Below are positions 1 to 64,000 of a stretch of DNA of 64,000 nucleotides, piece by piece; the stretch's first letter is position 1, and the number at the start of each line of letters is the position of its first letter. Made by a program: the position numbers and the translations under genes. Location of the stretch: NCBI RefSeq assembly GCF_003334405.1, contig NZ_QOWM01000011.1; one strand, given 5' to 3'. A model generated the notes under the pieces. The model was not told the origin of the DNA. It was given only the letters and a program-made list of their open reading frames with translations, and did no database searches. Source of the DNA: Escherichia coli (lineage in GTDB: Bacteria > Pseudomonadota > Gammaproteobacteria > Enterobacterales > Enterobacteriaceae).

Positions 1-45
1 TCTCTGAGTGCTTTTGACTACCTGATTCGCACCAAAACTGCATAA
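1..45 (+). CDS. ahpF: Alkyl hydroperoxide reductase subunit F, 3' end only (last 14 codons plus stop)
   Basis: In-frame translation SLSAFDYLIRTKTA* at window start, followed by an intrinsic terminator; matches the AhpF C-terminus from memory. Confidence 0.5.
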   Translation, partial: SLSAFDYLIRTKTA

Positions 46-75
46 GAAGAAGTAAGATTCACCTGCAATTGCTTA

Positions 76-106
76 GCCGCCGGGGTCAAACCTGGCGGCT
101 TTTTTA
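76..106 (+). terminator. Rho-independent terminator downstream of ahpF
   Basis: GC-rich hairpin (gccgccgg...ctggcggc) followed by a run of six T. Confidence 0.6.
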
Positions 107-113
107 TGGCATT

Positions 114-150
114 AAAAAGCCCCGCCGGGATGGCTCCGGGCAGGGCGGGA
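114..150 (-). terminator. Putative intrinsic terminator downstream of uspG
   Basis: Imperfect GC-rich hairpin (cccgcc...ggcggg) followed on the minus strand by a U-run; lies just past the uspG stop. Confidence 0.4.
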
Positions 151-165
151 TACTTATTCTGGCAA

Positions 166-594
166 TTAACGCACAACCAGCACCGGCAGATTGGCGTGGC
201 GGATCACGCTCGAGGCGTTAGAACCTAACAGATGGGTCGAAATCGATGGGTTGCGAGAACCAATAACTACAACATCAGCCCCCAGTTCTTCTGCCAACTC
301 ATTGACTTCATCCCGCACGCTACCAAAACGGACATGTTGTTTAATGCGGGAAGGATCGATGGTGAAGTGGCTGACCATCGTTTGCAGACGTTCTTGTGCT
401 TCATGTTGCAGATGCTCTTCAAAACGACGCACATCAGCGGCAAAACGGTGCAGGCTCAGGCTGGCTGACCCGGGTAGTACGTGAAGTAGATGAATAACTC
501 CGTCATCCTGGGCGAGGAATTCAGCGTGGCGAACAGCTTTGTCGCTCAATTCCATTTCAAATACATCAACTGGCATAATGATTGTCTTATACAT
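166..594 (-). CDS. uspG: Universal stress protein G (UspA family)
   Basis: 142-aa ORF recognised as UspA-family protein; position next to ahpF. Confidence 0.9.
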
Positions 595-814
595 AACCCT
601 TTCTCCCTGTTAATCATGAACAAATCATTCGCCATGATTATAATATTTATCCCTGATATTTGTCTGGTTCTTTTTCCTTACGAACTGTTTCTGTGATGAA
701 TATATTCTCACTGAACACCAGGAATTCTCCCAAAACCTGTGGTACCGCCCGTTTTCCCGCTGTGATAGCTACCCTTAAAGACTGACTCTTTTTTGAACTG
801 TCTCTGGAGGTTGC

Positions 815-2053
815 ATGAAAGCATTGACTTATCACGGCCCACATCACGTTCAGGTAGAAAATGTTCCCGATCCGGGCGTTGAACAGGCAGATGATATTAT
901 TCTGCGTATTACGGCAACGGCGATCTGTGGCTCTGACCTCCATCTTTATCGAGGCAAAATACCTCAGGTTAAACATGGCGATATTTTTGGTCATGAATTT
1001 ATGGGGGAAGTAGTTGAAACCGGAAAGGACGTAAAAAATTTGCAAAAAGGCGACCGAGTGGTAATTCCGTTCGTCATTGCTTGTGGCGACTGTTTTTTCT
1101 GTCGATTGCAACAATATGCCGCCTGCGAAAATACCAATGCGGGTAAAGGCGCTGCGCTCAATAAAAAACAGATACCAGCTCCAGCGGCATTGTTTGGTTA
1201 TAGTCACCTGTATGGCGGCGTTCCTGGTGGGCAGGCGGAATATGTCCGCGTCCCTAAAGGGAATGTGGGGCCGTTTAAAGTACCGCCTTTGCTTTCAGAT
1301 GATAAAGCGCTTTTCCTTTCTGATATTCTGCCAACGGCATGGCAGGCAGCAAAAAATGCGCAGATCCAACAAGGTTCAAGCGTTGCAGTCTATGGTGCTG
1401 GTCCTGTGGGATTGTTGACAATCGCCTGTGCACGGTTGCTCGGTGCGGAACAGATTTTTGTTGTTGATCATCATCCCTACCGCTTGCATTTCGCCGCCGA
1501 CCGCTACGGCGCGATCCCGATTAATTTTGATGAAGACAGCGATCCGGCACAGTCAATTATTGAACAAACGGCAGGTCACCGGGGCGTGGATGCAGTAATA
1601 GACGCCGTCGGTTTTGAAGCGAAAGGCAGCACCACGGAAACGGTGCTGACTAACCTGAAACTGGAGGGCAGCAGCGGTAAAGCGTTGCGTCAGTGTATTG
1701 CGGCGGTCAGGCGTGGCGGCATTGTTAGCGTACCGGGCGTCTACGCTGGATTTATTCACGGTTTCCTGTTTGGCGACGCCTTTGATAAAGGGTTGTCGTT
1801 TAAAATGGGACAGACCCACGTTCACGCATGGCTGGGAGAATTATTACCGTTAATTGAGAAAGGATTACTGAAACCAGAAGAAATTGTTACCCACTATATG
1901 CCGTTTGAAGAGGCCGCCCGGGGATATGAGATTTTCGAAAAACGTGAAGAGGAGTGCCGTAAGGTGATTCTGGTACCCGGTGCACAAAGCGCAGAGGCGG
2001 CGCAGAAGGCGGTTTCAGGTCTGGTGAATGCGATGCCGGGGGGAACAATATGA
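815..2053 (+). CDS. ybdR: Zn-dependent alcohol dehydrogenase-like oxidoreductase
   Basis: 412-aa ORF with GHE.MGEVVE and CGSDLH zinc-ADH motifs and a GxGxxG Rossmann motif; GGAGG Shine-Dalgarno upstream. Confidence 0.9.
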
Positions 2054-2283
2054 TCGTCAGGAGTGGTTTTCGAGGTAAAGGACAGCCATGACGATAATCG
2101 CCGCCATAATCAGAAATCCTATCAGGATGTAAAATGCTTCTGCCATGGTTATTCCCACAAACGAAACGGAATAATTTTGCAGCAAAAGTGAACAGTGAGA
2201 ACCAGGAAAAATTGCTGATTTTGCGTAAAGAGGATGCGAGTGCATCCTCTGGGCAAAGCGAGTTATCGCTTGTGCAGATGGGA

Positions 2284-2694
2284 TTAAAGCAGGTAGTCGC
2301 CAGCAGCTTCTGGCTGGTATTCGAGTTCCAGCACTTCAAGGTGGGTTGCAACGCCGCCCGGAAGTTCCCAGTGAATGGAATCGCCAACGCGCAGCCCCAG
2401 CAGTGCGGCACCTACCGGAGCCATAACGGAAAGCTGAGTATTGCTATCGGTCATTTTTGCCGGATACACCAGCGTGCGCACACGCACTTCGCCATCGCTA
2501 AGATTGCGGAATTTAACCCGGCTGTTCATTGTCACCACGTCGTGTGGCATCTCTTCTGGCGAACACATTTGGGCGCGATCCAACTCTGCGTTTAACGCGT
2601 CGGCGATTGGCAAACCAGCATAGGCGGGTTGCTCCAGCAGAATATCGATGCGTTCGGCATCCAGGTCGTTAATGATGATAGTTGGTCTGGACAT
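2284..2694 (-). CDS. rnk: Regulator of nucleoside diphosphate kinase (GreA/GreB-like)
   Basis: 136-aa ORF recognised as Rnk. Confidence 0.9.
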
Positions 2695-2923
2695 TTTTAC
2701 TCCATGTCGTCGGTGCTGCGAGTGTCGCAGATAAACATACCCAAAAGAAAACCCTCACCGTCAGGCGGCGAGGGTTTAACTCACATGATGATACTGACTG
2801 TTGCTCACTCTTTGAAGTGATTTGCGTCACATTCAGGGAATTCCTCAATGCAGCGCATTATGTATAAATCTTAATCGCCTTGGTTTATGGAAGACGAATT
2901 AGCGTGTTTTGTAAATCAGATGA

Positions 2924-3730
2924 TTAATAACCCGCTTTATCAATCACAAAGGTTTTGCCACAGTTACCTGGGTGAGGTTGTGGCAAGAATGAGTTTGCAG
3001 AAAGCGGAGCGTTGATGGCGTCAGCTTTGATCGAGATCTGAATTTCAGTCAAATACGCAGGGTTACCCTGGCACGTTAGCTTAACTGCTTTCACGTTCTC
3101 TTTTCCCCAGCTTTTGGCAAAGGCGGCGTCAAAGTCACGGCGGCTCACTGTTTTACCGTAATTATCCGCAAGGAATTTTCCGGCTTCGCTCTCTTTAATT
3201 TCTTGATTCAGGCGTACCATCGTACCGAAGTATGCGTCCGGATCAAAACCAAAGCAGGCACCGTGTTTGGCATATTCGTAGCGTTCCAGGCAGGAACGTC
3301 CGCCAGCTCCTGGCATGACTTCACTTAGTTTAGCGGCCGTTTCCAGTGATAATCCGGTTTCCGGCGATGAACACATTCGGCTGGCGCGCGCTTCTGGTAG
3401 ATTCGGGATTGGGCGAGTAGCGCAACCGAAGCGCATCCAGCGGCGTTCATCAACACCACGGGCAGCAACCGATTTAGGCAATCCTGGCCACAGACCATGT
3501 ACGGTCAGAAAATCAGCTTTGTTGGTCGTTTCGGTTTGCAGGCGACATTCATCTCGTTCGTTACGATTTCGATCGTGTTGACTCTGGCAAAATCCGGTTT
3601 GCCAGGAGAGGGCCAGGACATAGCGATCAAAATCGCCATACTGTTTTGCCTGCAACGCTAAGGCGTTGGCAGAAGAGAAGGGAAGCAGAGAAACCGCGAG
3701 CAACGCGGCGTTACGCCAGAATGCTTTCAT
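2924..3730 (-). CDS. rna: Ribonuclease I (RNase T2 family), periplasmic
   Basis: ORF 2924..3748; the start at the second in-frame Met gives the signal peptide MKAFWRNAALLAVSLL... and the remembered 268-aa length. Confidence 0.85.
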   Translation of the reverse strand: MKAFWRNAALLAVSLLPFSSANALALQAKQYGDFDRYVLALSWQTGFCQSQHDRNRNERDECRLQTETTNKADFLTVHGLWPGLPKSVAARGVDERRWMRFGCATRPIPNLPEARASRMCSSPETGLSLETAAKLSEVMPGAGGRSCLERYEYAKHGACFGFDPDAYFGTMVRLNQEIKESEAGKFLADNYGKTVSRRDFDAAFAKSWGKENVKAVKLTCQGNPAYLTEIQISIKADAINAPLSANSFLPQPHPGNCGKTFVIDKAGY

Positions 3731-3778
3731 AATGGGTGTGGAACTCATACATACACTGAATACTATCTATTAAATCAT

Positions 3779-3811
3779 AAAAAAGCCCGCCAGGTGGGCT
3801 TACCTGGCGGG
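3779..3811 (-). terminator. Rho-independent terminator downstream of citT
   Basis: Perfect 11-bp stem (gcccgccaggt/acctggcgggc) followed on the minus strand by a six-U run. Confidence 0.7.
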
Positions 3812-3843
3812 CGTGATGATTTATTCAGCGTTTGGCGAACGTA

Positions 3844-5307
3844 TTAGTTCCACATGGCGAGAATCGGCCAGCCAACCAACAGCAACATAGAGATGTAAAT
3901 CACCCCGAAGATTGCGCCAAGACGCCAGTAATCTTTTGATTTCACATAGCCACAGCCGTAAATAATCACCCCAGGACCGGTTGCATACGGCGTCAGACAG
4001 CCCATGATACCGATAGACAGCACCAGCAGGATACACAGTTGTTCCATTGGTACGCCCGGAATACCTTTACCGACGGCCAGAATAACCGGCAGCATGGTTG
4101 CGGTGTGCGCAGACAGGCTGGCAAACAGGTAGTGTGCAAAGTAGAACACCAGAACCAGTACAATCACCGTTGCGTTTGGTGAGAATCCTTCCAGGTGCGT
4201 ACTCATGGTACCGGCGAACCAGTCAATAAAACCAGAACGAGTCAGGCCGTTAGCCATCACAACCAGAGTTGCCAGGTTGACCAGTGTGTTCCATGCGCTG
4301 TTATAGCGGGTAATGTCTTTCCAAGGCACAACGTGCAGGGCCAGCATTAGCGAAACTGCCAGCAGACCAACCGCAGTAGCATTAATGACTTCACTGCCAA
4401 ATACCCACAAACCTAAGCTGAGCAATACAAGGCCAATCAGTGTCCACTCTCTGCGTGTCAGCGCACCCATGGTTTTCAGTTCATCACCCGCCCAGGTTGC
4501 CACTTCTTCACTGTGTGTGATTTCCGGTTTGTACAGCACGTAGGAAAGCCACGGCGCAATGATAAGCAAGATAACCCCAACCGGCAGGAAGCAGAGGAAC
4601 CACTGCAACCAGCTAATCTGGATACCGGCAATTTTGCTGACGAACTCCAGACCCAGCACGTTTGGTGCCGCACCGGTGACAAACATGGACGAACTCAGAC
4701 TGGTACTAATGACCATCATCCACATCAAATAGCCGCCAATACGACGCGCGGACGGATCGTTCGGGAATGATTTAAACAACGGCGGCAGGTTTTTAATGAC
4801 CGGAAAAACCGTACCCCCGGTACGCGCGGTGTTGGAAGGTGTAAACGGTGCCAGCAGAATGTCGATAATGACAATCGCATAACCCAACGTCAGCGTGCGT
4901 TTGCCCATGAATTTCACCAGGAAAAGGGCAATGCGACGACCTAACCCGGAAACTTCATACCCTAATGCAAAAATAAATGCGCCAAATACCAGCCATACCG
5001 TGGTGCTGGAAAAACCAGCCAGGCCCCATTTCAGCGCCTGTTTTTGCGCATTAAACGCTGGGTCAGCTAATTCTTTGGCATCAAAGAGCAGGTAATTACT
5101 GCCAATAACGCAAATAGTAACCGCAATAAAACTGATCGCTGTTGCCGGAATTGGCTCGAGGATCATGCCGACAATCATTGCCACAAACACAGCGAAGTAA
5201 TGCCATGCCTGCGGCGGCATACCGTCGGGGACAGGGATAAGAAACATGACACCCATCACCACCAGTGGGGCCAATAGTTTCCATATATTATCTTTTGCTA
5301 AAGACAT
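3844..5307 (-). CDS. citT: Citrate:succinate antiporter
   Basis: 487-aa polytopic membrane ORF recognised as CitT; adjacent to the citrate lyase genes. Confidence 0.9.
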   Translation of the reverse strand: MSLAKDNIWKLLAPLVVMGVMFLIPVPDGMPPQAWHYFAVFVAMIVGMILEPIPATAISFIAVTICVIGSNYLLFDAKELADPAFNAQKQALKWGLAGFSSTTVWLVFGAFIFALGYEVSGLGRRIALFLVKFMGKRTLTLGYAIVIIDILLAPFTPSNTARTGGTVFPVIKNLPPLFKSFPNDPSARRIGGYLMWMMVISTSLSSSMFVTGAAPNVLGLEFVSKIAGIQISWLQWFLCFLPVGVILLIIAPWLSYVLYKPEITHSEEVATWAGDELKTMGALTRREWTLIGLVLLSLGLWVFGSEVINATAVGLLAVSLMLALHVVPWKDITRYNSAWNTLVNLATLVVMANGLTRSGFIDWFAGTMSTHLEGFSPNATVIVLVLVFYFAHYLFASLSAHTATMLPVILAVGKGIPGVPMEQLCILLVLSIGIMGCLTPYATGPGVIIYGCGYVKSKDYWRLGAIFGVIYISMLLLVGWPILAMWN

Positions 5308-5357
5308 ACGGGTTCTCCGAAAATTAATATTTCCAAATTTATCAAGTGCTTAAATAA

Positions 5358-6762
<1,405 letters not shown>

Positions 6763-6765
6763 GGC

Positions 6766-8298
6766 TTATTCCTTCACCTGATGCACAACATCGATCACCG
6801 AGCCATCGCGGTAACGCACAACGGCAACGACGCGGTCTGTGAATTCAATCGGCTGTGGTTCACCGGTCAGCAGACGCGCACGTTCGCGCAGCCACTCAAT
6901 GGAAACCACTTTAATGCCCGCTTCCTGCAGACGTTCTGCCAGTTCCGGACGTGCCGGGTTAACTGCGATACCGTGGTCTGTGACCAGAATATCGACACTG
7001 GAGCCTGGGGTGATGCAGGTCAGTACGTTATCCACCAGAGTCGGAATACGACCGCGTACCAGCGGCGCGACGATGATGGAAAGCGCAGAGGCAATCGCGG
7101 TATCGCAGTGACCACCGGAAGCACCACGCAGTACGCCGTCAGAGCCGGTCAGCACGTTAACGTTGAACTGGGTGTCAATTTCCAGCGCGCTCAGTACCAC
7201 CACGTCGAGACGATCAACCGATGCGCCTTTCGAACCCCAGTTAGCGTACTGGTTGGCGCTGATTTCGATGTGATTGGGGTTACGGGCCAGCGATTGCGCA
7301 GCATGGCTGTCAAAGCTCTGCACATCCAGCAGTTTGCGGATCAGACCTTTTTCGTGCAGGTCAACCATCGTCGCGGTAATACCGCCAAGGGCGAAGTCGG
7401 CGCGAATATCGCGGCTACGCATTTTGTCTTCCAGGAAACGGGTTACCGCCAGCGATGCGCCGCCGGTGCCGGTTTGCATGGAGAAACCTTCTTTGAAGTA
7501 GCCAGAGTTGACAATCACATCCGCAGCGCTACGGGCAATAAGCAGTTCGCGCGGGTTAGTGGTCATACGGGTCGCGCCAGCGCCGATTTTTGCAGCATCG
7601 CCAACGCGGTCAACTTTGACGATCAAATCAACCTGATCTTGCTCAATGCTTGCCGGATTATGCGGATAAGGCAGCAGTTCTTCGGTAAGCATCACGACCT
7701 GTTTTGCGTTGTCGGCATCAACCATTGCATAGCCGAGGGAGCCGCAGCAGGCTTTACCGGTGTAGCCGTTGGCATTACCGAATTCATCACAGGACGGGAC
7801 GCCGAGGAAAGCCACGTCGATATTCAGTTCGCCGCTCTGTACCAGATGCACACGACCGCCGTGAGAGTGGATCTGCACCGGTTCTGCCAGCAGACCACGG
7901 GAGATCTCTTCCGCCAGTGGACCACGCAGGCCGGAGGTATAAATGCGGGTAACCACGCCCTGGCGAATGTGTTCTACCAGCGGCGCATGGCAATCACTCA
8001 GGGAGCTGGACGCCAGGGTCAGGTTTTTAAAGCCCATCTTCGCGATGACGTCCATCACCATATTGACGGTCAGGTCACCGCCACGGAAAGCGTGATGGAA
8101 GGAAACCGTCATGCCGTCCTGTAAACCAGAGCGACGAATCGCTTCTTCCAGGTTGGCGCACAGTTTGCGATCGCGCGCTTTTTCAGCCTGGTAGGTTTGC
8201 TTTGGCGAGTTCTGGAAAGCGGCAAGATCGCATTCAGCGCGACGATTCCAGGCCGCTACCCGTTCTTGTCGTTGAGATTGTTCAATTTTCTGCGTCAT
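6766..8298 (-). CDS. citF: Citrate lyase alpha subunit (citrate CoA-transferase)
   Basis: ORF 6766..8340; the internal start MTQKIEQSQ... gives the remembered 510-aa product. Confidence 0.9.
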   Translation of the reverse strand: MTQKIEQSQRQERVAAWNRRAECDLAAFQNSPKQTYQAEKARDRKLCANLEEAIRRSGLQDGMTVSFHHAFRGGDLTVNMVMDVIAKMGFKNLTLASSSLSDCHAPLVEHIRQGVVTRIYTSGLRGPLAEEISRGLLAEPVQIHSHGGRVHLVQSGELNIDVAFLGVPSCDEFGNANGYTGKACCGSLGYAMVDADNAKQVVMLTEELLPYPHNPASIEQDQVDLIVKVDRVGDAAKIGAGATRMTTNPRELLIARSAADVIVNSGYFKEGFSMQTGTGGASLAVTRFLEDKMRSRDIRADFALGGITATMVDLHEKGLIRKLLDVQSFDSHAAQSLARNPNHIEISANQYANWGSKGASVDRLDVVVLSALEIDTQFNVNVLTGSDGVLRGASGGHCDTAIASALSIIVAPLVRGRIPTLVDNVLTCITPGSSVDILVTDHGIAVNPARPELAERLQEAGIKVVSIEWLRERARLLTGEPQPIEFTDRVVAVVRYRDGSVIDVVHQVKE

Positions 8299-8308
8299 TT
8301 TGATTGCC

Positions 8309-9217
8309 TTATTCTTCGCGGATGCCGGAAAGTTCTGCACGGGAGAGCACCAGACGGGCGCGATCGATAACCGGACCGTCCACCATCTTGCCGTTCAGGG
8401 AAACCACGCCGAGGCCTTCGCGAGCGGCGGCTTCAGCGGCTTCTACGACGCGGCGGGCGTGATCCACTTCTTTCTGGGTCGGTGCGTAGAGGTTGTGCAG
8501 CAGATCAATCTGACGCGGGTTGATCAGCGATTTGCCGTCAAAGCCCAGCTGTTTGATGTGGGCGGCTTCTTGCAGAAATCCGGCTTCGTTGTTAGCGTCG
8601 GAATAGACGGTATCGAACGCCTGAATACCCGCAGAGCGCGCGGCCTGCAAAATGGAACAGCGTGCGAACAGCAGTTCAGTTCCTTCCGGGGAGCGTTCTG
8701 TACGCAGGTTGCGCACATAGTCTTCTGCACCGAGGGCGATACCGATCAAACGCTCGGAAGCGTGAGCGATTTCCACTGCGCGGGTAATCCCCAGCGGAGA
8801 TTCAATCGCCGCCAGCAGGCCGGTGCTGCCGGGTTCACGACCACAGGCTTTTTCGATACGCAGGATCTCTTTTTCAATATCCAGAACATCCTGAGCGGTA
8901 TCGGTTTTCGGCAGACGCACAACGTCCGCACCACCGCGAACGACGGCTTCCAGGTCGTTAACACCCCATTCGGAATCCAGCGCGTTGACACGCACAATGG
9001 TTTCAATATCGCGATACAGCGGATGTTGCAGCGCGTGGTAAACCATGCGGCGGGCGGTGTCTTTTTCACGCAATGCTACGGAGTCTTCGAGGTCAAACAT
9101 CAGGGCATCAGCCGGGTAGATGAAGGAGTTGCTGACCATCGCGGCATTGGCACCAGGCACAAACAACATGCTGCGGCGGGTGCGAGTTTTACGTTGTTGC
9201 AGCGAAGCGGAAATCAT
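8309..9217 (-). CDS. citE: Citrate lyase beta subunit (citryl-CoA lyase)
   Basis: ORF 8309..9232; the start at [10 protein letters not shown]... (302 aa) overlaps the citD stop in an ATGA arrangement. Confidence 0.9.
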
Positions 9218-9510
9218 TGGCAATCCTCCCATGGCAGAGCCGGGATACCGCTGGCGCGTGCCAGCAGGGCTTCCAGTCGTGCACGTAAAATGCAGTCCAG
9301 TGCGCCTTTGTCATCGACATTCAGCTGTACGCCGCGCACGTTGTAGCGGGCGAGAACGTCCAGAATGGTGGTGCGAATTGCATCGCCAAACTGTTTCTCA
9401 ACGCTGCTATTGATTTGCAGGTCGATATCCTGCGTATCGAGTGGGGCGATGCGTATCATCACATCCCCAGACTCAAGGGTGCCTGCAACGGCGGGCTGGT
9501 TTATTTTCAT
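9214..9510 (-). CDS. citD: Citrate lyase gamma subunit (acyl carrier protein)
   Basis: 98-aa ORF recognised as CitD. Confidence 0.9.
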
Positions 9511-9524
9511 TTTTCACCTGTTTC

Positions 9525-10583
9525 TCATGCGGGGGTCTTTTGACGAGCTGCCGCGTCCTGGCGGGAGTGCTCAAGCAGGTTCTGCAAATAATGCAGCGTG
9601 ACTGCAGGGACCAGCGGCGCGATAGCCGTGAGATCGTTTTTCGCCAGCAGTTGACGTACCCGGGAAGCGGATATCGGCATCTCCTGGTAACGCAGCCGCT
9701 CAATTTCAACCAGTTCGATGGGCGGTGCGGAGATAGTCGGCGTTTCCAGCCAGTAGCGCATATCCTGGTTGTACTGGGCGGTAACGCGACAAAAGGGTTC
9801 AGTACCGACAAAGCGGTGAGTTACACCCAGCGCGGGAGCGAGGTACTGACGGAAAATCTTCAGATCAATTTCGGTGTAACAATGGTTAATGACGCTCTGT
9901 TCTTTAATGAAGTAGCAAGGGAACGTAGCGCGGGAGATGATGTATTCGGAGCCACGATGCACAGTCAGGCGTGGAATATCGGCGGTGCCTTTTAACACCA
10001 AATCCAGCCGGTCTTCATAGGGGAAGCGTGAAGAATCTTCTTTGACTAAAAACAGATGCAACCAGTCGCACTGTGCCGCAGCCTGTTGAATCAGATAACG
10101 GTGACCATTCGTAAAGGGATTGGCGTTCATCACAATGCAGCCAATCTTGTTCCCTGGATGACGAAATTTTTTCAGCGATTCGGCATAGCGTTTCAGTCGC
10201 GTGGCGCTGTTTTCCATCAGCACCATCACGCCGGGTACGCTGGTCAGCGTGGAAAAACCGCACTGGCGGAACAGCGCCTCGTATTCGGTTTTGGTATAAA
10301 TAAACAGATGCGTGCTGTGCCGCTCATAGGCGAGGTTTATCAATTCAGTGGCTAATGTCAGCGCCAGTCCTTCACCGCGGACGGATTCACTGATAGCAAC
10401 GCATTTAATAATATTTCCGGCAATTCCACCGCACGCGATAAGCTTTTCATCGCGGGTTACGGTAATAAATACTTCGACTGTGGTGTCAACGCTCAAATCA
10501 TTTTCATGCAGGAATTGGGCGATTTCCGCCATTTTTTTATTTTCTGAACGTTTTACGCGGGTGAAAATATCATTGCCGAACAT
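9525..10583 (-). CDS. citC: [Citrate (pro-3S)-lyase] ligase
   Basis: ORF 9525..10670; the internal start MFGNDIFTRV... gives about 352 aa, the length I remember; exact start uncertain. Confidence 0.8.
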   Translation of the reverse strand: MFGNDIFTRVKRSENKKMAEIAQFLHENDLSVDTTVEVFITVTRDEKLIACGGIAGNIIKCVAISESVRGEGLALTLATELINLAYERHSTHLFIYTKTEYEALFRQCGFSTLTSVPGVMVLMENSATRLKRYAESLKKFRHPGNKIGCIVMNANPFTNGHRYLIQQAAAQCDWLHLFLVKEDSSRFPYEDRLDLVLKGTADIPRLTVHRGSEYIISRATFPCYFIKEQSVINHCYTEIDLKIFRQYLAPALGVTHRFVGTEPFCRVTAQYNQDMRYWLETPTISAPPIELVEIERLRYQEMPISASRVRQLLAKNDLTAIAPLVPAVTLHYLQNLLEHSRQDAAARQKTPA

Positions 10584-10961
10584 AATAAATAGTATCCTGA
10601 AGGTGCATGTTGTTATCGATTTGCAACGAATGTTGTTCAATGTTGCAAACTGATAACCTTTTATTTTCACTTGGGAGAAAGGGGGTGATCGAGGTATATC
10701 TTTTTCTCCTTTCGCTATACATCCTAAGGAGTATTTCGGCGTGAAATTTTGATTTATTTCACATAGAGTTAGTGGTTTTTTATTTATTTAATGATTTTAA
10801 GTTTTTTAATTAATGTAATTACGAAATGACTCGCAGGTTTAAGTGATTTAATTGATTTAATGAATAAAATTTGCCACGATCATAATTAATATCTATGTAT
10901 TTTGATTCAACATTTTAATTACATCCGTCAAAGAGGCTCGGGACAACCCGCAAGGAAAACA

Positions 10962-12620
10962 ATGTTGCAGCTTAACGAGAATAAACAGTTTGCATTTTTC
11001 CAAAGACTGGCATTTCCGCTGCGTATCTTTTTGCTGATTCTGGTGTTCTCAATATTTGTCATTGCAGCCCTGGCGCAATATTTTACGGCCAGTTTTGAGG
11101 ACTATTTAACGCTTCATGTACGCGACATGGCAATGAATCAGGCGAAAATTATTGCCTCCAATGACAGTGTCATCTCTGCGGTGAAAACGCGTGACTACAA
11201 ACGGCTGGCGACCATCGCTAACAAATTACAAAGAGATACCGATTTTGATTATGTGGTGATTGGGGACCGGCACTCGATCCGCCTTTACCATCCTAATCCG
11301 GAGAAAATTGGTTATCCTATGCAGTTCACCAAACAGGGCGCGCTGGAGAAAGGGGAGAGCTACTTCATTACCGGGAAAGGGTCAATGGGGATGGCGATGC
11401 GCGCCAAAACGCCAATCTTTGATGACGATGGAAAAGTCATCGGCGTGGTGTCGATTGGCTACCTGGTGAGTAAAATCGATAGCTGGCGGGCTGAGTTTTT
11501 ATTACCGATGGCAGGTGTGTTTGTCGTGCTGTTAGGGATTCTGATGTTGCTGTCGTGGTTCCTGGCCGCGCATATCCGTCGGCAGATGATGGGCATGGAG
11601 CCAAAGCAAATCGCACGCGTGGTCCGTCAGCAAGAGGCGCTGTTTAGTTCGGTTTATGAAGGGCTGATTGCGGTGGATCCGCATGGTTACATTACCGCCA
11701 TCAATCGTAACGCAAGAAAGATGCTGGGGCTGAGTTCCCCCGGACGGCAATGGTTGGGTAAACCCATTGTTGAAGTGGTCAGGCCCGCCGATTTCTTTAC
11801 CGAACAGATTGATGAAAAACGTCAGGATGTGGTGGCGAACTTTAACGGTCTGAGCGTTATTGCCAACCGGGAAGCTATTCGTTCAGGTGATGATTTGCTG
11901 GGGGCCATTATCAGCTTTCGTAGTAAAGACGAAATTTCCACCCTCAATGCGCAACTGACGCAAATAAAACAATACGTTGAGAGCCTTCGTACATTGCGAC
12001 ACGAGCATCTCAATTGGATGTCGACGCTCAATGGTCTGTTGCAGATGAAAGAGTATGATCGCGTGCTGGCGATGGTGCAGGGGGAGTCTCAGGCCCAGCA
12101 ACAGCTTATTGACAGCCTGCGCGAGGCGTTTGCCGATCGCCAGGTGGCGGGGCTGCTTTTTGGTAAAGTGCAGCGCGCCCGGGAACTGGGGCTAAAAATG
12201 ATCATTGTCCCCGGTAGCCAGCTTTCGCAACTGCCGCCAGGACTGGATAGCACCGAGTTTGCAGCCATTGTGGGCAATTTACTTGATAACGCCTTCGAAG
12301 CCAGCCTGCGTAGCGATGAAGGAAACAAGATCGTTGAATTATTCCTCAGCGATGAAGGCGATGATGTGGTGATTGAAGTCGCCGATCAGGGCTGCGGCGT
12401 TCCAGAGTCTCTACGAGACAAAATATTTGAGCAGGGGGTCAGTACGCGTGCTGACGAGCCCGGTGAACATGGCATTGGGTTGTACTTGATTGCCAGCTAC
12501 GTAACGCGCTGCGGTGGTGTTATCACTCTCGAAGATAATGATCCCTGCGGTACCTTATTTTCAATCTATATTCCGAAAGTGAAACCTAATGACAGCTCCA
12601 TTAACCCTATTGATCGTTGA
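10962..12620 (+). CDS. dpiB: Sensor histidine kinase of the citrate-responsive two-component system
   Basis: ORF 10902..12620; start at MLQLNENKQF... (552 aa); two transmembrane segments flanking a periplasmic domain; HATPase motifs DQGCGVP and GIGLYL. Confidence 0.9.
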   Translation: MLQLNENKQFAFFQRLAFPLRIFLLILVFSIFVIAALAQYFTASFEDYLTLHVRDMAMNQAKIIASNDSVISAVKTRDYKRLATIANKLQRDTDFDYVVIGDRHSIRLYHPNPEKIGYPMQFTKQGALEKGESYFITGKGSMGMAMRAKTPIFDDDGKVIGVVSIGYLVSKIDSWRAEFLLPMAGVFVVLLGILMLLSWFLAAHIRRQMMGMEPKQIARVVRQQEALFSSVYEGLIAVDPHGYITAINRNARKMLGLSSPGRQWLGKPIVEVVRPADFFTEQIDEKRQDVVANFNGLSVIANREAIRSGDDLLGAIISFRSKDEISTLNAQLTQIKQYVESLRTLRHEHLNWMSTLNGLLQMKEYDRVLAMVQGESQAQQQLIDSLREAFADRQVAGLLFGKVQRARELGLKMIIVPGSQLSQLPPGLDSTEFAAIVGNLLDNAFEASLRSDEGNKIVELFLSDEGDDVVIEVADQGCGVPESLRDKIFEQGVSTRADEPGEHGIGLYLIASYVTRCGGVITLEDNDPCGTLFSIYIPKVKPNDSSINPIDR

Positions 12621-13269
12621 GGACGAAACGCCGCTGGCAGAGATGCATGCGGAATATATTCGTCACATTCCCGGATTCAGTCAGATATTACTGGCGGGAA
12701 ATCTGGCGCAGGCCCGAATGATGATCGAGCGTTTTAAGCCGGGGCTAATCTTGCTCGATAACTATCTTCCTGACGGTAGAGGGATTAATTTACTGCATGA
12801 ACTGGTGCAGGCGCATTATCCCGGCGACGTGGTGTTTACCACTGCAGCCAGCGATATGGAAACGGTGTCTGAAGCCGTACGTTGTGGTGTATTTGATTAT
12901 CTCATTAAGCCCATTGCCTATGAACGGCTGGGGCAAACGCTAACCCGTTTCCGCCAGCGTAAACATATGCTGGAAAGTATTGATAGCGCCAGCCAGAAGC
13001 AAATTGATGAGATGTTTAATGCTTATGCTCGCGGTGAACCTAAGGACGAGCTACCGACCGGCATTGACCCCTTGACGCTAAACGCGGTGCGAAAACTGTT
13101 TAAAGAGCCTGGTGTGCAACATACGGCAGAAACGGTGGCGCAGGCACTGACCATCAGCCGCACCACTGCCAGGCGTTATCTTGAATATTGCGCCAGCCGC
13201 CATCTGATTATTGCTGAAATTGTTCACGGCAAAGTTGGCAGACCACAACGCATATACCACAGTGGGTGA
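12589..13269 (+). CDS. dpiA: Response regulator (CitB family)
   Basis: 226-aa ORF with a receiver domain and C-terminal HTH; start overlaps the dpiB 3' end. Confidence 0.9.
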   Translation: MTAPLTLLIVEDETPLAEMHAEYIRHIPGFSQILLAGNLAQARMMIERFKPGLILLDNYLPDGRGINLLHELVQAHYPGDVVFTTAASDMETVSEAVRCGVFDYLIKPIAYERLGQTLTRFRQRKHMLESIDSASQKQIDEMFNAYARGEPKDELPTGIDPLTLNAVRKLFKEPGVQHTAETVAQALTISRTTARRYLEYCASRHLIIAEIVHGKVGRPQRIYHSG

Positions 13270-13270
13270 C

Positions 13271-13310
13271 ATGATAAAGCCGGAGGAAACTTGCCTCCGG
13301 CATTACTATT
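13271..13310. terminator. Bidirectional hairpin between convergent dpiA and dcuC
   Basis: 8-bp GC stem (gccggagg/cctccggc) with U-rich flanks on both strands. Confidence 0.5.
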
Positions 13311-14695
13311 TACTTGCCTGTGACCGCTGCTGCCGTTCCTGGCACCATCAGCTCTGTAGCAACGATAACAATCACCAAACCAACAAGCACCGGTACCGAG
13401 GTGCGTTTTACGACTTCAAACGGCGAGATCTTCGCCATCCCGGCAACCGCAACGACTACGCCAGAAACGGGCGAAAGGGTACGGCCAAGGTTTGACGCCT
13501 GCAGCATCGGGATAGTCAAATACGCCGGGTTAATGCCGGAAGAGTGCGCCAGTTTCGGGATCATCTCAACAAACGCATAAAACGGCGCATTGCCTGAACC
13601 GGTCGTGACTGCCGCCAGCATTGTCAGAATCACCAATACCAGCATCAGGATGATACTCGCCGAACCAAACGAGGTAGCGATAGAAATCAGACTTTGAATA
13701 AAGCCGATGGTGCTAAGCCCCTGAGCGAATACCCCAGCGGCAACCAGCAGCATCACCACGTTAGCAAACGCATCTGCCATCCCGCGATAAGCCACTTCCA
13801 GACCAGAGAAAACTTTCTGGGTATTAAAGCTGCGGAGGAACTCCAGAATGGAGGCAATCAGCATACAAATCACCAGAATAGTGATGATGTGTAATTGCGG
13901 ACCCCATTTACCGTCAAAAATCAGTACACCGATGATCGGCGTGAACGGCAAAATGGCATAAAACGCAGGAGCAGTGGTGGTGATTTCACTGACATCTAAC
14001 ATTTCATGAGAGATGTGCTCTTTTTTATCCAGATAACGTTGCCAGAAGAAGTGGGCGATCGCCATGCCGATAATTGCAGCAATTGAGATAGGCAGCGTCG
14101 TTTTGAAGGCGAAGTCAATCAGCGACATTTCGGAAGCTTGCGCCGCCAGCACCACATCCCCTGAAGTCGGTGCGAGAATAATCGCCGCCGGGGAGGCACA
14201 AATGGCAGCAGCTGCGCCACGACTGATACCAACGTTTACCATCACCGGAAATAGGGTTGCCATCAGCAAAACACCCAGACCGGTTGCGGAAGAGACGGCC
14301 AGAGACATCAGACAGGCGACAAAATAGGCGGCAATCATCAGCAGGTAAGGGGAGTTAATATACTGCAATGGTTTTGACGCCAGCTTGACCACCATATCAT
14401 TCGCGCCGATATGGGTCATGTAAGCGGCAAATCCACACAGCATCATAATCATCATGCCGAGGTCGCCGCCGCGGCTCATTAGTAATATTTTAACGTATTC
14501 AACGATATCCGTGGCGCTGTAGCCTGTTGAAGCCTGGCTGGACGGTAACACTTTGTGCCCCATAATGGCACTGATAATCAGCAATAACAGGCCACCGACA
14601 AATAACACACCAGTGGCGGAATACCCTTTAATGATGTAGCGAGCTACACCCACAATAACCACAACCCCAATAAGGAGCTCAATGAATGTCAGCAT
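13310..14695 (-). CDS. dcuC: Anaerobic C4-dicarboxylate transporter
   Basis: 461-aa polytopic membrane ORF recognised as DcuC. Confidence 0.9.
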   Translation of the reverse strand: MLTFIELLIGVVVIVGVARYIIKGYSATGVLFVGGLLLLIISAIMGHKVLPSSQASTGYSATDIVEYVKILLMSRGGDLGMMIMMLCGFAAYMTHIGANDMVVKLASKPLQYINSPYLLMIAAYFVACLMSLAVSSATGLGVLLMATLFPVMVNVGISRGAAAAICASPAAIILAPTSGDVVLAAQASEMSLIDFAFKTTLPISIAAIIGMAIAHFFWQRYLDKKEHISHEMLDVSEITTTAPAFYAILPFTPIIGVLIFDGKWGPQLHIITILVICMLIASILEFLRSFNTQKVFSGLEVAYRGMADAFANVVMLLVAAGVFAQGLSTIGFIQSLISIATSFGSASIILMLVLVILTMLAAVTTGSGNAPFYAFVEMIPKLAHSSGINPAYLTIPMLQASNLGRTLSPVSGVVVAVAGMAKISPFEVVKRTSVPVLVGLVIVIVATELMVPGTAAAVTGK

Positions 14696-14784
14696 AATTT
14701 TTCCTGTCTCCAGGCCCCAAAGTAAATAATAAAAAATTCCTAAAGCTTAAGGAAAAAATATGCCCAATAAATTGGCGATGAATG

Positions 14785-14798
14785 CTGATTAAAATCAA
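14785..14798. promoter_or_regulatory. Putative FNR binding site upstream of dcuC
   Basis: cTGATtaaaATCAA matches the FNR consensus TTGAT-N4-ATCAA at 9 of 10 positions, about 90-105 nt upstream of the dcuC start codon. Confidence 0.4.
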
Positions 14799-15283
14799 TA
14801 AAAACTGCCATTAAGACATTGAAGTTGCTGTTTTTATACATAGATAACAAAACGCATATTTAGCGGTTGGCAATTATCACATAATAATGTGTGCAAATTG
14901 ATGGTGGATTGATGCAAATTTGTTAATTGCAATGGTGTTAGCTGCGGCTGTGCGCTCAAAAAATAATCTAATATGAGCATAGGTTGACGATATATATTAT
15001 ATACTTCGTTAAGATGATTGTTGTATCTCGTTAAAAAATAAAATAATTTTTCCTTGATTGCATTTTGTCATCAAAAAAGACTTGGTTTTTCTTTTTTGAC
15101 TATTCCCATCGCAGAAAACGACGCATCATCTTTAATCGATGCGCGGAAATATTTAACTTGAACAAGCGGAAATAAATAGAGCAGCTATTCAGATTATTCT
15201 TTATGTTGGGTCTATTAAGGTTATGTTAATTGTAGCTTTGCTATGCTAGTAGTAGATTTTTGATAAATGTTTTATGGTCACAA

Positions 15284-15844
15284 ATGAACGTGAGTAAATA
15301 TGTCGCTATCTTTTCCTTTGTTTTTATTCAGTTAATCAGCGTTGGTAAAGTTTTTGCTAACGCAGATGAGTGGATGACAACGTTTAGAGAAAATATTGCA
15401 CAAACCTGGCAACAGCCTGAACATTATGATTTATATATTCCTGCCATCACCTGGCATGCACGTTTCGCTTACGACAAAGAAAAAACCGATCGCTATAACG
15501 AGCGACCGTGGGGTGGCGGTTTTGGCCTGTCGCGTTGGGATGAAAAAGGAAACTGGCATGGCCTGTATGCCATGGCATTTAAGGACTCGTGGAACAAATG
15601 GGAACCGATTGCCGGATACGGATGGGAAAGTACCTGGCGACCGCTGGCGGATGAAAATTTTCATTTAGGTCTGGGATTCACCGCTGGCGTAACGGCACGC
15701 GATAACTGGAATTACATCCCTCTCCCGGTTCTACTGCCATTGGCCTCCGTGGGTTATGGCCCAGTGACTTTTCAGATGACCTACATTCCGGGTACCTACA
15801 ACAATGGCAATGTGTACTTTGCCTGGATGCGCTTTCAGTTTTGA
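15284..15844 (+). CDS. pagP: Lipid A palmitoyltransferase (outer-membrane beta-barrel)
   Basis: ORF 15260..15844; start at [10 protein letters not shown]... gives the 186-aa precursor with a signal peptide. Confidence 0.9.
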
Positions 15845-16018
15845 GACAAATGAAGTTTTAGTAACTTCTTTAAAATCAATAGCTAAAATAAGTAACATCA
15901 AAAATAACGCGACTTTTATCACTTTTTAGTAAAGTTACACTGGACAAAGCGTACCACAATTGGTGTACTGGTAACCGACACAGCATTTGTGTCTATTTTT
16001 CATGTAAAGGTAATTTTG

Positions 16019-16228
16019 ATGTCTAAGATTAAAGGTAACGTTAAGTGGTTTAATGAGTCCAAAGGATTCGGTTTCATTACTCCGGAAGACGGCAGCAAAG
16101 ACGTGTTCGTACACTTCTCTGCAATCCAGACTAATGGTTTTAAAACTCTTGCTGAAGGTCAGCGCGTAGAGTTCGAAATCACTAACGGTGCCAAAGGCCC
16201 TTCTGCTGCAAACGTAATCGCTCTGTAA
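16019..16228 (+). CDS. cspE: Cold-shock-domain protein E
   Basis: ORF 15989..16228; start at [20 protein letters not shown] (69 aa) with the RNP1 motif KGFGFI. Confidence 0.95.
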
Positions 16229-16244
16229 GATACGTCAGCAAGAA

Positions 16245-16277
16245 TTCAAAACCCGCTTAATCAGCGGGTTTTTTTTG
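16245..16277. terminator. Bidirectional rho-independent terminator between cspE and crcB
   Basis: aaaacccgcttaatcagcgggttttttt: 7-bp stem flanked by an A-run and a T-run. Confidence 0.8.
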
Positions 16278-16281
16278 GTCT

Positions 16282-16665
16282 TTAGTGTGCGGTTGAGGCC
16301 GAAAACAGCCAGAATGCCAGTGCGGTCATGGCAAAAGACCCCAGAAGGTTGACGAAAACGTTCAGTAATGCCCAGCCAAAGCGGCCCTCTTGTAACAAAA
16401 ACACCACTTCTGCCGAAAATGTTGAGAAGGTTGTTAGACCGCCACAAAATCCGGTGGTGATTAATACTTTCCACACTGGATCAATGTTCGTCATCCTGCT
16501 GAACCATGCGAATCCTATTCCTATGATGAATGCCCCAATCAGGTTTGCTGTCAGCGTCCCCAACGGAATCGCCTGATGCAGTGGGTTAAATCGCATACTT
16601 AACAGCCATCTCGCCACGCTTCCCGTACCACCGCCAATAAAAACTGCTAAAAGAAGTTGTAACAC
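16282..16665 (-). CDS. crcB: Fluoride ion channel (CrcB/Fluc)
   Basis: 127-aa small membrane ORF recognised as CrcB. Confidence 0.9.
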
Positions 16666-16751
16666 TGCAAAATCCTGCTATTTGATTTGTATGAGTGATA
16701 AGTGTAACGCCGAATAATCGTCGTTGGCGAATTTTACGACTCTGACAGGAG

Positions 16752-17545
16752 GTGGCAATGCTGGTTGCCGCAGGACAGTTTGCTGTTACATCTGTGTGGG
16801 AAAAGAACGCTGAGATTTGTGCCTCGTTGATGGCGCAGGCGGCGGAAAACGACGTATCGCTGTTTGTCCTGCCGGAAGCATTGCTGGCGCGCGATGATCA
16901 TGATGCAGATCTATCGGTTAAATCAGCACAGCTGCTGGAAGGCGAATTCCTCGGACTTTACGGCGAGAAAGTAAACGTAACATGATGACGACAATTCTGA
17001 CGATTCATGTTCCTTCAACGCCGGGGCGCGCATGGAATATGCTGGTGGCACTTCAGGCAGGAAACATCGTCGCCCGTTATGCCAAACTGCATCTCTATGA
17101 TGCATTTGCCATTCAGGAATCACGCCGTGTTGATGCTGGTAATGAAATCGCTCCGTTACTGGAGGTGGAAGGGATGAAGGTCGGTCTGATGACCTGTTAT
17201 GACTTACGCTTTCCAGAGCTGGCGCTGGCACAGGCATTACAGGGAGCTGAAATCCTGGTACTTCCTGCCGCCTGGGTTCGCGGGCCGCTCAAAGAGCATC
17301 ACTGGTCAACGCTGCTTGCCGCTCGTGCGCTGGATACCACCTGTTATATGGTGGCGGCGGGGGAGTGCGGGAACAAAAATATCGGTCAAAGCCGGATTAT
17401 AGATCCCTTTGGCGTCACCATTGCGGCAGCGTCAGAAATGCCTGCACTCATTATGGCGGAAGTGACGCCCGAACGTGTGCGTCAGGTGCGCGCGCAACTG
17501 CCCGTCTTAAACAACCGTCGCTTTGCGCCGCCGCAATTATTATGA
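16752..17545 (+). pseudogene. ybeM: Carbon-nitrogen hydrolase family gene disrupted by a frameshift
   Basis: Two consecutive ORFs in different frames (16752..16985 and 16982..17545) together resemble one CN-hydrolase protein; the frame break is near 16980. Confidence 0.6.
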
Positions 17546-17673
17546 TGTTTTTTTACTCGGCGCTTGATTCACCTTGTTACAGATTGCTATTGTGTGCGCG
17601 CGTCGAATGACCGTTAATATTCTCTGGTTTTTAAGGCGCGTTCTGTTGCCGGTTATATGTCAAGAAGGTATCT

Positions 17674-17877
17674 ATGGGTGAGATTAGTATTACCAAACTG
17701 CTGGTAGTTGCGGCGCTGGTCGTTCTGCTGTTTGGGACTAAGAAGTTACGTACGCTGGGCGGAGACCTTGGAGCGGCCATTAAAGGGTTCAAGAAGGCGA
17801 TGAATGATGACGATGCTGCGGCGAAAAAAGGCGCAGACGTTGATCTTCAGGCTGAAAAGCTCTCTCATAAAGAGTGA
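17674..17877 (+). CDS. tatE: Twin-arginine translocase subunit TatE
   Basis: 67-aa ORF with an N-terminal transmembrane helix typical of TatA/E. Confidence 0.9.
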
Positions 17878-17916
17878 CGTGGCGAGCAGGACGCTCCCTC
17901 AATATCTTGTTCGATA

Positions 17917-17948
17917 CAAAAAACCCGCTTCAAAAAGCGGGTTTTTTA
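17917..17948. terminator. Bidirectional rho-independent terminator between tatE and lipA
   Basis: aaaaacccgcttcaaaaagcgggtttttt: 8-bp stem flanked by an A-run and a T-run. Confidence 0.8.
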
Positions 17949-17977
17949 TCAGACAGATGTAAGTAATTATTACAGGA

Positions 17978-18943
17978 TTACTTAACTTCCATCCCTTTCG
18001 CCTGCAAATCGGCGTGGTAAGAAGAGCGGACAAACGGACCGCATGCAGCATGGGTAAAGCCCATCGCCAGCGCTTCGGCTTTCATTTCGTCGAACTCATC
18101 CGGGCTAACGTAACGTTGAACCGGCAGGTGATGGCGGCTTGGCTGCAAATATTGCCCCAGCGTTAACATCGTCACACCATGACGGCGCAGGTCGCGCATT
18201 ACCTCAATAATTTCTTCATTGGTTTCACCCAGTCCCACCATCAGACCAGACTTGGTCGGGATTTCCGGATGCGCTTCTTTAAAGCGTTCCAGCAGCTTCA
18301 GCGACCAGTTGTAATCTGCACCAGGCCGTACCTGACGGTAAATACGCGGTACGTTTTCCAGGTTATGGTTGAACACATCTGGTGGCGTTGCAGTCAGAAT
18401 ATCCAGAGCACGATCCATACGACCGCGGAAATCCGGCACCAGAGTTTCAATTTTGATTTGCGGGCTTTTTTCCCGAATGGCAGTAATGCAATCCGCAAAG
18501 TGCTGGGCACCGCCATCGCGCAGGTCATCACGGTCAACGGAGGTGATAACCACATAACGCAGCGCCATATCGGCAATGGTCTGAGCCAGTTTCACTGGTT
18601 CATTGGCATCAGGAGCTACCGGGCGACCGTGGGCAACATCACAGAACGGACAACGGCGGGTACAAATAGCGCCGAGGATCATAAACGTTGCTGTGCCGTG
18701 GTTGAAGCATTCCGCCAGGTTAGGGCAGGAGGCTTCCTCGCAGACAGAATGCAGGCCATTTTTGCGCATTGCGGCTTTGATGCCCTGGATACGTGTAGAG
18801 TCCGCTGGAAGCTTGATTTTCATCCATTCCGGCTTGCGCAGCAGGGCTTCGCGCTCTGTTGCCACGTTTTTAACCGGGATAAGGGCCATCTTATCGGCAT
18901 CGCGGTATTTAACACCGCGTTCCATCACAATGGGTTTACTCAT
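17978..18943 (-). CDS. lipA: Lipoyl synthase (radical SAM)
   Basis: 321-aa ORF with the radical-SAM cysteine motif CTRRCPFC. Confidence 0.95.
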
Positions 18944-19151
18944 AGCGTGCGTGTTCCAGTTGCGAATTACGAAGGAAAGCGTTTCAATTCAATAGATTGT
19001 TGTAATTATCAACTATTTTTGAATTAACGACTGGCAGTATATCATTGAAACGGACCTGAAAGCAGCCAAAGCGGTCGCGAAAATGTAAAATTGTTGTTGG
19101 ATTGTGCCATTTTATCGTTCTGCGCTGTGATCTGGCTGTAACAATACTTTT

Positions 19152-20105
19152 TCAAAATGCATTACGGATAACATCTATTACTCCGTGCAGGATGGGATCA
19201 CGCAGGCTGAATTTGTTGTAGTGGATAGAGAAATCTATTTGCTCCTCATTTAAGGACGGAAAAGGCAGTTTTTCCAGCGGCCAGCAGCGGCTAAACAGGT
19301 TATAAAAACGGCTGGGAATAATCGCTAACATGTCACTGTTGGCAACCAGTGCAGCGATTGTCAAAATGTTGTAGCTGGTGAAATTGATTTGCCGGTCCGG
19401 AAACATTTCTTGAACTCTCTGCCGCAGACCGCTGAAATTTTGCTCTTCCGGTAACAGAAGTACATGCGCAGCGTTGTCGATAGTCTCTCTGTCATCTTCT
19501 AAAGAGAGTAGTGGATTTCCCTCGCGGCAAATTAACACCATATTGTCGGTGAACAGAACATGATGTTGCACCGTACGATTGGTGCAAAACATGTTATCGA
19601 TGATGAGATCGGTTTGAAACTGACTGAGTTGGTTTTCCGCGTCGCTGATGGGCGGGTTGCGCAGTAAAAGCTGCGGATAGTGAGTTTTAATCGCCCGATA
19701 GATGACAGGAAGGACCAGTGCTCCGACCGAGGGAGTGGTCGCAATAGTTATCGTTCGTTGCTTATCATAGCTTCCTTCGATATCCAGCGCGCCAAGAATG
19801 GACTCAAGGCCCTGACTGATATACTCATGTAGATGCATCGCAAATGCGGTAGGAGTGACACCCTGGCCTTTGCGAATAAACAATGGGTCAGGGAATATAA
19901 CGCGCAGTTTCTGAATAGACTGACTGATTGCCGAGGGGGTCAGATTAAGCACTTTCGCTGCATTAACGATCCCTTTATGTACATATACAGCTTCAAAAAT
20001 AGTCAGAAGGTTAAGATCAATATTTCGTAAGGTTGTAAATATTTGTGGTTTACCTTCTGACGACTTTCTGCTTAAACAGGGTTCAATTTGATTATTACTA
20101 TCCAC
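19152..20105 (-). CDS. ybeF: LysR-family transcriptional regulator
   Basis: 317-aa ORF with an N-terminal HTH and LysR substrate-binding domain. Confidence 0.85.
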   Translation of the reverse strand: MDSNNQIEPCLSRKSSEGKPQIFTTLRNIDLNLLTIFEAVYVHKGIVNAAKVLNLTPSAISQSIQKLRVIFPDPLFIRKGQGVTPTAFAMHLHEYISQGLESILGALDIEGSYDKQRTITIATTPSVGALVLPVIYRAIKTHYPQLLLRNPPISDAENQLSQFQTDLIIDNMFCTNRTVQHHVLFTDNMVLICREGNPLLSLEDDRETIDNAAHVLLLPEEQNFSGLRQRVQEMFPDRQINFTSYNILTIAALVANSDMLAIIPSRFYNLFSRCWPLEKLPFPSLNEEQIDFSIHYNKFSLRDPILHGVIDVIRNAF

Positions 20106-20363
20106 GCACTTACTCCAATTTTATTCATGGAAAAATAATATTTAAAAAATTACAATAATCTTATGTCTAATTGGAACGGAACGCTTTTGCTCACCATAAT
20201 CAACTATTTCAATAGGTTAATCAATGGGGTGAGTTACGGAGCAAGGCGTGGCACCGCATTTCTGCAAGTGATAAAGAAAATATACAAACGCGAAGGAGAT
20301 GTAAAGCATTAGCAGATATTATGAGTAATGACCCAGTGTAAATTGGGCCATTGATGTATGGAA

Positions 20364-21005
20364 TTAAGCGGTAATATATTCGAAGTCCGGATTGTTTAGT
20401 AGCGCTAAAATATTTTCCAGTAAACGTGGAGCAATATTATTAGTCGTCGCTTCGGGTTTCCATTGTGATATTTTAGCCATTTCCATTCCGGCATACCCAC
20501 AAGGATTAATACGTAAAAATGGTGAAAGATCCATATTGACGTTTAATGCCAGACCGTGGAATGAACAACCGCGTCGAATACGTAAACCCAGTGAGCAAAT
20601 TTTCTTTTCCCCAACATAGACACCTGGCGCGTCAGCCCGAGGATGCGCTTCTATACCCAGTTCAGCCAGGGTATTCACCACTGTTTGCTCAAGCAAGGTC
20701 ACCAGTTCACGCACACCGAGTTTACGGCGTTTCAGGTTAAGCAACACATACATCACCTGTTGCCCCGGCCCGTGATAAGTCACCTGCCCACCGCGATCGC
20801 TCTGGATCACCGGAATATCACCCGGCATTAAAATGTGCTCCGCTTTTCCTGCCTGACCTTGGGTGAATACCGGATAGTGCTCGACCAGCCAGATTTCATC
20901 AAGGGTACTATCATCGCGGGTATCGGTGAATTCATGCATAGCCTGGGAGATTGGCTCGTAAGGCTGAAGACCGAGCTGGCGGACAAGAATTTTATCCTGA
21001 TACAA
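20364..21005 (-). CDS. lipB: Octanoyltransferase (lipoate-protein ligase B)
   Basis: 213-aa ORF recognised as LipB. Confidence 0.9.
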
Positions 21006-21105
21006 AACGGCATCTCCGTGGAGAATGAGTAAAAGTGGGGGAAAAGTATATCACAGCGAGGAGAGGGGAGTTACCCGACCAGGAGCCGGGTAACGGAGAA
21101 GCGAG

Positions 21106-21369
21106 TTACAGAACCATGCGGACAATATCGATTTTGCCCAGTTCTTCATACAGTGTTTCAACCTGCTCGATATGAGTGGCGTTGATAGTGATAGATACCG
21201 AGTGGTAGTTGCCTTTGCTGCTTGGTTTTACCGTTGGGGTGTAGTCACCTGGCGCATGGCGCTGTACCACTTCAACCACCTGATCAACCAGCTCAGGTAA
21301 CGCCTGCCCCATAACTTTGTAAGTAAAAGGAGTAGGGAATTCAAGCAGTTCGTTAAGTTTGGTTTTCAT
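21106..21369 (-). CDS. ybeD: UPF0250 protein YbeD
   Basis: 87-aa ORF recognised as YbeD; lies between lipB and dacA. Confidence 0.9.
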
Positions 21370-21478
21370 GTCAGCTCCGGCGTAACGTAATTAAATAGCA
21401 ACTCCCGCCAGAAGGCGGGAGTTTTTTACTGATGCTTAGTATATGGGGACGGAAATTACACTTTCAAGTGTTTAATTT

Positions 21479-22690
21479 TTAACCAAACCAGTGATGGAAC
21501 ATTAATTTAATGTAATCAATGATTTTGCCGAAGAAGTTACCTTCCGGGATTTCTTGCAACACAACCAGCGGGCGTTGCTCGATCGTTTTGCCATCAAGCT
21601 GGAAGTTGATAGTTCCGACGACCTGATTCTTTTGCAGCGGCGCATGCAATTCACTGCTGTTCAGCACATAGCTGGCTTTCAGATCTTTCATGCGACCACG
21701 CGGAATGGTCAGGTACACGTCTTTATCAACCCCTAACGAAGCGCGATCAGAATCACCAAACCAAACCGGTTCAGAGGCGAACTCTTTACCTACTTTCAGT
21801 GGGTTAACGGTTTCAAAGAAACGGAAGCCCCAGGTTAGCAGTTTTTTACTTTCGGCTTCACGGCCTTTAAAAGTACGTCCGCCCATTACCGCAGAAATCA
21901 AGCGCATCTGGCCTTCAGTCGCAGAAGCAACAAGGTTGTAACCTGCTTTGTCAGTGTGTCCGGTTTTGATGCCGTCGACATTCAGGCTGTTATCCCATAA
22001 CAGGCCGTTACGGTTCAGCTGGCGAATACCGTTAAACGTAAATTCTTTTTCTTTATAGATCGAGTATTCATTCGGTACGTCACGGATCAATGCCTGGCCG
22101 ATCAGCGCCATATCTCGCGCGGAGCTGTACTGACCATCAGCATCCAGACCATGTACCGTCTGGAAGTGGGTATTTTTCAGGCCCAGTGCGTTAACGTAGC
22201 TGTTCATCAAGCCAACAAAAGCGTCCTGGCTACCAGCGGCAAAATCGGCCATGGCGACACAAGCATCGTTACCCGATTGCAGGTTAATACCGCGGATCAG
22301 CTGAGAAACCGGAACCTGCATGCCCGGTTTGAGGAACATCAGCGAAGAACCTTTAAACACCGGGTTACCGGTGGCCCATGCGTCGTTGCCGATAGTGACT
22401 AAATCAGTTTCTTTAAATTTACCGGCTTTCATTGCCTGGCCGATAACGTAACTGGTCATCATTTTGGTCAGGCTGGCAGGATCGCGGCGGACATCTGCGT
22501 TCTGTTCGGCGAGCACTTTGCCGGAGTTATAGTCAATCAGGATGTAGGACTCCGCATCGATCTGCGGTACACCCGGGATCATAGTTTTGATATTCAGGTC
22601 ATCGGCATGTGCAGCAGAGATAAAGGCTGTGCAAAGAGCCGTGGTGAGCGCCAGGCGCTTCATGATACGAGCGGAAAAAATGGTATTCAT
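21479..22690 (-). CDS. dacA: D-alanyl-D-alanine carboxypeptidase PBP5
   Basis: ORF 21479..22762; start at [17 protein letters not shown]... (403 aa); SxxK active-site motif SLTK. Confidence 0.9.
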
Positions 22691-22828
22691 GGTCTGAACT
22701 ACGACATCCGTGATGGAATTAAAAAAGTGCCCTACTATAGCAAATGCACTACCGGCAGGCATCTGACTTTCCGCGTGACTTTGTTAACGTCATTTACAGA
22801 AATTGACACATCAGATGCCTGCTTTACG

Positions 22829-23917
22829 CTACTGCGCGGTAGTAATAAATGACTGTAATTGGGCTTCGGTTTGCAAACGTTGCTGCAAGGTACTGGCTTC
22901 GGCTTTGCTGGCGAATGGGCCAAGCTGGATCCGCCAGACCGCGCCATTTTGAGTTACGCGACCGGGGACGCCGAACTTCTGTCCCAGTTGCTGTTGGTAC
23001 TGTTGCGCACGAGCCTGATCGCTTACGGCCCCGACTTGCACCATAAAGTTGCCGCTGGCGCTTTGCGAGACGGCTTGCGGTGTCACCATTGCAGGCGAGG
23101 TTGCAGGCGTTGTCGACGGAGCTGTAACAACGGGCTGTGGCGCAGGCGTCGGTTCGCTGCCTTCCAGTACACCAGGCGCTAAGGTCGTTGGTGCGCCGAG
23201 GAAACCGCTACTGGTTACCGGCGCGCCGGTCGGATCTTCGCTTTTTAGCGTCGAATTACTGACCGGAAGAATGTCACCCTGCGGGCCAGACACTGAACTT
23301 GTTCCCGCGCCACCGCTTAAATCGGGAGGTGCAGGCAGGGCGTAAGTCTGTTTGGCGACTGTGGTACAAGCCATACCAGGACCAGAAAGCGAACCATCCT
23401 GGGCAACAATAATCGGATCGATACGAACTTTGGTGTTGTTTGACGTGTTAAGACGGTCAGCTGCCGCGCGAGAAAGTGAAATAACGCGGTCGTTGCCGTA
23501 AGGGCCGCGATCATTAATGCGCACCACGATCATTCGCCCGTTAGCCAGGTTAGTGATTCTGGCGTAGCTGGGGATCGGAAGCGTTGGATGGGCTGCCGTC
23601 AGCTGTGTCGGATCGAATGCTTCGCCAGAGGCCGTCAGGTTACTGCCGGGTTCGGCATCATAGATTGCCGCCAGTCCCGCCTGGCTAAATCGAGACGGAT
23701 CCTGCACGATTTTGTAGCTTTTACCGTCGCGCTGGTAATCCTGATTTGCCGTCGCGTTCAGTGGTTCGAAACGCGGGTCCGCCCCGCTAATTTCAACTAT
23801 AGGGCCGTTACATACCGCAGGCTGCGGTACACTTACCGTCTGTTGCTGACCATCATCGCTTGTACATGCCGCGAGCATTCCTGCCGCGATGCAGATCCCG
23901 AGCCACTGCTTACGCAT
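22829..23917 (-). CDS. rlpA: Septal lytic transglycosylase / rare lipoprotein A (DPBB and SPOR domains)
   Basis: 362-aa ORF with a lipoprotein signal peptide (LAACTS), a Pro/Thr/Ser-rich linker and a C-terminal SPOR-like domain. Confidence 0.9.
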   Translation of the reverse strand: MRKQWLGICIAAGMLAACTSDDGQQQTVSVPQPAVCNGPIVEISGADPRFEPLNATANQDYQRDGKSYKIVQDPSRFSQAGLAAIYDAEPGSNLTASGEAFDPTQLTAAHPTLPIPSYARITNLANGRMIVVRINDRGPYGNDRVISLSRAAADRLNTSNNTKVRIDPIIVAQDGSLSGPGMACTTVAKQTYALPAPPDLSGGAGTSSVSGPQGDILPVSNSTLKSEDPTGAPVTSSGFLGAPTTLAPGVLEGSEPTPAPQPVVTAPSTTPATSPAMVTPQAVSQSASGNFMVQVGAVSDQARAQQYQQQLGQKFGVPGRVTQNGAVWRIQLGPFASKAEASTLQQRLQTEAQLQSFITTAQ

Positions 23918-23927
23918 TGCGCACCTC

Positions 23928-25040
23928 TTACACGCTTTTCGACAACATTTTCCTGTGGGTGTGGATTGACATTACAATCCCGAACCCAGCCATCAGCACA
24001 ATTAGCGCCGATCCTCCATAACTGACCAGTGGGAGCGGAACCCCTACAACCGGCAGAATACCGCTTACCATACCAATATTTACGAAGACATAAACGAATA
24101 ATATCAGCATTAAGCCGCCAGCCATGACGCGACCAAAGGTGGTTTGCGCTCTGGCGGCTATCCACAGCCCGCGCATGATCAGCAGAATGTAGAGAGCGAG
24201 CAGAATCAGAATGCCCACTAATCCCAGCTCTTCCGCCAGTACCGCGAAGATAAAGTCAGTATGGCGTTCGGGGAGAAATTCAAGCTGTGACTGAGTGCCG
24301 TGCAGCCAGCCTTTGCCGCGTAATCCGCCGGAGCCAATAGCAATTTTAGACTGAATAATGTGATAGCCCGCGCCGAGTGGGTCTGATTCCGGGTCCAGGA
24401 GCATCATTACGCGCTGGCGCTGGTAATCATGCATCAGGAAGAACCACAGAATCGGAATGAACGCCGCTACCAGCACTACTGCGACGCCAATCAGACGCCA
24501 GCTAAGGCCAGAGAGGAACAGTACAAACAGACCGGAAAGCGCAACGAGGATTGATGTTCCCAGGTCAGGCTGTGCAGCCACCAGCAGCGTGGGCATAAAT
24601 ATCAGCACCAGCGCGATGCCAGTGTTCTTCAACGATGGCGGGCAAACGTCGCGGTTGATAAAGCGCGCAACCATCAGTGGTACGGCTATTTTGGCAATTT
24701 CCGACGGCTGAAAACGAACAATACCGAGGTCCAGCCAGCGTTGAGCACCTTTAGAGATGGCACCGAAAGCATCTACCGCCACCAGCAAAATAATACAGAT
24801 GATATAGAGATAGGGGGCCCAGCCTTCATAAACGCGTGGAGGAATTTGCGCCATCACCACCATGATGACCAGACCCATCGCGATTTGGCCGATTTTACGC
24901 TCCATCATGCCAATATCCTGACCGCTGGCGCTCCAGATAACCAGGGCGCTGTAAACCAGCAATGCCAGTAAGATCAGCAGCATTGTGGGATCGAGATGGA
25001 CTTTATCCCAGAATGTTTTTTTATTCGGATTATCCGTCAT
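23928..25040 (-). CDS. mrdB: Peptidoglycan glycosyltransferase RodA (SEDS family)
   Basis: 370-aa polytopic membrane ORF recognised as RodA. Confidence 0.95.
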
Positions 25041-25042
25041 GA

Positions 25043-26944
25043 TTAATGGTCCTCCGCTGCGGCAACCGCTGGATTTTCCGCAGGCAGATCGGTGTTGTTA
25101 TCACCCAGCATAATGTGGTCGAGGATCTGGCGCATCAGTGTACCAACCGCCGGACCCGCACCACCGTTCTCCAGAATCATGGCGACAGCCACTTGCGGAT
25201 TGTTGTATGGCGCAAAGGCGGTCATCAGTTTGTGGTCACGTAAACGCTCGGCAATTTTGTGCGCATTATAGGTTTCGTTCGCTTTCAGACCGAAGACCTG
25301 AGCGGTACCGGATTTCGCCGCAATTTTGTACGGTGCGCTAGCAAAGTATTTATGCGCCGTACCGTTAGGGCGGTTAGCAACACCGTACATACCGTCTTTC
25401 GCCAGCTCCCAGTAACCGGAATGAATATCGCCGACGGGCGGTTCATGCGGCTGTACCCATGGCACCTGTTTGCCGTCTTCGGCGGTGCTCATCAGCAAAT
25501 GAGGAACCTTCACGATACCGTCATTAATCAGGATCATCAGTGCCTTACTCATCTGGATTGGGGTCGCTGTCCAGTAACCCTGACCGATACCAACCGGAAT
25601 GGTGTCACCCTGATACCACGGTTTTTTAAAGCGTTTCTGTTTCCATTCGCGGGTAGGCATGTTGCCGGAACGTTCTTCCGCCAGGTCGATACCGGTGTAA
25701 TGACCATAACCGAATTTACCCATCCATTCGGAGAGGCGATCGATCCCCATATCGTAGGCCACCTGATAGAAGAAGGTATCCGCAGATTCTTCCAGCGATC
25801 TTGTGACATTCAGACGCCCGTGGCCCCATTTTTTCCAGTCACGATAACGTTTTTCCGAACCTGGCAGTTGCCACCAGCCTGGGTCAAACAGCGTCGTATT
25901 GCGCGTGATCACCCCGGCGCTCAATGCCGAAACCGCCACATAGGGTTTAACTGTAGACGCGGGAGGATAAACCCCCTGTGTGGCGCGGTTCACCAGCGGT
26001 GTATTCGGATCGTTCAACAAGGCGGAATAATCTTTGCTGGAGATACCGTCAACAAACAAGTTTGGGTCATAACTAGGCGTGGAAACCAGCGCCAGCACCC
26101 CACCTGTACGCGGATCGGTGACTACCACAGCTGCGCGGCTACCCGCCAGCAGCGTTTCAATATATTGCTGGAGTTTGAGATCCAGCGTCAGGTAAATATC
26201 GTGTCCGGCTTGCGGTGGTACTTCTTTTAACTGGCGAATAACACGCCCACGGTTGTTAACTTCAACCTCTTCATAACCGGTCTGACCGTGCAGCACATCT
26301 TCATAGTAACGCTCAATGCCCAGCTTACCGATATCATGCGTTGCCGCATAGTTGGCCAGTTTGCCGTCATTATTCAGGCGTTCGACGTCTTTATCGTTGA
26401 TTTTCGACACATAGCCGATGACGTGGGTCAACGCCGAACCGTAAGGATAGTAACGACGTTTATAGCCTTTAACTTCGACACCCGGAAAACGGTACTGATT
26501 GACGGCAAAGCGAGCTACTTGTACTTCGGTCAGGTTAGTTTTCACCGGAATAGAGGTGAAACGGTGTGAACGTGCGCGCTCTTTTCGGAATGCAGCAATA
26601 TCGTCATCGGTCAGATCTACCACGCTGCGCAAAGCGTCCAGCGTTTGCTGCACGTTATCGACTTTCTCCGGCATCATTTCTATCTGGTAGATAGTGCGGT
26701 TGAGGGCCAGAGGGATACCGTTACGATCGTAGATAATGCCGCGGCTGGGCGCGATAGGCACCAGCTTAATGCGGTTTTCATTAGAGCGGGTCTGGTAGTC
26801 GGTAAAGCGAACAATTTGCAGATTATACAGGTTGGCGATAAGCACGCCGGTCAGCAGCAAAATCCCCAAAAAGGCGACCAGCGCCCGGCGCACAAACAGC
26901 GCGGACTCTGCCGTATAGTCGCGAAAAGAGTTCTGTAGTTTCAT
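25043..26944 (-). CDS. mrdA: Penicillin-binding protein 2 (elongasome transpeptidase)
   Basis: 633-aa ORF with the SxxK motif STVKP. Confidence 0.95.
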
Positions 26945-26974
26945 CCGCTGCGTTTTCTACTCAAAGCTCCCTTA

Positions 26975-27442
26975 TCACTCACGGTGATAAGGATGGTTGG
27001 TGGTGATGCTCCACGCCCGGTACAGACTCTCTGCGACCAGCACGCGAACCAGCGGATGGGGGAGGGTAAGCGCCGACAGCGACCAGCTCTGCTCAGCCGC
27101 CGCTTTACAGGCAGGCGACAACCCTTCAGGCCCGCCAATCAGTAGACTGACGTCGCGACCATCCAGCTTCCAGCGTTCCAGCTCAGCGGCTAACTGCGGC
27201 GTATCCCAGGGCTTGCCTGGAATATCGAGGGTGACAATGCGGTTTTTGCCTGCGGCCGCCAACATCTGCTCACCCTCTTTGTCGAGTATGCGCTTGATGT
27301 CCGCATTCTTGCCGCGTTTTCCGGCCGGAATTTCAATCAGCTCGAAGGGCATATCTTTCGGAAAACGACGCAGGTACTCGGTAAAACCGGTTTGTACCCA
27401 GTCCGGCATTTTCGTTCCCACGGCGACAAGTTGCAGCTTCAC
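26975..27442 (-). CDS. rlmH: 23S rRNA (pseudouridine1915-N3)-methyltransferase (SPOUT)
   Basis: 155-aa ORF recognised as RlmH. Confidence 0.9.
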
Positions 27443-27445
27443 GCA

Positions 27446-27781
<336 letters not shown>

Positions 27782-28022
27782 TCAAATAGATAAAAATGGT
27801 CTGTCAGTATACCTGAACCAGAGGCGATTTCGGGACAATTGTCGCCGAATCGGCTTTCGAAAGTGGGCTATCATCCCACCCCGCGCCGCAGATTGCATCG
27901 CCATTTTTGTAAAACAATTTCTACAAAGTCGTGTCTGGCGGAAAAAGTCTGGCTGCGGAGAATATCAGCCTGCCCGGGTCTGTCAATGGTCGTTGCGGCT
28001 TACCCGTAAAAAAACAGAAAAG

Positions 28023-28637
28023 TCATGCATTCTCGACCCCGATGGCACGGCTATTGAGGACGCGTAGCGTCGCGAATTTTTGGTTGATATCAATGGCGCT
28101 CCAACACCCCTGGTCAACGCGAAAATGCCACATAGCCTCGGCAGGCATGCCAATTAAACGGGCGATTAACAGACTCAGTACACCCTGATGGCTGACGACT
28201 AAAATATTCTGATAGTGCTGAAATTCACTAAGCCTTGCGATAAAGCGTTCCACACGTTGCGAAAATGCCTGAAATCCTTCACCGTTCGTGGGGATTGCAT
28301 GCTGCCAGTCATTGCACCACGCGCTATAGTTTTCGGCATCTTCTTGCATGAGGTCGCGATGATGTCGCATCTCCCAGTCGCCAAAAAACATTTCGTTGAG
28401 TTCAGGTATGATTTGCACGGGGAGCTGGCGGTCACTGAGAACCAGTCGCGCGGTATGCTGTGCCCGTTCCAGTTCACTGCATAAAACCAGATCAAAGGAA
28501 ACACCATGTAGCAGCGTATGCAGATTTTGCGCTTGCTCAATACCGCGCGCGGTCAGGGGGGTGGGCGCATGACCGCTGTAAAGACCATCGATATTCGCTT
28601 GCGTTTCACCATGACGAATTAACCACAGTCGCATCAT
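28023..28637 (-). CDS. cobC: Histidine-phosphatase superfamily protein (adenosylcobalamin/alpha-ribazole phosphatase)
   Basis: ORF with the RHGET phosphohistidine motif; the true start may be the second Met (28634). Confidence 0.85.
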   Translation of the reverse strand: MMRLWLIRHGETQANIDGLYSGHAPTPLTARGIEQAQNLHTLLHGVSFDLVLCSELERAQHTARLVLSDRQLPVQIIPELNEMFFGDWEMRHHRDLMQEDAENYSAWCNDWQHAIPTNGEGFQAFSQRVERFIARLSEFQHYQNILVVSHQGVLSLLIARLIGMPAEAMWHFRVDQGCWSAIDINQKFATLRVLNSRAIGVENA

Positions 28638-28657
28638 GCCCTCCGTAACGACAGGTA

Positions 28658-29299
28658 TCAGCGATACAAGCCTTGTTGGTTAATGTAAGTCAGTACCGGT
28701 TCCGGCAATAAATCCTCACATGATTCACCGTTTTGCAAACGTTCGCGGATGATGGTCGCCGAGATGTTAAACCACGGCGTTTCAGCCAGATAAATTTTAC
28801 CGGCAGGCTGAAGGTGAAGATCTTCCGGGTTATGTGTCAAATGATCTTCCAGCCATTGCTGGTATTGCGGTTGCGCCATTTCAAGTGGGTAACCTGGACG
28901 CCGACAGACGATCAAATGTGCATTGTCGAGTATCGTTTCGTATTCGTACCAGGTCGGAAAGGTCAGCAGTGAATCCTGACCAATAATAAACGCCAGCGGC
29001 ACGTCCGGTCCTTGTTCCTGCCGCCACTCTTTCAGTGTTTGCGCAGTGTAAGAGGGGGCATTGCGCTTTAGCTCGCGTTCATCAAGAGTAAATAATGGCT
29101 TGTCGGCAATCGCCAGTTCAAGCATGTGTTTACGCTGCACGCTGTTCGCTTCCGGCTGGGGACGATGCGGAGGAACATTATTAGGGATGATTGTGACCCG
29201 CGTCAGACCAATCAAATTCGCCAGCGTTTCCACGGGTTTTAGATGACCATAGTGCACCGGATCAAAGGTGCCGCCAAACAGAGCCTGTAAAGATTTCAT
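28658..29299 (-). CDS. nadD: Nicotinate-mononucleotide adenylyltransferase
   Basis: 213-aa ORF with the nucleotidyltransferase motif [11 protein letters not shown]. Confidence 0.95.
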
Positions 29300-29300
29300 A

Positions 29301-30332
29301 TCAACCGTCGATAAATACGTCCGCCAGGGGTTTATGGCACAACAGAAGAGATAACCCTTCCAGCTCTGCCCACACTGACTGACCGTAATCTTGTTTGAGG
29401 GTGAGTTCCGTTCGTGTCAGGAGTTGCACGGCCTGACGTAACTGCGTCTGACTTAAGCGATTTAACGCCTCGCCCATCATGCCCCGGCGGTTCTGCCATA
29501 CCCGATGCTTATCAAACAACGCACGCAGTGGCGTATGGGCAGACTGGCGTTTCAGGTTAACCAGTAACAACAGTTCACGTTGTAATGTGCGCAACAAAAT
29601 AACCGGTTCGCTGCCTTCCAGACGCAGTTGCTGAAGAATATGCAATGCGCGCTTACTTTTTCCCATCAACAAAGCATCAACCCAATGAAAAGGGGTGAAA
29701 TGCGCGGCATCATTCACCGCCTGTTCAACGCGCGGTAATGTCAATTTGCCGTCTGGCCAGAGCAGCGATAAACGCTCCAGTGCCTGAGCCAGCGCCAGCA
29801 GGTTACCTTCATAACAGTAGCAGAGCACCTGATTTGCCGCGTCATCCAGTTCTAAGTTGAGCTGTTTTGCGCGCGCAGCAACCCAGCGGGGAAGCTGAGC
29901 CTGCTCCGGTGTCTGACAGGTCACCTGCACGCTGCGATTCGCAAGCGCAGTAAACCAGGCGGCATTTTCTTGCGCTTTGCTTAATTTATTACCGCGGACG
30001 ATCAACAGCAGGTCGTCATGCAGAAGTCCGGTGAGTGTGAGAAGTTGCTCATTGATCGCCGCATTCGGTCCGTTTTCTGGTAACAACAGCAATAGCGTTT
30101 GTCGACTGGCAAACAGACTCATAGCCTGGCATAACGAAAAGATCGCATTCCAGTCAGTGTTGGGATCAATGGAAAAAGTGTGGTGTTCTTCGAATCCTTG
30201 TGCCGCAGCTACCTGACGAACAGCGTCCTGGCTTTCCTGCAATAACAGAGGATCGTTACCAAGTAAAAGATACGCCGCGCGCAGCCCTTCATTGAGCTGC
30301 GCGCGGAGTTGTTCCGGGTACAACCGAATCAT
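29301..30332 (-). CDS. holA: DNA polymerase III delta subunit
   Basis: 343-aa ORF recognised as HolA; conserved lptE-holA-nadD context. Confidence 0.9.
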
Positions 30333-30913
30333 CAGTTACCCAGCGTGGTGGAGACGCGTGCAGGCGTTGCCGGAGTATCCGTTGTGGTCGACGTCTGTTC
30401 TTCGTCGGAACGAATATCCGCAGCACGGATGCTTGGCAGCTTACGAATCAGCTGTTCGGCAGCACGGTCGTACATCTCTTTTACGATCATGTCTTGTTCG
30501 TTATCTTTCGCTAACGCCATTTGCGGGTTATCGAAGAACGAACGGAAGACTTTGGCGCTAATCGGGTAGATATCACGGCCGGGGATCAACACGGTCGCAT
30601 TAACCGTCATGATCATCTGATACTCTGCTGTTTGACCGTTACGGAATACCGATGCGGTATCTTTCGCGATGCTCACTTTACCCAAACGCAAGGATGGAAC
30701 GTCCTTACGCGTGGTTTCTTTATCAAGCAACTCGACACCATTCAGACGTAACTGGTTACGCACCGCACGGCTTAATGGCCCGTTCGGATCGCCTGAGTCC
30801 AGGATCATGACCTTCATAGTGGAAGGAACCTGCGTGGTATCACGCAGATGCCAGCCACACCCGGCGGTGATTAACACCGCCAGAGATAACAACAATGTTG
30901 CCAGATATCGCAC
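30332..30913 (-). CDS. lptE: LPS-assembly lipoprotein LptE
   Basis: 193-aa ORF with lipobox LITAGC; 1-nt overlap with holA. Confidence 0.9.
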
Positions 30914-30927
30914 GCTTCCTCCCGCGC

Positions 30928-33510
30928 TTAGCCAACGACCAGATTGAGGAGTTTACCTGGTACGTAAATCACTTTACGTACAGTAACGCCATCAAGATAT
31001 TTTGCTACCAGATGTTCCTGGCCAGCACGTTCGCGAACCTGTTCTTCCGTTGCGTCCACCGGAACGGTGATTTTGGCACGGACTTTACCGTTAACCTGCA
31101 CCACGACCAGCGTGGAGTCTTCCACCATCGCTTTTTCGTCAGCAACCGGCCACGGCGCGTTGTCGATATCGCCTTCGCCTTTCAGTTCCTGCCACAGCGT
31201 GAAGCAGATGTGCGGGGTGAACGGGTTAAGCATACGGACAACGGCCAGCAGTGCTTCCTGCATCAGAGCGCGATCCTGCTCGCCATCGGTTGGTGCTTTC
31301 GCCAGTTTGTTCATCAGCTCCATAATCGCCGCAATTGCGGTGTTGAAGGTCTGACGACGGCCGATATCATCGGTCACTTTAGCGATCGTTTTATGCACAT
31401 CGCGACGCAGCGCTTTCTGATTTTCAGTCAGCGCATCAACGTTCAGTGCCGCAACATCACCTTTTGCTGTGTGCTCGTAAACCAGTTTCCAGACACGTTT
31501 CAGGAAGCGGTTAGCCCCTTCCACACCGGATTCCTGCCATTCGAGAGTCATATCAGCCGGAGAAGCAAACATCATAAACAGACGAACGGTGTCCGCGCCG
31601 TAACGTTCAACCATCACCTGCGGGTCGATACCGTTGTTCTTCGACTTGGACATTTTGCTCATGCCGGTATAAACCAGTTCATGGCCTGCCGCATCTTTCG
31701 CTTTCACGATACGGCCTTTCTCGTCACGTTCAACGATAGCATCAACCGGGGAAACCCAGTTACGTTCGCCGTTTTCGCCAACATAGTAGAAGGCATCTGC
31801 CAGCACCATACCCTGACACAGCAACTGTTTCGCTGGTTCGTCAGAGTTCACCATGCCTGCATCACGCATCAGTTTGTGGAAGAAGCGGAAGTAGAGCAGG
31901 TGCATAATGGCGTGTTCAATACCACCAATGTAGATATCCACCGGCAGCCAGTAGTTAGCCGCTTCGGAATCCAGCATACCTTCTTTGTACTGCGGGCAAG
32001 TGTAGCGCGCATAGTACCAGGAGGACTCCATAAAGGTGTCGAAAGTGTCGGTTTCACGCAGTGCTGGCATACCGTTAACGGTAGTTTTCGCCCACTCCGG
32101 ATCTGCTTTAATCGGGCTGGTAATGCCGTCCATTACCACATCTTCCGGCAGGATCACCGGCAGCTGGTCGTCCGGGGTCGGCATTACGGTACCGTCTTCC
32201 AGCGTCACCATCGGAATCGGCGCGCCCCAGTAACGCTGACGGGAAACACCCCAGTCGCGCAGGCGGTAGTTCACTTTACGCTCGCCAACGCCCATCGCAG
32301 TCAGTTTATCGGCGATGGCGTTGAAGGCCGCTTCATGGTCAAGACCGTTGAACTCGCCAGAGTTGAACAGCACGCCTTTTTCAGTCAGGGCTTGCTGAGA
32401 AAGATCTGGCTCAGAGCCGTCAGCTGCCAGGATAACCGGTTTGATGTTCAGGCCGTATTTAGAGGCAAACTCGTAGTCGCGCTGGTCGTGCCCCGGTACC
32501 GCCATAACTGCGCCCGTGCCGTACTCCATCAATACGAAGTTTGCTGCCCAAACGGGAATTTCTTCGCCCGTTAATGGGTGAACCGCTTTAAAGCCAGTAT
32601 CGACGCCTTTTTTCTCCATCGTCGCCATTTCAGCTTCGGCAACTTTGGTGTTACGGCATTCGTCAATAAAGGCCGCCAGTTCAGGATTATTTTCCGCCGC
32701 TTTCTGCGCCAGCGGATGACCCGCAGCTACCGCCAGGTAGGTACAACCCATAAAGGTGTCCGGGCGGGTAGTGTAAACGGTCAGCGTGTTGTCATAGTCG
32801 TTAACGTTGAAGGTGATCTCCACGCCTTCGGAACGACCGATCCAGTTACGCTGCATGGTTTTAACGGTGTCTGGCCAGTGATCCAGTTTATCCAGATCGT
32901 TGAGCAGCTCGTCAGCGTAAGCAGTGATTTTGATAAACCACTGCGGGATCTCTTTACGTTCAACTTTAGTATCGCAGCGCCAGCAGCAGCCGTCGATAAC
33001 TTGTTCGTTCGCCAGTACGGTCTGGTCGTTCGGGCACCAGTTGACCGCAGAAGTCTTCTTATATACCAGGCCTTTTTTATACAGCTCGGTGAAGAATTTC
33101 TGTTCCCAACGGTAGTATTCCGGCGTACAGGTTGCCAGCTCGCGGCTCCAGTCATAACCAAAGCCCAGCATTTTGAGCTGGTTTTTCATATACGCGATGT
33201 TGTCGTACGTCCACGGTGCCGGAGCGGTGTTGTTTTTCACCGCCGCGCCTTCCGCAGGCAGACCAAACGCGTCCCAGCCGATCGGCTGCAGGACGTTTTT
33301 GCCCAGCATACGCTGGTAGCGGGCGATCACGTCACCGATGGTGTAGTTACGTACGTGGCCCATGTGTAGTCGACCAGAAGGATAGGGAAGCATAGACAGG
33401 CAGTAATACTTCTCTTTGCTCTCGTCTTCGGTTACTTCAAATGTGCGCTTCTCATCCCAATGAAGCTGTACTTTGGATTCTATCTCTTCCGGGCGGTATT
33501 GCTCTTGCAT
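30928..33510 (-). CDS. leuS: Leucyl-tRNA synthetase
   Basis: ORF 30928..33651; start at [11 protein letters not shown]... (860 aa); class I HMGH and KMSKS motifs. Confidence 0.95.
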
Positions 33511-33744
33511 GGCAGCCAGTGGTCCTGTTTTCAATACGGCTACAAATGTAGCGTTGAGGTGGTTTTTCAGATCCGCATAGCATAGCCCAAACGTCCGCGT
33601 CAAAACAGCCTTTCGCGCACTCGACGTTGAAATGATGCCCGGATTATTCATACATTAATTTACAGAGTTTGTGGGCGTATTAGCAAAGCAAGGAACAAAG
33701 AACGTCTATTATTATAGTCAGTTAACGACCCGGGAGATGAAACG

Positions 33745-34227
33745 ATGAACAAGGTTGCTCAATATTACCGTGAACTGGTTGCGTCACTGAGCGAACGCCT
33801 GCGCAATGGCGAACGTGATATCGACGCACTGGTGGAACAGGCGCGCGAGCGCGTAATAAAAACAGGGGAGTTAACGCGAACCGAGGTCGATGAGCTGACG
33901 CGAGCTGTCAGACGTGACCTGGAAGAGTTCGCCATGAGCTATGAAGAGAGCCTGAAAGAAGAATCTGACAGCGTCTTTATGCGGGTGATTAAAGAAAGCT
34001 TGTGGCAGGAGCTGGCAGACATCACCGATAAAACGCAGCTTGAATGGCGCGAAGTTTTCCAGGACCTCAATCATCATGGGGTTTATCACAGCGGAGAAGT
34101 GGTCGGGCTGGGAAATCTGGTCTGCGAGAAATGTCACTTCCATCTCCCGATCTACACACCGGAAGTGCTGACGCTATGCCCGAAATGTGGTCATGACCAG
34201 TTCCAGAGACGCCCGTTTGAGCCGTAA
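33745..34227 (+). CDS. ybeL: DUF1451-family protein with a C-terminal zinc-ribbon (CxxC...CxxC)
   Basis: 160-aa ORF with CEKCHFH...CPKCGH. Confidence 0.85.
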   Translation: MNKVAQYYRELVASLSERLRNGERDIDALVEQARERVIKTGELTRTEVDELTRAVRRDLEEFAMSYEESLKEESDSVFMRVIKESLWQELADITDKTQLEWREVFQDLNHHGVYHSGEVVGLGNLVCEKCHFHLPIYTPEVLTLCPKCGHDQFQRRPFEP

Positions 34228-34260
34228 TAGTCTGATTTCGCACAGCAATAAAGAGAATAT

Positions 34261-34293
34261 GGGCCGAATGAAATTCCCCGGCCCTTGTTTTTA
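34261..34293 (+). terminator. Putative intrinsic terminator after ybeL (between convergent ybeL and ybeQ)
   Basis: Stem gggccg/cggccc followed by ttgttttta. Confidence 0.5.
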
Positions 34294-34296
34294 TCT

Positions 34297-35280
34297 CTAC
34301 AGTAAATCTTCAGTCTCACGAATTTCCTGACTGACATCTCTGGTTCCGGATGACTGAACTTTACGATACAGGTCGAGAGCCTGTCGGAGATCGACAGGTC
34401 TTCCTTCTCCGTAGTGATACATAATGGCCAGGTTATACCAGGCAGTGGCGTCATTGCATTCAGCGGCTTTCGTAAACCATTCAAAGGCAGCCTGATAATC
34501 TTTCTCAACGCCTTGTCCGTGTTTATACATATAACCGATGTTGACGTAAGCGCCGACGCTCCCCTGAGCGGCAGCCTTCAGATACCAGTACATCGCTTGC
34601 TTATAGTCCTGGTCCACCCCTTCGCCAGCGTTATAATCCCATGCAATTTGAAACTGGGCGTGCCGATTACCCTGCTGTGCGCTTTTCAAATACCAGAATG
34701 CGGCGAGTGTCTTGTTTTGAGCAACGCCTTTTCCGTCTTCATAAAGATCGGCCAGATTGTTTTGCGCGTCACTATGGCCTTGTAATGCAGCTTGTTTGTA
34801 CCAGAAAAATGCCAGCGCATAGTCTTTTGCGACTCCGTTGCCATTTCTGTACATCCACCCAAGATTATTTTGCGCATAAGACATTCCGCTCTCCGCGGCT
34901 ATCTGATACCAGACAACCGCTTCTTTATAATTGGGGGCTTCTCCACGATCCAGTGTCCAGCCAAGGGCGTTGGAAGCGAAAGTATGGCCTTGTAGGGCAG
35001 CTTTTTTCAGCCAGAAGATGGCTTGCTCATTATCTTTATGACGGCTTTTATCCTCGGTATACTTTTGCCCTAAGGAATACTGTGCTTCACAATGACCTTG
35101 CTCAGCGGCCAGCTTCAGCCAGTAAAAGGCTTTTTCGTCGTCCGGAGAATCAATTGCGCTATCGCGATTATAATAAAACCCAACAATATATTGAGCCTCG
35201 CAATCGCCTTTTTCAGCACGTTCGATAATCTCATCTATTGATAAATTATCGCAGCAACTTGACGTGAAAATCATTATCAT
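34297..35280 (-). CDS. ybeQ: Sel1-like repeat (TPR-like) protein, no signal peptide
   Basis: 327-aa ORF with about eight repeats of the pattern A..W(Y)..AA.QG...AQ..LG..Y..G.GV..D. Confidence 0.85.
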   Translation of the reverse strand: MIMIFTSSCCDNLSIDEIIERAEKGDCEAQYIVGFYYNRDSAIDSPDDEKAFYWLKLAAEQGHCEAQYSLGQKYTEDKSRHKDNEQAIFWLKKAALQGHTFASNALGWTLDRGEAPNYKEAVVWYQIAAESGMSYAQNNLGWMYRNGNGVAKDYALAFFWYKQAALQGHSDAQNNLADLYEDGKGVAQNKTLAAFWYLKSAQQGNRHAQFQIAWDYNAGEGVDQDYKQAMYWYLKAAAQGSVGAYVNIGYMYKHGQGVEKDYQAAFEWFTKAAECNDATAWYNLAIMYHYGEGRPVDLRQALDLYRKVQSSGTRDVSQEIRETEDLL

Positions 35281-35437
35281 TTCCTTATGGTTGCAGATAA
35301 AACATATTATATTTTTATGTGTTCCATTTTTGCGTAAGCCTTATTTTATGCGTATTATGTCGCGTCAGAAAAGTATAAATAAACGAGCCTCGCAATGCGG
35401 CTAATATTCATTTAATGAATATTTAAGGATAAATTAT

Positions 35438-36145
35438 ATGGACATGGAGTCGCAAAAAATATTGTTTGCACTTTCCACTCCGATGGAAATACGCAATGAA
35501 TGCTGTTTACCTTCGCATTCATCACCCAAAATGTATTTAGGTACATGCTTTTTTGACCTTTCTTCCTCATGGGGAATTGATGACCGTGATGACCTGCTGC
35601 GCACAATTCACCGAATGATCGATAACGGTCATGCCGCTCGGTTGGCAGGGTTTTATCACCGCTGGTTTCGTTATTCGCCATGTGAATGGCGTGACTATCT
35701 TGCTGAACTAAATGAGCAAGGTCAGGCTTATGCGCAATTTGTCGCCAGCACCGCCGAATGCTGTGGCGAAGGGGGAATCAAAGCCTGGGATTATGTCCGG
35801 ATGGGTTTTTTAAGCCGAATGGGCGTACTTAATAACTGGTTGAGCGAAGAAGAAAGTCTATGGATCCAGTCGCGCATTCATCTACGGGCTCTACGTTATT
35901 ATAGTAACTGGCGGCAATACTTTGCCGGTTATACCTTTGGTCGGCAATATTGGCAGTCTCCCGAAGATGATCATCTGCCTTTATTACGCGAATTCTTAGC
36001 GCGTAAAGAATACGACGATTCCGGCAATGATATGTTTTATCAATTATTTGCCAGTGATGATGCGTATTACCCTACCTTGTCCTGGCAACCATTGGCTTAC
36101 TATTCTGCATGCCCGGAAACGCTTAAGGATATGAGCGACCTATGA
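35438..36145 (+). CDS. ybeR: DUF1266-family protein (paralog of ybeU)
   Basis: 235-aa ORF about 60% identical to the ybeU product by eye; stop overlaps the djlB start (ATGA). Confidence 0.85.
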
Positions 36146-37569
36146 AAAATTGCTGGAAGATCCTCGATATAGAGGAAACGACTGACGTCGATATTATCCG
36201 CCGCGCTTATCTGGCGCTGTTACCGTCCTTTCATCCAGAAACCGATCCGCAGGGTTTTAAACAACTTCGTCAGGCGTATGAGGAGGCGCTACGGATTGCG
36301 CAGTCGCCTGCTAAATCTGTTTGGCAACCAGAAGAATATGAGGTAGCAGAACATGAAATTCTGCTCGCCTTTCGTGCGTTACTTGCCTCTGATAGTGAAC
36401 GTTTTCTGCCCTCCGCCTGGCAGCGATTCATTCAGCAATTAAATTATTGCTCGATGGAGGAGATTGATGAATTACGCTGGTCGCTGTGCACAATCGCCAT
36501 GAACACTGCCCATTTATCCTTCGAGTGCGTGGTGTTATTAGCAGAAAGATTGCGGTGGTTACAGGAGGAAAATACCGGGGAAATAGACGAAGAAGAACTG
36601 GAATCCTTTTTATATGCCATTGCGAAGGGGAATGTTTTTAACTTCCAGACCATTCTGCATCTGCCCGTTGCCGTGCAAAATGACACCATCGATTTTTACC
36701 AAATGTTCGCTCGGATTTGGTCATCGCATCCACAATGGCTGACATTGTATTTAGCGCAACATCGCGCAGTGATTATCCCCGATGATGCAAAACTGCACAG
36801 AAATTTACTCCGCTGGTATAGCGCAGGTCGCCTGGATATCCCCGAACTTCTGGATTACGCCCAGTCATGGCGGGAAACTGAACCTGATAATGAAGATGCG
36901 CCTTATTATGAATACGCGCAACGCGTCTATTGTGGAGAAGGCGAAAGCCTGTTGGCAGAACTTTGTGACTACTGGCGCGAGTATCCCTCCACCCAGGCGG
37001 ATGCTTTAATGTTGCAATGGTGCCGTCAGCATCGGGTCGATTATTACCCATTACTGGTGATGATGATTGAAGCGCGTGATCTGGTTAACGATCAGGGAAA
37101 ACCGCTACTTTATGTCCCCGGCGACAGCGCCCGTACGCGTTTTCATTTATACGAAATACTCAGCGATGAAAAACTCTCTGCGCTGGGGCGTTCACTGGTC
37201 GAGATGGTTTTGCACAAAGGACGTAAGCCGCGGATCTCACTCACGCGTGATACAGAACATACCTTATGGCCATTATATCTAGTTGCCAAACAATTAGTGC
37301 AGGCCTGCCAACCTACAGAAGAATCATTAATGCCGATTGTGAGCCGCCTTGATGCAGAAAATCGTTGTCCACTGGAAGCATTAATTATTCGTCGATTATT
37401 AATTCAGGCGGCGAATTTTACCGAGAAGCAAACTGTTGAACCGGAGCCGCAACCGCAGCCAATGCCCGTTGACGATGGTGGGCCAGGCTGTCTGGGCATC
37501 ATTAAAATTATTTTCTATATTTTTATCTTTGCTGGTTTGATAGGGAAAATACTCCATCTGTTCGGGTGA
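36142..37569 (+). CDS. djlB: J-domain-like protein with a C-terminal transmembrane tail anchor (putative HscC co-chaperone)
   Basis: 475-aa ORF; N-terminal J-like helix pattern with HPE in place of HPD; C-terminal hydrophobic segment [20 protein letters not shown]. Confidence 0.85.
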
Positions 37570-37578
37570 CAGTCGACG

Positions 37579-38133
37579 TTAATGTGCGGGAAGCCCGGCA
37601 AGTAATCTTTCCGCATTTTTGTAATGTTGTTTGGCGGCCAGTTTTAACCATTTTTGAGATTCATAATGGTTAACATTAATACCTGAGCCATTTCTGTAGA
37701 TCAAACCTAAAGTATATTGAGCATGAGCATACCCTTGTTCAGCTGCTTCCTTATACCAGAGAATTGCTTTACGGGTGTCGGGTTTGACCCCCAGACCTTT
37801 GAGGTAGATCCACCCCAGTTTACTTTGCGCGCGTGGATTTTCCTGTTCCGCTGATTGCTCATACCAGTATCTCGCCTGTGTATAATCCAGTGGTTTACCG
37901 TCGCTACCATGAAGATAAAATTCTCCAAGGCGATATTGCGACGTTGAGTGACCATGAATCGCGGAAAGCTCCGTGGCTGCCGTGGTGAATGGAAGACTGC
38001 CCGGTGAGCTTAAATAATCAAAGGCATAATTCACCATGGCTTTATCACGCAACGTCGTTTTCTTGGGTTGGCTAATACAGGTAATTGCTGCAACTATAAA
38101 AATTGCGAATATATACATTAATTTTTTATTCAT
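37579..38133 (-). CDS. ybeT: Sel1-like repeat protein with an N-terminal signal peptide or anchor
   Basis: 184-aa ORF; N-terminal [19 protein letters not shown] followed by three Sel1-type repeats. Confidence 0.85.
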
Positions 38134-38234
38134 GTGTGAATGCTTCGATTTTCTTTTTATTTTGAAAGCGTCAAGTTTATACTCATCAATAATAAAAAAG
38201 TAGTCAGTTAATGCACTTAAGGGATTATTAACAA

Positions 38235-38942
38235 ATGAATAAGGAAGAACAATATCTTCTTTTTGCGCTTTCTGCGCCCATGGAAATACTTAATCAGGGT
38301 TGCAAACCCGCGCATGACTCGCCAAAAATGTATACTGGGATAAAAGAATTCGAGCTCTCATCATCCTGGGGAATAAATAATCGTGATGATTTAATTCAGA
38401 CTATTTATCAGATGACTGATGATGGTCATGCCAATGATTTAGCTGGCTTATATCTGACATGGCATCGCTCTTCCCCTGAAGAGTGGAAAGCATTAATTGC
38501 TGGTGGCTCGGAGAGAGGGTTGATTTATACCCAATTCGTTGCCCAAACCGCTATGTGCTGTGGGGAAGGGGGAATCAAAGCCTGGGATTATGTTCGAATG
38601 GGGTTTCTGTCACGGGTCGGTGTGCTCAACAAGTGGCTGACGGAAGAAGAGAGTTTATGGCTGCAATCGCGCGTCTATGTACGAGCTCACCATTACTATC
38701 ACAGCTGGATGCACTATTTTTCCGCCTATTCGTTAGGACGTCTCTACTGGCAATCTTCTCAGTGCGAAGACAACACTTCGCTACGCGAGGCGCTAACCCT
38801 GTACAAATACGATAGCGCCGGGAGTCGTATGTTCGAAGAGCTGGCAGCGGGAAGCGATCGTTTCTATGCCACGCTTCCCTGGCAGCCATTAACTGTCCAG
38901 TCTGAATGCCCGGTAACGCTTAAGGATGTGAGCGACCTATGA
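38235..38942 (+). CDS. ybeU: DUF1266-family protein (paralog of ybeR)
   Basis: 235-aa ORF; stop overlaps the djlC start (ATGA). Confidence 0.85.
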
Positions 38943-40390
38943 AAACATGTTGGCAAATCCTCGAAATTGAAAGCACGACGCAAATAGACATTATCCGCCA
39001 GGCTTATCTTGCTCGCTTACCGTTGTGTCATCCCGAAACCGATCCGCAAGGGTTTAAAGCATTACGCCAGGCCTATGAAGAGGCCCTGCGACTGGCGGTA
39101 AATCCTGTCGAGGAAGCAGATGATGAAGAAAAAGATGCTGCCGCTGAACATGAAATACTACGTGCATTCAGGACATTACTGGATTCAGAAAGTGATCGTT
39201 TTCAGCCTTCCGCCTGGCAGAAATTTATTCAGCAATTAAATACCTGGAACATGGAGGATGTCGATCAATTACGCTGGCCGCTGTGTGCAATCGCCATAGA
39301 AGCGCGATATCTTTCATTAAATTGTGCTTCTTTGCTGGCAGAGCGTTTGAACTGGCATTCATTTAATGACAGCGAAGGAATGGATGAGGAAGAAAGGGAG
39401 GCTTTTCTTGAGGCCATTCAGGCTGGTGATTGTTTCGATTTCCTTAGCCTTCTGGAATATCCCATTGCGTTGCAGAACCAGACTGTTGAGTATTACTTCG
39501 CGCTGGAACGTTGCTGCCGTTACCATCCTGACTATGTCACTGCGTTTTTGGCGATGGAAGGTCCGTGGTTAATTCCTGATGATGCAAAGTTACATCGCAA
39601 ACTGTTGCGCTGGTACAGCTCGGTGCAAACAGGTATGGCGGAACTCATTCCTGTCGCTCAACAGTGGCAAACGGAAGAACCAGAAAGCGAAGATGCCCGG
39701 TATTACTTGTGTGCACAACGTTTGTACTGCGGCGAGGGGGAAAGCCTGCTTGCCGATCTCTGCGCGTACTGGGAAAGTTACCCATCTACACAAGCTGATA
39801 ATTTGTTGTTGCAGTGGAGCAAGCGTCATTGCCCGGATTATTTCGCGTTATTAGTGATGGTTATCGAAGCGCGGAGCATGGTAGATGCGCAAGGTCAACC
39901 GCTGAAATATGTTCCTGGTGAGAGCGCCCGGACGCGGCTGTTATGGGCGGAGATTTTACATAGCGGAAAATTATCGCCGTTAGGTCAATCGTTTATTGAG
40001 TCGTTATTCTTCAAGCGCAAAGCATGGGCGTGGTGGAAATCGAGAGTCGGTAGCGAGACAGAGCAAGATTCACCGTTCCTGGATTTGTATCGGGTAGCGG
40101 AACAGGTAGTACTTGAAGCGTTTCCGAAACAAGAGATGCTGGCCCGTCTTAATACAAGGCTGGAAGGCGGAGATGCTCATCCATTAGAGGCCATTGTCAC
40201 CCGGATGCTTTTGACGAAAGTGAAACTCGAGCCGGAGGATGAAGATGTCGATGAGCCAACACCTGAAAATCATGAAGAAAAAAATGATGAGGGTGAAAAA
40301 CCACAGAGCATTACCAGCATTATCAAAATCAGTTTAACGGTGCTGGTGATAGGTTATGCTCTCGGCAAAATCGCGATGTTGTTTAGCTGA
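38939..40390 (+). CDS. djlC: J-domain-like protein with a C-terminal transmembrane tail anchor (putative HscC co-chaperone)
   Basis: 483-aa ORF paralogous to djlB; HPE motif; C-terminal hydrophobic segment [21 protein letters not shown]. Confidence 0.85.
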
Positions 40391-40410
40391 CGATGTGTTT
40401 TTTGCGCCGA

Positions 40411-40442
40411 TGCCGGATGCAGCGTTTACGCCGCATCCGGCA
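40411..40442. repeat. REP-like palindrome between convergent djlC and hscC
   Basis: tgccggatgcagcgtttacgccgcatccggca resembles the REP consensus (GCCGGATGCGGCG...). Confidence 0.45.
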
Positions 40443-40449
40443 GCCGTGT

Positions 40450-42120
40450 TTATGGGATCTCAATGGCTAAATAATCGCTCGCCCGCCGCCGAACTTCATC
40501 CACGCGGGCCATATCGTTTGACTGCAACGCCGCATCAAAATCGGTGATCACCCGGCCGATCTCTTCTCGCTCGTCACCCAGCGCCCGCGCCCACAACTCT
40601 TCCAGTTTGGCTTTAAAGGTGCGATTGATGAGCATATCGCGCGGATAAATTTTCAATGCGGATAACCGCGTCCGACTCTCTTCAATCTGCTGCGCGCTCA
40701 ATGTTACCGGGCTGTGGTTAATCACTCTGGACTTAACGCTGCCGTCTTCCAGAAGCACGTCAACTTCAAGCAACCCGTTGATATCATAACTAAAGCGAAT
40801 ATCAATCGACTGATAAGCCCCGGTTTTCTTCAACGGCACATCGAAGGATTCCACCAGAATGTTGTTTTTAACTTTGTGGTTTTCTCCCTGATAGACGTTA
40901 ACCGTAATTGAATCCTGTTCCGGGTGCATGGTTGAATAAGTTTCTACACGCGACACGGGCACAGTGGTGTTTCGTTCAATAATCGGCGAGAAAATGCCGG
41001 AAACGCCCTGGCGGTTAACTTCAACGCCCAACGAGTAAGGGCAAATATCAGTGAGGATTACCTCTTCAATATCTTCACTGCGTAAGCGGCAGGCGGCCTG
41101 GATTGCTGCGCCCAGCGCGACAATGGTGCTCGGATCGTAACTTTGATACGGTAATTTGCCAAACAGACGCACGGCGATTCGCTGCACCAGCGGCATTTGT
41201 GACGCGCCGCCAACCAGCACCAGACTGTCGATTTGACTCGGCTTCAGACGCGCATCGCGCAACGCCTGTTCAATCGGCACTCGCAAGCGATTGAGCAGCG
41301 GCAACCACAAATCTTCCAGTTCGTTCTCGTAAAATTCGCATTCCCGCGTTTCTTCCTGATACTGCCAGCGAATGTGCAATGGCGATTGATTGCTACATTT
41401 TGCCGCTTCCACACAGGCGTACAAGGCTGCCAGTTCACTCTCGTTAAGCGTGGTCCTGGCGACATCCGCGCGTTTTAAAACCTCATCGACCAGCATATGG
41501 GTAAAATCTTCGCCACCAAGAAAGTTGTCGCCAGCGGAGGCGTGAACTTCAATCACCGGCGTGGCGTACTCAAGCACCGTAACGTCAAACGTGCCGCCAC
41601 CGAGATCAAACACCAGCGAACGGGTATTTTGTTGGGTATGCAGGCCATACGCCATCGCAGCTGCTGTGGGTTCATTAATTAAGCGTACCGCATTTAACCC
41701 GGCTAACTCCGCTGCTAAACGGGTATGCTTGCGTTGTTCATCGCTGAAATAAGCCGGAACGGAGATCACCACATCTTTAATCGGACGTTGCAGAAATTCT
41801 TCGGCATCTTCTTTTAATGAGCGTAATACCAAAGAGGACAGTTCTGGCGCGTTAAATGTGTCGCTGCCTAACCGCCAGTTGGTATTACTGCCCATTGCAC
41901 GTTTAAATAACGCTGCCGTTTTATCCGGATGCGAAGTACGCCGTGATACAGCCGGTTTTCCGACTAAAATATGATTATTTTCATCCATGCTAATTATGGA
42001 TGGTGTTAAATATTCACCGAACTTATTTGGAATTAATTGCGCGGCACCGTCTTTCCAGACGGCAATTAAACTATTGGTAGTACCGAGATCGATACCAATG
42101 GCGAGTTCTGCATTATCCAT
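40450..42120 (-). CDS. hscC: Hsp70-family chaperone HscC (Hsc62)
   Basis: 556-aa ORF with Hsp70 signatures IDLGTTNS and DLGGGTFD; shorter than DnaK. Confidence 0.9.
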   Translation of the reverse strand: MDNAELAIGIDLGTTNSLIAVWKDGAAQLIPNKFGEYLTPSIISMDENNHILVGKPAVSRRTSHPDKTAALFKRAMGSNTNWRLGSDTFNAPELSSLVLRSLKEDAEEFLQRPIKDVVISVPAYFSDEQRKHTRLAAELAGLNAVRLINEPTAAAMAYGLHTQQNTRSLVFDLGGGTFDVTVLEYATPVIEVHASAGDNFLGGEDFTHMLVDEVLKRADVARTTLNESELAALYACVEAAKCSNQSPLHIRWQYQEETRECEFYENELEDLWLPLLNRLRVPIEQALRDARLKPSQIDSLVLVGGASQMPLVQRIAVRLFGKLPYQSYDPSTIVALGAAIQAACRLRSEDIEEVILTDICPYSLGVEVNRQGVSGIFSPIIERNTTVPVSRVETYSTMHPEQDSITVNVYQGENHKVKNNILVESFDVPLKKTGAYQSIDIRFSYDINGLLEVDVLLEDGSVKSRVINHSPVTLSAQQIEESRTRLSALKIYPRDMLINRTFKAKLEELWARALGDEREEIGRVITDFDAALQSNDMARVDEVRRRASDYLAIEIP

Positions 42121-42203
42121 TGCATTTATATCTTGAAAGAAAAAGAGATAAACAGATTAAGACCACCCAGGTAACGCGTGGTGATCTTAATCAATGACGT
42201 GTG

Positions 42204-43139
42204 TTAAGCGTAAAATTTCAGACGATCAGCCAGTAAATCAACAAAGCCCTGACGATCAACATCGACCATTACGGTGGCATTCGGTTTATTGCCTGTCAGA
42301 TAATAATAATCAACAACCGTCATACCCTGGGTATATTTCCCCTGTGTTTCCACGCCAACCCAGCGCTCAACAGAGGTAAATAACTCCGGTTTCAACAGCC
42401 AGGCGATGGTGCATGGGTCATGCAGTGGTGCGCCGACAAAGCCCCATTTTTCGTCTTTATGATATTCGAGGAAGAAATCCAGCAGTTCGGCAACAATGGT
42501 TGAAACAGGGTTACCAATCGCGCGGAAACGCTCGGTGTCTTCAACGTGGATTTGTGCTTTATGAGTAACATCCAGACCGGCCATCACCACCGGGATCCCT
42601 GACTGGAAGACAATTTCTGCCGCTTCCGGGTCAACGTAAATATTAAATTCAGCCGCAGGCGTCCAGTTACCCAGCCCCATAGCGCCACCCATAATCACGA
42701 TACGGGCAATTTTGCTATGCAGTTCCGGATGGCTATTGAGCAGCAAGGCAACGTTAGTTTGCGGTCCGGTAGACACAATGGTGACAGGTTCCGCACTTTC
42801 ACGCAGCGTTTTCGCCATCAGCTCTACCGCCGTACAGTTTTGCGGTGCGAATGTCGGTTCCGGTAATGCCGGGCCGTCGAGACCGCTTTCGCCGTGCACA
42901 TTGTCCGCGATAATCAACTCACGCATTAACGGTTTTACCGCGCCGCCTGCTACCGGAATATCGGTGCGATTAAGCAAGGTCAGCATACGCAGAACATTGC
43001 GTAAGGTTTTTTCTGGTGTCTGGTTTCCGGCGGAAGACGTAATTGCTTTGACATCAAGCTCTGGTGAGGCGAGGGCGAGAACTATTGCGATAGCGTCGTC
43101 ATGACCTGGGTCGCAATCTAACAGAATTGGCAGTGCCAT
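42204..43139 (-). CDS. rihA: Pyrimidine-specific ribonucleoside hydrolase
   Basis: ORF 42204..43172; start at [16 protein letters not shown] (311 aa) with the nucleoside-hydrolase DxDxxxDD motif. Confidence 0.9.
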
Positions 43140-43256
43140 TGTTGCTCCTTGTTGTGTGCTTCTTTGCGACAAGGGTAACGCCAGGATGTAACAGATACGA
43201 GGGGCGAAACGATAAAGCGTGAGATGGCGCGCAATTGGGTATGCGCGCCAGAGTGA

Positions 43257-43982
43257 TTAATGCAGGATTTTCGCGAGGAAGTCTTTTGCGCGGTCCGATT
43301 TCGGATCATCGAAGAAAGCGTCTTTCGGCGAGTCTTCGACAATTTTACCCTCGTCCATAAAGATCACCCGATTCGCCACTTTACGGGCAAAGCCCATTTC
43401 GTGGGTCACCACCATCATGGTCATTCCTTCGTTCGCCAGTTCCACCATCACGTCCAGTACTTCGTTGATCATCTCCGGATCCAGCGCCGATGTCGGTTCG
43501 TCAAACAGCATCGCAATAGGATCCATACACAACGCGCGAGCGATTGCCACACGCTGCTGCTGACCGCCGGAAAGCTGCGCCGGAAACTTATTGGCGTGAG
43601 CAGAAAGCCCGACACGCTCCAGCAGTTTCAGGGCTTTTTCACGAGCCGGCGCTTTATCGCGTTTAAGCACTTTCACCTGCGCCAGGGTCAGGTTTTCGAT
43701 AATCGACAGATGAGGGAACAGCTCGAAATGCTGGAATACCATCCCGACGCGGGAACGCAGCTTTGCCAGATCGGTTTTCTTGTCGTTAACCACGATACCA
43801 TCGACGGTGATTTCACCTTGCTGCACCGGTTCGAGGCCGTTGACGGTTTTAATCAGCGTTGATTTGCCGGAACCAGACGGGCCGCAAACCACCACCACTT
43901 CGCCTTTTTTCACTTCGGTTGAGCAGTCGGTCAGCACCTGAAAGTGACCATACCATTTTGAAACATTTTTCAGGGTAATCAT
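43257..43982 (-). CDS. gltL: Glutamate/aspartate ABC transporter ATP-binding protein
   Basis: 241-aa ORF with Walker [10 protein letters not shown] and ABC signature LSGGQQQR. Confidence 0.95.
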
Positions 43983-44656
43983 TATGCTGTCCTTCTTTTC
44001 AAGTAGCTGACCAACAACGACGCGCTAAGACTAATAACGAAATAAACAAATCCGGCAAACAGGATCATCTCAACCTGCGTACCATCACGCTCACCAATGG
44101 TTGAGGCGGTACGGAAGAAATCGGCCAGGGATAACACATACACCAGTGAGGTATCCTGGAACAGTACGATGCCCTGAGTGAGCAGCAGCGGCACCATCGC
44201 GCGGAACGCCTGCGGCAGAATAATCAGTTTCATCGACTGCCAGTGAGTCATTCCCAACGCCAGCGCGGCGCTCGATTGACCACGAGAAATACTTTGAATA
44301 CCAGCACGGATAATCTCTGAATAGTAGGCCGCTTCAAACATCGAAAACGCCACCATCGCCGAAATTAAACGGATATCATTTTTTGGCGATAATCCCAGCA
44401 CGTTTTGCAGAAAACCCGGCACGATCAGGTAAAACCACAGCAAAACCATAACTAAAGGAATCGAGCGGAATACGTTAACGTAGGCTTTGGCAAACCACGC
44501 CACGGGCGCAAAGCTGGATAAACGCATCACCGCCAGCATCGTGCCCCACAAAATACCAATCACTACCGCCGTGACGGTGATTTTCAGGGTGATCACCAGC
44601 CCGTCGAGCAGATATGGCAGGGAAGGGACAATGGAACTCCAGTCAAACTCGTACAT
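43982..44656 (-). CDS. gltK: Glutamate/aspartate ABC transporter permease
   Basis: 224-aa membrane ORF; 1-nt overlap with gltL. Confidence 0.9.
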
Positions 44657-45396
44657 TATTTGCCCCCCATGTTGCCAGGCAGGCGAACTTTACGTTCAAC
44701 CAGCGTCATCACCAGCATGATAAAAGCGTTAATCAACACATACGCCAGCGTAATGGCGGTAAACGACTCCCAGGCATGGGCTGAGTAATCGAGCAATTTA
44801 CCCGCCTGCGCCGCCATATCCACCAGACCGATAGTCGAGGCGATGGCGGAGTTTTTCACCAGGTTCATCATCTCTGAGGTCATCGGCGGGACGATAACGC
44901 GATAAGCATTAGGCAGCAGTACGTATCGATAAGCCTGCGGTAGCGTCAGGCCCATCGCCAGCGCGGCATTTTTTTGCCCTCGCGGCAGCGACTGAATCGC
45001 GGCGCGTACCTGTTCGCAAACACGGGCGGCGGTAAACAGCCCCAGGCAGAGCATGGATGAAAGGAAAAACTGAATATTGGGATCCAGCTCGGCCTTAAAC
45101 CACATGCCGATTTTCTCCGGCAGCAGCTCCGGGATCACCAGATACCAGGTAAAGAATTGCACAATCAACGGCACGTTGCGGAACAGTTCGACATACAACG
45201 TACCCAGACCAGAGAGAAAACGGTTTGGAACGGTACGTAAAATGCCGAAAAATGAACCGACGAGGAAAGCGATAATCCAGGCGCAGATCGACAAAGCGAT
45301 CGTCACCTGAAAACCACTCCAGATCCAACCAAGATAGGTGGTGTTGCCGAACGGGGCTTGTTGTAAAAAAATACCCCAGTTCCAGTCTATAGACAT
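44656..45396 (-). CDS. gltJ: Glutamate/aspartate ABC transporter permease
   Basis: 246-aa membrane ORF; 1-nt overlap with gltK. Confidence 0.9.
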
Positions 45397-45407
45397 AAAT
45401 CTACTCC

Positions 45408-45443
45408 AGAAAAAAGAGGGTAGCAGCGTTAACTGCTACCCTC
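45408..45443 (-). terminator. Intrinsic terminator in the gltI-gltJ intergenic region (likely SroC 3' end)
   Basis: Perfect 11-bp stem gagggtagcag/ctgctaccctc followed on the minus strand by six U; ends about 2 nt before the gltJ Shine-Dalgarno. Confidence 0.7.
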
Positions 45444-45570
45444 GAAGATTGTTACCCAGCGTATTGCGGTTTTCAGGCCCGATGGGGAACGACCATCAGG
45501 CGTATAGTCTGTCCGTGCTACGTAACAATCGAGAGGGCTGGAATTTCCGCCCCTGGTTCTTGTAATTAGT
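45410..45570 (-). ncRNA. sroC: SroC small RNA region (3'-derived from the gltI transcript)
   Basis: Position in the gltI-gltJ intergenic region ending at the intrinsic terminator; assignment from remembered K-12 annotation; 5' end not determinable from sequence. Confidence 0.45.
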
Positions 45571-46474
45571 TCAGTGCCTTGTCATTCGGTTCTTTGAACA
45601 GTGCTTTCATTTCGTCTGACAGTTCGAAATTCATGTTCAGGTTTTTCGGCGGAATTGGATTTTTGAACCACTTATCAAACCATTTTTCCGCTTCACCGGA
45701 GGTCTGCACCTGAGCGATGGTGTCATCCATCAGCTTTTTGAACTGCGGATCATCTTTACGCAACATACAACCGTAGGCCTCCTGAGACTGCGGCTTGCCG
45801 ACGATTTCCCAGTTGTCTGGTTTCTTCGCTTTCGCACGTTCACCGGCCAGCAGAGCGTCATCCATCATAAAGGCAACGGCACGACCGCTTTCCAGGGTGC
45901 GGAAAGAGTCACCGTGATCTTTGGCGCTGATGATGCGCATATTCATTTTTTGCTCTTCATTCAGTTTGTTGAGCAAAACTTCAGAGGTAGTGCCGGAAGT
46001 GACGACTACGGCTTTGTCTTTCAGGTTGGCAAAATCTTTGATATCGCCACCCTTTTTGGTCAACAGGCGCGTACCGACCACGAAAATAGTGTCAGAGAAA
46101 GCCGCCTGTTTTTGGCGTTCGACGTTGTTGGTGGTAGAACCACATTCAAAATCGAAAGTGCCGTTTTGCAGCAGTGGAATACGGTTTTGTGAGGTAATCG
46201 GAATCAGTTTTACCTGCAAGTCCGGTTTGTTGAGTTTCTTTTTCACTGCTTCAACAATGGCGTTGGAGTAATCCTGCGAGTAACCCACCACTTTTTGCTG
46301 ATTGTCGTAATAAGAGAAAGGCACTGAAGATTCACGGTGACCGACGACAATCACACCGTTTTTGGCGATTTTGTCCAGAGTACTGCCCGCTGCCGGGGCG
46401 GCGTCATCTGCCTGTGCCAGTCCTGCGGAAAGCGCCAGGGCGAGGATTGCTGTGGCAGGTTTACGTAATTGCAT
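45566..46474 (-). CDS. gltI: Glutamate/aspartate periplasmic binding protein
   Basis: ORF 45566..46549 (TTG-initiated in the track); probable true start MQLRKPATAILALALSAGLAQA signal peptide (302 aa). Confidence 0.9.
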   Translation of the reverse strand: MQLRKPATAILALALSAGLAQADDAAPAAGSTLDKIAKNGVIVVGHRESSVPFSYYDNQQKVVGYSQDYSNAIVEAVKKKLNKPDLQVKLIPITSQNRIPLLQNGTFDFECGSTTNNVERQKQAAFSDTIFVVGTRLLTKKGGDIKDFANLKDKAVVVTSGTTSEVLLNKLNEEQKMNMRIISAKDHGDSFRTLESGRAVAFMMDDALLAGERAKAKKPDNWEIVGKPQSQEAYGCMLRKDDPQFKKLMDDTIAQVQTSGEAEKWFDKWFKNPIPPKNLNMNFELSDEMKALFKEPNDKALN

Positions 46475-46870
46475 ATCCAACTCCTTTATCTTCTGCGTTA
46501 AGAACGCATGGATACCCGTTGTGAGTGTTTGTGTTGTTATCGTCTGCAACTTTATTGTGCAGTGTTGTGCCTGTTAGGTAACATTTAGTTTGGCTAAATG
46601 TAAAGATATTGCTGTTTTATTGTTTGTTTTTGCGAGATGCGCCGCACCATTCCGAAGCAAAATTCTTAAAATGCACTCTTTTAGTGCTACCGCTGGATTA
46701 CTGTGGTGCAACTAGGTTGTACTGATGCTGATTCAGGGTTTGCCTTGTATAACAAAGCAATAGATGTGCCAAAGTTGGATAGGAGAATATTGTTATCCGG
46801 ATAATGCACTGATGCCGCATCCGGTGAGCGTGCCGAAATATGGGATGTATTCCGGCACGATAAGAAGGGA

Positions 46871-48409
46871 TTATTTACGTCGCTGACGCAGACTCATCAA
46901 CACAGCAGCAAAACCAAACAATGCCGTCAGCACCCACAGCGGCCAGTTGCCGGTACGTGCGTATGGTGTGAGTCCGGTGGTCGGCGTCACGTTAGTGGTT
47001 AACACCTCGCGGGTGAACTGCGGGATCATCGCCTGAATCTCACCCTGCGGGCCAATCACCGCCGTAATGCCGTTGTTGGTGCTGCGCAACAGTGGGCGCG
47101 CCAGCTCCAGCGCACGCATTCGCGCCATCTGGAAGTGTTGCCATGGACCAATAGATTTACCAAACCACGCATCGTTGGAGATAGTCAGCAGATAGTCGGT
47201 ATCCGGGCGGAAGTTATCGCGCACTTGCTCGCCGAGAATGATCTCGTAGCAAATAGCCGCAGTAAGCTCAATACCATTTGCCGACAGCGGCGGCTGGATA
47301 TATGGCCCACGGCTGAACGACGACATCGGCAGATCAAAGAACGGTGCTAACGGACGCAGAATCGACTCCAGCGGGACAAACTCGCCAAACGGCACCAGAT
47401 GGTTTTTGTTATAGCGATCGGCTGATTCGTAGCTGTACGGCGCACCTTTACCCAGCGTGATGATGGTGTTGTAGGTATCGTAGCGGTTCTGCTTATTGAG
47501 ACGCGCGTCGACAATCCCGGTTACCAGCGAGCTACCTTTATCACGCAACTCACCGTCCAGTGCTTTGAGGAACGGTTGCTGATTAATTTCCAGATCGGTT
47601 ATCGCCGACTCCGGCCAGATAATCAACGATGATTTGCCCATCAGCGGTGCCGTTGCGTTGTAGTAAATCTTCAGCGTATTAAGAAGCTGGCCTTCGTCCC
47701 ATTTCAGCGATTGCGGAATATCGCCCTGAACCATCGAAACCTGAATGGTTTTCTCCGGTTGTGGGGTAAACCACTGGATGTAACGCAGCGGGAAGGGAAG
47801 GGCAAACAGCACGACGGCCACCACCAGCGGACGCCAGTTGCGTTTGACCAACGCCAGTGCCAGCAGGCCACTAACCATCATCAGCAGGAAGTTAATGGCT
47901 TCCACGCCCATTATCGGTGCCAGCCCTTTTAACGGGCCATCAATCTGGCTATAGCCGAACTGTAACCACGGGAAGCCGGTCAGTACCCAACCGCGCAGAA
48001 ACTCGGTCACTTGCCAGAGGGCAGGGGCGGCAATCGCTACGCGCAGCCAGGTGGTTTTCGGCCACAGACGCGACAGCACGCCAGCAAACAGTCCGGTATA
48101 CAGCGACAAATACGCCGCCAGCAGCACCACCAGGAAGATGTTAACCGGGCCAGGCATTCCGCCAAAGGTCGCGATGCTGACATAGACCCAGTTAATACCG
48201 CTGCCAAAGAGGCCAAATCCCCAGCAAAAGCCAATAGCGGCAGACTGGAGTGGACGGCGGTTAAAGGTCAACGCCTGAAGCCCCATCAGCGAAATAATCG
48301 CCGCAGGCCAGACGTCGTAAGGAGAGAAGGCCAGCGTTCCGCAGGCACCGAATAATAACGCCAGCAGCAGGCGAATGCGCTGGCGTTCAATTAATGAGGC
48401 AAAAGCCAT
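46871..48409 (-). CDS. lnt: Apolipoprotein N-acyltransferase
   Basis: 512-aa ORF with N-terminal transmembrane helices and a CN-hydrolase domain. Confidence 0.95.
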
Positions 48410-48433
48410 GTAGTTATCTATCCAGTTTCGGTT

Positions 48434-49312
48434 TTATTCATCCAGCTTCGGCTGGGGTGAGTCATCCGGGATTTTGACATGAACCTGAATAATACGCCGA
48501 CTGTCGGCCATCGCCACTTTGAACTGGTAACCGTCGATGTCGATAGTTTCGCCACGCGCCGGAAGATGCCCAAATGCCTGCATCACCAGACCACCGATAG
48601 TGTCGACTTCTTCATCGCTAAAGTGGGTGCCGAACGCTTCGTTGAAGTCTTCAATGGAAGCCAGTGCGCGTACGGTCCAGGTATGACGACTCAGCTGACG
48701 GAAGTCGATATCATCTTCTTCGTCATACTCGTCTTCAATCTCACCAACAATCAGTTCCAGGATGTCTTCAATGGTCACCAGACCGGAAACCCCACCGAAT
48801 TCGTCAATAACGATCGCCATGTGGTAACGCTGAGAGCGAAACTCTTTCAGCATCCGGTCTACGCGCTTACTTTCAGGAACGACAACCGCCTGACGTAACA
48901 CTTTGTCCATGCTGAAGGCTTCAGCATCGCTGCGCATAAACGGCAGCAAGTCTTTCGCCATCAGAATCCCTTCAATGTGATCTTTGTCTTCGCTAATCAC
49001 CGGGAAACGTGAGTGGGCGGACTCGATGATGACATCAAGACATTCGTCCAGCGTCTGGTTGCGTTTCAGGGTAATCATCTGGGAGCGGGGGATCATGATG
49101 TCGCGAACGCGTTGGTCTGCGATGTCCATCACCCCTTCGAGCATATCGCGCGTATCTTCGTCGATAAGGTCGTTCTGCCCGGAATCACGGATCAGCGCCA
49201 GCAGTTCGTCACGGTTTTTCGGTTCACCGTGGAAAAGTTGGCTGAGTAACAGGGAGAAAAATCCCTTCTTGTTGCTTATCGTGTCACTACTGTGTGAATT
49301 GTCGTCGCTCAT
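48434..49312 (-). CDS. corC: CorC/YbeX-family protein (CBS pair and transporter-associated domain)
   Basis: 292-aa ORF recognised as CorC; ybeZ-ybeY-corC-lnt context. Confidence 0.9.
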
Positions 49313-49401
49313 GGCGTCGTATGGGTTCTCATGTTAGTTAATCAAAACGCCGTCGTTAATCACCAACGGCGGGGACGTCTGCCAGTCAAATGCCTGGCAA
49401 A

Positions 49402-49869
49402 TTATTCTTTCTCGGCAATGTACGGATCCTCATAGCCCAGAGCAAGCATAATCTCTGTTTCGAGGGCTTCCATTTCTTCTGCTTCGTCATCTTCGATGTG
49501 ATCGTAACCTAACAAATGCAGACTGCCGTGCACCACCATATGCGCCCAGTGCGCCTCCAGTGGTTTGCCTTGCTCCTGAGCTTCCTTCTCAACCACCTGA
49601 CGGCAGATAACCAGATCGCCCAGTAGCGACATTTCCATGCCAGGCGGCACTTCAAACGGGAAGGAGAGCACGTTGGTCGGCTTATCCTTACCGCGATAGG
49701 TCAGATTCAGACTGTGGCTTTCGGCGGTATCGACCACGCGAATCGTCACTTCCGATTCTTCCTGAAACTGCGGGATCACCGCATTCAGCCATGTCTGAAA
49801 CTGGCTCTCTTCCGGTAACCCGGAATTATCTTCACATGCCAGTTGTAAATCGAGGATCACCTGACTCAT
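49402..49869 (-). CDS. ybeY: Endoribonuclease YbeY (rRNA maturation factor)
   Basis: 155-aa ORF with the zinc motif [11 protein letters not shown]. Confidence 0.95.
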
Positions 49870-50906
49870 TTTTGTTCCTGTTCTTCGCGCTTGCGTTCTG
49901 CTGCCAGCGCCGCTTTTCGTTTTTGTTCGGCTTCTTCCCAGGCTTCATAGGCGTTAACGATACGCGCCACCACAGGGTGACGAACCACGTCTTCGCTGTG
50001 GAAGAAGTTAAAGCTGATCTCTTCGACATCGGCCAGCACTTCGATGGCGTGACGTAAGCCTGATTTAGTATTACGCGGCAGGTCGATCTGTGTGACGTCG
50101 CCGGTGATAACCGCTTTTGAGTTAAAACCGATACGGGTCAGGAACATCTTCATCTGTTCGATGGTGGTGTTCTGGCTCTCATCGAGAATGATAAACGCGT
50201 CGTTCAGCGTACGACCACGCATATAGGCCAGCGGTGCGACTTCAATAACGTTGCGCTCAATCAGTTTCTCGACTTTCTCAAAGCCCAGCATTTCAAACAG
50301 CGCGTCGTACAGCGGGCGCAGATACGGGTCTACTTTCTGGCTTAAATCGCCAGGCAGGAAGCCCAGTTTCTCACCGGCTTCTACTGCCGGACGAGTCAGC
50401 AGAATACGGCGAATTTCCTGACGCTCCAGGGCATCAACTGCCGCAGCCACTGCCAGGTAGGTTTTACCCGTACCCGCCGGGCCAACGCCGAAGGTAATGT
50501 CATGGTCGAGAATATTGGCGATGTACTGCGCTTGGTTTGGCGTGCGCGGCTTAATTACGCCGCGTTTGGTTTTGATATTGACCGCTTTGCCGTACTCCGG
50601 CACGCTCTCCGCGCTTTGCTCCAGTACCCGCGCTTCTTTAATCGCAAGGTGGATCTGTTCCGGTTCGATATCCTGAATCTGACCGCGCATCGGGGCAGTA
50701 TCGACATACAGGCTACGCAGAATGTCTGCCGCAGCGGTGACGCAAATCGGACGGCCGGTCAGTTTAAAGTGGTTATCGCGGCGATTGATCTCGATGCCGA
50801 GACGGCGTTCGAGCTGCTTGATGTTGTCATCAAACGGGCCGCACAGGCTCAACAGACGCGCATTGTCTGCTGGCTCCAGGGTGATTTCGCGAGTGTCTAT
50901 GTTCAA
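49866..50906 (-). CDS. ybeZ: PhoH-like ATPase
   Basis: Walker [12 protein letters not shown] track starts at ATG 50945, but a TTG at 50906 is preceded by AAGAGGA at about 7 nt and gives 346 aa. Confidence 0.8.
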
Positions 50907-51058
50907 ACCGTTCCTCTTATCTGTATGCCGCCGGAAGCTGAACATTCACCGGCCTATAAGGAAATTATTCACGCCACAGGAAAAAGGCGCAAGCATTGCA
51001 ATAAAGATGGGGATAAAGAGAGAAAAAACAAGGCCCACCGGAACGGCAGGCCTGAGAA

Positions 51059-52483
51059 TTACGGCTGATAATAACCCACGCCAAGGTCGTTTTCTTTGCG
51101 GGTACGGGCAATCACTGATTCCGGTGTTTCTGCCACGCGCAGACCCATTTCATCTTCAGTACGCACCACTTTACCGCGCAGAGAGTTCGGGTAGACGTCG
51201 GTAATTTCTACATCGACGAATTTACCGATCATATCCGGCGTGCCTTCGAAGTTGACCACGCGGTTATTTTCCGTACGCCCGGAAAGCTCCATGATGCTCT
51301 TACGCGATGTACCTTCTACCAGAATACGCTGGGTGGTGCCGAGCATCCGGCGGCTCCACGCCATCGCTTGCTGATTAATGCGCTCTTGCAGAATATACAG
51401 ACGCTGCTTCTTCTCTTCTTCCGGAACATCATCAACCATATCGGCGGCTGGTGTACCCGGACGTGCAGAGAAGATAAAGCTGTAGCTCATGTCGAAATTG
51501 ACGTCGGCAATCAGCTTCATCGTTTTCTCGAAGTCTTCGGTGGTTTCGCCAGGGAAGCCAACGATGAAATCAGAACTGATCTGAATATCTGGACGCGCCG
51601 CACGCAGTTTACGGATGATCGCTTTGTACTCCAGCGCCGTATGGGTACGGCCCATCAGGTTCAGAATGCGATCGGAACCGCTCTGTACCGGCAGATGCAG
51701 GAAGCTCACCAGCTCCGGCGTGTCGCGATACACTTCGATGATATCGTCGGTGAATTCGATCGGATGGCTGGTGGTAAAGCGAATACGATCGATCCCGTCG
51801 ATCGCAGCAACCAGACGCAGCAGATCGGCAAACGATCCGGTGGTGCCGTCGTAGTTTTCACCACGCCAGGCGTTCACGTTCTGACCGAGCAGGTTGACTT
51901 CACGCACGCCCTGAGCCGCAAGCTGGGCAATCTCAAACAGAATATCGTCGGACGGACGGCTTACCTCTTCACCACGGGTGTAAGGCACCACGCAGTAGGT
52001 GCAATATTTATTGCAGCCTTCCATGATGGAGACAAACGCGGTCGGCCCTTCGGCGCGCGGTTCCGGTAGACGGTCAAACTTCTCGATTTCCGGGAAGCTG
52101 ATATCTACAACCGGGCTGCGGTCGCCACGCACGGAGTTGATCATCTCCGGCAGACGGTGCAGCGTTTGCGGCCCAAAAATAATATCGACATAGTGGGCGC
52201 GCTGGCGAATGTGCTCGCCTTCTTGCGATGCCACGCAGCCACCGACGCCGATAATCAGGTCTGGATTCTTCTCTTTTAACAGTTTCCAGCGACCCAACTG
52301 ATGGAAGACTTTTTCCTGAGCCTTCTCGCGGATTGAGCAGGTGTTCAGCAGCAGCACATCCGCTTCTTCCGCCACGTCGGTCAGTTGATAGCCGTGGGTG
52401 GCATCCAGCAGATCGGCCATCTTCGATGAATCGTACTCGTTCATCTGACAGCCCCAGGTTTTAATATGGAGTTTTTTGGTCAT
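51059..52483 (-). CDS. miaB: tRNA-i6A37 methylthiotransferase (radical SAM)
   Basis: 474-aa ORF with the radical-SAM motif CNKYCTYC and a C-terminal TRAM domain. Confidence 0.95.
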
Positions 52484-52628
52484 CGACTTGCTCTTGCGAA
52501 ATAGTAGCCAGGAATGCAGGGCGCATAGTGTAATGCTTTGCTGCCGTTGTGACCAGTATGAGCGTTATCAGCCCTTAGGGGTAAAAATCCTGTAAACTTA
52601 AAGCATATTGCTAACAGGATGATTGACC

Positions 52629-53804
52629 ATGACAAATCAACCAACGGAAATTGCCATTGTCGGCGGAGGAATGGTCGGCGGCGCACTGGCGCTGGGGCTG
52701 GCACAGCACGGATTTGCGGTAACGGTGATCGAGCACGCAGAACCAGCGCCGTTTGTCGCTGATAGCCAACCGGACGTGCGGATCTCGGCGATCAGCGCGG
52801 CTTCGGTATCATTGCTTAAAGGGTTAGGGGTCTGGGATGCAGTACAGGCTATGCGTTGCCATCCTTACCGCAGACTGGAAACGTGGGAGTGGGAAACGGC
52901 GCATGTGGTGTTTGACGCCGCTGAACTTAAGCTACCGCTGCTTGGCTATATGGTGGAAAACACTGTCCTGCAACAGGCGTTGTGGCAGGCGCTGGAAGCG
53001 CATCCGAAAGTAACGTTACGTGTGCCAGGCTCGCTGATTGCGCTGCATCGCCATGATGATCTTCAGGAGCTGGAGCTGAAAGGCGGTGAAGTGATTCGCG
53101 CGAAGCTGGTGATTGGTGCCGACGGCGCAAATTCGCAGGTGCGGCAGATGGCGGGAATTGGCGTTCATGCATGGCAGTATGCGCAGTCGTGCATGTTGAT
53201 TAGCGTCCAGTGCGAGAACGATCCCGGCGACAGCACCTGGCAGCAATTTACTCCGGACGGACCGCGTGCGTTTCTGCCGTTGTTTGATAACTGGGCATCG
53301 CTGGTGTGGTATGACTCTCCGGCGCGTATTCGCCAGTTGCAGAATATGAATATGGCACAGCTCCAGGCGGAAATCGCGAAGCATTTCCCGTCGCGTCTGG
53401 GTTACGTTACACCGCTTGCCGCTGGTGCGTTTCCGCTGACGCGTCGCCATGCGTTGCAGTACGTGCAGCCAGGGCTTGCGCTGGTGGGCGATGCCGCGCA
53501 TACCATCCATCCGCTGGCGGGGCAGGGAGTGAATCTTGGTTATCGTGATGTCGATGCCCTGATTGATGTTCTGGTCAACGCCCGCAGCTACGGCGAAGCG
53601 TGGGCCAGTTATCCTGTCCTCAAGCGTTACCAGATGCGGCGCATGGCGGATAACTTCATTATGCAAAGCGGTATGGATCTGTTTTATGCCGGATTCAGCA
53701 ATAATCTGCCACCACTGCGTTTTATGCGTAATCTCGGGTTAATGGCGGCGGAGCGTGCTGGCGTGTTGAAACGTCAGGCGCTGAAATATGCGTTAGGGTT
53801 GTAG
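52629..53804 (+). CDS. ubiF: FAD-dependent ubiquinone-biosynthesis hydroxylase
   Basis: ORF 52623..53804 (TTG in the track); ATG at 52629 gives MTNQPTEIAIVGGGMVGG with an FAD-binding GxGxxG (391 aa). Confidence 0.9.
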   Translation: MTNQPTEIAIVGGGMVGGALALGLAQHGFAVTVIEHAEPAPFVADSQPDVRISAISAASVSLLKGLGVWDAVQAMRCHPYRRLETWEWETAHVVFDAAELKLPLLGYMVENTVLQQALWQALEAHPKVTLRVPGSLIALHRHDDLQELELKGGEVIRAKLVIGADGANSQVRQMAGIGVHAWQYAQSCMLISVQCENDPGDSTWQQFTPDGPRAFLPLFDNWASLVWYDSPARIRQLQNMNMAQLQAEIAKHFPSRLGYVTPLAAGAFPLTRRHALQYVQPGLALVGDAAHTIHPLAGQGVNLGYRDVDALIDVLVNARSYGEAWASYPVLKRYQMRRMADNFIMQSGMDLFYAGFSNNLPPLRFMRNLGLMAAERAGVLKRQALKYALGL

Positions 53805-53814
53805 CCTTACAACA

Positions 53815-53900
53815 TTGCCGGATGCGTGCCAACCGTAGGTCGGATAAGACGCGGCAGCGTCGCATCCGACATTGAAGGATAAGACGTGTCAACATCGCAT
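53815..53900. repeat. REP/BIME palindromic elements downstream of ubiF
   Basis: tgccggatgcg...taggtcggataagacgcg...cgtcgcatccgacatt match REP-type palindromes. Confidence 0.6.
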
Positions 53901-53925
53901 TCGACATTGAATGAACGCAGAAAAG

Positions 53926-53953
53926 CAAAAAGCTCGCCGAAGCGAGCTTTTTT
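53926..53953. terminator. Bidirectional rho-independent terminator between ubiF and the tRNA operon
   Basis: aaaaagctcgccgaagcgagctttttt: 7-bp stem, GNRA-like loop, flanking A- and T-runs. Confidence 0.8.
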
Positions 53954-53957
53954 AATG

Positions 53958-54032
53958 TGGCTGGGGTACGAGGATTCGAACCTCGGAATGCCGGAATCAG
54001 AATCCGGTGCCTTACCGCTTGGCGATACCCCA
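53958..54032 (-). tRNA. glnV: tRNA-Gln (anticodon CUG)
   Basis: 75-nt reverse complement matches the tRNA-Gln cloverleaf with anticodon loop TTCTGAT and 3' CCA; could equally be called glnX. Confidence 0.9.
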
Positions 54033-54079
54033 ACAAATTGGTTTTGAATTTGCCGAACATATTCGACACATTCAGAATT

Positions 54080-54156
54080 TGGTGGCTACGACGGGATTCG
54101 AACCTGTGACCCCATCATTATGAGTGATGTGCTCTAACCAACTGAGCTACGTAGCC
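54080..54156 (-). tRNA. metU: tRNA-Met elongator (anticodon CAU)
   Basis: 77-nt reverse complement GGCTACGTAGCTCAGTTGG...CCA with anticodon loop CTCATAA. Confidence 0.9.
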
Positions 54157-54171
54157 AGATTGTTTCTTCGA

Positions 54172-54246
54172 TGGCTGGGGTACCTGGATTCGAACCAGGG
54201 AATGCCGGTATCAAAAACCGGTGCCTTACCGCTTGGCGATACCCCA
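54172..54246 (-). tRNA. glnW: tRNA-Gln (anticodon UUG)
   Basis: 75-nt tRNA-Gln with anticodon loop TTTTGAT; could equally be called glnU. Confidence 0.9.
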
Positions 54247-54269
54247 TCCGTACAACGCTTTCTGGTGAA

Positions 54270-54354
54270 TGGTGCGGGAGGCGAGACTTGAACTCGCACA
54301 CCTTGCGGCGCCAGAACCTAAATCTGGTGCGTCTACCAATTTCGCCACTCCCGC
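54270..54354 (-). tRNA. leuW: tRNA-Leu (anticodon UAG)
   Basis: 85-nt reverse complement GCGGGAGTGGCGAAATTGG...CCA with a long variable arm and anticodon TAG. Confidence 0.9.
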
Positions 54355-54363
54355 AAAAAAAGA

Positions 54364-54440
54364 TGGTGGCTACGACGGGATTCGAACCTGTGACCCCATC
54401 ATTATGAGTGATGTGCTCTAACCAACTGAGCTACGTAGCC
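54364..54440 (-). tRNA. metT: tRNA-Met elongator (anticodon CAU)
   Basis: 77-nt copy of the same tRNA-Met as 54080..54156. Confidence 0.9.
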
Positions 54441-54480
54441 ATCTTTTTTTTCGCGATACCTTATCGGCGTTGCGGGGCGC

Positions 54481-54509
54481 ATTATGCGTATAGAGCCTTG
54501 CAGCGTCAA
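54481..54509 (-). promoter_or_regulatory. Putative sigma70 stable-RNA promoter of the tRNA operon
   Basis: On the minus strand: TTGACG, 17-nt spacer, CATAAT, then the GC-rich discriminator GCGCCCCGC, about 40 nt upstream of the first tRNA. Confidence 0.55.
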
Positions 54510-54819
54510 CCTCTTTTTCAAGGAAAATTGCTCGAAAGTGACTGTTTGGTTAGGTTGCGAACAGCGTGGCGCTATATTCGTCAATTATTGTTTACTTTGT
54601 GTTTTTTCCCACCCTACAGCCATTCTTTTGTCATACAGGATGAAATTCGGAATTTAACAATAGTGGTGGGAAATTAATCTATGAAATACTGGCCTACAGT
54701 GATGAGTTGTCAAACAGTGATGTGGCAAACCCGGAACATTTCCTTACTGCATATCAGAATCAACAAGCACCTCAATAACTGAAACAGCCCCGGATTTCAC
54801 CGGGGCTGTTTCGCATTTC

Positions 54820-56484
54820 TTACTTATACGCCGACTGGTGAACACCAACCGCGCGACCAGACGGATCGTCCATTTTCTTGAACGCTTCATCCCATTCGAT
54901 CGCTTTAGCGGAAGAACAAGCGACGGAAGGACCGCCCGGCACGCACTCAGCGGCGCTCGGAAGCGGGAATAGTTCTTCAAAGATCTCCCGATACAAGTAC
55001 GCTTCTTTAGAGGTTGGCGTGTTGTACGGGAAGCGGAAGCGGGCAGTTTCCAGTTGCTGATCAGAAACCTGCTGCGCAGCCACTTCTTTCAGGGTGTCGA
55101 TCCAACTGTAACCGACGCCATCGGAGAACTGCTCTTTCTGCCGCCAGGCCACGCTTGCAGGCAGATACGCTTCAAAACATTCACGCAGGATGTGTTTTTC
55201 CATTTTGCCGTTACCGCACATTTTATCCTGTGGGTTAATACGCATCGCCACATCAAGGAATTTTTTGTCGAGGAACGGAACGCGTGCTTCCACGCCCCAG
55301 GCTGACATCGCTTTGTTGGCACGCGCGCAGTCATACATATGCAGGGCCAGCAGTTTACGCACCGTCTCTTCATGCAGTTCTTTGGCATTCGGTGCTTTGT
55401 GGAAGTAAAGATAACCGCCGAACACTTCATCAGAACCTTCACCGGACAGCACCATTTTAATGCCCATCGCCTTGATCTTACGCGACATTAAATACATCGG
55501 TGTTGAAGCGCGAATAGTGGTCACATCATAAGTTTCGATGTGGTAAATCACGTCGCGGATGGCATCCAGACCTTCCTGTACAGTGAAGTGAATTTCGTGA
55601 TGCACCGTGCCCAGATGGTTTGCCACTTCCTGGGCTGCTTTCAGATCCGGTGAACCCGGCAGACCTACAGCAAAGGAGTGTAACTGCGGCCACCAGGCTT
55701 CAGAGCGTTCCTGATCTTCCACGCGACGGGCTGCGTATTTCTTGGTGATAGCGGAAATAATTGAGGAATCCAGACCACCAGAAAGCAGCACACCGTAAGG
55801 CACATCAGACATCAGATGGCTTTTAACTGAATCTTCCAGTGCCTGACGCAGCTCGTTTTTGTCGGTCACGTTATCTTTCACCGCATCGTAGTCGAACCAG
55901 TCGCGATGATAGTAAGAACGGATTTCGCCGTCCTGGCTCCACAAATAGCTCCCCGCCGGGAACTCTTTAATCGTGCGGCAAACTGGCACCAGCGCTTTCA
56001 TTTCTGAGGCCACATACAGCTGACCGTGTTCGTCATACCCCATATACAGTGGGATGATCCCCAGATGGTCGCGACCAATCAGGTAGGCATCTTTTTCGCT
56101 GTCGTACAGTGCAAAGGCAAACATGCCCTGCAAGTCGTCGAGAAATTCCGGCCCTTTTTCCTGATACAGCGCGAGGATCACTTCACAGTCAGACCCGGTC
56201 TGGAACTGGTAACGATCGCCATATTCGGCGCGCAATGCCTGGTGGTTGTAGATTTCACCGTTTACCGCCAGTACGTGGGTTTTTTGTTGGTTGTAGAGAG
56301 GTTGCGCCCCCGCGTTAACGTCAACAATTGACAGACGTTCGTGGGCGAGAATGGCGTTATCGCTGGCATAAATACCGGACCAGTCCGGGCCACGATGACG
56401 CATCAGGCGTGACAGCTCGAGGGCTTTCTTACGCAGCTCAACTGCGTCTGTTTTGATATCGAATACGCCAAAAATTGAACACAT
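54820..56484 (-). CDS. asnB: Asparagine synthetase B (glutamine-hydrolysing)
   Basis: ORF 54820..56565; start at MCSIFGVFDI (554 aa) with N-terminal Cys nucleophile and PP-loop SGGLDSS. Confidence 0.95.
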   Translation of the reverse strand: MCSIFGVFDIKTDAVELRKKALELSRLMRHRGPDWSGIYASDNAILAHERLSIVDVNAGAQPLYNQQKTHVLAVNGEIYNHQALRAEYGDRYQFQTGSDCEVILALYQEKGPEFLDDLQGMFAFALYDSEKDAYLIGRDHLGIIPLYMGYDEHGQLYVASEMKALVPVCRTIKEFPAGSYLWSQDGEIRSYYHRDWFDYDAVKDNVTDKNELRQALEDSVKSHLMSDVPYGVLLSGGLDSSIISAITKKYAARRVEDQERSEAWWPQLHSFAVGLPGSPDLKAAQEVANHLGTVHHEIHFTVQEGLDAIRDVIYHIETYDVTTIRASTPMYLMSRKIKAMGIKMVLSGEGSDEVFGGYLYFHKAPNAKELHEETVRKLLALHMYDCARANKAMSAWGVEARVPFLDKKFLDVAMRINPQDKMCGNGKMEKHILRECFEAYLPASVAWRQKEQFSDGVGYSWIDTLKEVAAQQVSDQQLETARFRFPYNTPTSKEAYLYREIFEELFPLPSAAECVPGGPSVACSSAKAIEWDEAFKKMDDPSGRAVGVHQSAYK

Positions 56485-56730
56485 AACCTTCTCCGTTAAC
56501 CTGGTATTTGTTGCTTGTTGTGTTTGCTTGTTTAAAAAAATGCCGCAAAGCAGCACTGTGCGCAAGCGATTTGGCGGTGAAAAAATAAAAAACGTAATGG
56601 TGATTGTCGATTGGTGAAAAAAGGTCTGGTGTGAGGATATATTTATTGATGAATCGATAATTTTTAGCGGGTTTTATTGAATGTTTATATTTTACGGGGG
56701 CCAAATTGCTGACAAAGTGCGATTTGTTCA

Positions 56731-56830
56731 TGCCGGATGCGGCGTGAACGCCTTATCCGGCCTACAAAAGCATGAAAATTCAATATATTGCAGGAGCTGC
56801 GTAGGCCTGATAAGCGTAGCGCATCAGGCA
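56731..56830. repeat. REP/BIME cluster between asnB and umpH
   Basis: tgccggatgcggcgtgaacgccttatccggcctac and gtaggcctgataagcgtagcgcatcaggc match REP consensus palindromes. Confidence 0.65.
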
Positions 56831-56880
56831 GTTTGGCGTTTGTCATCAGAGCCAACCACGTCCGCAGACGTGGTTGCTAT

Positions 56881-57633
56881 TCAGATAACGTCGATTTCAG
56901 CGACTGACGGGTAAATCCAGCTGGGGCGGAAAGGCATACTGTCGATATCGTCGAGCGACGAAACACCAGAAAGCACCAGAATCGTCTCCAGACCTGCCTG
57001 GAAGCCGGCCAGAATATCGGTACGCAGGTTATCGCCGACAATCACCGTTTCTTCCGAATGCGCCTGCATTTTGTTTAATGCTGCGCGGATGATCCACGGG
57101 CTGGGCTTACCAACATAGAACGGTTTGCGCCCGGAGATTTTCTCAATCCCTGCACACAACGCGCCACAAGCGGGATAAAAACCGCGCCCGTGGGTGTCCG
57201 GATTGGTGGCGATAAAACGTGCACCGTTAGCGACGAAATAGGCTGCTTTATGCATCATGTCCCAGTTGTAGGAACGCGTTTCGCCAACAATCACGAAATC
57301 AGGGTTCACATCGGTAATAGTGAAACCGGCTTTGTACAGTTCATGAATCAGTGCGCCTTCGCCCACCACATACGCTTTCTTGCCTTCCTGGCGACGCAGG
57401 AAATCGGCAGTCGCCATCGCAGAGGTATAAAACACGCTGTCAGGTACATCGACACCTGCGGTGGCAAAGCGGTTCGCCAGATCTTGCCCAGTCTGCGAAG
57501 GATAGTTGGTCAGCAACACCAGCGGCAGGCCTTTATCCATAATCCCGTGCAAAAATTCCGCTGCACCCGGTACGGCGACGTTATCGTGCATCAGCACGCC
57601 GTCGATATCGCAAATTACATTTTTAATGGTCAT
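56881..57633 (-). CDS. umpH: HAD-superfamily UMP phosphatase
   Basis: 250-aa ORF with the HAD motif I DIDGVL. Confidence 0.9.
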   Translation of the reverse strand: MTIKNVICDIDGVLMHDNVAVPGAAEFLHGIMDKGLPLVLLTNYPSQTGQDLANRFATAGVDVPDSVFYTSAMATADFLRRQEGKKAYVVGEGALIHELYKAGFTITDVNPDFVIVGETRSYNWDMMHKAAYFVANGARFIATNPDTHGRGFYPACGALCAGIEKISGRKPFYVGKPSPWIIRAALNKMQAHSEETVIVGDNLRTDILAGFQAGLETILVLSGVSSLDDIDSMPFRPSWIYPSVAEIDVI

Positions 57634-57680
57634 GGACTACCCAGAATATTGACAACAATAAGCGCCACTATAAAAGCACA

Positions 57681-58901
57681 TTAATTTTCCAGCAAATGCT
57701 GGAGCAAAATACCGTTGAGCATGGCGCGTTTTACCAGCGCAAAAGCGCCGATTGCCGAGCGGTGATCCAGCTCAGAACGTACCACCGGCAGATTAGTGCG
57801 AAACGCCTTCAGCGCCTGGGTATTAATGCAGCTTTCAATAGCAGGGAGCAGCACTTTATCGGCTTCGGTGATTTCACCGGCAATAACAATTTTTTGCGGA
57901 TTAAATAAGTTGATAGCAATGGCGATGGTTTTACCCAGATGACGACCGACATACTCAATTACTTCCGACGCCAGACTATCGCCTTTGTTCGCGGCTTTGC
58001 AGATAGTTTTGATGGTGCAGTCGTCCAGCGGCACGCGGCTCTGGTAGCCCTGCTTTAACAGATTCAACACCCGTTGTTCAATGGCAGCGTTGGCAGCGAT
58101 AGTTTCCAGGCAGCCAAAGTTGCCGCAGTGGCAGCGTTCACCCAGCGGTTCGACCTGAATATGGCCAATTTCACCGACGTTGCCGTTGCGGCCAATAAAA
58201 ATGCGCCCGTTAGAGATAATCCCGGCCCCGGTTCCGCGATGGACACGCACCAGAATGGAGTCTTCGCAATCCTGACTTGCACCGAAGTAGTGCTCCGCCA
58301 GCGCCAGACTACGGATATCGTGACCAACGAAACAGGTCACTTTAAAACGTTCTTCCAGAGCTTCTACCAGCCCCCAGTTTTCTACCTGAATATGCGGCAT
58401 GTAATGAATTTTGCCGCTGTCCGGGTCAACAAGCCCTGGCAGGATCACCGAAATCGCGATCAGCTCGCGCAGTTTGCGCTGGTAGCTATCAATAAACTGA
58501 GCAATGGCATTCAACAGGGCATGTTCCAGCGTTTGCTGGGTACGTTCCGGCAGCGGGTAATGTTCTTCTGCCAGCACTTTGCTGCTGAGATCAAACAGAG
58601 TGATGGTGGCGTCATGACGACCAAGCCGTACGCCGATTGCGTGGAAATTGCGGGTTTCGGTGACGATGGAGATAGCGCGGCGGCCCCCGGTGGAGGCCTG
58701 CTGATCAACTTCTTTGATCAGCCCGCGTTCGATAAGCTGACGCGTAATTTTGGTTACGCTGGCGGGGGCAAGCTGGCTTTGCTCGGCAATCTGAATCCGC
58801 GAGATTGGCCCGTACTGGTCAATCAGGCGATAAACCGCCGCGCTGTTAAGCTGTTTTACGAGATCAACATTACCTATCTGAGCTTGTCCGCCTGGTGTCA
58901 T
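57681..58901 (-). CDS. nagC: N-acetylglucosamine repressor (ROK family)
   Basis: 406-aa ORF with an N-terminal HTH and ROK sugar-kinase-like fold. Confidence 0.95.
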   Translation of the reverse strand: MTPGGQAQIGNVDLVKQLNSAAVYRLIDQYGPISRIQIAEQSQLAPASVTKITRQLIERGLIKEVDQQASTGGRRAISIVTETRNFHAIGVRLGRHDATITLFDLSSKVLAEEHYPLPERTQQTLEHALLNAIAQFIDSYQRKLRELIAISVILPGLVDPDSGKIHYMPHIQVENWGLVEALEERFKVTCFVGHDIRSLALAEHYFGASQDCEDSILVRVHRGTGAGIISNGRIFIGRNGNVGEIGHIQVEPLGERCHCGNFGCLETIAANAAIEQRVLNLLKQGYQSRVPLDDCTIKTICKAANKGDSLASEVIEYVGRHLGKTIAIAINLFNPQKIVIAGEITEADKVLLPAIESCINTQALKAFRTNLPVVRSELDHRSAIGAFALVKRAMLNGILLQHLLEN

Positions 58902-58909
58902 ACTTTCTC

Positions 58910-60918
<2,009 letters not shown>

Positions 60919-61010
60919 TATTCACCTCAATAAGTAAAATGTAAGCCGTTGGCGGATTAGGCATCTTTAAGCGTAACCTGGATTTGCGCAGACAGGCGTC
61001 AATCCGACCT

Positions 61011-61033
61011 GATTTTTTGAATGATAAAATAAG
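61011..61033. promoter_or_regulatory. Putative NagC operator, nagB-proximal
   Basis: AT-rich pseudo-palindrome gattttttgaatgataaaataag, about 95 bp from the second box. Confidence 0.35.
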
Positions 61034-61077
61034 TTTTCTGGTTTAGCCAGTAAAAGGGAGTGATGATAACGATATTT

Positions 61078-61093
61078 GGTGACAAAACTCACA
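61078..61093. promoter_or_regulatory. Putative CRP binding site in the nagE-nagB divergent region
   Basis: GGTGA-caaaac-TCACA matches TGTGA-N6-TCACA at 9 of 10 positions. Confidence 0.45.
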
Positions 61094-61106
61094 AAAGACA
61101 CGCGTT

Positions 61107-61128
61107 TAATTTGCGATACGAATTAAAT
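61107..61128. promoter_or_regulatory. Putative NagC operator, nagE-proximal
   Basis: Pseudo-palindrome ttaatttgcgatacgaattaaa resembling NagC/Mlc-type operators. Confidence 0.4.
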
Positions 61129-61250
61129 TTTCACACACTCTGTAGCAGATGATCTAACAATCTGATTACAGAACATCGGCAGTACAATTTGCAGCAAAAT
61201 AAAAATACGGCTTGAAACGAGCCAAATAGGGTTCTCGTAGGGGGAATAAG

Positions 61251-63197
61251 ATGAATATTTTAGGTTTTTTCCAGCGACTCGGTAGGGCGTTACAGCTCCC
61301 TATCGCGGTGCTGCCGGTGGCGGCACTGTTGCTGCGATTCGGTCAGCCAGATTTACTTAACGTTGCGTTTATTGCCCAGGCGGGCGGTGCGATTTTTGAT
61401 AACCTCGCATTAATCTTCGCCATCGGTGTGGCATCCAGCTGGTCGAAAGACAGCGCTGGTGCGGCGGCGCTGGCGGGTGCGGTAGGTTACTTTGTGTTAA
61501 CCAAAGCGATGGTGACCATCAACCCAGAAATTAACATGGGTGTACTGGCGGGTATCATTACCGGTCTGGTTGGTGGCGCAGCCTATAACCGTTGGTCCGA
61601 TATTAAACTGCCGGACTTCCTGAGCTTCTTCGGCGGCAAACGCTTTGTGCCGATTGCCACCGGATTCTTCTGCCTGGTGCTGGCGGCCATTTTTGGTTAC
61701 GTCTGGCCGCCGGTACAGCACGCTATCCATGCAGGCGGCGAGTGGATCGTTTCTGCGGGCGCGCTGGGTTCCGGTATCTTTGGTTTCATCAACCGTCTGC
61801 TGATCCCAACCGGTCTGCATCAGGTACTGAACACCATCGCCTGGTTCCAGATTGGTGAATTCACCAACGCGGCGGGTACGGTTTTCCACGGTGACATTAA
61901 CCGCTTCTATGCCGGTGACGGCACCGCGGGGATGTTCATGTCCGGCTTCTTCCCGATCATGATGTTCGGTCTGCCGGGTGCGGCGCTGGCGATGTACTTC
62001 GCAGCACCGAAAGAGCGTCGTCCGATGGTTGGCGGTATGCTGCTTTCTGTTGCTGTTACTGCGTTCCTGACCGGTGTGACTGAGCCGCTGGAATTCCTGT
62101 TCATGTTCCTTGCTCCGCTGCTGTACCTCCTGCACGCACTGCTGACCGGTATCAGCCTGTTTGTGGCAACGCTGCTGGGTATCCACGCGGGCTTCTCTTT
62201 CTCTGCGGGGGCTATCGACTACGCGTTGATGTATAACCTGCCGGCCGCCAGCCAGAACGTCTGGATGCTGCTGGTGATGGGCGTTATCTTCTTCGCTATC
62301 TACTTCGTGGTGTTCAGTTTGGTTATCCGCATGTTCAACCTGAAAACGCCGGGTCGTGAAGATAAAGAAGACGAGATCGTTACTGAAGAAGCCAACAGCA
62401 ACACTGAAGAAGGTCTGACTCAACTGGCAACCAACTATATTGCTGCGGTTGGCGGCACTGACAACCTGAAAGCGATTGACGCCTGTATCACCCGTCTGCG
62501 CCTTACAGTGGCTGACTCTGCCCGCGTTAACGATACGATGTGTAAACGTCTGGGTGCTTCTGGGGTAGTGAAACTGAACAAACAGACTATTCAGGTGATT
62601 GTTGGCGCGAAAGCAGAATCCATCGGCGATGCGATGAAGAAAGTCGTTGCCCGTGGTCCGGTAGCCGCTGCGTCAGCTGAAGCAACTCCGGCAACTGCCG
62701 CGCCTGTAGCAAAACCGCAGGCTGTACCAAACGCGGTATCTATCGCGGAGCTGGTATCGCCGATTACCGGTGATGTCGTGGCACTGGATCAGGTTCCTGA
62801 CGAAGCATTCGCCAGCAAAGCGGTGGGTGACGGTGTGGCGGTGAAACCGACAGATAAAATCGTCGTATCACCAGCCGCAGGGACAATCGTGAAAATCTTC
62901 AACACCAACCACGCGTTCTGCCTGGAAACCGAAAAAGGCGCGGAGATCGTCGTCCATATGGGTATCGACACCGTAGCGCTGGAAGGTAAAGGCTTTAAAC
63001 GTCTGGTGGAAGAGGGTGCGCAGGTAAGCGCAGGGCAACCGATTCTGGAAATGGATCTGGATTACCTGAACGCTAACGCCCGCTCGATGATTAGCCCGGT
63101 GGTTTGCAGCAATATCGACGATTTCAGTGGCTTGATCATTAAAGCTCAGGGCCATGTTGTGGCGGGTCAAACACCGCTGTATGAAATCAAAAAGTAA
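61251..63197 (+). CDS. nagE: PTS N-acetylglucosamine-specific EIICBA component
   Basis: 648-aa ORF with N-terminal EIIC membrane domain, EIIB cysteine region (CITRLR) and C-terminal EIIA. Confidence 0.95.
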   Translation: MNILGFFQRLGRALQLPIAVLPVAALLLRFGQPDLLNVAFIAQAGGAIFDNLALIFAIGVASSWSKDSAGAAALAGAVGYFVLTKAMVTINPEINMGVLAGIITGLVGGAAYNRWSDIKLPDFLSFFGGKRFVPIATGFFCLVLAAIFGYVWPPVQHAIHAGGEWIVSAGALGSGIFGFINRLLIPTGLHQVLNTIAWFQIGEFTNAAGTVFHGDINRFYAGDGTAGMFMSGFFPIMMFGLPGAALAMYFAAPKERRPMVGGMLLSVAVTAFLTGVTEPLEFLFMFLAPLLYLLHALLTGISLFVATLLGIHAGFSFSAGAIDYALMYNLPAASQNVWMLLVMGVIFFAIYFVVFSLVIRMFNLKTPGREDKEDEIVTEEANSNTEEGLTQLATNYIAAVGGTDNLKAIDACITRLRLTVADSARVNDTMCKRLGASGVVKLNKQTIQVIVGAKAESIGDAMKKVVARGPVAAASAEATPATAAPVAKPQAVPNAVSIAELVSPITGDVVALDQVPDEAFASKAVGDGVAVKPTDKIVVSPAAGTIVKIFNTNHAFCLETEKGAEIVVHMGIDTVALEGKGFKRLVEEGAQVSAGQPILEMDLDYLNANARSMISPVVCSNIDDFSGLIIKAQGHVVAGQTPLYEIKK

Positions 63198-63399
63198 TCT
63201 GCTTTATGCCTGATGCGACGCTTGAGCGTCGCATCCAACAATGACAAGCGGTGGAGATCTTCTCTGCCGCTTTTTTTTTCATCAATCATCCCCATAATCC
63301 TTGTTAGATTATCAATTTTAAAAAACTAACAGTTGTCAGCCTGTCCCGCTTATAAGATCATACGCCGTTATACGTTGTTTACGCTTTGAGGAATCCACG

Positions 63400-64000
63400 A
63401 TGAGTGAGGCAGAAGCCCGCCCGACTAACTTTATCCGTCAGATCATCGATGAAGATCTGGCCAGTGGTAAGCACACCACAGTACACACCCGTTTCCCGCC
63501 GGAGCCGAATGGCTATCTGCATATTGGCCATGCGAAATCTATCTGCCTGAACTTCGGGATCGCCCAGGACTATAAAGGCCAGTGCAACCTGCGTTTCGAC
63601 GACACTAACCCGGTAAAAGAAGATATCGAGTATGTTGAGTCGATCAAAAACGACGTAGAGTGGTTAGGTTTTCACTGGTCTGGTAACGTCCGTTACTCCT
63701 CCGATTATTTTGATCAGCTCCACGCCTATGCGATCGAACTGATCAATAAAGGCCTGGCGTACGTTGATGAACTGACGCCGGAACAGATCCGCGAATACCG
63801 CGGCACCCTGACGCAACCGGGTAAAAACAGCCCGTACCGCGACCGCAGCGTTGAAGAGAACCTGGCGCTGTTCGAAAAAATGCGTGCCGGTGGTTTTGAA
63901 GAAGGTAAAGCCTGCCTGCGTGCGAAAATCGACATGGCTTCACCGTTTATCGTGATGCGCGATCCGGTGCTGTACCGTATTAAATTTGCTGAACACCACC
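63400..64000 (+). CDS. glnS: Glutaminyl-tRNA synthetase, 5' part (runs off the window)
   Basis: Open frame from ATG 63400 (GAGGAA Shine-Dalgarno upstream) translating [20 protein letters not shown]... with class I HIGH motif (LHIGHAKS); no stop before the window end. Confidence 0.9.

What the first reader, a model, noticed from the sequence alone, without database searches (positions are those of the whole stretch)
2057..2146. Candidate 29-codon hydrophobic small ORF between convergent ybdR and rnk
On the minus strand an ATG at 2146 opens MAEAFYILIGFLIMAAIIVMAVLYLENHS*, essentially one transmembrane helix, the typical make-up of small membrane proteins. A weak GGGAAT purine tract lies 8-10 nt upstream. 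It sits in the 3' region of rnk, so it may be translated from the rnk transcript, or be noise.
Basis: inference. Interest (0 to 1): 0.35.

Follow-up and report, generated by a model that had tools for sequence, protein, structure and literature searches.

The report
Known small membrane protein gene yldA
The 29-codon hydrophobic ORF is real, but it is the already named and experimentally detected E. coli small membrane protein gene yldA; the one new point is that it is a distant relative of YoaI, a small protein that switches on the sensor kinase EnvZ.

Summary
The ORF at 2057-2146(-) exists exactly as described. It is the known gene yldA. It was detected by chromosomal SPA-tag immunoblot and named in 2018 (PMC6001520). 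It is annotated in RefSeq and UniProt (YLDA_ECOLI) and has its own models, NCBIfam NF041476 and Pfam PF23689.

A 29-codon, ATG-started homologue lies downstream of rnk in 35 other Enterobacteriaceae species representatives. dN/dS is about 0.21, third codon positions vary most, and the other sense frames are interrupted by stop codons in most species. The gene is nevertheless dispensable. It is absent from 46 of 80 rnk loci, and four Enterobacter species lost it through four different deletions.

Not in the databases or papers I could search: YldA is a remote homologue of YoaI (hhalign 96.7%, E 3.8e-10; 0 of 400 column shuffles reach the score). The invariant YldA Glu26 aligns with YoaI Glu31, which is required for binding and activating EnvZ. 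This suggests a YoaI-like modulator of a membrane partner, but that is untested.

Whether yldA is read through from rnk or has its own promoter is unresolved.

Novelty: already known. Interest: low.

The parts
2057..2146 (-). yldA coding sequence (29 codons plus TGA stop), small membrane protein YldA
   Evidence: Translation. RefSeq annotation WP_000796528.1. Identical to YldA in PMC6001520 Table 1. NCBIfam NF041476 at 57.9 bits against a cutoff of 45. Pfam PF23689 at E 1.4e-20. dN/dS about 0.21 across 36 sequences.
2151..2156 (-). SD-like purine tract GGGAAT, -10 to -5 from the ATG
   Evidence: Read from the sequence. A purine tract (GGGGA, GGGAA or GGAA) occupies the same position in most of the 35 homologues. 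Function as a ribosome-binding site is inferred.
2147..2228 (-). Spacer between the rnk 3' hairpin and the yldA start; 5' UTR and/or promoter region of yldA
   Evidence: rnk-stop-to-ATG spacing is 126-147 nt in 33 of 36 sequences. Mean variability is 0.431, close to synonymous sites at 0.486. Exceptions are a near-invariant A...T pair (CAAAAT, 2179-2174) and a TCAxC block just after the hairpin. The consensus scan calls no sigma70 promoter here.
2229..2250 (-). rnk 3' hairpin AGAGGATGC-ACUC-GCAUCCUCU. It belongs to rnk, not yldA, and is the likely leaky terminator that read-through transcripts would cross.
   Evidence: Free energy -16.7 kcal/mol, z -6.1. Stem arm variability is 0.022. A matching or near-matching hairpin follows rnk in nearly all 46 yldA-negative loci (all but L026 and L083), with compensatory apical-pair changes in Trabulsiella and Pluralibacter. 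The scan does not score it as an intrinsic terminator because it lacks a U tract.
2284..2694 (-). rnk, the upstream same-strand gene and the only constant neighbour of yldA
   Evidence: Annotation. yldA lies downstream of rnk on the same strand in all 36 sequences.
2740..2848 (-). rnk leader (Rfam RF01771) with an attenuator-like terminator. It would control yldA too if the two genes are co-transcribed.
   Evidence: Rfam match at 124.9 bits, E 1.3e-24. Terminator-like stem at 2777-2749 and promoter-like site at 2816-2788. The same promoter-like TTCAAA-17-TATCAT recurs in L002 and L036.
815..2053 (+). ybdR, the convergent gene whose stop is 3 nt from the yldA stop. Its transcript must run antisense through yldA.
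   Evidence: ORF and annotation. ybdR-yldA is listed as a convergent excludon in PMC12288877. ybdR presence is independent of yldA presence across species.

Best explanation
The ORF is yldA, a bona fide gene for a 29-residue single-pass inner-membrane protein.

Shown by literature or by computation here:
- It is translated in E. coli K-12.
- It is conserved at exactly 29 codons under purifying selection in many Enterobacteriaceae, always just downstream of rnk.
- It is a remote homologue of the 34-residue protein YoaI. It lacks YoaI's first five residues but shares the invariant N-terminal Glu (E3 = YoaI E8), the TM-end Val (V22 = V27) and the juxtamembrane Glu (E26 = YoaI E31).

Inferred:
- Like YoaI, it inserts N-out/C-in. 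The helix spans about residues 4-25, and the tail E-R/N-H-W/S faces the cytoplasm.
- It acts by binding a larger inner-membrane protein through the conserved Glu26. The most likely partner is a sensor histidine kinase (EnvZ or a relative), whose output it would tune.
- It is probably expressed at least partly by read-through from the rnk promoter and leader across a U-tract-less hairpin. In K-12-type genomes expression is probably dampened by convergent ybdR transcription.
- It is regulated differently from yoaI, because it has no Pho box.

Rough likelihoods: real gene 0.97; YoaI homologue 0.9; N-out/C-in membrane helix 0.75; partner is a sensor kinase contacted through E26 about 0.35-0.5.
For: Identity: RefSeq yldA. 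The exact sequence is in Table 1 of PMC6001520, which lists proteins detected by SPA-tag immunoblot. UniProt YLDA_ECOLI. NF041476 at 57.9 bits against a cutoff of 45. PF23689 at E 1.4e-20.

Conservation: 35 syntenic homologues, all ATG-started and 29 codons long. dN/dS about 0.21, and position 3 is the most variable.

YoaI homology: all 11 YldA sequences hit the YoaI model NF041475 at 21-33 bits, E 5e-8 to 2.5e-4. Eight of the ten homologues align residues 3-29 to profile positions 8-34; the others are in the same register with slightly different ends. My YldA HMM scores YoaI at 22.3 bits, against 7.0 or less for nine other small TM proteins. It beats 20000/20000 full shuffles and 19998/20000 TM-core shuffles. 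hhalign gives probability 96.7%, E 3.8e-10, score 39.6. Column-shuffle maxima are 16.2 and 25.6 (0 of 400 each), and the reversed alignment scores 12.5. Invariant columns coincide.

YoaI mechanism: YoaI binds and activates EnvZ. S26, V27 and E31 are invariant. E31A and E31Q abolish binding and activation. The C-terminus is cytoplasmic (PMC11429745).

Expression: no sigma70-like site in the spacer of three lineages, and the rnk hairpin has no U tract.
Against: - No experiment on YldA function, localisation or partners exists in the searchable literature.
- Homology to YoaI does not guarantee the same partner. YldA scores below the YoaI equivalog cutoff (22.5 against 45), has Ala where YoaI has its invariant Ser26, and lacks the N-terminal MNDQM.
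- The K-12 allele has no basic residue in the tail (ENHS), which weakens the topology argument.
- yldA is absent from 46 of 80 rnk loci and was deleted four separate times in Enterobacter, so any role is dispensable.
- A near-invariant A...T pair about 30 nt upstream of the ATG could be a -10 element of an own promoter, which would argue against pure read-through.
- yldA appeared with ybdR, but without rnk, among fluoride-induced genes. That fits either an own promoter or antisense contamination from ybdR.
Confidence: 0.5

Rival explanations
1. YldA is a real, conserved small membrane protein, but its partner is not a sensor kinase. It might instead stabilise or modulate a transporter, a respiratory or envelope complex, or membrane properties, as many other small membrane proteins do. 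In that case the shared Glu reflects a general helix-anchoring or insertion feature inherited from the YoaI-like ancestor.
For: It scores below the YoaI equivalog cutoff and has A21 in place of the invariant YoaI S26. It is regulated differently: yldA has no Pho box, while the yoaI positive control has one with 2 mismatches. YoaI itself has an EnvZ-independent overexpression phenotype. The review PMC12648545 describes many partner classes for small membrane proteins.
Against: The residues that are invariant in both families are the ones shown to matter for the YoaI-EnvZ contact (E31) or flagged as invariant there (V27). No alternative partner is suggested by gene neighbourhood. The only constant neighbour is rnk, which encodes a cytoplasmic protein.
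Confidence: 0.35
2. YldA is a type I toxin-like hydrophobic peptide. Its expression is held down by antisense transcription (here the convergent ybdR mRNA), and it damages the membrane when overproduced.
For: It is short and very hydrophobic. It is completely overlapped by the convergent ybdR transcription unit and listed as an excludon. It shows recurrent loss and patchy distribution. Overexpression of its homologue YoaI delays growth.
Against: - The protein is detectable from its native locus in LB.
- yldA is kept in many lineages that have no ybdR and no other convergent gene close by.
- It is a single-copy syntenic core-region gene, with no dedicated antisense RNA gene or promoter detected.
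- Its characterised homologue is a signalling modulator.
- I ran no scan against a toxin or defence library, so this rests on context only.
Confidence: 0.07
3. The ORF is translational noise or a chance ORF in the rnk 3' region without function.
For: ORFs of this length are very common. The SD is weak. The gene is missing in more than half of the rnk loci sampled.
Against: - Length, start codon and the C-terminal motif AVLYLE are invariant or nearly so over 36 sequences.
- dN/dS is about 0.21, and alternative frames are closed.
- Two E. coli alleles with saturated synonymous divergence (pS 0.80) still encode 29-residue proteins with the same core.
- Curated family models exist, and the protein has been detected.
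Confidence: 0.02

Closest known systems
YldA (E. coli K-12; UniProt YLDA_ECOLI; NCBIfam NF041476; Pfam PF23689 'YldA-like')
   Same: Identical 29-aa sequence, identical locus (ybdR / rnk, NC_000913.3 643330-643419), and a full-length match to both family models.
   Different: Nothing differs. This is the same gene. The literature gives no function for it.
YoaI (b1788, 34 aa; NCBIfam NF041475), a PhoB-activated small inner-membrane protein that binds and activates the sensor kinase EnvZ (PMC11429745)
   Same: - Single TM helix of the same register.
- Gap-free alignment of YldA 2-28 to YoaI 7-33 (hhalign 96.7%, E 3.8e-10).
- Shared invariant Glu near the N-terminus, shared Val at the helix end, and a shared juxtamembrane Glu followed by a basic residue (LE-R).
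- Both genes sit tail-to-tail, 0-3 nt from a convergent gene, and both are listed as excludons.
   Different: - YldA is 5 residues shorter at the N-terminus.
- It has Ala for the invariant YoaI Ser26.
- It scores only 21-33 bits against a cutoff of 45 on the YoaI model.
- It has no Pho box.
- It lies at a different locus (downstream of rnk) and is patchily distributed.
- Its partner and function are untested.
Other small or accessory membrane proteins that modulate sensor kinases (MgrB-PhoQ, SafA-PhoQ, MzrA-EnvZ), as summarised in PMC11429745 and PMC12648545
   Same: The general logic proposed here is the same: a small membrane protein binds a histidine kinase and tunes its output.
   Different: I found no sequence relationship to YldA and did not test for one. 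They are larger (MgrB 47 aa from my own knowledge; SafA 65 aa and MzrA 127 aa). This is an analogy only.
Type I toxin peptides (Hok, Ldr, Ibs, TisB, ShoB class; named from my own knowledge)
   Same: Short hydrophobic single-helix peptide overlapped by antisense transcription.
   Different: There is no dedicated antisense sRNA. The protein is detectable natively. The gene is conserved without any convergent partner gene in many species, and it is homologous to a signalling modulator.

Membership tests
YldA (NCBIfam NF041476 equivalog / Pfam PF23689) | Scores above the curated whole-protein cutoff of the family model, with a full-length alignment | tested here: met
   NF041476 scores 57.9 bits against a cutoff of 45, aligning residues 1-29 to profile 1-29 of 29. 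PF23689 gives E 1.4e-20, aligning profile 1-29 of 29 on the N-extended form.
YldA (NCBIfam NF041476 equivalog / Pfam PF23689) | Sequence identity with the experimentally detected E. coli K-12 protein at the ybdR/rnk locus | tested here: met
   Identical to Table 1 of PMC6001520. RefSeq annotates yldA at this position in K-12 MG1655.
YldA (NCBIfam NF041476 equivalog / Pfam PF23689) | Conserved synteny: same strand, about 130-145 nt downstream of rnk | tested here: met
   All 36 sequences are downstream of rnk on the same strand. Spacing is 126-147 nt in 33 of 36.
YldA (NCBIfam NF041476 equivalog / Pfam PF23689) | The protein is actually synthesised and located in the membrane | not testable with these tools
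   Synthesis is reported by SPA-tag immunoblot (PMC6001520). I found no membrane-localisation experiment for YldA. Hydrophobicity and homology to YoaI are the only basis.
YoaI (NCBIfam NF041475 equivalog) | Scores above the curated cutoff of the YoaI model (45 bits) | tested here: not met
   22.5 bits for the window protein and 21-33 bits for ten homologues. YldA is therefore not a YoaI orthologue. Homology at superfamily level is supported separately.
YoaI (NCBIfam NF041475 equivalog) | Invariant Glu31 in the cytoplasmic tail, required for EnvZ binding, and invariant Val27 | tested here: met
   YldA E26 and V22 are invariant in 34 sequences and align to YoaI E31 and V27. The functional role of E31 is from PMC11429745.
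YoaI (NCBIfam NF041475 equivalog) | Invariant Ser26 and the N-terminal MNDxM extension | tested here: not met
   YldA has invariant Ala21 at the Ser26 position and starts five residues later.
YoaI (NCBIfam NF041475 equivalog) | PhoB-dependent transcription (Pho box upstream) | tested here: not met
   There is no Pho-box match with 3 or fewer mismatches near yldA. The only window hit is at 38443-38460. The positive control yoaI has a box with 2 mismatches about 50 nt upstream of its ATG.
YoaI (NCBIfam NF041475 equivalog) | [quoted passage not shown] | not testable with these tools
   This needs two-hybrid or pull-down assays and omrB/ompC/ompF reporter assays.
Type I toxin-antitoxin peptide | A dedicated antisense or overlapping sRNA gene controlling the peptide mRNA | tested here: not met
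   No promoter-like site for a dedicated antisense RNA. No Rfam hit in 1500-3200 other than the rnk leader. Many species keep yldA without any convergent gene.
Type I toxin-antitoxin peptide | Toxicity on overexpression | not testable with these tools
   This needs an induction experiment.

The most novel reading that the evidence does not exclude
YldA is the second member of a YoaI/YldA family of roughly 30-residue connector peptides. It binds EnvZ or another histidine kinase through its invariant juxtamembrane Glu26 and feeds a signal different from phosphate limitation into that kinase, possibly the signal carried by the rnk leader or promoter. The two ancient E. coli alleles (52% protein identity, saturated synonymous sites) and the repeated independent deletions in Enterobacter would then reflect lineage-specific rewiring of two-component cross-talk.
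Probability: 0.3. Interest if true: 0.45.

Novelty: already known. Interest (0 to 1): 0.18.

Why it matters
As a discovery it does not matter, because the gene is named, detected and in all the major databases. It is a useful positive control for the scan, since reading sequence alone correctly picked out a genuine 29-codon gene.

The added value is a testable lead for a protein with no known function. Its homology to YoaI, including the Glu that YoaI needs to activate EnvZ, suggests direct experiments: YldA against the histidine kinases, and an E26A/Q mutant. The population data (two deep alleles in E. coli and recurrent loss in Enterobacter) show how quickly such tiny regulators turn over.

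Tried and rejected
2. A genome-contig scan with the two-allele YldA alignment matched 237 stretches, but none passed tblastn confirmation because the query is too short. I replaced it with an rnk-anchored scan.
3. I first took the invariant hairpin at 2229-2250 for part of a yldA module. I rejected this because a matching or near-matching hairpin follows rnk in nearly all loci without yldA.
4. An SD-sequestering hairpin (K-12 UUAUUCC/GGAAUAA) is rejected as a conserved feature. Pairing probability of -13 to -5 is 0.61 against 0.58 for upstream-shuffled controls, Wilcoxon p = 0.26.
5. No conserved sigma70 promoter was called in the spacer in three lineages. A near-invariant A...T pair remains unexplained.
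6. There is no Pho box upstream of yldA, while the yoaI control is positive.
7. The 62-aa extended ORF starting at the ATG at 2245 and the 33-aa GTG-extended annotation (P0028) are rejected because in-frame stops occur upstream in 16 loci.
8. Supplements of PMC6001520, PMC11429745, bioRxiv 511675, PMC10470546, PMC7815308, PMC6131387 and PMC12288877 held nothing on yldA, rnk or ybdR.
9. The fluoride-induction entry for yldA is not usable as evidence of independent regulation, because ybdR is induced too and overlaps it in antisense.
10. The YldA profile has no relative among solved structures. Structure prediction was not attempted because the protein is shorter than the tool's 30-aa minimum.
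11. nhmmer found a significant yldA remnant in only one yldA-negative locus (L034). The other hits were the start of uspG.

Full report
**1. The observation**

The minus-strand ORF at 2057-2146 translates to MAEAFYILIGFLIMAAIIVMAVLYLENHS*. GGGAAT occupies positions -10 to -5 before the ATG, at window 2156-2151. The ORF lies between ybdR (815-2053, +) and rnk (2284-2694, -). It is 137 nt after the rnk stop and 3 nt from the ybdR stop. The region is the E. coli uspG-ybdR-rnk-rna-citT region. ORFs of this length are abundant, with 73 ORFs of at least 20 aa in the first 4.5 kb. The ORF alone therefore proves nothing.

**2. Identity: this is a known gene**

- A 501-nt query around the ORF matches 5423 of 5426 complete E. 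coli genomes, and RefSeq labels the ORF 'yldA: small membrane protein YldA'.
- VanOrsdel et al. 2018 (PMC6001520) list yldA in their table of proteins detected by chromosomal SPA tagging and immunoblot in LB cultures. The entry gives flanking genes ybdR / rnk, coordinates 643330-643419, length 29 aa and exactly this sequence.
- UniProt has the entry YLDA_ECOLI.
- NCBIfam has the equivalog model NF041476, which the ORF matches at 57.9 bits against a cutoff of 45.
- Pfam has PF23689 'YldA-like', matched at E 1.4e-20.
- No function is reported in the searchable literature. Only three microbiology papers mention yldA.

**3.

I anchored on rnk and fetched 80 loci from species-representative genomes of Enterobacteriaceae. 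A profile search of all six-frame segments found a YldA homologue directly downstream of rnk, on the same strand, in 35 of them. These include Escherichia, several Citrobacter, many Enterobacter, Lelliottia, Leclercia, Phytobacter, one Kosakonia and Pseudenterobacter.

- Every homologue starts with ATG, has exactly 29 sense codons and ends in AVLYLE-x-x-(W/S/R/E). Most have a purine tract 6-10 nt upstream.
- Mean pairwise difference at codon positions 1/2/3 is 0.268/0.204/0.486.
- Mean pN is 0.226 against pS 0.616, and dN/dS is about 0.21.
- Frames +1 and +2 contain stops in 33/36 and 27/36 sequences.
- The upstream in-frame extension (62 aa in K-12) is interrupted by stops in 16 loci.

The frame is therefore under purifying selection, and the 'noise' reading is refuted.

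**4. Distribution and turnover**

*E. coli haplotypes.* E. coli carries two deep haplotypes.
- 3601 genomes have ybdR plus the K-12 allele.
- 1817 genomes lack ybdR and carry the allele MSEALGITAFYIFIAAIIVAAVLYLEQRW. This allele is shared with E. albertii and E. marmotae.
- The two alleles are 52% identical in protein and 55% in DNA, with synonymous sites saturated (pS 0.80).

*Across species.* yldA and ybdR presence are independent, and all four combinations occur. 46 of 80 rnk loci have no yldA. These include Salmonella, the C. freundii complex, Kluyvera and most Kosakonia.

*Within Enterobacter.* Four yldA-negative species carry four different deletions.
- Some leave a 3' ORF remnant. For E. 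cloacae DSM 26481, nhmmer gives E 1.6e-5.
- In E. hormaechei the alignment appears to leave the SD region but no coding sequence.

So the gene is maintained by selection where it is present, but it is repeatedly lost.

**5. Surroundings and expression**

- About 35-40 nt after the rnk stop lies a hairpin, AGAGGATGC-loop-GCATCCTCT, at window 2229-2250. Its free energy is -16.7 kcal/mol with z -6.1. Its arms are almost invariant, with variability 0.022, while the loop varies.
- A matching or near-matching hairpin follows rnk in nearly all loci without yldA, with compensatory apical changes in some. It therefore belongs to rnk.
- It is followed by only TTT(A/C)CG and is not scored as an intrinsic terminator.
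- The consensus scan finds no sigma70-like promoter in the spacer in K-12, the second E. coli haplotype or an Enterobacter. In all three it finds TTCAAA-17-TATCAT upstream of the rnk leader. The leader itself matches Rfam RF01771 at 2740-2848.
- The spacer is nearly as variable as synonymous sites (0.431 against 0.486). Exceptions are a TCAxC block after the hairpin and an A...T pair about 30 nt upstream of the ATG.

Read-through from rnk is therefore plausible, but an unconventional own promoter cannot be excluded. I found no TSS or 3'-end data.

ybdR transcription must run antisense through yldA, and the pair is listed as a convergent excludon. This also makes the reported fluoride induction of yldA together with ybdR uninterpretable. 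A conserved SD-occluding hairpin was tested and rejected.

**6. Relationship to YoaI: the one new point**

- Every YldA sequence tested also hits the NCBIfam YoaI model at 21-33 bits, E 5e-8 to 2.5e-4. That is below its cutoff of 45 but far above any other family. Eight of the ten homologues align residues 3-29 to profile positions 8-34; the others are in the same register with slightly different ends.
- The E. coli YoaI sequence is [34 protein letters not shown].
- A YldA HMM scores YoaI at 22.3 bits, against 7.0 or less for nine other small TM proteins. No full shuffle out of 20000 reaches that score, and only 2 of 20000 TM-core shuffles do.
- I built a 16-sequence YoaI alignment from a 1.84-billion-protein search and a 34-sequence YldA alignment. 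hhalign gives probability 96.7%, E 3.8e-10 and score 39.6 over 27 columns.
- The controls score much lower. The maximum is 16.2 with all columns shuffled and 25.6 with only the TM core shuffled (0 of 400 each), and the reversed alignment scores 12.5.
- The invariant columns coincide: YldA E3 with YoaI E8, V22 with V27, and E26 with E31. A21 sits at the position of S26.
- Vellappan et al. (PMC11429745) showed that YoaI binds and activates EnvZ, that S26, V27 and E31 are invariant, that E31A and E31Q abolish binding and activation, and that the C-terminus is cytoplasmic.
- Pfam does not match YoaI to any family, NCBIfam keeps two separate equivalogs, and none of the papers I read mention the link.
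- yldA lacks the Pho box that yoaI has.

**7. Interpretation**

*Shown:*
- The ORF is a real, translated, conserved gene.
- It is yldA.
- It is homologous to yoaI.

*Inferred:*
- N-out/C-in topology.
- Action through Glu26 on a larger membrane protein, most plausibly a sensor kinase.
- Expression at least partly by read-through from rnk, antagonised by ybdR transcription where ybdR is present.

*Rivals:*
- A different partner class, which is quite possible.
- A toxin-like peptide, which is unlikely.
- Noise, which is refuted.

**8. Verdict**

The finding is correct but already known. Interest is low (0.18). The residual novelty lies in the YoaI homology and the turnover pattern, which give a concrete experiment for an uncharacterised protein.

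Noticed in passing
window 2229-2250 (-): The hairpin after rnk (AGAGGATGC-loop-GCATCCTCT, then TTTCCG) has almost invariant stem sequence across Enterobacteriaceae genera, while its loop and flanks vary freely. Trabulsiella and Pluralibacter show a compensatory apical pair change. That is unusually strong sequence conservation for a terminator-like stem without a U tract. It might be a protein- or RNA-binding or processing element of the rnk 3' end.
   Followed up: partly
window 815-2228 compared with L002 3706-4000: E. coli has two deep haplotypes between uspG and rnk. 3601 genomes have ybdR plus yldA allele 1, and 1817 lack ybdR and carry yldA allele 2. Homology breaks exactly at the rnk hairpin, and synonymous sites between the alleles are saturated. 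Allele 2 is shared with E. albertii and E. marmotae. Allele 1 is closest to Citrobacter koseri and amalonaticus-type sequences (26-28 of 87 nt differ). This suggests an old polymorphism or an old replacement. Phylogroups were not determined.
   Followed up: partly
L034, L035, L040, L046 (about 3460-3560) compared with L027 and L037: Four Enterobacter species lack yldA through four deletions with different end points. Some leave 3' ORF remnants, and in one (E. hormaechei) the alignment appears to leave the SD region but no coding sequence. These are independent recurrent losses of a 29-codon gene.
   Followed up: yes
L019, about 3440-3640: In Citrobacter amalonaticus, an insertion of about 170 nt sits between two copies of the rnk hairpin sequence. 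It contains two further hairpins, one followed by a T run. It could be a small mobile or duplicated element. C. sedlakii (L024) has a different insertion of about 90 nt in the spacer.
   Followed up: no
window 2740-2848 (-): The rnk leader (Rfam RF01771, 124.9 bits) contains a strong terminator-like stem (2777-2749, 12 pairs plus a U tract) downstream of a promoter-like TTCAAA-17-TATCAT (2816-2788). The same arrangement recurs in L002 and L036. If yldA is co-transcribed with rnk, it would be under this attenuator.
   Followed up: partly
L084 8078-8183 and window 2053-2059: Both paralogues sit tail-to-tail almost touching a convergent gene: yeaK-yoaI with a 0-nt gap and ybdR-yldA with a 3-nt gap. 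Both pairs are listed as convergent excludons in PMC12288877. This could be coincidence or a shared regulatory arrangement.
   Followed up: no
L003 758-808: In strain T16R the DNA is 100% identical to the window, but RefSeq annotates a 16-codon 'hypothetical protein' (WP_349809465.1) instead of yldA. This is an annotation inconsistency, not a biological difference.
   Followed up: no
window 38443-38460 (+): This is the only Pho-box-like match in the window (CTGGCTTATATCTGACAT, 3 mismatches). It is at chance level, since 14 of 100 shuffles give at least one match.
   Followed up: no

What the first reader, a model, noticed from the sequence alone, without database searches (positions are those of the whole stretch)
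10584..10961. AT-rich divergent citC-citA control region with tandem direct repeats
The roughly 380-bp spacer between citC and citA is strongly AT-rich and contains tandem TGATTTAAT TGATTTAAT repeats (about 10843..10862) plus further TTTAAT/TTAATT iterations upstream. These are candidates for response-regulator (CitB/DpiA) or nucleoid-protein binding that controls both the citrate-lyase operon and the two-component genes.
Basis: partly seen in the sequence, partly recalled or inferred. Interest (0 to 1): 0.3.

Follow-up and report, generated by a model that had tools for sequence, protein, structure and literature searches.

The report
DpiA operator repeats between citC and dpiB
The AT-rich repeats are real and form part of a deeply conserved set of binding-site repeats for the citrate response regulator DpiA (CitB) between the E. 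coli citrate-lyase operon and its sensor genes, a control region that is already known, so the finding is correct but ordinary.

Summary
Observation confirmed. The window is E. coli K-12 (100% identical to MG1655 over 10300-11300). Positions 10584-10961 are exactly the 378-bp citC/dpiB(citA) spacer, with 31% GC (23% in 10730-10930) against 51% for the window. TGATTTAAT occurs twice in tandem at 10844-10861.

On its own that 18-bp tandem is only marginal (about 5% of local shuffles). It is the E. coli form of a larger, clearly non-random design: two same-strand arrays of TTTAA pentamers spaced every 9 bp (10773-10818 and 10836-10862). No local shuffle in 5000 reproduces it, and it is unique in the 64-kb window.

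The arrays keep position, phase and orientation upstream of citC in all 57 loci with a divergent two-component gene across Enterobacterales. Some loci without one, including Vibrio, carry a single box.

Beside the arrays lies an invariant CRP-type site, 22 bp from a conserved TAnnAT (predicted class II citC promoter), and a NarL-like 7-2-7 site.

From the literature: DpiA sites in this spacer are curated. Deleting the homologous segment in C. rodentium PcitC abolishes the citrate response. MaeR, a regulator of the same family, binds three tandem TTATT(A/T)AA repeats.

Verdict: DpiA/CitB operator, already known, low interest.

The parts
10584..10961 (.). citC-dpiB (citA) divergent intergenic control region, 378 bp, 31% GC
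   Evidence: Present in 5420 of 5426 complete E. coli genomes.
10844..10861 (+). These are units 2 and 3 of array 2.
   Evidence: 14 of 18 positions are invariant in Escherichia, Citrobacter and Salmonella. The first copy is TTTGTTTAAT or GTTGTTTAAT in other genera.
10836..10862 (+). Array 2 (dpiB-proximal): TTTAA at 10838, 10847 and 10856, period 9. Deep consensus GTGGTTTTTATTTGTTTAATTGATTTAATG. Predicted DpiA~P operator, probably serving dpiBA autoregulation.
   Evidence: 19 of 27 positions invariant. Two arrays appear only where a two-component gene is divergent from citC.
10773..10818 (+). Array 1 (citC-proximal): TGG TTTTA(10778) TTTAA(10787, 10796, 10805) TGTAA(10814), period 9. Contains TTATTTAA at 10784-10791. 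Predicted DpiA~P operator for PcitC, at about -58 to -104 of the predicted TSS.
   Evidence: 32 of 46 positions invariant. A homologous single box sits upstream of citC even in Vibrio.
10747..10764 (-). CRP-type site. In the citC direction it reads TGTGA-AATAAA-TCAAA (9 of 10 to TGTGA-N6-TCACA; 8 of 10 to the FNR consensus). Centre at 10755.5.
   Evidence: 17 of 18 positions invariant in 14 sequences. The TTGA..T..TTCA core is invariant in 18 taxa from four Enterobacterales families. No FNR ChIP peak is named at citC or dpiB. CRP involvement is stated in PMC12405535.
10721..10726 (-). Predicted citC -10 hexamer TAGGAT (TAnnAT in all aligned taxa), 22 nt from the CRP-type core. This places the site at -41.5 and the TSS near 10714-10716. 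Inference only; no TSS data were seen.
   Evidence: ungapped spacing conserved.
10718..10733 (.). NarL-like 7-2-7 candidate TACATCC TA AGGAGTA, overlapping the predicted -10
   Evidence: 2 mismatches; not unusual in the window by count. 16 of 21 positions invariant at 10717-10737. Nitrate inhibition and NarL are reported in PMC12405535.
10866..10882 (+). Conserved block (A)AATCTGyAACGATC, AAATTTGCCACGATC in E. coli. Function unassigned.
10909..10925 (+). Conserved block AACATTTTwATTACA, 14 of 17 invariant, 37-53 bp before the dpiB ATG. Possibly the dpiB core promoter, but unassigned.
   Evidence: The simple promoter scan found nothing here.
9525..10583 (-). citC, [citrate (pro-3S)-lyase] ligase, first gene of citCDEFXGT
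10962..12620 (+). dpiB (citA), citrate sensor histidine kinase
12589..13269 (+). dpiA (citB), response regulator: REC domain plus HTH_64 (PF20714, DpiA-like HTH)

Best explanation
The tandem TGATTTAAT repeat belongs to the operator for the citrate response regulator DpiA (CitB).

The spacer holds two homologous arrays of about 28-45 bp. Each is three to five head-to-tail units centred on TTTAA and spaced 9 bp apart. Both point the same way, and their homologous registers are offset by 42 bp.

Proposed mechanism (inferred):
- Under anaerobic citrate, DpiB phosphorylates DpiA.
- DpiA~P dimerises or oligomerises, and its HTH_64 domains occupy successive units of the arrays.
- From array 1 (about -58 to -104) it activates the citC promoter together with a CRP-type activator bound at -41.5.
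- NarL can block the -10 region under nitrate.
- From array 2 (100-125 bp before the dpiB ATG) DpiA~P feeds back on dpiBA.
- H-NS/StpA probably keep the AT-rich region quiet when DpiA is inactive.

Shown here: the anatomy, its statistical non-randomness, and its deep conservation in position, phase and orientation.

Taken from the literature: DpiA sites exist in this spacer, and deleting the homologous segment kills the citrate response.

Inferred: which array serves which promoter, the TSS positions, and oligomeric head-to-tail binding.
For: Anatomy and statistics:
- TTTAA pairs at lag 9 occur 4 times, against 0 of 5000 local shuffles.
- All 4 hits of the triple pattern in 64 kb fall here, against 0.02 expected.
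- TTTAA occurs 7 times forward and 0 reverse.

Conservation:
- Arrays 1 and 2 have 32 of 46 and 19 of 27 invariant columns. The 17-bp inter-array spacer has 0 of 17.
- The arrays are recognisable in Hafnia, Buttiauxella, Atlantibacter, Edwardsiella, Providencia, Moellerella and Pragia.
- Single boxes lie upstream of citC in loci without divergent dpiB, including Vibrio.
- A weight matrix built only from non-Escherichia arrays puts the six best scores of the whole window (10.2-30.3) at 10766-10872. The next best score is 4.6.
- Across 78 citC loci there are 102 forward and 0 reverse clusters. All 57 loci with a divergent two-component gene have at least one cluster, and 39 have two. Of the 21 loci without one, 15 have none and none has two.

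Literature:
- EcoCyc lists DpiA sites in the MG1655 spacer. A C. rodentium PcitC construct that keeps only the DNA on the citC side of the equivalent of window 10775 loses citrate switching.
- RegulonDB curates 15 DpiA/CitB SELEX interactions from Yamamoto 2008.
- MaeR, a regulator of the same family, binds three tandem TTATT(A/T)AA repeats in a divergent spacer, and mutating them abolishes binding. TTATTTAA is present at 10784-10791, and TGATTTAA occurs twice in array 2.
- DpiA has REC and HTH_64 domains.
Against: - No DpiA footprint, ChIP or EMSA coordinates could be read. Yamamoto 2008/2009, Scheu 2012 and Meyer 1997/2001 are not held in the library. The assignment of DpiA to these exact bases therefore rests on conservation, one deletion experiment in a heterologous promoter, and analogy.
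- The weight matrix finds only weak matches at other reported DpiA targets: appY 8.0, exuT 4.5, mdh 1.7.
- The matrix and the pattern were derived partly from the loci they were then counted on, which makes circular for non-Escherichia loci.
- A 9-bp repeat does not keep successive units on one face of the DNA helix, which is unusual for response-regulator direct repeats.
- The predicted TSS and the -41.5 geometry are untested.
Confidence: 0.8

Rival explanations
1. The AT-rich repeats are mainly a nucleation or spreading platform for nucleoid proteins (H-NS/StpA). These silence both promoters through base composition rather than through a specific motif.
For: GC falls to 0.22-0.23 over about 150 bp. 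[quoted passage not shown]
Against: - Conservation is position-specific, includes G positions (TGG and TGA), and keeps a strict 9-bp register and a single orientation (102 forward, 0 reverse) across families, while the inter-array spacer drifts freely.
- There is no match to the H-NS high-affinity motif TCGATAAATT (at most 1 mismatch) in the spacer, and no IHF core consensus.
- No H-NS peak coordinates for this spacer turned up in the supplementary tables searched.

This is likely an added layer rather than the reason for the repeats.
Confidence: 0.1
2. Array 2, the reader's tandem, is the DcuR site reported to precede citAB. It links C4-dicarboxylate sensing to dpiBA levels and is not a DpiA site.
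For: - From memory, not readable here: the Scheu 2012 abstract states that citAB is preceded by a DcuR site bound by DcuR~P. Abo-Amer 2004 describes the DcuR motif as tandem (T/A)(A/T)(T/C)(A/T)AA, which ATTTAA and TTTTAA fit.
- DcuR is the closest paralogue of DpiA (135 bits to the DcuR model).
Against: - Array 2 is a homologue of array 1 (77% over 31 nt; same deep consensus).
- The matrix built from these arrays finds nothing in the dcuR-dcuB spacer (best score -3.4).
- The box accompanies citC even where no dcuSR-linked arrangement is evident.

The two readings are not exclusive, since paralogues could share the site.
Confidence: 0.08
3. The repeat is a chance or slippage product of low-complexity AT-rich DNA with no function of its own. 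It might be a length-variable tract.
For: The exact 9+9 tandem alone is matched in about 5% of dinucleotide-preserving shuffles. The first copy differs in Citrobacter, Salmonella and E. whittamii.
Against: - The phased pattern appears in 0 of 5000 shuffles and is conserved across families.
- No length change was seen in the E. coli genomes sampled. All ten listed matches of the 201-bp core span 201 bp or are truncated. 5372 of 5426 genomes carry at least 80% of it, and every matching record is at 90% identity or more.
Confidence: 0.02

Closest known systems
CitB-binding A+T-rich target sequences in the divergent citC/citS control region of Klebsiella pneumoniae (Meyer, Dimroth & Bott 1997; CRP co-regulation, Meyer 2001)
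   Same: - An orthologous regulator (CitB) and an AT-rich operator in a divergent spacer upstream of citC.
- Phospho-CitB and CRP-cAMP jointly activate transcription (PMC2735749).
- The layout found here is the same: arrays next to a CRP-type site.
   Different: - In Klebsiella the divergent partner is citS-oadGAB-citAB, not citA directly.
- The one Klebsiella-type locus fetched (L068) has no intergenic spacer upstream of citC and shows no array.
- The footprint coordinates could not be read, so base-level correspondence is untested.
MaeR operator in the maeP-maeK spacer of Lactobacillus casei (CitB-family regulator)
   Same: Three tandem direct repeats of TTATT(A/T)AA in a divergent spacer. 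Binding is enhanced by phosphorylation and abolished by mutating the repeats. E. coli array 1 contains TTATTTAA, and array 2 contains TGATTTAA twice.
   Different: It comes from a different phylum and responds to a different ligand (malate). The repeat spacing there is said to vary between species. E. coli has two arrays and a fixed 9-bp register.
DcuR sites at dcuB, frdA and dctA (tandem (T/A)(A/T)(T/C)(A/T)AA; Abo-Amer 2004, recalled from memory)
   Same: A paralogous regulator with the same domain family, recognising tandem AT-rich hexamers of the TTTTAA/ATTTAA type.
   Different: The three-unit, 9-bp-phased matrix from the cit arrays finds no comparable site in the dcuR-dcuB spacer.
DpiA binding to the AT-rich 13-mers of oriC and the pSC101 origin (Miller 2003, cited in PMC4285127)
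   Same: The same protein binding AT-rich repeats. From memory, the oriC R 13-mer GATCTATTTATTT shares TATTTATTT with array 1.
   Different: Those are replication-origin sites with no known role in initiation control, seen on DpiA overproduction. They are not a transcriptional operator.

Membership tests
DpiA/CitB operator of the cit control region | Lies in the spacer between citC and the citA/B (dpiB/A) genes | tested here: met
DpiA/CitB operator of the cit control region | Conserved in orthologous cit promoters in position and orientation | tested here: met
   All 57 loci with a divergent two-component gene carry it. 102 forward clusters, 0 reverse.
DpiA/CitB operator of the cit control region | Needed for citrate- and DpiA-dependent activation of PcitC | not testable with these tools
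   Literature only. The C. rodentium construct DTR305, which lacks everything on the dpiB side of the equivalent of window 10775, lost switching. The deletion removes about 185 bp, not the arrays alone.
DpiA/CitB operator of the cit control region | Protected or bound by phosphorylated DpiA in vitro or in vivo | not testable with these tools
   The primary papers are not held. EcoCyc and RegulonDB curate DpiA sites and interactions, but their coordinates were not seen.
CitB-family (HTH_64) tandem direct-repeat sites | At least two head-to-tail AT-rich repeats of the TTATT(A/T)AA or (T/A)(A/T)(T/C)(A/T)AA type | tested here: met
   MaeR consensus. The DcuR consensus is from memory only.
H-NS nucleation site | Extended AT-rich tract | tested here: met
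   (GC 0.22-0.30 over 10700-10950).
H-NS nucleation site | High-affinity motif TCGATAAATT | tested here: not met
   8 matches in the window at up to 1 mismatch, none in the spacer.
H-NS nucleation site | H-NS occupancy and derepression in hns mutants | tested here: inconclusive
   Table S11 of PMC3688515 suggests masking. No peak coordinates were found.
Class II CRP-dependent promoter (citC) | TGTGA-N6-TCACA-like site centred near -41.5 from the TSS | tested here: inconclusive
   The site matches 9 of 10 and is invariant. There are 22 nt to a conserved TAnnAT. No TSS data were available, and the bare pattern TTGA-N6-TCAC is not rare.
NarL 7-2-7 operator | Inverted TACYYMT heptamers separated by 2 bp | tested here: inconclusive
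   10718-10733 matches with 2 mismatches. The count in the window is not above chance. The site is conserved, but it overlaps the predicted -10.
Length-variable tandem repeat (contingency locus) | Copy-number variation between strains | tested here: not met
   sampled E. coli matches keep the same length.

The most novel reading that the evidence does not exclude
The 9-bp-phased TTTAA arrays may define a general recognition code for HTH_64 (CitB/DpiA-family) regulators. In this reading the regulators bind head-to-tail as oligomers on 9-bp direct repeats. One array next to a CRP site is the ancestral citC operator, conserved from Vibrio to Escherichia. A second, duplicated array was recruited wherever the two-component genes are transcribed divergently, giving autoregulation.

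This family-wide grammar, and the link between two arrays and a divergent two-component gene, may not have been spelled out. No solved structure covers the DNA-binding domain.
Probability: 0.25. Interest if true: 0.3.

Novelty: already known. Interest (0 to 1): 0.1.

Why it matters

The comparative dissection gives a base-level, testable map of the operator:
- two 9-bp-phased arrays;
- an invariant CRP-type site at a predicted -41.5;
- two further conserved blocks with no assigned function.

The map could help people who use PcitC/DpiAB as a citrate biosensor, or who study how CitB-family regulators read DNA.

Tried and rejected
- **Primary papers.** Yamamoto 2008/2009, Scheu 2012, Meyer 2001 and Miller 2003 are not held in the library, so footprint coordinates could not be checked.
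- **Promoter and terminator scan.** The simple sigma-70 and terminator scan of the spacer found nothing.
- **Rfam.** Only a meaningless sub-threshold hit.
- **RNA structure in the citC leader.** The 16-nt inverted repeat at 10612-10627/10642-10657 folds as a hairpin in E. coli. However, the leader is no more stable than shuffles (z = -1.04), and there is no consensus structure across 14 genera (0 pairs). A first attempt used wrong coordinates, covering citC coding sequence, and is void.
- **FNR at the TTGA-N6-TCAC site.** No FNR peak is named at citC or dpiB in wild type or in the hns stpA mutant, so CRP is preferred.
- **H-NS and IHF consensus motifs.** Neither occurs in the spacer.
- **Other reported DpiA or DcuR targets.** The array matrix gives only weak scores at appY, exuT, mdh and dcuB.
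- **Small ORFs.** None of 20 aa or more in the AT-rich core.
- **Copy-number variation of the tandem.** None seen in E. coli.

Full report
**What is there.**
The window is E. coli. Positions 10300-11300 are 100% identical to MG1655 (MG1655 coordinate = window + 641273). The same 751 bp is present in 5420 of 5426 complete E. coli genomes at 95-100% identity.

RefSeq annotation and NCBIfam equivalog models identify three genes:
- citC, 9525-10583, minus strand;
- dpiB (citA), 10962-12620, plus strand;
- dpiA (citB), 12589-13269, plus strand, with REC and HTH_64 domains.

The finding's coordinates, 10584-10961, are exactly the 378-bp divergent spacer. Its GC content is 0.312, falling to 0.234 in 10730-10930, against 0.506 for the window.

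TGATTTAAT occurs twice in perfect tandem at 10844-10861. TTTAAT occurs 5 times and TGATTT 4 times, all on the + strand.

**Is it more than chance?**
The exact 18-bp tandem alone is not impressive. A self-match at least that long at lag 6-15 occurs in 102 of 2000 dinucleotide-preserving shuffles of the spacer.

The tandem is the most regular part of a larger pattern. TTTAA pentamers recur every 9 bp in two blocks on the same strand:
- array 1: 10778 (TTTTA), 10787, 10796, 10805, 10814 (TGTAA);
- array 2: 10838, 10847, 10856.

Four TTTAA pairs at lag 9 never occurred in 5000 local shuffles, and the strand bias is 7 to 0. TTTAA-N4-TTTAA-N4-TTTAA (at most 1 mismatch) hits only here in the 64 kb, with 4 hits against 0.02 expected.

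The two blocks are homologous: 31 nt at 77% identity, offset by 42 bp. Because this pattern was chosen after looking, the real test is conservation.

**Conservation.**
A scan of one genome per species with CitC returned 80 loci. About 50 have dpiB divergent from citC, and the spacer length is usually 378-391 bp.

In Escherichia, Citrobacter and Salmonella (14 sequences) the spacer shows sharp phylogenetic footprints:

| Segment | Invariant columns |
|---|---|
| Array 1 | 32 of 46 |
| Array 2 | 19 of 27 |
| Inter-array spacer | 0 of 17 |
| 10883-10908 | 1 of 26 |

The first copy reads TTTGTTTAAT or GTTGTTTAAT outside E. coli. So what is conserved is the phased TTTAA unit, not the exact 9-mer.

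The arrays are still recognisable in Hafnia, Buttiauxella, Atlantibacter, Edwardsiella, Providencia, Moellerella and Pragia. Their consensus there is TTAATGGTTTTwAtTTnnTTAATTA and GTGGTTTTTATTTGTTTAATTGATTTAAT. Single boxes lie upstream of citC in loci without divergent dpiB, including Vibrio, for example TTAATGGTGTTAATTGATTTAA.

A weight matrix built only from non-Escherichia arrays places the six best scores of the whole E. coli window at 10766-10872 (10.2-30.3). The next best score is 4.6.

Across 78 loci the counts are as follows:
- There are 102 forward clusters and none in reverse.
- All 57 loci with a divergent two-component gene have at least one cluster, and 39 have two.
- Of the 21 loci without a divergent two-component gene, 15 have none and none has two.

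This count is partly circular for the training loci.

**Neighbouring elements.**
Directly on the citC side of array 1 lies TTGATTTATTTCACA (10749-10763). Its core is invariant in 18 taxa. In the citC direction it reads TGTGA-AATAAA-TCAAA, a 9 of 10 match to the CRP core and 8 of 10 to FNR.

Exactly 22 nt further on, with the spacing conserved without gaps, is a TAnnAT hexamer on the citC strand (TAGGAT, 10726-10721). That geometry puts the site at -41.5 and the TSS near 10714-10716, which is a class II activator-dependent promoter. This is inference; I found no TSS data.

FNR ChIP tables name no peak at citC or dpiB, even in an hns stpA mutant. A recent study attributes regulation of this promoter to DpiAB, NarL and cAMP-CRP. 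I therefore favour CRP.

TACATCC-TA-AGGAGTA (10718-10733) resembles a NarL 7-2-7 site over the predicted -10. It is conserved, but the count of such matches in the window is not above chance.

Two further conserved blocks remain unassigned: 10866-10882, and 10909-10925. The second lies 37-53 bp before the dpiB ATG.

**Link to DpiA.**
I could not read the primary footprint papers. The indirect evidence is consistent:
- RegulonDB curates 15 CitB/DpiA SELEX interactions from Yamamoto 2008.
- EcoCyc lists DpiA sites in this spacer. Robinson-type truncations of the C. rodentium PcitC sensor, designed from those sites, lost citrate switching in an E. coli host. The inactive construct kept only the DNA on the citC side of a primer that maps to window 10748-10775. 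It retained the CRP-type site and lost both arrays.
- MaeR, a CitB-family regulator, protects three tandem TTATT(A/T)AA repeats in a divergent spacer, and mutating them abolishes binding. Array 1 contains TTATTTAA (10784-10791), and array 2 contains TGATTTAA twice.
- From memory only, the DcuR motif is tandem (T/A)(A/T)(T/C)(A/T)AA.
- No solved structure covers the DpiA DNA-binding domain.

**Mechanism proposed.**
DpiB senses citrate and phosphorylates DpiA. DpiA~P then oligomerises head-to-tail on the 9-bp units. Array 1 (about -58 to -104) activates PcitC together with CRP at -41.5, and NarL occludes the -10 under nitrate. Array 2 (100-125 bp before the dpiB ATG) provides positive autoregulation of dpiBA.

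H-NS/StpA probably silence the AT-rich region in the absence of DpiA~P. [quoted passage not shown]

The anatomy and its conservation are shown here. DpiA dependence comes from the literature. The division of labour between the arrays, the TSSs and the binding mode are inferred.

**Rivals.**
- **Purely composition-driven nucleoid-protein binding.** This does not explain the position-specific, phase-specific and strand-specific conservation. The H-NS and IHF consensus motifs are also absent.
- **DcuR as the sole ligand of array 2.** This is possible but not favoured, because the array is a homologue of array 1 and the matrix finds nothing at dcuB.
- **Chance or slippage.** This is excluded by conservation and by the lack of length variation in E. 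coli.

**Verdict.**
This is a known, curated control region in the best-studied bacterium. It is already known and of low interest.

Noticed in passing
window 10348-10653 (+): A 101-aa GTG ORF lies antisense to the 5' end of citC and ends 70 bp inside the spacer. It is the published overlapping gene nog1 (PMC4683798).

A sigma-70 ChIP-seq peak at 650810 (Myers 2013) converts to about window 10314, close to the reported nog1 TSS 40 bp upstream of the GTG. The conversion assumes U00096.2 coordinates and a +777 shift.
   Followed up: partly
window about 11328 (inside dpiB): Myers 2013 lists a strong sigma-70 ChIP-seq peak at 651823/4, labelled 'within dpiB'. It is present both aerobically and anaerobically, and no peak lies in the spacer itself. 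The simple promoter scan of 11100-11550 found nothing. The coordinate conversion is assumed.
   Followed up: partly
window 10742-10749; locus L085: In E. coli strain Ecol_AZ155 an IS1 element is inserted after window 10749, with an 8-bp target duplication. The insertion sits at the edge of the CRP-type site, so it separates the predicted citC -10 from its activator sites.
   Followed up: partly
window about 10868; locus L084: One BL21(DE3) assembly (NZ_CP081489.1) has a rearrangement breakpoint just after array 2. It joins dpiB to the secE-nusG-rplKAJ region next to a truncated EF-Tu fragment. It could be a true inversion or an assembly artefact.
   Followed up: no
window 10612-10627 / 10642-10657: A 16-nt inverted repeat (88% complementary, 14 nt apart) lies in the predicted citC leader: GTTATCGATTTGCAAC / GTTGCAAACTGATAAC. 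Parts of it (GTTATCA, TTGC, CAACA) are conserved, but there is no conserved RNA structure across genera. It could be a protein site. Unexplained.
   Followed up: partly
window 10866-10882 and 10909-10925: Two conserved blocks sit between array 2 and the dpiB start: AATCTGyAACGATC and AACATTTTwATTACA. Neither matches a consensus I could assign. They are candidates for the dpiB core promoter or for a further regulator such as DcuR.
   Followed up: no
window about 10970 (MG1655 v2 651466): Ishihama's genomic SELEX lists an RpoS-holoenzyme 'constitutive promoter' peak in the citC/dpiB spacer, and a FliA-holoenzyme peak inside dpiB.
   Followed up: no
window 9525-10670 (-): An upstream in-frame GTG would extend citC to 381 aa. 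This is the older EHEC annotation, under which nog1 is 'completely embedded' in citC. RefSeq and the alignment support the 352-aa ATG start at 10583.
   Followed up: no

Follow-up and report, generated by a model that had tools for sequence, protein, structure and literature searches.

The dcuC–pagP intergenic region of Escherichia coli: a long, AT-rich two-way control region containing a conserved ArcA-type box

The spacer between dcuC and pagP

The 64-kb stretch of Escherichia coli DNA analysed here (the window, to which all positions refer) carries the divergently transcribed genes dcuC and pagP, separated by 588 bp at positions 14696–15283. On the minus strand, 14695 is the last position of the dcuC start codon; on the plus strand, the pagP ATG occupies 15284–15286. 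Nothing is annotated between the two genes in K-12 or in strain 300709, and open reading frames, annotation, base composition and published H-NS ChIP-chip data together define the interval as a divergent intergenic control region assigned to neither strand. When the 588 bp were used as a query, strain 300709 was 100% identical and K-12 differed by one base, and the spacer occurred once per genome in 5,382 of 5,426 complete E. coli genomes. It has previously been used as a neutral insertion site.

The initial annotation, made from the sequence alone, had singled out this gap as unusually long and very AT-rich, with long A/T tracts, and the figures bear this out. Its G+C content is 0.313 (31.3%), compared with 0.506 for the window, and it forms the G+C minimum among 588-bp stretches of the 64 kb; equally AT-rich stretches of that size make up 0.11% of the total, every one of them overlapping the spacer. 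Among the 41 spacers in the 40.6-kb annotated stretch it is the longest, followed by spacers of 378 and 371 bp. Twelve A/T runs of 5–6 nt were counted within it. Short local repeats are also more frequent than in shuffled sequence (8 overlapping 7-mer pairs against a shuffle mean of 1.4, P ~0.003, with the caveat that overlapping k-mers are not independent).

To follow the spacer beyond E. coli, a PagP scan restricted to one genome per species was used, which yielded 80 enterobacterial loci; dcuC is the divergent neighbour of pagP in 48 of them, and these, together with two E. coli records (L001 and L002), constitute the 50 spacers analysed. AT-richness is common to all lineages and length is not: the spacer measures about 290 bp in Klebsiella and Raoultella, 390–440 bp in many Enterobacter, 403 bp in Salmonella arizonae, 410–465 bp in Citrobacter and 558–588 bp in Escherichia. 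In an alignment of 11 representative genera and species (alignment A1), both ends are conserved and the middle is unalignable. Five E. coli alleles compared with the window sequence differ from it by 1–4% on the dcuC side (14696–14939), 10–19% in the core (14940–15130) and 1–6% on the pagP side (15131–15283), whereas fourfold degenerate sites of dcuC and pagP diverge by 6–17%. The two flanks are therefore subject to purifying selection, and the core changes within E. coli at least as fast as neutral (synonymous) sites.

Several observations concern the surroundings of the spacer. In the clinical genome of E. coli MINF_8D (L086), an IS1 insertion is accompanied by loss of dpiB, dpiA, dcuC and most of the spacer (from about 15134 leftward), leaving only its pagP-proximal 150 bp. 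Downstream of pagP, the leader and gene of cspE are spanned by a match to the Rfam cspA thermoregulator at 15834–16276 on the plus strand (124 bits, E = 1e-32), and a very strong sigma70 ChIP-seq summit lies in the cspE region at about 15976. The next neighbour considered, ybeM (deaminated glutathione amidase, about 16752–17545, plus strand), is annotated as frameshifted in strains 300709 and ATCC 8739 and as intact in Z247 and 7CC.

Promoter modules at the two ends

The dcuC-side module comprises an FNR box and a core promoter. The FNR box, CTGATtaaaATCAA, occupies 14785–14798, matches TTGAT-N4-ATCAA at nine of ten positions and has an invariant core in alignment A1 from Escherichia to Klebsiella; it is present in 47 of the 50 spacers. 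Closer to the gene, the block TTATTgGGCAyATT (dcuC strand, 14757–14770) is conserved in the 11 genera or species, with constant, indel-free spacing to the FNR box and ten invariant positions (14757–59, 14761, 14763–64, 14766–67 and 14769–70). Within this block lies the predicted −10 element of the FNR-dependent promoter, CATATT at 14757–14762 on the minus strand (CACATT in other genera), which implies a transcription start near 14750. The probable Shine-Dalgarno sequence of dcuC, as read from the same strand, is AGGA at 14702–14705, 6 nt before the ATG.

At class II FNR promoters, the FNR box is centred at −41.5. The dcuC arrangement fits this geometry, since its box would lie at about −41.5 from the predicted start near 14750. 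The published 454-based start, supported by 4 reads (Mendoza-Vargas 2009), lies 38 nt upstream of the ATG, which converts to 14733 on the minus strand and would place the box at −58.5 rather than −41.5. Genome-wide binding data from Myers et al. bear directly on this module: a bound FNR motif, CTGATtaaaATCAA, was reported at 655,281, equivalent to window position 14785, with an FNR ChIP-seq summit at 14802 and a ChIP-chip peak as well. The same study found dcuC to be FNR-activated, with expression about 20-fold higher anaerobically, listed its start as "not in peak region" and placed an anaerobic sigma70 ChIP-seq summit at 655,235 (window 14739), at the dcuC core promoter. This summit fits either start. 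On this reading, FNR bound to the box at 14785–14798 switches dcuC on under anaerobic conditions.

Two further details of the dcuC side were recorded. A candidate anti-Shine-Dalgarno pairing between 14750–14763 and 14692–14705 (inverted repeat I5) was rejected, as its upstream arm lies at or before the predicted start and, by inspection of alignment A1, the complementarity is lost in Citrobacter. Directly 3' of the FNR box, position 14799 is T in the window (ATCAAT) and G in K-12 and in the other four alleles. An identical 60-mer around this position was found in 107 of 4,638 genomes, a count whose interpretation is blurred by the search itself, a 60-nt megablast that requires a 28-nt exact word.

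The pagP-side module consists of a PhoP box beside a −10 element. The −10 element TATGCT (15242–15247, plus strand) lines up with TATTAT, the −10 element mapped in Salmonella, so that transcription would start near 15253–15254. The box, TATTAAggttaTGTTAA at 15213–15229 on the plus strand, ends 12 nt before the −10 element and differs at three positions from (T/G)GTTTA-N5-(T/G)GTTTA; in alignment A1, a TGTTAAG block conserved across genera corresponds to this site in E. coli. The literature places the PhoP site of crcA 32 bp from the start (44 bp in Salmonella) with three bases that depart from the consensus, and both the position and the mismatch count of the box agree with this description. 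The suggestion that PhoP acts at pagP was thus well founded. The site lies one helical turn nearer the start than its Salmonella counterpart because a different hexamer pair is used in the two organisms: of three in-phase hexamers in Salmonella, the distal pair is the one used, and only the proximal pair remains in E. coli. A first candidate box, TCTTTAtgttgGGTCTA at 15198–15214, was set aside, given that 15213–15229 fits the conserved block, the published distance and the mismatch count. PhoP binds this box, which overlaps the −35 position of the pagP promoter. Myers et al. placed a sigma70 ChIP-seq summit at 655,742 (window 15246), on the pagP −10 element, with an approximately 10-fold rise anaerobically, and found pagP expression to be 3.4-fold higher anaerobically.

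Additional elements were noted around this promoter. The sequence GCGGAAATA occurs upstream of it at 15143–15151 and 15166–15174, 23 bp apart; the pair is kept in the five E. coli alleles, and in other Escherichia species only the second copy is conserved. A genomic SELEX peak for RpoN/NtrC has been reported for the dcuC/pagP spacer. Inside the pagP gene, sigma54 ChIP-seq has been reported to mark TTGGTAAAGTTTTTGCT at 15342–15358 on the plus strand as an intragenic site (position 655,846 in that study).

An ArcA-type box at the near-repeat

Upstream of the FNR box, on the plus strand, lies the near-repeat GCAAATTGATGGTGGATTGATGCAAATTTG at 14893–14922, in which two copies of ATTGATG (14897 and 14908, 11 bp apart) are interleaved with two copies of TGCAAATT (14892 and 14913, 21 bp apart). 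The initial annotation had reported this repeat at about 14894–14924, and it is indeed present, shifted by one or two bases. When the spacer is shuffled with its dinucleotides preserved, 2.2% of the shuffles contain a comparable interleaved cluster. The near-repeat is more than noise: nothing else in the spacer matches the box of the oxygen-sensing regulator ArcA as well as its second half, which is also kept across genera.

For this comparison, a matrix of the 18-bp ArcA box was rebuilt from the 115 boxes in Table S3 of Park et al.; it reproduces the published scores within 0.6 bits. The box in question, TTGATGCAAATTTGTTAA at 14909–14926 on the plus strand, scores 16.0 bits and consists of two direct repeats 11 bp apart. 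No other match in the spacer reaches 15 bits, and the 64 kb of the window contain just one more. An additional repeat, TTGATGG at 14898, lies one helical turn upstream of the box and scores weakly (−1.3 bits with the 7-nt single-repeat matrix). The second-best match in the spacer, TTGTTATCTATGTATAAA at 14833–14850 on the minus strand, reaches 13.3 bits and is a weak candidate conserved in Escherichia only.

Taken alone, a 16-bit match in E. coli DNA of this AT-richness has a probability of about 0.04, and the comparison across genera adds considerably more. Although the phylogenetic relatedness of the loci overstates their independence, a box scoring 12 bits or more on the same strand, 150–260 bp from the dcuC ATG, was found in 32 of the 50 spacers, compared with 1.8 expected from shuffles; at a threshold of at least 15 bits the count was 18 against 0.3, and the exact skeleton TGAT-N7-TGTTAA was recovered from 24 against an expectation of 0.1. 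The box occurs in Escherichia, Citrobacter, Enterobacter, Lelliottia and Salmonella, in surroundings that are themselves unalignable. Its distance from the FNR box is 86–141 bp, and that from pagP ranges over 70–549 bp owing to lineage-specific insertions. Within E. coli, the box is invariant in the five alleles and the adjacent bases vary. On this comparative evidence, the near-repeat appears to be an upstream element of the ArcA type that is conserved at the dcuC promoter, and it may serve both genes.

The published record on ArcA at this locus is mixed. Park et al. reported that the dcuC/crcA spacer contains an ArcA-matrix site scoring at least 15 bits, detected no enrichment of the spacer by ArcA ChIP during anaerobic growth on glucose and classed the effect of ArcA on dcuC and pagP as probably indirect. 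In published expression data, dcuC is down 4.1-fold and pagP 2.8-fold in an arcA mutant. We somewhat favour ArcA as the protein that binds the box at 14909–14926. Most likely, phosphorylated ArcA would bind this box, some 125 bp further upstream of the FNR box, and would aid activation of dcuC.

The element could instead be bound by a regulator other than ArcA, for example PhoP at a distal box or another member of the OmpR/PhoB family, or it could be kept for structural reasons such as H-NS or Fis positioning. The missing ArcA ChIP peak speaks for such a reading. The half-sites of PhoP and ArcA are also alike: the PhoP box at pagP in Klebsiella and Raoultella scores 11–12 bits with the ArcA matrix, and, read as a PhoP box, 14909–14926 has four mismatches compared with three in the functional crcA box. 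Furthermore, a second, upstream PhoP box is known from the literature at Salmonella pagP. However, the repeats TGTTAA, TGATAA and TGTAAT, with A in the fifth position, suit the ArcA matrix better than the PhoP GTTTA motif. Where insertions part the two genes, the box moves with the dcuC FNR box and not with pagP, and both flanking genes depend on arcA. We consider a binder other than ArcA, or a structural role, unlikely.

An ArcA-type element at dcuC has parallels among the promoters co-regulated by FNR and ArcA. As at focA-pflB and cydAB, an FNR box lies near the core promoter with an 18-bp, two-repeat ArcA-type box upstream, and dcuC is likewise induced anaerobically and, according to published data, lower in fnr and arcA mutants. 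A difference is that ArcA occupancy was not detected by ChIP at the dcuC–pagP spacer. Its ArcA-type box would also lie about 168 bp upstream of the predicted start, a position unlike that of most ArcA sites, which repress and overlap the promoter.

Boxes of this type were also encountered elsewhere. In five Enterobacter-clade loci (L035, L036, L040, L044 and L045), TTGTTACATAAACGTTAA or close variants scoring 14–19 bits lie about 190–210 bp upstream of pagP, and in a further locus (L052) a box of the TTGTTACATAAACGTTAA type at spacer position 573 is linked to pagP. In the loci with a pagP-linked box, dcuC is not adjacent or a long insertion is present. Their arrangement suggests that pagP can own a box of the ArcA type. 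Within the window, the top ArcA-matrix match, ATGTAATTAAAATGTTGA with 18.9 bits, lies at 10907–10924 on the minus strand in the citC–dpiB spacer. That spacer is also AT-rich and divergent, and the site is absent from the ArcA ChIP and expression tables of Park et al.

The AT-rich core and the overall reading

Between the two promoter modules lies a hypervariable AT-rich core (14940–15130) with no detectable sequence constraint, which is unalignable to other Escherichia species or to other genera. H-NS occupies it together with its flanks. Myers et al. delimited two regions by H-NS ChIP-chip, 654,590–655,558 and 655,584–656,283, which correspond to window positions 14094–15062 and 15088–15787 and together span the whole spacer and the 5' parts of dcuC and pagP. 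Their Table S6 lists the FNR motif without nucleoid-protein overlap, even though their H-NS region spans it. Shimada et al. likewise marked the spacer as an H-NS site by genomic SELEX, and a pagP–lacZ fusion is 18-fold up in an hns mutant. The expectation that this DNA is an H-NS target is thus correct, and it had already been published. The idea of curved or phased A-tracts fared less well, as the AA/TT periodicity of 10–11.5 bp is not significant in the spacer (P = 0.12). The H-NS nucleation motif TCGATAAATT is not enriched either, its best occurrences in the spacer being two matches with two mismatches each. Given that neither significant phasing nor a good nucleation motif was found, H-NS binding is best attributed to plain AT-richness.

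Silencing by H-NS and its relief connect this region to the regulation of pagP. The gene is activated by SlyA, for which three putative sites have been described, and is induced in biofilms in a manner dependent on RcsB/GadE. On the basis of this literature, the pagP promoter is silenced by H-NS, with SlyA and RcsB–GadE opposing the silencing. In this respect E. coli pagP resembles Salmonella pagP, pagC and ugtL, which share a PhoP direct-repeat box beside the −10 element, H-NS-bound AT-rich upstream DNA and counter-silencing by SlyA. A difference is that pagP is an ancestral gene and was not horizontally acquired. IS5 insertions into the spacer are recurrently selected under kanamycin, which fits the idea that disruption of the silenced region alters pagP expression.

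The core itself would serve as a spacer and a platform for H-NS, carrying no specific information and drifting fast. It probably grew in the Escherichia lineage, and this growth would account for the unusual length of the spacer.

The initial annotation had also suggested that the region might hold an unannotated regulatory RNA, and published data offer a single hint of a transcript. For Shigella flexneri, a 295-nt RNA named Ssr31 has been predicted on the pagP strand of the pagP/dcuC spacer, with a positive RT-PCR and no other support, and a genomic SELEX study predicted mid-spacer sigma70-like sites, ATGACA-17-AATTAT towards dcuC and TTAAGA-17-TAAAAA towards pagP. RT-PCR alone, however, does not tell a discrete RNA from read-through or spurious transcription. 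Within the spacer, sigma70 ChIP-seq summits lie at 14739 and 15246 only, both at the core promoters and none between them, and promoter-like sites are not enriched (2 against 4.4 expected). An Rfam scan of the spacer at E values up to 10 returned noise only (a plant snoRNA at E = 3.4 and RT-8 at E = 6.8). Sliding-window RNA folding of both strands gave a mean z-score of −0.28, with 2 of 100 windows below −2, which is the chance level, and no terminator-like site was found on the plus strand. On the minus strand, the scan matched a terminator-like hairpin at 15121–15144 that is not conserved and probably not functional: its stem pairs are broken without compensation in alleles Z247 and ATCC 8739. 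An A/U hairpin at 15071–15099 is similarly broken by uncompensated substitutions in other alleles. The middle is, moreover, the least conserved part of the spacer. These findings speak against the suggested regulatory RNA, and an equivalent of Ssr31 encoded on the pagP strand in the centre of the E. coli spacer is in our view very improbable.

Small proteins were considered in the same way, by checking all open reading frames of at least 20 codons' worth of amino acids (≥20 aa) in the spacer of five E. coli alleles. Each small frame in the core is broken in at least one of the five. Two frames are intact in all of them; these begin with TTG and run across the conserved dcuC promoter. We conclude that the spacer hides neither an RNA gene nor a small protein gene.

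That the extra length derives from a lost gene or mobile element that has since decayed is scarcely credible: some Enterobacter and Kosakonia spacers of 650–1015 bp do contain gene fragments or inserted DNA, and IS5 and IS1 do insert in the dcuC–pagP spacer, but blastn and tblastx searches of 14820–15210 against all 80 related loci returned Escherichia spacers only, no phage matched, matches in the plasmid collection were mislabelled E. coli chromosomes only, the sequence occurs once per genome, and a search for terminal repeats found none. The longest of these spacers, 1015 bp in Kosakonia oryziphila (L054), contains open reading frame fragments that by eye resemble pieces of a large inner-membrane efflux pump. 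If this identification is correct, the enlargement represents an insertion that has decayed and has no relation to the E. coli core.

Taken together, the spacer is a known, ordinary and largely characterised two-way control region of E. coli. With a probability of about 85%, we read it as two constrained promoter modules split by unconstrained, H-NS-coated AT-rich DNA, with no hidden gene. It resembles the 750-bp sensory integration region of gadE and the csgD–csgB spacer in being long, AT-rich, covered by H-NS and addressed by several regulators. Unlike in those regions, the middle third of the dcuC–pagP spacer is without sequence constraint, so that the spacer owes its length to drift and expansion and not to closely packed sites. 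The length and AT-richness are explained by known biology, and their significance is small beyond bookkeeping.

A direct role of ArcA is the only small new lead to emerge from the spacer. What is added here is cross-genus support, drawn from sequence comparison, for the view that a published, unvalidated ArcA-matrix match is a real constrained element tied to the dcuC promoter. A bolder proposal, which we hold to be possible but not probable, is that 14909–14926 is a shared site from which phosphorylated ArcA acts directly as a co-activator of the two divergent promoters, perhaps by counteracting H-NS. If true, the published classification of dcuC and pagP as indirect targets would be corrected, and dcuC, perhaps with pagP, would join the direct ArcA regulon. 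If confirmed, the site would provide a case of far-upstream ArcA activation within H-NS-bound DNA. Under this proposal, lipid A palmitoylation through pagP and succinate efflux through dcuC would be coupled to the redox state of the cell.

What the first reader, a model, noticed from the sequence alone, without database searches (positions are those of the whole stretch)
14785..14798. Near-consensus FNR box upstream of dcuC
cTGATtaaaATCAA lies about 90-105 nt upstream of the dcuC start codon, consistent with class II FNR activation of an anaerobic C4-dicarboxylate carrier.
Basis: partly seen in the sequence, partly recalled or inferred. Interest (0 to 1): 0.3.

Follow-up and report, generated by a model that had tools for sequence, protein, structure and literature searches.

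The report
Known FNR site activating dcuC
This 14-base motif is the already published binding site through which the oxygen sensor FNR switches on the E. coli succinate/fumarate carrier gene dcuC without oxygen, so it is real but ordinary.

Summary
The window is E. coli chromosome. ctgattaaaatcaa sits at 14785-14798, 90-103 nt upstream of the ATG (14695) of a minus-strand gene that is dcuC by a curated NCBIfam model. On the dcuC strand it reads TTGATtttaATCAG, 9 of 10 FNR core positions.

Sequence alone is weak evidence. One-mismatch matches number 6 in the window against 3.35 expected. By PWM the site ranks third in 64 kb, and 2-7% of local shuffles score as well.

The site is nonetheless real and already published. 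Myers et al. 2013 list this exact 14-mer under an FNR ChIP-seq peak whose summit is about 10 bp from its centre. They class dcuC as directly FNR-activated. RegulonDB marked dcuC as FNR-regulated by 2006.

New here is a comparison across about 80 enterobacterial species. In 79 of 81 sequences the box is followed, after an invariant spacer, by a conserved GGCAnATT block. This places a weak -10 (CATATT, 14762-14757) at -12..-7 if the box centre is at -41.5, which is class II geometry. Spacer, flanks and 5'UTR length all vary.

No anaerobic start site was found. The only mapped 5' end (-38 from the ATG) comes from aerobic cultures and would put the box at -58.5.

Verdict: interpretation supported, already known, low interest.

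The parts
14785..14798 (-). FNR box. It reads TTGATtttaATCAG on the dcuC strand, with its centre between 14792 and 14791. The promoter-distal half-site is perfect; the promoter-proximal half-site ends in G instead of A.
   Evidence: The sequence was read directly. It is the same 14-mer as Myers 2013 Table S6, position 655281, marked as ChIP-seq positive. The MG1655 copy lies at NC_000913.3 656058, also 90 nt from the dcuC ATG. The half-sites are conserved in 79 of 81 enterobacterial sequences while the N4 spacer varies.
14757..14762 (-). Predicted -10 hexamer CATATT, occupying -12..-7 if the box centre is at -41.5. There is no recognisable -35 hexamer, because the FNR box occupies that position.
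   Evidence: In 79 of 81 sequences GGCAnATT lies exactly 20 nt after the box. The hexamers are CACATT (62), CAGATT (8), CATATT (7), CAAATT (1) and TACATT (1). Per-column information is 1.7-2.0 bits at -14, -13, -12, -11, -9, -8 and -7, against about 0.1 bits in the flanks. Its function as a -10 element is inferred.
14757..14767 (-). Conserved block TTnGGCAnATT, at -17..-7 in the predicted numbering.
   Evidence: T at -17 is invariant and G at -14 is present in 78 of 79 sequences. The base at -15 is never T in 79 sequences (C 41, A 28, G 10).
14748..14750 (-). Predicted FNR-dependent transcription start. It corresponds to NC_000913.3 about 656,021-656,023 and gives a 5'UTR of about 53-55 nt.
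   Evidence: This is inferred from the conserved box-to-hexamer spacing. I found no experimental start site from anaerobic cultures.
14733..14733 (-). Reported 5' end 38 nt upstream of the ATG, with an assigned -10 of TAAGCT (14749-14744).
   Evidence: It comes from Mendoza-Vargas 2009 Table S1: 454 sequencing, 4 reads. The authors state that the cultures were aerobic and that 5'-triphosphate ends were not mapped. The TAAGCT stretch is not conserved between species.
14702..14705 (-). Shine-Dalgarno-like AGGA, 6 nt before the dcuC ATG.
   Evidence: The sequence was read directly. Its function is inferred.
13310..14695 (-). dcuC coding sequence (461 aa), the regulated gene.
   Evidence: The ORF list gives the coordinates. 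It matches NCBIfam equivalog NF007937 at 889.9 bits against a cut-off of 513. RefSeq annotates the matching region as dcuC.

Best explanation
The motif is the operator of a class II FNR-dependent, sigma-70 promoter of dcuC.

Without oxygen, dimeric [4Fe-4S]-FNR binds TTGATtttaATCAG (14798-14785 on the - strand). The box is centred about 41.5 bp upstream of a start near 14748-14750 and sits where a -35 hexamer would otherwise be. From that position FNR recruits and activates RNA polymerase at a weak -10 element (CATATT, 14762-14757). The result is a transcript with a 5'UTR of about 55 nt that encodes the anaerobic C4-dicarboxylate (succinate efflux) carrier DcuC.

Shown by published data: FNR occupies this spot in vivo, and dcuC expression depends on FNR and on anaerobiosis.

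Shown here: the box and a -10-like block are conserved at a fixed spacing across Enterobacteriaceae.

Inferred: the exact start site, and the protein contacts. Contacts of FNR activating regions with sigma-70 region 4 and the alpha subunit are established knowledge for class II FNR promoters and were not tested for dcuC.
For: Myers 2013 (PMC3688515) supplies the binding and expression evidence:
- The exact 14-mer is in Table S6 (PatSer 12.38, ln p -10.96), at a ChIP-seq peak and with no overlapping Fis, H-NS or IHF enrichment.
- The peak summit is 655,298, which is window 14802. dcuC is in Category 1, 'directly activated'.
- dcuC is FNR-activated by RNA-seq (Table S8). Its value in Table S12, the WT aerobic versus anaerobic comparison, is 0.0498. 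I did not read the column header. I take the value as aerobic over anaerobic, because the sdh genes score about 50, so dcuC is about 20-fold higher without oxygen.
- The peak persists in the hns stpA mutant (Table S7).
- 19 of 23 FNR-activated promoters with a known start site have the box at -41.5 +/- 4, so class II is the expected arrangement.

The comparative evidence comes from 80 loci in other species:
- The best PWM hit within the 300 nt upstream of dcuC was scored for 79 of these loci (one was skipped in that script). It is the homologous box in 76 of them.
- In 79 of 81 sequences the box is followed after exactly 20 nt by GGCAnATT.
- The half-sites and the -10 block carry 1.7-2.0 bits per column. 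The N4 spacer, the region from -31 to -25 and the upstream flank are close to random.
- The predicted 5'UTR length varies from 20 to 116 nt.
Against: No start site has been mapped under anaerobic conditions. Myers et al. state 'TSS not in peak region' for dcuC.

The one mapped 5' end lies 38 nt upstream of the ATG (window 14733). It would place the box at -58.5, which fits neither class II nor a properly phased class I position.

The anaerobically increased sigma-70 ChIP-seq summit in this intergenic region is at 655,742, which is window 15246. That is about 455 bp from the box and next to pagP, so it does not support a proximal promoter.

A separate RpoD 'constitutive promoter' pointing towards dcuC (ATGACA-17-AATTAT, 15071-15043) was reported by genomic SELEX and also turned up in my scan.

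The box is near the bottom of the score range of bound FNR sites. It is the only ChIP-positive site in the part of Table S6 that I read to have C/G at the outermost position.

dcuC was differentially expressed between wild type and the fnr mutant in RNA-seq only, not in either of the two microarray sets.
Confidence: 0.8

Rival explanations
1. FNR binds this box but activates from a non-class-II position. Transcription starts at the mapped 5' end 38 nt upstream of the ATG, using the TAAGCT -10. The box is then centred near -55 to -58.5 and acts like a class I site through the alpha C-terminal domain.
For: The only experimentally reported dcuC 5' end is at -38, with 4 reads and an assigned -10 of cCTTAAGCTt.
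Against: That experiment used aerobic cultures, in which FNR is inactive, and did not select 5'-triphosphate ends. A centre at -58.5 is about 3 bp out of helical phase with class I positions (-61.5, -71.5; established knowledge). The TAAGCT stretch is not conserved between species, whereas the CAnATT block 22 nt after the box is. The distance from the box to the ATG varies between species, but the distance from the box to CAnATT does not.
Confidence: 0.08
2. The bound FNR acts mainly on another promoter of the 564-nt divergent region. The candidates are pagP or the distal sigma-70 promoter at 15043-15071. In this reading the proximity of the box to the dcuC ATG is incidental.
For: The sigma-70 ChIP-seq summit that rises anaerobically (37 to 366) is at window 15246, next to pagP. 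The pagP (crcA) value in the aerobic versus anaerobic table (Table S12) is 0.29, which on the same reading as for dcuC is about 3.4-fold higher without oxygen. Genomic SELEX and my scan both find a distal promoter-like site pointing at dcuC.
Against: The box lies about 460 bp from the pagP start codon and about 250 bp downstream of the distal promoter, so it is not in an activating position for either. It is conserved together with a -10 block oriented towards dcuC at a fixed 22-nt spacing in 79 of 81 sequences. dcuC is listed among the FNR-activated operons in Table S8.
Confidence: 0.04
3. The palindrome is a CRP site, or a site for another CRP/FNR-family protein, rather than an FNR site.
For: FNR and CRP sites share the TGA-N6-TCA core, and both proteins act from -41.5 (established knowledge).
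Against: In the CRP register the two core pentamers read ATTGA and TCAGC, against TGTGA and TCACA. That is 6 of 10 matches, and both discriminating G:C pairs are missing (read). The distal half-site carries the FNR-type T (TTGA) in 78 of 79 species. FNR ChIP-seq is positive at this spot. From memory of Zientz et al. 1999, which I could not read here, dcuC is not glucose-repressed.
Confidence: 0.02
4. The box is a chance match in AT-rich intergenic DNA and has no function.
For: One-mismatch matches are not enriched in the window: 6 against 3.35 expected. 7% of shuffles of the intergenic region contain an equally good site. Many equally good or better sites in the genome are not bound by FNR.
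Against: The site is occupied in vivo. Its half-sites are invariant across genera whose neighbouring bases have diverged to near randomness.
Confidence: 0.01

Closest known systems
The dcuC FNR site of E. coli K-12 MG1655 (Myers et al. 2013, PLoS Genet, Table 1 and Table S6; dcuC regulation from Zientz et al. 1999, as cited there)
   Same: It is the same 14-mer (CTGATTAAAATCAA) at the same distance from the dcuC ATG: 90 nt in both the window and NC_000913.3. The 605 nt upstream of dcuC differ from MG1655 at a single base.
   Different: The one difference is window 14799, T here and G in MG1655. This base directly flanks the box at predicted -49, a position that also varies between species (A 55, C 14). 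The publication gives no promoter geometry for dcuC.
Class II FNR-activated promoters (box centred at -41.5; Myers 2013 counts 19 of 23 FNR-activated promoters with a known start site in this class)
   Same: The box overlaps the -35 position, a weak -10 lies 22 nt downstream, there is no -35 hexamer, and expression is induced anaerobically and depends on FNR.
   Different: The start site has not been mapped for dcuC. The box is weaker than most bound sites, because its promoter-proximal half-site ends in G. That G, or occasionally T, is conserved, and the consensus A never occurs in 81 sequences.
dcuB-fumB promoter, the other FNR-activated Dcu carrier
   Same: It is also an anaerobic C4-dicarboxylate carrier gene with an FNR ChIP-seq peak and FNR-dependent expression.
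   Different: Myers et al. place the dcuB box at -132.5, not at a class II position. dcuB also needs DcuSR and is repressed through NarXL. From memory of Zientz et al. 1999, dcuC is independent of DcuR.

Membership tests
FNR binding site | Inverted repeat matching TTGAT-N4-ATCAA. | tested here: met
   TTGATtttaATCAG matches 9 of 10 core positions. It scores 11.4 bits on a PWM of 62 bound sites, just below the lowest training score of 11.8. Myers et al. give ln p -10.96 against their threshold of -10.75.
FNR binding site | FNR-type T, not CRP-type G, at the outermost half-site position (TTGA rather than GTGA). | tested here: met
   The distal half-site is TTGAT here and in 78 of 79 species. The proximal half-site carries C/G at that position, which is neither the FNR type nor the CRP type.
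FNR binding site | Occupied by FNR in vivo under anaerobiosis. | tested here: met
   This was met through the literature, not by computation. The ChIP-seq summit at 655,298 is about 10 bp from the box centre, and the site is flagged '+' in Table S6.
FNR binding site | The downstream gene shows FNR-dependent expression. | tested here: met
   This was met through the literature. dcuC is 'Activated' in the RNA-seq comparison of wild type with the fnr mutant, but not in the two microarray sets. It is in Category 1 and was flagged in RegulonDB by 2006.
Class II FNR-activated promoter | Box centred at about -41.5 relative to a mapped transcription start. | tested here: inconclusive
   I found no anaerobic start site in the sources I searched: Kim 2012, Ettwiller 2016 and Federowicz 2014. 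The aerobic 5' end at -38 from the ATG would give -58.5. Myers et al. report 'TSS not in peak region'.
Class II FNR-activated promoter | A -10 element about 22 nt downstream of the box, with the box replacing the -35 hexamer. | tested here: met
   CATATT at 14762-14757 begins 22 nt after the box. The same spacing occurs in 79 of 81 sequences with no insertions or deletions, and A-11 and T-7 are nearly invariant.
Class II FNR-activated promoter | Sigma-70 RNA polymerase occupancy at the promoter rises anaerobically. | tested here: inconclusive
   Table S2 of Myers et al. lists one dcuC/pagP sigma-70 peak that rises from 37 to 366 anaerobically. Its summit, window 15246, is about 455 bp from the box.
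Class I activator site | Box centred at -61.5, -71.5 and so on, on the same helical face. | tested here: not met
   The box would be at -58.5 relative to the aerobic 5' end and at -41.5 relative to the conserved -10.
CRP binding site | TGTGA-N6-TCACA core. | tested here: not met
   The core reads ATTGA-N6-TCAGC, 6 of 10 positions, with both discriminating G:C pairs absent (sequence).
Sigma-54 promoter (considered because of the conserved GGCAC) | TGGCAC-N5-TTGCW, with GG and GC elements one helical turn apart. | tested here: not met
   The base before GGCA is never T in 79 sequences, and no GC is conserved 10-11 nt downstream. The sigma-54 regulon paper that matched the literature search concerns dcuD, not dcuC.

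The most novel reading that the evidence does not exclude
The dcuC promoter may be held deliberately below consensus by selection. Across 81 enterobacterial sequences the promoter-proximal end of the FNR box is never the consensus A (G in 74 of 79 aligned sequences, T in 5). The base at -15 is never T, although a T next to the invariant G at -14 would create an extended -10 'TG'. This could mean either of two things. Selection may keep the promoter strictly dependent on fully active FNR. Alternatively, a second, unidentified factor may read the conserved TCAGCAAG or TTnGGCAnATT sequences.
Probability: 0.2. Interest if true: 0.3.

Novelty: already known. Interest (0 to 1): 0.08.

Why it matters
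It matters little beyond annotation. dcuC has been a textbook member of the FNR regulon since 1999, and this exact site was catalogued with ChIP-seq support in 2013.

The small added value is the comparative footprint. It gives a specific, testable prediction for the unmapped FNR-dependent start site, about 55 nt upstream of the ATG, with a class II arrangement. It also shows that the sub-consensus form of the box is conserved.

Knowing the promoter geometry could help engineering of succinate export, where dcuC expression is manipulated.

Tried and rejected
Searches for a mapped anaerobic start site found nothing useful.
- Kim 2012 supplements hold no dcuC start site and no coordinate in 6552xx-6557xx.
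- The Ettwiller 2016 Cappable-seq supplements, as held, gave no hit for the expected coordinates.
- Federowicz 2014 supplements do not mention dcuC.
- Zientz 1996 and 1999 and Thomason 2015 are not held. What I say about Zientz 1999 beyond its citation is therefore from memory.
- No paper in the library combines dcuC, FNR and class II beyond those already read.

The generic sigma-70 scan did not find the proximal promoter. This is expected for an activator-dependent promoter that lacks a -35. It found only the distal ATGACA-17-AATTAT.

An Rfam scan of 14500-16400 found nothing in the dcuC-pagP spacer; the only hits are the cspA-type element and weak hits around cspE.

I rejected a sigma-54 reading of the conserved GGCAC. 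I also rejected a CRP reading of the palindrome, from the sequence.

One script timed out and another crashed part-way; both were rerun.

I could not locate the ArcA site that Park 2013 predicted in this spacer. I recovered only the expression change: dcuC is 4.1-fold lower and pagP 2.8-fold lower in the arcA mutant.

Full report
**Observation.** The 14-mer ctgattaaaatcaa is at window 14785-14798. On the minus strand it reads TTGATtttaATCAG. The minus-strand ORF 13310-14695 (461 aa) matches the curated NCBIfam equivalog for the anaerobic C4-dicarboxylate transporter DcuC at 889.9 bits, against a cut-off of 513. Its neighbours are dpiB, dpiA, pagP and cspE. The region is E. coli chromosome: it is 100% identical to strain 300709 and is found in 5420 of 5426 complete genomes. 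Gene order matches MG1655 b0619-b0623.

**Is it more than chance?** On sequence alone, barely.
- One-mismatch matches to TTGATNNNNATCAA number 6 in the window, against 3.35 expected.
- I built a symmetrised PWM from the 62 other ChIP-bound sites in Myers et al. Table S6. The box scores 11.4 bits and ranks third in 64 kb, where about 2.8 such hits are expected by chance.
- 7% of shuffles of the AT-rich (32% GC) dcuC-pagP spacer contain a site at least as good. So do 2% of shuffles of the 150 nt next to the ATG.
- It is the only candidate in the spacer; the next best scores 2.5 bits.

**Published evidence.** Myers et al. 2013 (PMC3688515) settle the binding question.
- Table S6 lists CTGATTAAAATCAA at U00096.2 position 655281, labelled dcuC/pagP. 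The site lies at an FNR ChIP-seq peak and does not overlap Fis, H-NS or IHF enrichment.
- That coordinate fixes the conversion: window coordinate = U00096.2 coordinate minus 640,496. In NC_000913.3 the same 14-mer is at 656058, again 90 nt from the ATG.
- Table 1 gives a ChIP-seq summit at 655,298, which is window 14802 and about 10 bp from the box centre.
- Table 1 lists one predicted site in the peak and places dcuC in Category 1, directly activated by FNR. It cites Zientz et al. 1999 as earlier evidence of regulation and records no earlier evidence of binding.
- Table S8 lists dcuC as FNR-activated in RNA-seq, but not in the two microarray sets.
- Table S12 is the WT aerobic versus anaerobic comparison, and its value for dcuC is 0.0498. 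I did not read the column header. I take the value as aerobic over anaerobic, because the sdh genes score about 50, which makes dcuC about 20-fold higher without oxygen.

Other sources agree. [quoted passage not shown] Park et al. 2013 add that dcuC falls 4.1-fold in an arcA mutant. They predict an ArcA site in the spacer but saw no ArcA ChIP signal there.

**Promoter geometry: published data.** Myers et al. give 'TSS not in peak region' for dcuC. The only mapped 5' end I found is in Mendoza-Vargas et al. 2009. It lies 38 nt upstream of the ATG (window 14733), rests on four 454 reads, and is assigned the -10 TAAGCT. That would centre the box at -58.5. The authors state that only aerobic cultures were screened and that 5'-triphosphate ends were not selected. 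This 5' end therefore says nothing about the FNR-dependent start. Other start-site resources gave nothing.

**Promoter geometry: comparative test run here.**
- I fetched dcuC loci from 80 other species: Escherichia, Citrobacter, Salmonella arizonae, Enterobacter, Lelliottia, Leclercia, Klebsiella, Raoultella, Buttiauxella, Pluralibacter, Mangrovibacter and others.
- An unanchored PWM scan of the 300 nt upstream of each ATG was run on 79 of these loci; one was skipped in that script. It returned the homologous box as the top hit in 76 of them.
- Aligned on the box, the half-sites TTGAT and TCAG are invariant or nearly so. The N4 spacer, positions -31 to -25 and the upstream flank carry about 0-0.3 bits per column.
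- In 79 of 81 sequences the block GGCAnATT follows exactly 20 nt after the box, with no insertions or deletions. The hexamer is CACATT in 62, CAGATT in 8 and CATATT in 7.
- If that hexamer is the -10 at -12..-7, the box centre falls at exactly -41.5.
- The predicted 5'UTR length varies from 20 to 116 nt, so it is the box-to-hexamer distance that is conserved, not the box-to-ATG distance.
- The TAAGCT assigned to the aerobic 5' end is not conserved.
- In the window the predicted -10 is CATATT at 14762-14757, and the predicted start is about 14748-14750.
- Two caveats apply. Anchoring by a pattern inflates the conservation seen inside the box columns, though not in the -10 block. The species are also phylogenetically related, although their flanking bases are close to random.

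**Mechanism.** The best-supported mechanism is class II activation. Anaerobic FNR dimer binds at -41.5 in place of a -35 hexamer and activates sigma-70 RNA polymerase at a weak -10. The protein contacts are taken from established knowledge of class II FNR promoters, not from any test on dcuC. Myers et al. find 19 of 23 activated promoters with known start sites at -41.5 +/- 4, so this is also the prior expectation.

**Points that do not fit neatly.**
- The anaerobically increased sigma-70 ChIP-seq summit is at window 15246, next to pagP and about 455 bp from the box.
- A distal promoter-like site ATGACA-17-AATTAT (15071-15043, pointing at dcuC) is seen both in my scan and in RpoD genomic SELEX.

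**Rivals.** A class-I-like action from -58.5 is disfavoured by helical phase, by the aerobic origin of that 5' end, and by its unconserved -10. Action on pagP or on the distal promoter is disfavoured by distance and by the orientation of the conserved -10. A CRP site is excluded by the sequence, which matches 6 of 10 core positions and lacks both discriminating G:C pairs. A sigma-54 reading of GGCAC is excluded because the preceding T is never present and no -12 GC is conserved. Chance is excluded by the ChIP-seq signal and the conservation.

**Novelty and verdict.** The site, its FNR occupancy and the regulation of dcuC are already published, so the finding is a correct rediscovery. The modest additions are the conserved class II spacing, with a predicted start site, and the observation that the box and the -10 region are conserved in sub-consensus form (never A at the proximal end, never T at -15). 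Interest is low.

Noticed in passing
window 42181-42194: GTGATCTTAATCAA is the best FNR-PWM hit in the whole window at 16.4 bits, far better than the dcuC box. Myers 2013 Table S6 lists it at 682677 near hscC as not bound by FNR and covered by H-NS, so it is a 'silent' site.
   Followed up: partly
window 14785 and 14765 (predicted -35 and -15), and loci L002-L081: The promoter-proximal last base of the FNR box is G in 74 and T in 5 of 79 aligned sequences, never the consensus A. Position -15 is never T, although G-14 is invariant and a T there would create an extended -10 'TG'. This suggests selection for a sub-optimal, strictly FNR-dependent promoter, or an overlapping unknown site.
   Followed up: partly
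window 15043-15071 (- strand): A distal sigma-70 promoter-like site ATGACA-17-AATTAT points towards dcuC, about 350 nt upstream of the ATG. The same pair of hexamers is reported by Shimada 2014 RpoD genomic SELEX as a 'constitutive promoter' in an H-NS-bound spacer. Its relation to dcuC expression is unknown.
   Followed up: partly
window 15121-15144 (- strand): A terminator-like hairpin (8 pairs, 4 of them G-C) followed by CGTTTTCTGC lies in the dcuC-pagP spacer on the dcuC strand. No annotated gene lies upstream of it on that strand, and there is no Rfam match.
   Followed up: no
window 15246 (U00096.2 655,742): The sigma-70 ChIP-seq summit that rises about 10-fold anaerobically in Myers 2013 Table S2 lies next to the pagP start, not at the FNR box. 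pagP itself reads as about 3.4-fold higher anaerobically in Table S12 (value 0.29) and is 2.8-fold lower in an arcA mutant in Park 2013.
   Followed up: partly
window 14799: This is the only difference from MG1655 in the 605 nt upstream of dcuC: T here, G in MG1655. The base directly flanks the FNR box at predicted -49, a position that also varies between species.
   Followed up: yes
L046 (Citrobacter amalonaticus S646), upstream of dcuC: The conserved FNR box and -10 block lie about 334 nt from the ATG instead of about 100 nt. This implies an insertion of roughly 240 nt between the promoter and the gene.
   Followed up: no
L030 (Atlantibacter sp. RC6) and L065 (Citrobacter freundii M-21): These two dcuC loci lack the GGCAnATT block. 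They carry TTGATATTAATCAG or TTGATATTTATCAG, followed 21 nt later by CACAAT. This may be a second, differently derived FNR-type promoter or a paralogous copy.
   Followed up: no
window 15834-16276 (+ strand): There is an Rfam cspA thermoregulator hit (RF01766, 124 bits against a gathering score of 78) covering the cspE leader and coding region.
   Followed up: no

Follow-up and report, generated by a model that had tools for sequence, protein, structure and literature searches.

Nit1, a eukaryotic protein from the CN-hydrolase (carbon-nitrogen hydrolase) fold family, acts hydrolytically on deaminated glutathione, which side reactions of transaminases generate as a by-product, and mice, yeast, cell lines and Arabidopsis that lack it suffer no harm (PMC7041631). 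The Escherichia coli protein YbeM belongs to the same fold family and shares aligned Glu, Lys and Cys residues with the Nit domain of NitFhit (PDB 1ems), although NitFhit is a distant homolog with profile-level similarity only and YbeM has no Fhit fusion. Closer systems are found within E. coli itself. In O157:H7, BL21 and most other strains, YbeM is encoded by one open 789-nt frame, while in K-12 ybeM is a frameshift pseudogene that is already known and is annotated as such in RefSeq and UniProt; work on MG1655 has made use of the "pseudo gene ybeM" as a neutral place for insertions (PMC7242477).

The locus described here lies in a 64,000-nt stretch of E. coli DNA (hereafter the window), and it matches the K-12 pseudogene in its position between crcB and tatE, in the deletion of one G at the matching position and in an identical 187-aa product. 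The K-12 copy differs by three extra substitutions in a 1.1-kb region, two of which, V33A and V37A (called against the intact reference allele of EC21Z-063), fall in the N-terminal piece. Compared with the intact alleles, the window encodes a 100% identical protein once the G is restored and has the same neighbours, but its frame is broken at codon 67.

Reading frames and protein family of the locus

The gene order around the locus is pagP, cspE, crcB (minus strand), ybeM, tatE, and lipA (minus strand), and published accounts give parts of it as "ccrB (<) ybeM (>)" (PMC5320621) and "ybeM-tatE-lipA" (PMC6206680). With a 1.1-kb query, the ybeM region was found in 5,425 of 5,426 complete E. coli genomes. 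The earlier note had named the gene ybeM from two abutting open reading frames (ORFs) of 77 and 187 aa in different frames; both ORFs are on the ORF list, and neighbour order and database names agree with the name. The list for 15500-19000 places them in frames 0 and -1 with a 4-nt overlap (ATGA, 16982-16985), and a one-frame translation of 16752-17545 stops directly after ...KVNVT. RefSeq genomes that are identical here (strains 300709, K-12 MG1655, and A14) begin the gene at ATG 16758, which is preceded at 5 nt by an AGGAGG motif, and the first piece is therefore 75 aa long (table 1). In an exact look-up, the 187-aa product was described as [quoted passage not shown], the cluster of the 75-aa product as "Putative protein YbeH YBEH_ECOLI", and the 262-aa intact form as "Deaminated glutathione amidase", YBEM_ECO57.

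Profile searches bear out the proposed membership in the nitrilase superfamily of carbon-nitrogen hydrolases. With the intact allele protein as query, which is identical to the window sequence with the G restored, residues 3-245 matched positions 2-255/256 of the Pfam CN_hydrolase model (PF00795; E = 9.4e-41). The NCBIfam model for deaminated glutathione amidase (NF033621; EC 3.5.1.128) gave the same intact or restored protein 452 bits against a cutoff of 355, whereas the two window ORFs scored 85.3 and 344.6 bits. Along the 260 positions of this model, residues 3-66 of the first ORF correspond to positions 2-65 and residues 2-186 of the second to positions 76-260. Because one profile spans both pieces end to end, the ORFs do not stand side by side by chance, and because each alone stays below the cutoff, the DNA is the locus of the family without encoding any qualifying protein. 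The substrate of the E. coli enzyme is putatively deaminated glutathione, as indicated by the NCBIfam and UniProt naming and by Peracchi et al. 2017, reportedly the primary Nit1 paper on the deaminated-glutathione amidase function.

Among solved structures, the best relative was the Nit domain of NitFhit (PDB 1ems; E = 3e-29), a single chain of which aligns with residues 5-255, with yeast Nit2/Nit3 and mouse Nit2 next in rank. E40, K110, and C147 of the restored protein align with residues 54, 127, and 169 of the 1ems chain, which we take to be the Glu-Lys-Cys triad of NitFhit (Pace et al. 2000). The three residues are thus at their conserved positions, but their codons lie in two different frames; with Glu40 in one piece and both Lys110 and Cys147 in the other, neither piece holds a complete active site.

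Table 1. Positions of the ybeM features and of Rfam matches in the window
Feature	Position	Strand	Remarks
Shine-Dalgarno-like AGGAGG	16747..16752	+	5 nt 5' of ATG 16758; read from sequence
N-terminal ORF	16752..16985	+	77 aa, GTG start, ORF list
N-terminal piece ("ybeH", old K-12 nomenclature)	16758..16985	+	66 native codons, 9 out-of-frame codons, TGA
C-terminal piece ("ybeM" in K-12)	16982..17545	+	187 aa, ATG start, equals Met76-Leu262
Whole ybeM pseudogene as in RefSeq	16758..17545	+	"deaminated glutathione amidase", pseudo, frameshifted; coordinates agree in strain A14
Lesion, one G missing	between 16956 and 16957	+	multiple alignment, 2 frameshifted and 2 intact alleles
Glu40 codon GAA	16875-16877	+	N-terminal piece
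Lys110 codon AAA	17084-17086	+	C-terminal piece
Cys147 codon TGT	17195-17197	+	C-terminal piece
cspA-type thermoregulator Rfam model over cspE	15834-16276	+	ordinary Rfam match
rnk leader	2740-2848	-	ordinary Rfam match
sroC sRNA, within gltIJKL operon	45408-45570	-	ordinary Rfam match
ES036 sRNA	56766-56808	+	ordinary Rfam match

The single-base deletion and its distribution

To locate the indel by alignment to intact orthologs, as the earlier note had suggested, the window was aligned with two frameshifted alleles (300709 and K-12 MG1655) and two intact ones (EC21Z-063 and GmM066). The intact alleles read CTCGGACGTTTACGG where the window, 300709 and K-12 read CTCGGAC-TTTACGG, and this one G is the sole length difference from the intact alleles inside ybeM. 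The missing base is the second of codon 67 (Arg67, CGT in the intact alleles), lies outside any homopolymer run (context GGAC[G]TTTA) and places the frameshift 26 nt 5' of the ORF junction, and not at that junction (~16982), where the indel had initially been put. Past Gly66, reading continues as LYGEKVNVT and ends at the TGA at 16983-16985, so that, relative to intact orthologs at the same locus, the frame is disrupted by a premature stop 9 codons after the deletion. Restoring the G in silico yields a 262-aa protein with 0 differences from WP_000959109.1, the YbeM of O157:H7. The window allele has no second disabling change and, besides the G, differs from EC21Z-063 by one synonymous C/T. The alignment, the reconstruction and the profile matches together uphold the proposal that a frameshift has cut one gene, of some 260 aa, in two.

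The deletion is present in many genomes: among 5,426 complete E. coli genomes, at least 860 contain an exact 58-mer across it, and 3,627 contain the corresponding 59-mer that represents the intact allele. When genomes with SNPs in the probe were apportioned by the identity bands of both probe searches, the deletion allele was assigned to between 860 and 1,072 genomes and the intact allele to at least ~4,350, of ~5,424, which puts the share of the deletion at ~16-20%; in agreement with this share, 7 of 40 matches in a spread sample of 1.1-kb matches had the 1,101-nt length. The same deletion occurs in K-12 MG1655, 300709, and A14, each flagged "frameshifted" by RefSeq. Over window positions 5000-29000 (24 kb), 15 or more independent assemblies match at full score and 100% identity, among them Canada goose, opossum, poultry and human isolates and two NCTC strains, and the window is collinear with strain A14 over its first 54 kb, every 1-kb bin being at least 99% identical. 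The lesion is therefore a heritable one, present in independent genomes. The suggestion that the gene may be intact in other strains likewise proved right, by alignment and by probe counts: most complete E. coli genomes keep it, including BL21, O157:H7, and UTI89-type strains, and an intact 789-nt CDS is present in EC21Z-063 (WP_000959109.1) and GmM066 (WP_001314558.1). Because the sequence context is non-repetitive, the deletion is most parsimoniously explained by shared ancestry or by transfer of one allele, which points to a single origin.

Competing readings of the split frame

We consider it almost certain that the amidase, a dispensable enzyme of metabolite repair, was lost through an inherited 1-bp deletion in an E. 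coli sub-lineage to which K-12 and the isolate both belong. The earlier note had left the choice between a decaying gene and a sequencing error. A gene that is intact in the isolate and lost one G to the basecaller might seem plausible, since one-base indels are a typical form of assembly error; however, the lost G is outside a homopolymer, the same deletion is seen in K-12 MG1655, 300709, and A14, its exact 58-mer recurs in 860 complete genomes, and 15 or more assemblies, which come from different laboratories and hosts, match the surrounding 24 kb at 100% identity. A sequencing error is thus practically excluded and its probability is negligible, leaving the decaying gene as the half of that choice that stands. 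Hardly more credible is the view that ybeH and ybeM are two genuine separate genes that simply abut, as the early K-12 annotation with its two ORFs, YbeH and YbeM, would have it. The earlier note had pointed out that its reading would fail if intact orthologs were really two genes, but in Shigella and in most E. coli the ortholog is a single protein of 262 aa. Moreover, a single family profile runs contiguously over both pieces, one NitFhit chain aligns over residues 5-255, the catalytic triad is split across the pieces, and each of them falls short of the NCBIfam cutoff of 355 (85 and 345 bits).

A less easily dismissed, though still very improbable, reading is that the gene is split yet functional, either through reinitiation at the ATGA and association of the fragments or through ribosomal -1 frameshifting that yields some full-length protein. 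Under reinitiation, ribosomes would end at the TGA at 16983-16985 and restart at the overlapping ATG 16982; the stop of the first ORF does overlap the start of the second (16982-16984), an arrangement that can permit translational coupling, and this reading also gains from the persistence of the frameshift allele in many genomes and from the lack of further disabling mutation in the window allele. Against it, the ATGA is an accident of the native Asn75-Met76-Met77 codons and no evolved junction, native residues 67-75 would be absent and 9 foreign residues gained, and 5' of the second ATG there is a weak purine run (GAGAAAG) and nothing more. The two extra changes of K-12, V33A and V37A, are both nonsynonymous and lie beside Glu40, as expected under relaxed constraint (n = 2), and curators have given the gene pseudogene status. 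Programmed -1 frameshifting was rejected, since a slippery heptamer of the form X XXY YYZ was found in no frame between 16900 and 16985. It is similarly doubtful, to a degree that we would put close to dismissal, that the 187-aa fragment, with Lys110 and Cys147, complements the 75-aa Glu40 fragment so as to leave residual amidase activity, or that it has some other effect in carriers of the allele (about one-sixth of E. coli).

Probable inactivation of ybeM, its surroundings and what the loss would mean

On this account, one G was lost from codon 67 of a 262-aa deaminated-glutathione amidase gene, the Nit1 ortholog, probably in a single ancestral deletion; the loss shifts the frame, and the lesion is inherited within the sub-lineage that contains K-12 and the sequenced strain. 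From the normal start, the product ends after 66 native and 9 aberrant residues and retains Glu40 alone of the triad, Lys110 and Cys147 being left in the downstream frame. Judging from the sequence, this separation of the triad and the truncation would have abolished the enzyme activity of YbeM, presumably the recycling of transaminated glutathione to 2-oxoglutarate and Cys-Gly. We infer that the inactivation is evolutionarily recent, and the loss is most likely lineage-specific and effectively neutral. It may have been tolerated because the repair activity is dispensable under most conditions, and the harmlessness of Nit1 absence in the eukaryotic systems mentioned above fits a loss that is easily tolerated in part of E. 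coli.

Several other signals were noted at the locus. No Rfam family reached its gathering score as a structured RNA or riboswitch in 16276-17700 (the crcB-ybeM intergenic region and the gene), and a promoter and terminator scan of 16200-17950 gave counts not above those of shuffles. A promoter-like site on the minus strand (TTGCCA-16 nt-TAAAAT, 16758->16731, 10/12 matches) points towards crcB, which it probably serves, and overlaps the start codon and ribosome-binding site of ybeM. NsrR binding upstream of ybeM has been reported in K-12 and CFT073 (PMC5320621), and, in view of this binding and of the promoter-like site, the divergent crcB/ybeM control region may still be active though ybeM is dead. 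Two antisense ORFs, 16734..16901 (-) and 16923..17237 (-), had no support and were treated as chance. Inside ybeM, a 56-aa out-of-frame ORF (17007-17177, +) starts with MFLQRRGAH; it comes after stop codons, and the reading of the first ORF does not reach it. Cells were reported to filament on over-expression, from pBAD24, of a 29-bp UTI89 ybeM fragment whose encoded peptide is exactly MFLQRRGAH (PMC6206680), probably an artefact of over-expression. The cluster of the 187-aa product also holds other shortened YbeM forms, of 242 aa (275 contigs), 168 aa (39 contigs), and 215 aa, which hints that in other strains this locus has additional independent lesions or that its gene was called differently.

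In GmM066, whose ybeM is intact, pagP nearby has an internal stop and pseudogene status in the annotation (L004 185-745), and a 3-nt insertion (AGG) is present in the ribosome-binding region of ybeM. Further along the window, a tRNA cluster downstream of asnB (53958-54440, minus strand) comprises five tRNAs, Gln-CTG, Met, Gln-TTG, Leu, and Met. The asnB-side cluster of strain A14 has seven, the two additional ones being tRNA-Gln, and at this point the window is shorter by 221 nt; additional tRNA-Gln copies also lie under the tRNA-cluster match in K-12-type genomes, as in A14. The five-tRNA arrangement is rare: at least 80% of 53850-54550 is covered in one place in 80 of 5,426 complete genomes, 37 of these at 99% identity or more (e.g., NZ_CP041110.1 at 100%). 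Its probable source is recombination between the tandem tRNA-Gln copies with loss of sequence, or else a collapse during assembly.

The importance of the finding beyond correct annotation is slight, ybeM of the window being a real but ordinary pseudogene. K-12-type strains and the lineage of the isolate are to be modelled without deaminated-glutathione amidase, whereas the majority of other E. coli, BL21 and pathogenic lineages among them, still have the amidase gene. Insertions can be placed safely and neutrally at the ybeM locus, as is already done, and the lineage could be marked by the single-G deletion. More generally, ybeM is a tidy illustration of how one hit, in all likelihood a very recent one, makes a pseudogene of a dispensable gene for metabolite repair.
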